Made by a program: the position numbers and the translations under genes | In this document: one piece after another, positions 1-14,457 of the stretch | Numbering within the stretch: the stretch's first letter is position 1 | How the letters are laid out: each line of letters begins with the position of its first letter | The notes under the pieces: model-generated | Seen by the model: only the letters and a program-made list of their open reading frames with translations | Told to the model about the DNA's origin: nothing | Database searches by the model: none | Source: an uncultured archaeon | GTDB lineage: Archaea; Aenigmatarchaeota; Aenigmatarchaeia; GW2011-AR5 | Reading direction: 5' to 3' | Length of the DNA stretch: 14,457 bases | Assembly: GCA_964373695.1 (NCBI GenBank) | Contig: CAYJVT010000015.1 | Coordinates: 1 to 14,457, forward strand

Positions 1-15
1 TAAAAATTGAACCGT

Positions 16-273
16 CTAGACTATTTCTTTCTCGCTTATTATCACGAAATCGCCGACGCTTTTCACGGATGAAAACGGTATCAGAAGGCGGCTGCTCTCG
101 TCACGGTCAAGCGTAAGGTCGCCTATATGCTTTGTAGGTTCCGTGAGGACGATATTAAGGAGCTCGCCGGTATCGGAGATGAAATTTATGTCGCCGACGA
201 CGCCGAACTTCCTGCCAGTCTCTTCCGAAACTATTACTTTTCCGAGAACGTCTCTTCCCCTGCTTCGCATCAT
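16..273 (-). CDS. PRC-barrel domain protein (archaeal, CdpB-like)
   Basis: 85 aa. Pattern 'GRDVLGKVIVSEETGRKFGVVGDINFISDTGELLNIVL...LLIPFSSVKSVGDFVII' is typical of a PRC barrel. Start moved from GTG 282 to ATG 273 because the SD GAGGTGA (285-279, minus) sits 5 nt upstream. Confidence 0.85.
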   Translation of the reverse strand: MMRSRGRDVLGKVIVSEETGRKFGVVGDINFISDTGELLNIVLTEPTKHIGDLTLDRDESSRLLIPFSSVKSVGDFVIISEKEIV

Positions 274-314
274 TATAATCACCTCATATTATTTGCTTGT
301 GAAATTTTATATAG

Positions 315-1511
315 TTAGCTCTTGACGACCAAATTTTTCATGTGAGACTTCAGCTGGTATACAAAGGCGCGATCGGTGCGGCGGCGCTCTACGATACCGT
401 CATCCATGAGCCTCTTCAATATGTTATTTACGGAGCGCACAGCATGCTGGCGCGATTTGTATTTGCTCAAATCCATTGAATTGGCTATCTGCCCGGGAGT
501 CATAGGCTTCAGGAGCATTTCCATGACATCCTTCTGCATAGGAGTCATTTCTTCCATTACTTTCAGCGGCGGCGCCAGTTCCTCGGTGAGGGGCTCTTTT
601 TCCATATAATCCGCAGTGACTTTCAATCTGCCTTCCGACATCGCCTGATATATCATGTCGTTGCAAGTACGCAATATCTCCCTCGGAAAGCCGCCTGTCT
701 TATGATAAACATATTCGGATGCTTCCGGCGAGAATTCGTCGCCTGTGCCTCCTACTTTCTGTATTCTCTTTCTTATGAGATTTGCCGTTTCTTCTTTTGT
801 GAGGGATAGAAGCCCTATCTTAACGACTATCCTGCGGCGCAGCGTTTCAAGCTTATCCAAGACATGATTTTCGAATGAAGGAAGGCCTGACAGAACTATA
901 GACATGTTATCAACCTGGTCCCCGAGGACACGCAACCACTCAAGTATGTCTACACTTGATTCCTGGGCCTCGTCATACATGACAACCAGGTGCTTCTTTC
1001 TTATTCGTTTGTTCAGGAAAGATGGTATCTGGTACATATTCTTCAGCCTGAAAAAAGGCAGCCACGAACCGTATTTCTCATTAAATATCTGAACAAATTC
1101 TTCCGGGTGTTTAGGCGGCTTTCCTATATAGACATAATCGTACTTTTCCGGTAGATGGGAAGACATCCATTTGAGGGTTGTCGTCTTTCCGGAGCCTGTA
1201 GGGCCGACGATTAGAACTATCTTATGTTTTTCCTCAATAGCAGACAGCAGTTTTGACGTCTGTTCAGCATAACCTACAAACAATTCGGGTAATATAGTGA
1301 ATGTAAAAGGGTTCCCTGACCAGCCAGCTTTTTCAAGCCACTCTTTTGAGCTTATCGGCCTGCTTTCGATTTTCTCAGGAATCTGGGTTATTTGAACCTG
1401 ATTTTGGAGCGGCGTTTCTCGCATGGATTTGTCGTTTTGGGCGGGCCCATCTACCATATTTTGCCCTAGATTTTCAATATCCTGATTACTATCAATATCT
1501 TCTCCGTCCAT
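315..1511 (-). CDS. AAA+ ATPase (ExeA/AAA_22-like) with C-terminal winged helix-turn-helix
   Basis: Walker A GPTGSGKT, Walker B VVMYDEAQ, Arg-finger region LRRRI, sensor-2-like GGFPREI and an ExeA-like NPF motif. C-terminal wHTH 'MTPGQIANSM...VRSVNNILKRLMDDGIVERRRTDRAFVYQL'. The ~50-aa N-terminus is polar and probably disordered. Confidence 0.85.
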   Translation of the reverse strand: MDGEDIDSNQDIENLGQNMVDGPAQNDKSMRETPLQNQVQITQIPEKIESRPISSKEWLEKAGWSGNPFTFTILPELFVGYAEQTSKLLSAIEEKHKIVLIVGPTGSGKTTTLKWMSSHLPEKYDYVYIGKPPKHPEEFVQIFNEKYGSWLPFFRLKNMYQIPSFLNKRIRKKHLVVMYDEAQESSVDILEWLRVLGDQVDNMSIVLSGLPSFENHVLDKLETLRRRIVVKIGLLSLTKEETANLIRKRIQKVGGTGDEFSPEASEYVYHKTGGFPREILRTCNDMIYQAMSEGRLKVTADYMEKEPLTEELAPPLKVMEEMTPMQKDVMEMLLKPMTPGQIANSMDLSKYKSRQHAVRSVNNILKRLMDDGIVERRRTDRAFVYQLKSHMKNLVVKS

Positions 1512-1519
1512 GTGTCTAT

Positions 1520-1713
1520 ATGAACTTCACGGCTATAAAAAGATATTTCTGTGAACTTCATTAAATTGTTCACGATGTTCATAATTAAGTTCACGAAAAA
1601 TGTTTAATTTCACGCATTTCACGGTGAATTCACGTGAATTATGCGTGAAGTTCACGTGAATATATATGAAGTTCGTGAAGGTTTAGTGAAGGTTTAGTGA
1701 ATGTTCATATGAA
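1520..1713. repeat. Left cluster of degenerate 11-bp pseudo-palindromic iterons (GTGAA-N-TTCAC)
   Basis: TTCA(C/T) at 1526, 1557, 1569, 1578, 1590, 1609, 1618, 1629, 1651, 1704. (G/A)TGAA at 1520, 1551, 1624, 1634, 1645, 1656, 1666, 1675, 1686, 1697, 1709. Perfect palindrome AATTCACGTGAATT at 1627-1640. Tandem GTGAAGGTTTA x2 plus GTGAATGTTCA at 1675-1707. Confidence 0.9.
1534..1541 (-). promoter_or_regulatory. TATA box for a probably leaderless AAA+ ATPase transcript
   Basis: TTTTTATA on the minus strand, 22 nt upstream of ATG 1511. This spacing fits an archaeal leaderless mRNA, and no SD precedes the ATG. Confidence 0.5.
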
Positions 1714-1815
1714 GGGTATATATCTTTACTCCTATCAAATATTGTAGTAAATATCTTTATGTGAGTTAAATTAAGTAATGTCTTTATAATTATAAAATAT
1801 TTGTGAGAATTGAAA
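1714..1815. other. AT-rich core between the iteron clusters (DUE-like or promoter core)
   Basis: 1721-1810 has 17 G+C in 90 nt (about 81% AT) and no GTGAA/TTCAC motifs. AT(A/G)TCTTTA occurs three times, at 1720, 1751 and 1778. Confidence 0.6.
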
Positions 1816-1904
1816 ATGAAGTTCATATGAAGTTCACAGGATGTTCATGGACCATTCACGTGAAGTTCGTGAACTTCACGGAGTATTCACGGAACCTTCA
1901 CGGA
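1816..1904. repeat. Right cluster of 11-bp-phased iterons
   Basis: TTC(A/G)-core motifs at 1822, 1833, 1844, 1855, 1866, 1875, 1886, 1897 (spacing 11,11,11,11,9,11,11). TTCACGGA x3 at 1875/1886/1897. Palindromes TTCATATGAA at 1822-1831 and TTCACGTGAA at 1855-1864. Confidence 0.9.
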
Positions 1905-2053
1905 CATCTAAAAATCTTGTGAGGAGACATTTTACGACTTTTTAAAAAAATTCCCTCATCCAAGAATAAAATTCAAACAATCAAAACTCACAAATCATGT
2001 TAGACATTAAAAAAGCCGTTATTTAGGCGTTTTAGCTGAAAAAGGGCCAAATA

Positions 2054-2356
2054 TCATCTTTCCATCTTGTTCATCAGGCGCAGGAATTTCATTATCTGGT
2101 CAAAACTCTGGCCTTGCTGAAGCTTCTCTATTACAAATGTCTTAAGCCTGATAACTCTCAGAATAGGCTTTCCAGTACCCAATGAATTATCCTCTATAAG
2201 CGTGGCAAGCGGCCCTTCCAGGTATTTGGTCACCGTGGTCGGATGCAAGCCGGCTATTTCAGCTATCCGGCTTATCCAAATACCATCCTGATTATCAAGC
2301 AATATCCTTACTATACTACCTATTTTTTTTGAATCGAATCCCTTTTTCCTACCCAT
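2054..2356 (-). CDS. Small (winged) helix-turn-helix DNA-binding protein
   Basis: 100 aa. HTH pattern 'GIWISRIAEIAGLHPTTVTKYLE' and basic N-terminus MGRKKG. Confidence 0.8.
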   Translation of the reverse strand: MGRKKGFDSKKIGSIVRILLDNQDGIWISRIAEIAGLHPTTVTKYLEGPLATLIEDNSLGTGKPILRVIRLKTFVIEKLQQGQSFDQIMKFLRLMNKMER

Positions 2357-2488
2357 GAAAAGTAAAATAGAAACGTATATATAAAAAGCTATTTCATGGC
2401 TCTTGGCTCCAGGTATGCAAAATTCAAGGCCCTATTGGCTGACGCTCACTTTCGCTTTTTATACGTCATACTACTATATTGATTGTAA

Positions 2489-3010
2489 ATGCGCTGCTTT
2501 ATAGCTATAGACATCCCGGAGGCATTAAAACCGCGGATTGTAGGACTTCAGGAGCAGTTTTCCGGCTACAACGTAAAGCTCGTGGCGCCGCAGAACCTTC
2601 ATCTTACCCTAAAATTCCTCGGCGAAACCGAGGGCATGGGATTAGCAAACAGATTGGATTTTATAAGCAAAATACCATCTTTTGAAATAGAGCTCGCCGG
2701 CATGGGATGCTTTCCGTCTGAAAACTTCGTCCGGTCCATATGGATAGGTATAAAACATAGTCAGAAGCTTATTAACCTACAGGAGTCCGTTTCAAAGGCC
2801 CTAGGCTTCGGTGAAGAAGGATTCGTGTCTCATCTTACCATAGCAAGGCTCAGGTCCCAGAAACATAGAAATGACATCATTGATGTTATCAAAAATAACA
2901 GCTGCATCGAGATAGGTAGGATGAAGGTCACTTGTGTGAAATTAAAGGAATCGAAGCTCTCTCCAGAAGGCCCAGTATACAAAGATGTAAGAACGTTCGA
3001 GATGGTATGA
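2489..3010 (+). CDS. thpR: RNA 2',3'-cyclic phosphodiesterase (2H phosphoesterase, LigT/ThpR family)
   Basis: N-terminus MRCFIAID. Two HxT motifs (NLHLTLKFLG, SHLTIAR). C-terminal 'ESKLSPEGPVY'. Confidence 0.93.
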   Translation: MRCFIAIDIPEALKPRIVGLQEQFSGYNVKLVAPQNLHLTLKFLGETEGMGLANRLDFISKIPSFEIELAGMGCFPSENFVRSIWIGIKHSQKLINLQESVSKALGFGEEGFVSHLTIARLRSQKHRNDIIDVIKNNSCIEIGRMKVTCVKLKESKLSPEGPVYKDVRTFEMV

Positions 3011-3357
3011 TGGAAGACAAGACAATAAAAATAATCTCCCTTACCATGGCGCTGGTAGGCATCATAGGCCTGGCTGTAATTTCGCTCCAGAGCGGATACA
3101 CGCCCACAAACATCTATGAAATAAGCGAGAGCATGATAGGCAAGAAAGTGGTTGTGAACGGCACCATCCGTTCCTTATCCATAAAAGAAAACAACCTCTT
3201 CATGTCCTTGGAGGATTCTGGTATAATAAAGATAGTGATGTTCAATTCTGATATACGGGCAAATGCTGGGAATAGGGCCGTTGTTTATGGCAGGGTAAAC
3301 GTTTATAAAAATGAGCTTGAAATAGTAGCAGAAAAGATAATTGTCGGTGATTCATAA
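3007..3357 (+). CDS. Membrane-anchored OB-fold protein
   Basis: ATG 3007 overlaps the thpR stop (ATGA). N-terminal hydrophobic helix IISLTMALVGIIGLAVISL. OB-fold pattern 'GKKVVVNGTI...FMSLED...IKIVMF...VVYGRVNVYKNELEIVAEKI'. Confidence 0.75.
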   Translation: MMEDKTIKIISLTMALVGIIGLAVISLQSGYTPTNIYEISESMIGKKVVVNGTIRSLSIKENNLFMSLEDSGIIKIVMFNSDIRANAGNRAVVYGRVNVYKNELEIVAEKIIVGDS

Positions 3358-4082
3358 TTAAAGCCATCATTCTTGCCGGAGGGTACGCAAAACGTCTCTG
3401 GCCCCTGACAAAAGACGTATCAAAGCCGCTCCTGGAAGTCGGTGGGAAGCCTGTCATAAACTACGTCATGGAACAGCTCCAGCAGATAGATGACATAGAG
3501 CAGATATACGTGTCCACCAACAAGAAATTCGAAAGCCAGTTCTTAGATTGGCTACTGAATTACGGGTTCAGAAAGACAAAAATAGTCATTGAGAACACGG
3601 AAAATGAGGAAGAAAAATTGGGGGCTGTGGGTGGAATCAACTTCACGATAAAGAAGGAAAACATAGAAGGCGAATGCATCATAGTCGCCGGAGACAACCT
3701 GTTCGATTTCAGGATAAAGGACCTTATCTTCGAATATAATAAAAGAAAAAGCCCCGTCCTTGCTGTTTTTGACGTGAAAGACAAAGAAAAGGCCAAGCTC
3801 TACGGCAACGTCGAGGTCGACAAAAATATGCTCATAACTAAATTCGTGGAGAAACCTCCGGAACCAAAATCAACGCTAATCGCAACCTGCTGCTTCGTAA
3901 TACCTTCCACAGCACTGGTGAAAAAATACATCGATGAGGGAAACAACATAGATTCTCCGGGCTTCTTCAACCAGTGGCTCTACAGACAAATGCCCTATTT
4001 TGCATACGCATTCAGCGGCAAATGGTACGACATAGGCGATTTTGACTCCCTGGAGAAGGCAAAATCCGGGAACGGATTATAA
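3357..4082 (+). CDS. Sugar-phosphate nucleotidyltransferase (glucose-1-P thymidylyltransferase / NTP_transferase family) with non-canonical ATT start
   Basis: The frame of ORF 3468-4082 extends upstream to ATT-AAA-GCC-ATC-ATT-CTT-GCC-GGA-GGG, giving (M)KAIILAGGYAKRLWPLTKDVSKPLLEVGGKP, the family signature. Also GDNLF, EKP and WYDIG motifs. SD GGTGA at 3346-3350. Confidence 0.9.
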   Translation: MKAIILAGGYAKRLWPLTKDVSKPLLEVGGKPVINYVMEQLQQIDDIEQIYVSTNKKFESQFLDWLLNYGFRKTKIVIENTENEEEKLGAVGGINFTIKKENIEGECIIVAGDNLFDFRIKDLIFEYNKRKSPVLAVFDVKDKEKAKLYGNVEVDKNMLITKFVEKPPEPKSTLIATCCFVIPSTALVKKYIDEGNNIDSPGFFNQWLYRQMPYFAYAFSGKWYDIGDFDSLEKAKSGNGL

Positions 4083-4105
4083 ATATTTTTCATGTAAAAA
4101 TATTT
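4081..4105. promoter_or_regulatory. Perfect 10-bp inverted repeat directly before the orphan gene (operator- or terminator-like)
   Basis: AAATATTTTT-CATGT-AAAAATATTT, ending just before ATG 4107. Confidence 0.4.
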
Positions 4106-4106
4106 C

Positions 4107-4973
4107 ATGAATTATCTTGTGAAGGTTGCAGGCGATATTTATCTTCCAGTAGATACCTGCAATGCTGGTTTTACACACTATCATTCCGTCAGCATAGAGC
4201 CTGTTGAAATCAGTGTCAGGAGCAGACACCGAGCACTTCCTCATTTAAAACGTCTTCTGGGGAGTGTGAGAGAACTGGCTGATTATTCTGACGAACCCGT
4301 AGAACGCATCAATCTGCTATTTGACGGGACAGCGCCGTTTCCGGAAATATACCTGAACGAAATTCTTAGTCAGCCGGTGTTTGATTTTTTTGTTGCCACT
4401 GACTATAATAGAGAGCCTCAAAGATTCCGTTGTTATGGCCCCAAGGCAATTCTTCACGGAAACGCCCGCATTAATAAGACCCAGAGAGTAGCCGATTTGT
4501 TCGGCGACACGTTTCATCTGGAGCTTACGCATATAGGCTCTTCTGGAGTTGAAATGGTAGATACAGATGACTACGATATAATCGGCGGTCTGGAAGATGA
4601 ACATACCGAGACATGCAGAGAACAAATAAGGCTGTCGCTTTCAACGTATATGAGAGGTGCAGAACACCTTGCGGATGGAGATATGGATGCCGCGGCAATA
4701 CTATGCCTCGTTGCCGAGCTGGGTCAAGACGACATCTATGTTAGTAGAGATGAAGTTGTTGACGCTATGAGCAGCGGTTATTTGGATTTGCATTGCCAGT
4801 GTTACGACTATGGAACCGACGACGTATCGCGGATTATGGACAGCCTGGTTGACAGAGGGCTTCTGGAAGAAAGCGAAGAAGGATTTGTCATTGCTGGCGG
4901 CCACAGAATAGAGCCAAAAGAAGAAATTCTTACCATCCCGAAGCAGATGGAATTAACCCCGTGGACACAATAG
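4107..4973 (+). CDS. Hypothetical acidic protein with possible C-terminal winged helix
   Basis: 288-aa ORF filling the gap between two convergent housekeeping genes. C-terminal 'VSRDEVVDAM...DDVSRIMDSLVDRGLLEESEEGFVI' is wHTH-like. Confidence 0.7.
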   Translation: MNYLVKVAGDIYLPVDTCNAGFTHYHSVSIEPVEISVRSRHRALPHLKRLLGSVRELADYSDEPVERINLLFDGTAPFPEIYLNEILSQPVFDFFVATDYNREPQRFRCYGPKAILHGNARINKTQRVADLFGDTFHLELTHIGSSGVEMVDTDDYDIIGGLEDEHTETCREQIRLSLSTYMRGAEHLADGDMDAAAILCLVAELGQDDIYVSRDEVVDAMSSGYLDLHCQCYDYGTDDVSRIMDSLVDRGLLEESEEGFVIAGGHRIEPKEEILTIPKQMELTPWTQ

Positions 4974-4985
4974 TCTCTTATTACT

Positions 4986-6347
4986 TTACTTCTTCCCATG
5001 CTCTTCCTTCATCTCAAGGCCTTTGGCATCGAACTCTTCCTTCATGATGCCAACAAACTCCTTTCGTATTTCCATGCGGTCCTTTCTAGTGTTTCCCTCG
5101 ACAGTCAGGCGTATGTAAGGCGACGTGTTGGAAACCCTCAGCAGCGACCATCCGTTCTCCATCTCGGTCCTGACGCCGTCTATCGTTATCACATTCCCGA
5201 ATCTTTTCATTATCTTTTCCTTCAGCGCATTCATTACATCAAACTTTACGCCGTCGGGGCACTCAAAACTGATTCTTTCGAACTCGTGCGCGGGCATCTC
5301 CTTCACTATCTCTGACAATGTCTCCTCCCTCTCCGAGAGGGCCGAGACCAGATAAAGCGATATTGTTACGGCATCATCGAACGGGACTATGCTGGGTATG
5401 CAATAATGCCCCGTTGGCTCGACCCCGTAGCACGCCGCATTGTCATTGACGTACTGCATGAGGAACGTATGCCCTACCGGCGCTCGTATGACTTTCCTCG
5501 AGAACCTGCCTGCTATGTCATCTATCAGCCGAGTGCATTCGACGTTGGCCACTATAGGCCCGTCTTCCTTATCCATCAGCTTGGAAAGGATTATGTAGGA
5601 CGTCTGCTCGGCCGAAAGCAAAGAGCCTTTCTCATCAACCACGGCCATCCTGTCGCTGTCGCCGTCGTATGCGATTCCTACATCATAATTCGAGACGATT
5701 TCCTTCAGCTTCCCTATCTCATTGTCAATGGGGTCCGGAAGCCTGTTGGGGAAGTTTCCGTCAGGGGTCTCGAATATGACATCCACTTCATGGCCTGCGC
5801 CTGAAAAAAGCTTTTTTGCCACTATGGATGAAACTCCGTTCCCGTTATCGATTGCGACATTCAATTTCCTGGAAGATTTTATCCTGTCGTTAAGATACTT
5901 CACATAAGAATCGACTGAGCCGGCCTCGGCACTCTCGACGGAGCCCTTTTTTTCAGGAACATCATTCTTCAGAAAAATATCTCTAATTTTGGCGTTCTCG
6001 CTCTCCTTGAACCCTATTCCGTTCGCATGAAAGAACTTGACGCCGCCCCACTCCTTCGGCAAGTGCGAGCCCGTTATGTATGCAAACTCCGTTCCGGATT
6101 TCCACGCATGGAACATGCCCGCCCCCATGGGCAATATGCCAGCGTCAAGGACCCTAGCTCCGGCAGATGACGCGCCTACAGCAAAGGCCGATGACAGGGC
6201 CGGGCTGGAAAGCCTGGAATCCCTGGAAAGCAAGACGTCCTTTCCGGAGAACGCGGCGAAAGACATCCCTATCCTTCTCATCACTTCGTCAGTCAGTTCC
6301 TTACCATATATTCCGCGTATATCGTAACTTCTAAATATATGCATCAT
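4986..6347 (-). CDS. Phosphomannomutase/phosphoglucomutase (alpha-D-phosphohexomutase family)
   Basis: N-terminal IFRSYDIRG, phosphoserine loop ITGSHLP, metal loop DGDSDR, sugar loop GVEPTGH, phosphate loop RVSNTSP. Start at 6347 or 6344. Confidence 0.93.
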   Translation of the reverse strand: MMHIFRSYDIRGIYGKELTDEVMRRIGMSFAAFSGKDVLLSRDSRLSSPALSSAFAVGASSAGARVLDAGILPMGAGMFHAWKSGTEFAYITGSHLPKEWGGVKFFHANGIGFKESENAKIRDIFLKNDVPEKKGSVESAEAGSVDSYVKYLNDRIKSSRKLNVAIDNGNGVSSIVAKKLFSGAGHEVDVIFETPDGNFPNRLPDPIDNEIGKLKEIVSNYDVGIAYDGDSDRMAVVDEKGSLLSAEQTSYIILSKLMDKEDGPIVANVECTRLIDDIAGRFSRKVIRAPVGHTFLMQYVNDNAACYGVEPTGHYCIPSIVPFDDAVTISLYLVSALSEREETLSEIVKEMPAHEFERISFECPDGVKFDVMNALKEKIMKRFGNVITIDGVRTEMENGWSLLRVSNTSPYIRLTVEGNTRKDRMEIRKEFVGIMKEEFDAKGLEMKEEHGKK

Positions 6348-6610
6348 AATCCGAGTTTGCCGCCAATGAATAAAAACCCGTGCGGTCTGGCGTTTCCCAC
6401 CCAGTGGAAAATTATTTAAACCTTCGTCTACAATTAATTATATGAAAATATGGAGAAATTTTTCTCTGACATGGGCTTTCTCCAGGCCTATATTCTATGT
6501 AAAGTGCAAGTGCAATCCCATCGCACTCTAATTCGGGATGATTCTTTTTCAAAGATGACCGTTCTGGTTCCGAATGCTATAAATCAATATCAATCACATC
6601 TTCTTTGTAT

Positions 6611-6703
6611 ACCCACGACCAAAGTCGTGGGTTTGCTGGAAGATGGTATCCCGAAGGCATCTTTAATACATGCCGCCTGAAGGCGGCAGTTTTGGATGCC
6701 TTC
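6611..6703. mobile_element. ORF-less IS200/IS605-like end-hairpin pair (MITE/REP-like remnant)
   Basis: Hairpin ACCCACGAC-CAAA-GTCGTGGGT (6611-6632). Hairpin TGCCGCC-TGAA-GGCGGCA (6671-6688) nested in the outer stem GAAGGCATC (6653-6661) / GATGCCTTC (6695-6703). The resemblance to IS200/IS605 subterminal palindromes is from memory. Confidence 0.5.
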
Positions 6704-6725
6704 AATATAAAAGAGGTGAATTAAA

Positions 6726-6866
6726 ATGCTTCCGAAATGCTGCGGAAAACAAATGCTGACTAAAACAGAAAGTATCAGATTCATGGAACTCATGTGTAAA
6801 AAATGCGGCGACGTCATATACATAAAAAAATCCGAGGCGCAGATTCCGCAGCTTCTGGACGATTAG
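6726..6866 (+). CDS. Small zinc-ribbon protein (46 aa)
   Basis: MLPKCCGKQMLTKTESIRFMELMCKKCGDVIYIKKSEAQIPQLLDD*. CC...CxxC ligands, strong SD GAGGTGA at 6713-6719 (6 nt before the ATG), and a stop overlapping the dnaG stop. Below the ORF-track length cut-off. Confidence 0.8.
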   Translation: MLPKCCGKQMLTKTESIRFMELMCKKCGDVIYIKKSEAQIPQLLDD

Positions 6867-8041
6867 GCCGAAGGCTCACACTTCAGGTCCTGGATCGTAA
6901 GAAGCTTTGTCCCAACAGACCTTACGCGCTCCCTGAATCCCATCCCAACAATGTATGAAATCCTGCGTTTGTTGGCGATGTCGACTATGGGCTGGTTTAT
7001 CTTACCGTCAAAAACTATAGCGTAAATGTTGCCGAAGCTGTTGATGGCCTCCCCGACCTCGCTTATCGGCACCTTGCTCAATGTCTGCATATCGGAATCG
7101 ACGATATACGCGGCGCGTGTGCCCACAAGACCTTCTAGCATCGTGGCGAAGAATTCCCTCTCCTTCAAATCATCCCTAGGTTCCTGCATCTCTGGCTGCG
7201 CATCCGGCTGGGGCGGCGCCTTATCGCTGCCTGTCTGGTTTATCGGAACCCTGTCCCGCAGGGCCTTGAAAATTTCCTTTCTTGAAAGCTCCTCGACTTC
7301 CTTCCCGAATTGCGCCCTCGTGATGAAATCTATCTCGGCTACTGCAAGGAGTTTTTTCAAGTCCAAATCCCCTCCGCGGTCACCGTCCAAGAATGCCGTT
7401 GTCGTCTTCTGCTTCGTCAAGTCCGCGACTTCCTGCGGTATCTTGCTCCCCTCTATGGCCACAACGTTTCTTATGCCGTTTTTCAGGAGATTTATCACAT
7501 CAGCTCTTCCCTCGACTATTATTATTTCGTCAGAAGTCATGATATCAGGTCCAGCACTAAGTCCTTGGTAGTTTATTACTTCCCATGAACGGACTGCCTC
7601 CTTTACTATTTCAGATATCTTCTGGGAATCCGGCATTCCTTGGTCCATCACAGACCTGAGTATATCCTTCGCCCTCTCTATGACGTATTGCCTTTTCTGG
7701 CTTCTAACGTCCTCGACACTTATGATATCGACCTGCGCGTCGCAGGGCCCTATCTTGTCTATCGTCTCCATAGAGGCGGCTATAAGGGAGGTTTCGCTTG
7801 CATCGAGGCTTGATGGTATGATAACCTCAGCCATTGACCTACCCTTGTTGGTCTTCACGTCGACCTCTATGCGGCCTATGCGGCCCGTGTGCTGCAGTTC
7901 CCTGAGATCCAGCTCGGAGCCAAGCAGGCCTTCCGTCTGGCCGAATATAGCTCCTATTATGTCTGGCCTCTCAACGACGCCCTTGGCGTTCACCCTCAAT
8001 TTGATTACATATTTCGCAAAATTCTGGGCCAATTTAGCCAT
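6863..8041 (-). CDS. dnaG: Archaeal DnaG-type primase (TOPRIM; exosome-associated in archaea)
   Basis: 'KYVIKLRVNAKGVVERPDIIGAIFGQTEGLLG', 'LRELQHTGRIGRI', TOPRIM motifs VEGRADV and FLDGDRGG. Start at ATG 8041, which lies 5 nt after the SD GGGTGA. Confidence 0.95.
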   Translation of the reverse strand: MAKLAQNFAKYVIKLRVNAKGVVERPDIIGAIFGQTEGLLGSELDLRELQHTGRIGRIEVDVKTNKGRSMAEVIIPSSLDASETSLIAASMETIDKIGPCDAQVDIISVEDVRSQKRQYVIERAKDILRSVMDQGMPDSQKISEIVKEAVRSWEVINYQGLSAGPDIMTSDEIIIVEGRADVINLLKNGIRNVVAIEGSKIPQEVADLTKQKTTTAFLDGDRGGDLDLKKLLAVAEIDFITRAQFGKEVEELSRKEIFKALRDRVPINQTGSDKAPPQPDAQPEMQEPRDDLKEREFFATMLEGLVGTRAAYIVDSDMQTLSKVPISEVGEAINSFGNIYAIVFDGKINQPIVDIANKRRISYIVGMGFRERVRSVGTKLLTIQDLKCEPSA

Positions 8042-8270
8042 TAAAATCACCCTCTTGTTATATCCGCCGGTTTTCCGGCCAAATGGCAGAAATAGGCATG
8101 ACTAAAAACAGAGCACACCTTTGCCGCATTGGAGCGGCTCATGAATCTTCAGCATGAATTATTACCTTCCGTGAATCATGACTGCCATTAAACAATGAAC
8201 TATCATTGTATATTGATTGTAATGCACAAATGTTTAAAAACCTATTATTTTCACTACTTTTAAATGATTA

Positions 8271-8681
8271 TCAGGACTTCATGCTTTCCTCTATGCGCTC
8301 ATCGAGCTTCTTCAGGTTCTCGATTGAAAGTTTTCTGACAGCCGGGTACATATTCTTGAGGTAAAACTCCGACAAAACGGACGACATGAACCCCCTTTCC
8401 TCCATATTGACGTCAAAACTGCCGGTTATGTTCACGGAAAGCCTTTTCTGGGCGCTCCGCATGAGGACTGACATCTGAATCCTGGAGAATTCGTCCACCA
8501 TGCTTACTATGTCAAATTCAAGCGCGCTCCTGTGCTCTGGGCCGTCTGTCATGTACTCGTTCCTTCTCTCGAAAACCTGACCCATCTCAGACGCTTGGTC
8601 CATGAATTTCAGGGAGAACCCATACGGATCGTCCTTCTCCAGGACGAAGTTCTTTTCCATCACGGACTCCTCTATCTTCAT
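8271..8681 (-). CDS. Hypothetical protein (136 aa)
   Basis: Protein-like composition, ATG start, divergent from hjc, no better overlapping ORF. No recognisable motif. Confidence 0.7.
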   Translation of the reverse strand: MKIEESVMEKNFVLEKDDPYGFSLKFMDQASEMGQVFERRNEYMTDGPEHRSALEFDIVSMVDEFSRIQMSVLMRSAQKRLSVNITGSFDVNMEERGFMSSVLSEFYLKNMYPAVRKLSIENLKKLDERIEESMKS

Positions 8682-8737
8682 AATTACATATTCCCGCCCG
8701 GATTAAAAAGATTTATCTGGGGGCGCAAATTAAATAT

Positions 8738-9112
8738 ATGGTAAAAAAATACGCAAAGGGTTACAGGGCCGAGCGTCTCCTGCTCCAGGAACTTTCAAAG
8801 CTGGGCTACATGGTAATGAGAGCCCCGCATTCGGGGAGCTCAAGCATTGCGTCGCCCGACATAGTGGCGGTGAAAAACGGCAGGGTCATAGCCATAGAAT
8901 GCAAAGCCAGGGAAGAGGCTTTCAAGATAGAAGAGGACCAGCTGCTACAACTGAAGCAGTGGGAAGAGATGGGCGGGGCTGTGCCGTATATAGCGTGGAA
9001 GATATCAAGGGAGGAGTGGAAGTTCATCCACCTCAAGAACGTCATGGAAAAAGACGGAAACATAGGAAAAAAATTCGCCGAAGCCGTGGGAATAGGAATA
9101 AATCAGATATGA
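8738..9112 (+). CDS. hjc: Archaeal Holliday junction resolvase
   Basis: 'KGYRAERLL', 'RAPHSGS...PDIVAVKNGRVIAIECK': PD-(D/E)xK nuclease motif in an Hjc context. Confidence 0.92.
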   Translation: MVKKYAKGYRAERLLLQELSKLGYMVMRAPHSGSSSIASPDIVAVKNGRVIAIECKAREEAFKIEEDQLLQLKQWEEMGGAVPYIAWKISREEWKFIHLKNVMEKDGNIGKKFAEAVGIGINQI

Positions 9113-9190
9113 ACGCCTCCTTGTCGCAGACATTTAAATCCGTTCCGGATTCTATAGTCAAAGACATTAATTGGCGGAAAGTGGTGAAAC

Positions 9191-10441
9191 TTGAAAAGCG
9201 ACATCCCAGAATTCCATAAAATGAATTTTTCTCAACGTGTCAGGAAGATAAAAGACATGGCCGGCTTGGATGACAATGATATCGAATCCCTCTCATCCAA
9301 TATGAATATAAAAATAGCCGAAATGATGTCGGAAAACGTCATAGGAACCATAAAACTTCCTGTCGGAATAGCAACAAACTTCCTGATAGACGGGAAGGAA
9401 TATGTGGTACCAATGTGCATAGAGGAACCGTCGGTTGTAGCAGCGGCTTCGCATGCAGCAAAGCTTGCCAGAGCTGGCGGCGGATTCAAAACGGTATGCA
9501 CGCCGTCCATCATGATAGGCCAGATCCAGCTGATGGATATAAAAGAACCAGCAAAGGCCCGGGAAGCCATACTTTCAAAAACCGGCGAGATAAAGAAGCA
9601 TGCAAACCACCAAGATTCCGTCATGGTGAAGCTTGGCGGCGGCCTTATTGACGTGGAAGTCAGGGACATGCCGTCTTCCAGAGGGGCTCTGGTCGTCGTC
9701 CATCTCATGGTGGATGTAAAGGACGCCATGGGTGCCAACTGTGTCAACAGCATGTGTGAAGGCGTCGCCCCGTACCTGGAGAAGCTGACGGGGGGGCGCT
9801 CCGTGCTAAAAATAATCTCCAACCTTTCGGACAGGCGGTTGGTGAAAGCCGAGGCGGTGTGGAAAAAGGAGCTGATAGGAGAAGATGTGATAGAAGGCGT
9901 TCTTGACGCATATGAATTTGCAAAGGCAGACCCGTACAGGTGTGCCACGAACAATAAAGGTATAATGAACGGTGTGGACGCGGTGGCAATAGCCACTGGC
10001 AATGACTTCAGGGCCTTGGAAGCGGGCGCGCACGCGTATGCAGCAAAGAACGGATACAAACCCCTGGCAACATACAAGAAAAACGGGAACGGCGATATTG
10101 TCGGGAACATAGAGATGCCCATTTCAGTCGGGATAGTTGGCGGCGCCACGAAAACCAATCCCGTAGCGAAGACCTCGCTGAAAGTCATGCGGATAGGAAG
10201 CGCACACGAGCTTGCATCTGTCATGGCTTCAGTGGGGCTGGCAAACAATTTCGCCGCGCTGCGTGCCATGGTTTCGGAGGGCATACAGAAGGGTCATATG
10301 AAGCTCCATGCAAAGAACATAGCCATGTCGGCTGGATCCTCGGAAAACGAGGCATCCGACGTAGCAAAGAAGATGATGGAAGAAGGCGAGATATCCGTCT
10401 CCAAGGCGAAGGAAATACTGAAAAACACGAGGAAAAAATAG
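9191..10441 (+). CDS. mvaA: Class II hydroxymethylglutaryl-CoA reductase
   Basis: ENVIG, EEPSVVAAAS, DAMGAN, NKGIMNG, ATGNDFRA and GIQKGHMKLH motifs. TTG start after GGTGA (9183-9187). Confidence 0.95.
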   Translation: MKSDIPEFHKMNFSQRVRKIKDMAGLDDNDIESLSSNMNIKIAEMMSENVIGTIKLPVGIATNFLIDGKEYVVPMCIEEPSVVAAASHAAKLARAGGGFKTVCTPSIMIGQIQLMDIKEPAKAREAILSKTGEIKKHANHQDSVMVKLGGGLIDVEVRDMPSSRGALVVVHLMVDVKDAMGANCVNSMCEGVAPYLEKLTGGRSVLKIISNLSDRRLVKAEAVWKKELIGEDVIEGVLDAYEFAKADPYRCATNNKGIMNGVDAVAIATGNDFRALEAGAHAYAAKNGYKPLATYKKNGNGDIVGNIEMPISVGIVGGATKTNPVAKTSLKVMRIGSAHELASVMASVGLANNFAALRAMVSEGIQKGHMKLHAKNIAMSAGSSENEASDVAKKMMEEGEISVSKAKEILKNTRKK

Positions 10442-10467
10442 TCCGCGGCTTCCATATATAATTAATT

Positions 10468-11295
10468 CTAGAAAACGGCCTCGACATAAGCAGCGCCGAG
10501 TATCATGAGCTCGGCGGCCGCCAAGAATATCAGGGAATCCTTCAGGACTGTGTGGAATTCCTTGCTGCCAAAATCCTCACGTATTATGCCGACAGAAAGT
10601 ATGCCACCGGCCAGCCCTGCAATGAAATATGCCAGTATTTCCGGTATCCCATGCAATGCTATGCTACCCAAACTGGCCGGGATGCCGTAAGCGAAAGCGT
10701 AATATGAGGGGATTCCCTGGCCGATAAGCTTCTGGATGACGAAACCTGAAAAGACCGATATTATCGACGCGTTCCATACCAGAACAAAGACGGCGCCGGC
10801 GCCGAACATCGCAGACATTATGAACACCAGCATCATGACCTGGGTGTTATTCGCAAAATAGTTCCAGAAACTAGCGCCGGAATTGTAGGTCGCCCCTGCG
10901 GCTGCGGCTGGATTAAGCTGCCTCACCACATCAGCCTGCAGAGAGAAGACCCCGTTGAATTCGGGAAAAAATATGTAGATAAACGTCATCGATATGGCCG
11001 TTCCAAGGAAAAATGCGGAAAACACCGATATTGTCTGCCTGTGCCTGGAGAATAGGTTCCCCCTTATGCGCTTCCTGGCGGCCTCGTCCTCCTTCTCTTC
11101 CTCGACCTCGAAGAGCTTCTGGAAAAACGGCACAAAAAGGATTGTAATGAGGGCGACGGACAATATGGACGCCTGATCTGGGAAGAGTTTGTGGGCGAAG
11201 AATACCGCGACAAGAGTGTAGAAGAACGCTATAACGAACACATGCCAGGGCTTGTCTTCGGCGTTCTTGGGGTTCAGTATCGACTCGAGAACCAT
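10468..11295 (-). CDS. SpoIIM-like (DUF95) multi-pass membrane protein
   Basis: Several hydrophobic helices. 'YFANNTQV', 'VWNASIISVF', 'LHGIPEILAYFIAGLAGG' and terminal 'AAYVEA' match the SpoIIM pattern. Confidence 0.85.
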   Translation of the reverse strand: MVLESILNPKNAEDKPWHVFVIAFFYTLVAVFFAHKLFPDQASILSVALITILFVPFFQKLFEVEEEKEDEAARKRIRGNLFSRHRQTISVFSAFFLGTAISMTFIYIFFPEFNGVFSLQADVVRQLNPAAAAGATYNSGASFWNYFANNTQVMMLVFIMSAMFGAGAVFVLVWNASIISVFSGFVIQKLIGQGIPSYYAFAYGIPASLGSIALHGIPEILAYFIAGLAGGILSVGIIREDFGSKEFHTVLKDSLIFLAAAELMILGAAYVEAVF

Positions 11296-11389
11296 ATTTT
11301 ACTTTTGTCGCTTGCTGCATATAAGCACGGTATCATTAAGCCCAAAATTGGTACATCGTTTAATAAGCTTTTCCTGAATCAATTTAATT

Positions 11390-12427
11390 ATGGACATCGG
11401 AATAGCAGGCTACGGCGCATACATACCAAGGCTCAGGATAAAGGTGGAAGACATCGCCAAGGTATGGGGGCAGAATGCGGCCGCGATAAAAAACGGCCTG
11501 ATGATAGAGGAGAAGAGCGTCCCGGATGCGGATGAGGATACAATAACAATAAGCTATCAGGCCGGGAAAAACGCCATGCAGAGAGCCTGTATAAGCGGAA
11601 GCGAAATAGGTGCATTGTTCATAGGAAGTGAGAGCCATCCATATGCAGTGAAGCCTTCAGGCACTGTGGTGGCGGACGCACTTGAAATGACACCAAACGT
11701 CCTTGTTGCTGATTACGAATTTGCCTGCAAGGCCGGGACGGCCGGAATGCAGACATGTTACGGGCTCGTGAAATCCGGTGAAATTGACTATGGTATGGCC
11801 ATAGGGGCGGACACGGCGCAGGGTCAGCCCGGCGACGCGCTCGAATACACAGCGGCCGCAGGTGGGGCGGCCGTAATTATAGGCAGGAATCCCGTCGCCA
11901 TAATAGAAGGGATGAATTCTTACACCACGGATACGCCGGATTTCTGGAGACGTGAGGGCCAGTACTATCCAAAACATGGTGGGAGGTTCACTGGAGACCC
12001 GGCATACTTCCACCACCTCACATCCTCGGCGGCCGGGATGATGGAAAAGCTTGGGACGAAACCGTCCGATTACACATATTCGGCGTTTCATACTCCGAAC
12101 GGGAAGTTCCCGCTGCGGGCCGGGAAACTACTCGGGTTCTCACCGGAGCAGCTCAAATACAATCTCCTCGTGCAGAAAATAGGAAATACGTATTCAGGAG
12201 CCTCTATGCTAGTCCTTACCCATATACTCGACAATGCCAAGTCTGGAGACAGAATACTCATGACATCGTACGGCTCCGGGGCGGGCTCTGACTCGTTTTC
12301 CCTCCTCGTCACGGACAGGATAAAAGATACCGTAGGAAAGGCCCCGAAAACGTCCTATTACGCTGAAAACGGGGTGTACGTGGATTACGGGACGTATGCA
12401 AGACTAAGAGGGAAGATAAAAATATGA
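11390..12427 (+). CDS. mvaS: Hydroxymethylglutaryl-CoA synthase (archaeal type)
   Basis: 'IGIAGYGAYIPRLRI', catalytic 'EFACKAGT', 'FHTPNGKFP', 'IGNTYSG', 'SYGSGAGSD'. Confidence 0.95.
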   Translation: MDIGIAGYGAYIPRLRIKVEDIAKVWGQNAAAIKNGLMIEEKSVPDADEDTITISYQAGKNAMQRACISGSEIGALFIGSESHPYAVKPSGTVVADALEMTPNVLVADYEFACKAGTAGMQTCYGLVKSGEIDYGMAIGADTAQGQPGDALEYTAAAGGAAVIIGRNPVAIIEGMNSYTTDTPDFWRREGQYYPKHGGRFTGDPAYFHHLTSSAAGMMEKLGTKPSDYTYSAFHTPNGKFPLRAGKLLGFSPEQLKYNLLVQKIGNTYSGASMLVLTHILDNAKSGDRILMTSYGSGAGSDSFSLLVTDRIKDTVGKAPKTSYYAENGVYVDYGTYARLRGKIKI

Positions 12428-13578
12428 CGAACGCATATGTGACAGGAGTCGGCCAGACCAAATTCGGCGAGCTTTGGGACAAGTCATTGCGGGATTTGAT
12501 GGCTGAGGCCGGCATAGCCGCCGTAAGGGATTCGGGGATAGACAAAAATTCCATCGGAGGCGTGTTCGTCGGAAATATGTCTGGAGGAAGATACGCCGGA
12601 CAGGAGCATCTGGGGGCCTTGGCCGCAGATTGCCTCGGTATACATGCCGAAGCAAGCCGTTATGAGGGGGCATGTGCATCGGGTAGCATCGCTTTCAGGA
12701 ATGCATACAGGGCCGTCAAATCGGGTTATATGAATGCCGCTCTTGTCATTGGAGTGGAGAAGATGACCGACGTGAAAACGCCGGAGGCCGTCATGACGCT
12801 GGCTGCCGCCGGGGATCAGGAATGGGAAGCTTCGATCGGACTGACTTTTGCAAGCCTCTATGCCATGATGGCAAGAAGACATATGCATGAATATGGAACT
12901 ACACGAGAACAAATGGCAATGGTAAGCGTCAACAACCACAAGAATGCCGTCGGAAACAAATACGCCCAGTTTCCGAACAACATCAGCGTGGACGACGTCC
13001 TTAAATCATCTATGATATCAAGCCCACTGACGGTTCTTGACTGCTCGCCAGTAACCGACGGGGCCGCGGCCGTGGTCATTGTATCGGACAAGATGAAGAA
13101 GGAATTTGAGAAGCCTGTAAGAGTATCGGGGAGTGGACAGGCATCCGATGCCCTGGCGCTTCACGACAGGAGCTCACTGACAGAAATATTGGCAACAAAA
13201 ATGGCCTCGAAGAGGGCGCTAGACGAGGCCGGGCTCAAAATAACCGACATAAATTTCATCGAAGTCCATGATTGTTTCTCCATAAACGAGATAGTTGCAA
13301 TGGAAGACCTTGGTTTTTGCATGAAAGGTGAAGGCGGTAAATTCGTCGAAAGCGGGGCTATATCACTCGACGGTTCCATTCCGGTAAACACGACTGGCGG
13401 CCTGAAGGCCATAGGACACCCCGTAGGCGCCACCGGAGTGAGGCAGATAGTGGATATCGTGAGGCAGCTCAGGGGCGATTCGCACAACCAACTCAGGGGG
13501 ATTGAATACGGCATGAATCTTAACATAGGCGGCTCGGGGGCTACGGCAGTCGTTAATATTTTTGGTGATGGAGAATGA
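12424..13578 (+). CDS. Acetoacetyl-CoA thiolase (archaeal type)
   Basis: 'EGACASG' (active-site Cys), 'EVHDCFS', 'GGLKAIGHPVGATG'. ATGA overlap with the synthase stop. Confidence 0.95.
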   Translation: MTNAYVTGVGQTKFGELWDKSLRDLMAEAGIAAVRDSGIDKNSIGGVFVGNMSGGRYAGQEHLGALAADCLGIHAEASRYEGACASGSIAFRNAYRAVKSGYMNAALVIGVEKMTDVKTPEAVMTLAAAGDQEWEASIGLTFASLYAMMARRHMHEYGTTREQMAMVSVNNHKNAVGNKYAQFPNNISVDDVLKSSMISSPLTVLDCSPVTDGAAAVVIVSDKMKKEFEKPVRVSGSGQASDALALHDRSSLTEILATKMASKRALDEAGLKITDINFIEVHDCFSINEIVAMEDLGFCMKGEGGKFVESGAISLDGSIPVNTTGGLKAIGHPVGATGVRQIVDIVRQLRGDSHNQLRGIEYGMNLNIGGSGATAVVNIFGDGE

Positions 13579-13605
13579 AGAATAAAAACTTCGCGAGTGG
13601 TAGAA

Positions 13606-14004
13606 ATGCCGCATAAGACTTCCGTTTCCATGCCGTGGAGGTTGAAAAAAGGCAGGTACAACTTCTCAGGCTCAGTATGCAAGAAATGCGGAAAGACTTA
13701 CTTCCCGAGCAGGTTATATTGCCCTGGCTGCCATGAAAACACGACGGACAGAAAATTATCCGGCGACGGAACCATACTGACTTTCACAGAAAATCACACG
13801 GCGCCTGCCGGCTTCGAAAAATATGCCCCATACTTCATATCAATAATACAGCTCGATGAAGGGCCGATGATAGCAGGCCAGGTGGTGGGTGACACCGCAA
13901 ACATTGCTATAGGGAAAAATGTGCGTGCTGTATTTAGGAAACTTTTTGAAGATGACGACAGCGGCCTCATACATTACGGTATGAAATTTGAATTGGCTGA
14001 ATAG
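13606..14004 (+). CDS. DUF35 (zinc ribbon + OB-fold) scaffold of the thiolase/HMG-CoA synthase complex
   Basis: 'WRLKKGRYNFSGSVCKKCGKTYFPSRLYCPGC', then OB part 'GTILTFT...AIIQLDEGP'-like. Start at ATG 13606 or GTG 13597. Confidence 0.92.
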   Translation: MPHKTSVSMPWRLKKGRYNFSGSVCKKCGKTYFPSRLYCPGCHENTTDRKLSGDGTILTFTENHTAPAGFEKYAPYFISIIQLDEGPMIAGQVVGDTANIAIGKNVRAVFRKLFEDDDSGLIHYGMKFELAE

Positions 14005-14012
14005 CCGGGGGT

Positions 14013-14204
14013 TTATTGTTTCTTCCTTTTTTCCGTGTTATTTCGATACTGGCGCCCGATTCTTTTGTATAATCTTTGGCTATCTTCCCATCTTAAAACA
14101 AGAACACGCCATCTGCTTTGCTCTTCTATACCGAATAACTCATCATCTAAATAACTTCTTACCCTCTTTGCCGTAGACCTTAGATATCTTTCTGAATATG
14201 GCAT
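14013..14204 (-). CDS. Possible small basic hypothetical protein (63 aa)
   Basis: ATG start with a TTTAAATA box upstream (14235-14228, minus). Convergent with DUF35 without overlap. No motif recognised. Confidence 0.45.
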   Translation of the reverse strand: MPYSERYLRSTAKRVRSYLDDELFGIEEQSRWRVLVLRWEDSQRLYKRIGRQYRNNTEKRKKQ

Positions 14205-14457
14205 AATGTCCGGTCTGGCGAAAGTATATTTAAATTAAACAAACTAGCAGCATCACGGTACCACAGAGACCCTGTTATTTCTGTTGGAATGTTATGTATA
14301 TGTGGATTGGGAATTTTCTTTATTTAATAATTATTTTATTTTCAGTAGTAATGAAGAACAAGTTCTCTTTTCTAATTATATTTTTCCATACTTAAAGATT
14401 TTACTTTCATGTTATATATTTTTCTATTGAATATGATTTTTAATATATTTTTTAATA

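Follow-up and report, generated by a model that had tools for sequence, protein, structure and literature searches.

An Orc1/Cdc6-shaped ATPase of ExeA lineage and its adjoining phased box array near the origin in Aenigmatarchaeota

The window analysed here is a stretch of 14,457 nt from an Aenigmatarchaeota genome, which carries at its left end a repeat array surrounded by three genes. As a preliminary description of this DNA had stated, the three genes are co-oriented on the minus strand: one codes for a small winged-helix protein (P0002, 100 aa; 2054-2356), one for P0001, a 398-aa AAA+ ATPase that has a winged helix at its C-terminus (315-1511), and the third for a CdpB-like PRC-barrel protein (ORF 16-282), which has a conserved place downstream of the ATPase gene. 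The PRC-barrel gene was correctly said to have its own Shine-Dalgarno sequence; the ATG at 273, preceded six bases earlier by GAGGTG and lying 41 nt past the ATPase stop codon, is the likely start. P0002 gives weak Pfam HTH matches only, and AF2 models it as a winged helix (pLDDT 84). A LigT gene is a further neighbour of the ATPase gene.

The ATPase matches the AAA_22 profile (PF13401) with 50.8 bits, above the cut-off of 27, and residues 90-304 match TIGR03015 with 78.9 bits (E 4e-22), under the equivalog cut-off of 324.5. The match to the Orc1/Cdc6 profile TIGR02928 is 15.5 bits (E 0.0058, cut-off 181.3) and covers the P-loop only (residues 94-123), whereas the true Orc1 genes of the same genome score 408.8 and 205.3 bits. 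The earlier impression that the sequence is ExeA/AAA_22-like rather than Cdc6-like agrees with these scores. A search of PDB sequences with the ATPase family profile returned P-loop matches only, as did PADLOC, where they were weak. The Walker A motif (GPTGSGKT, residues 103-110), the Walker B residues (DE, 180-181), R227 and R277 are invariant across the ATPase alignment. The recognition helix of the winged helix, KYKSRQHAVRSVNN (residues 350-363), is invariant in 30 aligned sequences, and its core A-x-R-S-x-N-N-x-L is found in 19 of 20 distant orthologues, the remaining one having RA for RS.

In the AF2 model of the ATPase (pLDDT 80.8) the C-terminal winged helix comprises residues 324-387. 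The best full-length fold matches are archaeal Orc1/Cdc6 proteins: 1w5s with Z 19.2 over 323 residues, and 2qby, 1fnn and 2v1u with Z 18.4-18.9, winged helix included. Foldseek gives E-values from 2e-12 to 1e-10 against Orc1/Cdc6 structures, and the filament formers MuB and TnsC match with Z ~17. Base, lid and C-terminal winged helix are all matched, in line with the view that AAA+ plus wHTH is the Orc1/Cdc6 architecture. The ATPase is thus of the ExeA/AAA_22 lineage by sequence and Orc1/Cdc6-shaped by fold.

The array consists of 32 TTCAY/RTGAA boxes in positions 1518-1910 (~400 bp) with a phase of ~10.5 bp. The box spacing peaks at 10.5-11 bp, and the observed phase strength was reached by none of 2000 random placements. 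TTCACG has 17 of its 27 matches in the window within 1526-1902, compared to an expectation of 6.2 for the whole window. Block 1 (1518-1713) holds a TTCAY run followed by a convergent RTGAA run with a phase of ~10.5-11 bp. It is separated by a box-poor gap (1714-1814), 79% AT here and with TGTGAG at 1760-1765 and 1802-1807, from block 2 (1815-1910), which is mostly TTCAY in exact 11-bp steps at 1822, 1833, 1844, 1855, 1875, 1886 and 1897. Two more TGTGAG boxes lie at 1919-1924 on the plus strand and at 1987-1992 on the minus strand.

The array is the single such site in the 1.02-Mb genome: a scan in 400-bp windows gave a mean of 0.93 boxes, with 22 in the array and 6 in the runner-up, and phased box pairs and palindromes elsewhere are few and scattered. 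The 200 bp upstream of 1441 ORFs of this genome hold at most 4 boxes each, compared to 15 for the ATPase gene. There are none upstream of the three ftsZ genes and 1-2 upstream of MCM-like ORFs, and the 200 bp preceding orc1 showed no GTGAA/TTCAC. A TATA-like box, TTTTTATAG (1534-1542, minus strand), precedes the start codon of the ATPase gene by ~25 nt, with boxes at 1520-1530 and 1551-1561 on either side. From this sequence arrangement we infer that the ATPase promoter is within the array.

The three-run layout is kept in 19 loci of other genera, with 25-40 phased boxes, and the order HTH-array-ATPase-PRC was found again in 17 to 19 of these 19; the HTH gene is upstream of the array and ATPase gene and co-oriented in 17. 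Throughout the class GTGAA ranks first among the words in the region before the ATPase gene. Lineages lacking the small wHTH gene have 3-7 boxes left, around the ATPase promoter, and therefore the boxes go with the ATPase; in these minimal lineages the box-TATA-box-ATG design is found as well, and there is no gap at all. TGTGAG in at least 2 copies with strong orientation bias occurs in 22/25 loci with an HTH match and in 3/14 without, so that this box goes with the wHTH gene. An AT-rich core of the array is not a general feature: in most relatives the gap is not AT-rich, and it carries conserved TGTGAG boxes. The supposed co-conservation of the three genes with the array holds for these 17-19 loci of 19 and fails for many other lineages, in which the HTH gene is absent.

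The ATPase was found in 108 of 151 Aenigmatarchaeota genomes, mostly as a single copy; none was seen in families f18 and f20. Its neighbours PRC-barrel, LigT, dnaG and orc1 are constant across the phylum, and its orthologues are not in secretion loci, a location which would have spoken against a cell-cycle module. A full-text literature search found no description of this ATPase-array system.

The canonical origin is outside the module. Its left edge, at 14267-14457, comprises an ORB-like element AGACCCTGTTATTTCTGTTGGAA and the first part of an AT-rich stretch, and the rest of the ORB elements and orc1 (contig 15003-16115) are just past the window end. ORB elements and orc1 together are 12.4-13.5 kb away from the module. 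An origin of the Orc1/Cdc6 kind has an AT-rich unwinding element between adjacent ORB elements, and the array has GTGAA/TTCAC boxes instead; the ORB elements adjoin the true orc1. The array is not the canonical origin of the chromosome, and with orc1 and ORB elements so close a non-canonical chromosome initiator, as proposed earlier, is not needed. In all 49 genomes with ATPase and orc1 genes on one contig the two are 0.35-58 kb apart, distances which the fragmentation of contigs biases downwards; for G043 and G052 the separation must exceed 70-80 kb. In G127 oriC is directly between the two genes, and the array is ~1.1 kb from the origin. It should be noted that dnaG is likewise linked to orc1 in 5/5 genomes, and the ATPase-orc1 linkage may therefore be plain synteny. 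There is no strict relation between array size and distance to orc1; family f14, with minimal arrays, has them 3.7-15.7 kb from orc1. In G142 (874,869 bp), a relative on a single contig, the cumulative GC/AT skew is weak and uninformative: its curves turn at 48 kb and at 288-503 kb, away from both orc1 at 690 kb and the ATPase gene at 664 kb.

The PRC-barrel protein has a single PRC-barrel domain (PF05239, 26.2 bits, cut-off 21.2), and in the PDB it matches 8qzo (E 7.8e-7) and 8onw (E 0.006). The likeness to small archaeal PRC-barrel proteins noticed earlier is therefore real: the matches are solved archaeal PRC-barrel proteins, and the family includes the CdpB division proteins described in Haloferax (bioRxiv 10.1101/2023.03.28.534520, 10.1101/2023.03.28.534543). 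Like these it is a small single-domain protein in a genome with FtsZ (3 genes) and SepF (2 genes). It is CdpB-like and not assigned to any one of CdpB1, CdpB2 and CdpB3. In the CdpB neighbourhood survey the neighbours were Cdc48 and EngB, not the ATPase of the module. An orthologue is downstream of the ATPase gene in 18/19 near loci and 17/20 distant loci. The orthologue was found in 146/151 genomes; it is kept where the ATPase was not found and is unlinked in family f13, and to this extent the PRC-barrel part of the proposed co-conservation is weakened. Co-loss of the two genes was not seen.

Archaeal Orc1/Cdc6 proteins act with ORB and mini-ORB elements at oriC, for example at the Sulfolobus origins, and the Methanothermobacter origin has many 13-bp mini-ORB boxes bound cooperatively by Cdc6. 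The module is similar to these in the AAA+ base, lid and C-terminal winged helix of the protein, and in that the gene adjoins its presumed target repeats, which have opposed orientations. It differs in the ExeA/AAA_22-lineage motor, far below the TIGR02928 cut-off, in having 25-40 boxes of 5-8 bp at one-turn spacing, and in that true Orc1 genes and ORB elements are present in the same genome. The geometry of one box per turn is nearer to that of DnaA or of plasmid centromeres than to ORB. Bacterial DnaA binds phased DnaA-box arrays in the left and right arrays of oriC, at datA and in the dnaA promoter, and it shares with the ATPase a DNA-reading domain joined to AAA+, arrays with steps of ~11 bp and opposite orientations, boxes within the promoter of its own gene and a site near the origin. 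By sequence only AAA+ is common to the two, the DNA-reading part being domain IV in DnaA and a winged helix here, and compared to oriC an unwinding element at the array is putative.

In parC of plasmid R1 the par promoter lies between two groups of five 11-bp iterons, to which ParR binds, and the heptad arrays of omega protein are plasmid centromeres doubling as operators. Helically phased short repeats flanking the gene's own promoter, at one site per replicon, are also what is seen here, where boxes flank the TATA-like box; a centromere role is putative. The plasmid systems combine autoregulation with a structural role, both of which would have to be assumed for the array. The NTPase is at variance with partition motors of the ParA, actin or tubulin type (ParABS, ParMRC, TubZRC, SegAB): it is AAA+ rather than ParA, ParM or TubZ, has a DNA-binding domain of its own, and is chromosomal and conserved phylum-wide. 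The closest family by sequence is that of ExeA/GspA, TniB/TnsC and MuB, and MuB and TnsC, which form DNA filaments, are also matched in structure. The ATPase is unlike all of these in having a predicted sequence-specific winged helix and no peptidoglycan-binding or transposase partners. The C-terminal peptidoglycan-binding part of ExeA/GspA is replaced by the winged helix, and PG_binding was found only among distant relatives of the ATPase; the nearest relatives outside the family have TPR and zinc-ribbon N-termini.

To our knowledge chromosome segregation and the coupling of replication to division in FtsZ-type archaea, especially DPANN, are largely unknown. The locus offers a defined phylum-wide cis site together with its presumed cognate ATPase, which can be directly expressed and tested. 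The best reading, which we put forward tentatively and at somewhat less than even odds, is that the module forms an ATP-dependent, self-regulating protein-DNA assembly by which a site near the origin is marked for some task in the cell cycle. The ExeA/AAA_22-lineage motor in its Orc1/Cdc6-like base-lid-winged-helix shape would use its invariant recognition helix to read the (C)GTGAAG boxes. In the presence of ATP the protein would line up along three runs of roughly 7-10 boxes, alternating in orientation, with about one protomer to each helical turn and all protomers on one face of the DNA. Since the promoter lies between boxes, their occupancy would throttle transcription of the ATPase gene, and probably also of the PRC-barrel gene downstream. 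In the array-rich lineages the small winged-helix protein might read the TGTGAG boxes of the gap and of the array edge, thereby modulating or bounding the assembly. Each chromosome would then have a single large complex, in most cases 0.35-58 kb away from oriC/orc1. This complex could serve as a landmark of the origin region for segregation, for coupling to the FtsZ/SepF/CdpB divisome or for the control of replication timing. If so, an Orc1-like design, an AAA+ motor with winged helix and adjacent repeats, has been assembled again on an ExeA-lineage motor. A more specific version, which we regard as doubtful, makes the array a centromere or landmark with an initiator-like AAA+ protein, whose ATP-driven filament is coupled to the SepF/FtsZ divisome through the co-transcribed CdpB-like PRC-barrel protein; division or segregation would in this way be tied to the position of the origin.

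In the minimal lineages a few boxes at the promoter suffice, and the large array may be an elaborate operator only. This would make the ATPase an ATP-dependent transcription factor with a sole DNA target, the region that controls its own operon (ATPase and PRC-barrel genes, perhaps also the wHTH gene), the many boxes merely sharpening cooperative autoregulation with no structural role at the level of the chromosome. We consider this possible, and nearly as likely as the marking of an origin-near site. The position of the promoter between boxes agrees with it, as do the 3-7 promoter boxes of minimal lineages and the lack of another target upstream of other ORFs; Orc1-2 of Sulfolobus, an Orc1/Cdc6 protein, serves as a transcription factor, and dnaA is regulated by its own product. 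A regulator of itself alone, however, needs some further output, and none is visible besides the downstream PRC-barrel gene. The AAA+ catalytic motifs are fully conserved, and the archaeal operators known to us use far fewer boxes than these loci, which have 25-40 phased ones in three runs, with the distal run at a distance of 300-400 bp from the promoter. Even as an operator only, the array would be unusually large and regular. A second replication origin, in which a non-Orc initiator fires the array and gap as in Sulfolobus oriC3 with WhiP, is, we think, unlikely. The fold is initiator-like, the gene adjoins cognate arrays of opposed orientation around a gap that is AT-rich here, and the layout resembles dnaA/oriC and orc1/ORB. 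However, 12.4 kb separate the module from the canonical origin, and in G127 the array and that origin have only ~1.1 kb between them; a second origin that near in a genome of ~1 Mb has no obvious use. The composition of the gap and its TGTGAG boxes in most relatives, its absence from minimal lineages and the families in which the ATPase was not found also speak against it.

The repeats could be nucleic-acid structure, either a hairpin in a long 5' UTR or a DNA cruciform, rather than protein sites. Block 1 does fold into a long hairpin (-55.2 kcal/mol, z -8.4), which was rejected as a feature in its own right and is explained by the convergent boxes: the box cores alone pair, as they would in any convergent array. 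Block 2, with boxes of one orientation for the most part, does not fit such a reading, an Rfam search gave nothing credible, and most boxes are upstream of the transcript because the TATA box is 25 nt from the ATG; we find this extremely improbable. Only slightly less remote is a domesticated or integrated plasmid or virus cassette with a Rep or partition protein and its iterons. The iteron-like array adjoins an NTPase gene, there is a PHROG match to a MuB-like DNA transposition protein (E 8e-11), and some genomes have extra, partly broken copies. Against this, the spread of the ATPase is not patchy and its neighbours are conserved, and no tRNA was found in the window and no integrase domain among the scanned ORFs. 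We read the module as vertically inherited and chromosomal in Aenigmatarchaeota, distinct both from mobile elements and from the canonical origin, and its GC content of 0.45-0.47 is host-like, as in the rest of the window.

The array lies in the 542-bp spacer between the ATPase gene (315-1511, minus strand, 398 aa) and the gene for the small wHTH protein (2054-2356, minus strand, 100 aa), and comprises 32 TTCAY/RTGAA boxes within 1518-1910. The window holds 27 matches to TTCACG (6.2 expected), 17 of which fall within 1526-1902. Same-strand spacings are here mostly 9-12 bp, and the phase strength peaks at 10.5 bp (0.71 and 0.81), which was equalled by none of 2000 random placements. In the source genome (1.02 Mb in 60 contigs, 91% complete, the window being the first 14,457 bases of contig C15) a 400-bp window contains 0.93 boxes on average, the array 22, and the best window elsewhere 6. 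The arrangement is conserved in 19 loci from other genera. Starting from the ATPase these have a TTCAY run, an RTGAA run, a box-poor gap of 50-125 bp and a second TTCAY run, with typically 7-10 boxes per run; same-strand boxes are most often 11 bp apart (173 cases), less often 10 bp (70), 9 bp (51) or 12 bp (40). In family f13 (G127, L103:6659-7300) the array is organised in higher-order units of ~100 bp, each combining one TTCACGTGAA palindrome with several GTGAAC boxes, almost all of them in the same orientation.

The preliminary description held the ATPase to be ExeA/AAA_22-like rather than Cdc6-like in sequence, and this is borne out. It matches Pfam AAA_22 with 50.8 bits (cut-off 27) and the ExeA-like model TIGR03015 with E 4e-22, yet under the cut-off of that model. 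Its sequence is not that of an Orc1, as the Orc1 model TIGR02928 gives 15.5 bits where 181 would be required. When 1.84 billion representatives were searched with a profile, some 50-60 full-length clusters came up. The next relatives (E about 1e-50) have N-termini with TPR and a zinc ribbon and are without the winged helix, and beyond these come ExeA/GspA proteins with peptidoglycan-binding domains. The proteins P0168, P0171, P0175 and P0187, with TPR repeats and a zinc ribbon ahead of the AAA_22 motor, represent an uncharacterised architecture.

In the AF2 model of the ATPase (pLDDT 80.8) the N-terminal 46 residues are disordered. The AAA+ base and lid come next, followed by a linker (306-314), which is weakly predicted, and a winged helix (324-387). 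The structures that match this fold best are those of Orc1/Cdc6 proteins, and the match takes in the base, the lid and also the winged helix (Z 19.2 for 1w5s over 323 residues; Z 18.4-18.9 for 2qby, 1fnn and 2v1u). MuB and TnsC (Z about 17) match in the AAA+ part only, and clamp loaders reach Z about 15. Taken together with the sequence matches this describes an ExeA-lineage motor in an Orc1-like coat. In an alignment of 30 homologues the Walker A motif GPTGSGKT, the Walker B residues DE (180-181), R227, R277 and the C-terminal stretch KYKSRQHAVRSVNN, which is the recognition helix of the winged helix in the model, are all invariant. Judged by their positions, R227 and R277 would be the arginine finger and sensor 2.

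The GTGAA boxes travel with the ATPase. In the majority of 20 distant loci GTGAA is still the most frequent word ahead of the ATPase gene, and 19 of these 20 orthologues have the recognition-helix core A-x-R-S-x-N-N-x-L, L049 having RA instead of RS. Several lineages (L046, L047, L050, L051 and L041) are without the wHTH gene; their spacer of only about 100-170 bp adjoins the LigT gene, and the 3-7 boxes left flank a TATA-like element right before the ATPase ATG. The small wHTH protein has only weak HTH matches in Pfam, and its AF2 model (pLDDT 84) shows a winged helix of generic type that weakly resembles MarR and TFE-alpha. This protein presumably reads another word, TGTGAG, which is strongly biased to one orientation in the loci compared. 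Of the 25 loci with an HTH match 22 have at least two copies, vs 3 of the 14 without, although the loci are related and the counts thus no independent statistical test. The copies in the window are those at 1760, 1802, 1919 and, in the opposite orientation, 1987.

Of 151 genomes drawn from the whole phylum 108 have the ATPase, mostly in single copy, and of 41 close relatives 35 do. It was absent from the matches in family f20 (0 of 7) and not found in f18, where 32 genomes gave two weak matches. The nearest proteins with a recorded source carry the name Aenigmarchaeota. The gene order wHTH, array, ATPase, PRC-barrel recurs in 19 loci of other genera. Extra, weaker copies (G142:C1:432575-433291, G140:C6:5393-6241, G075:C2:700-1770, G148:C12:4193-5170), some of them split or with stop codons, may be decaying paralogues or cargo of mobile elements.

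The PRC-barrel gene (16-282, minus strand; Pfam PRC 26.2 bits, cut-off 21.2) has its first ATG at 273, six bases past GAGGTG and 41 nt past the ATPase stop, so the earlier statement that it begins 41 bp downstream with its own SD was correct. Among solved structures the protein is matched by archaeal PRC-barrel proteins (8qzo, E 7.8e-7), and PRC-barrel proteins of the CdpB type have a role in haloarchaeal FtsZ/SepF division (10.1101/2023.03.28.534520); the genome encodes two PRC-barrel proteins, two SepF and three FtsZ. Of the near loci 18 of 19, and of the distant ones 17 of 20, have the gene downstream of the ATPase, and the two almost always share a strand. An orthologue was seen in 146 of the 151 genomes, among them all of f18 (32/32) and f20 (7/7), where the ATPase was not found, and in f13 the two genes are on different contigs. 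The link is therefore probably one of co-transcription, not of dependence.

A canonical Orc1/Cdc6 gene (408.8 bits) is located just beyond the window (C15:15003-16115). Upstream of it, ORB-like elements of the form TTCCA-N3-GAAA-N5-GGGTC, at least five in number and facing either way, surround an AT-rich stretch, which is broken by a 100-N scaffold gap that begins exactly at the window end. This origin region extends over window 14267-14457 and L001:700-1500 (C15:14202-15002), and its left element (14267-14289) places it 12.4 kb from the array. Another match to Orc1/Cdc6 (C23:5527-6294, L002; 205 bits) is shorter, covering positions 1-270 of the 366 in the model, and contains a perfect TTCACGTGAA palindrome at C23:6070, probably by chance.

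In the 49 genomes with the ATPase and the main orc1 on one contig the distance is always 0.35-58 kb (median about 16 kb), even on contigs of 270-875 kb; short contigs can show short distances only. The genes are adjacent in f13, where G127 has the order array, ATPase, ORB/AT-rich/ORB, orc1, while in G043 and G052 they are necessarily more than 70-80 kb apart. It should be noted that dnaG keeps the same neighbourhood, between or beside the two genes, in five of five other genomes, so the closeness may reflect a conserved origin-proximal gene block, here LigT (2489-3010), the DnaG-like Toprim gene (6863-8050) and orc1, and not a property of the ATPase. In distant lineages the control region of the ATPase borders directly on LigT.

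The array fits a protein docking platform, on which the ATPase would assemble cooperatively and ATP-dependently along a single face of the DNA. This reading is based on the uniqueness of the array, its helical phasing, the conservation of the box together with the invariant recognition helix, and the intact catalytic and inter-subunit residues. A TATA-like element, TTTTTATAG (1534-1542, minus strand), ~25 nt ahead of the ATPase ATG with boxes on either side, puts the promoter among the boxes and suggests autoregulation. No other target of the ATPase was seen in the genome, with at most 4 boxes upstream of each of 1441 ORFs vs 15 at the ATPase (0-2 at ftsZ and mcm-like genes), and as regulation of itself alone would be pointless the ATPase should need another output. 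Candidates are the probably co-transcribed PRC-barrel gene and a structural role of the complex near the origin.

We tentatively favor a self-regulating landmark near the origin with a role in the cell cycle, with a plain operator not far behind in probability. A second origin, which the Orc1-like fold could bring to mind, is improbable; the ORB-like elements lie beside orc1. The remaining probability is divided between the relic of a mobile element and a structure of the nucleic acid itself. Full-text literature searches found no description of the ATPase-array system.

Two ORFs of the window, 4107-4973 (plus strand, 288 aa) and 8271-8681 (minus strand, 136 aa), have no Pfam match at E 0.001. 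Elsewhere in the genome an ORF of 1703 aa (C17:2813-7924) bears the MCM-type motif DEFDK, and its length suggests inteins.
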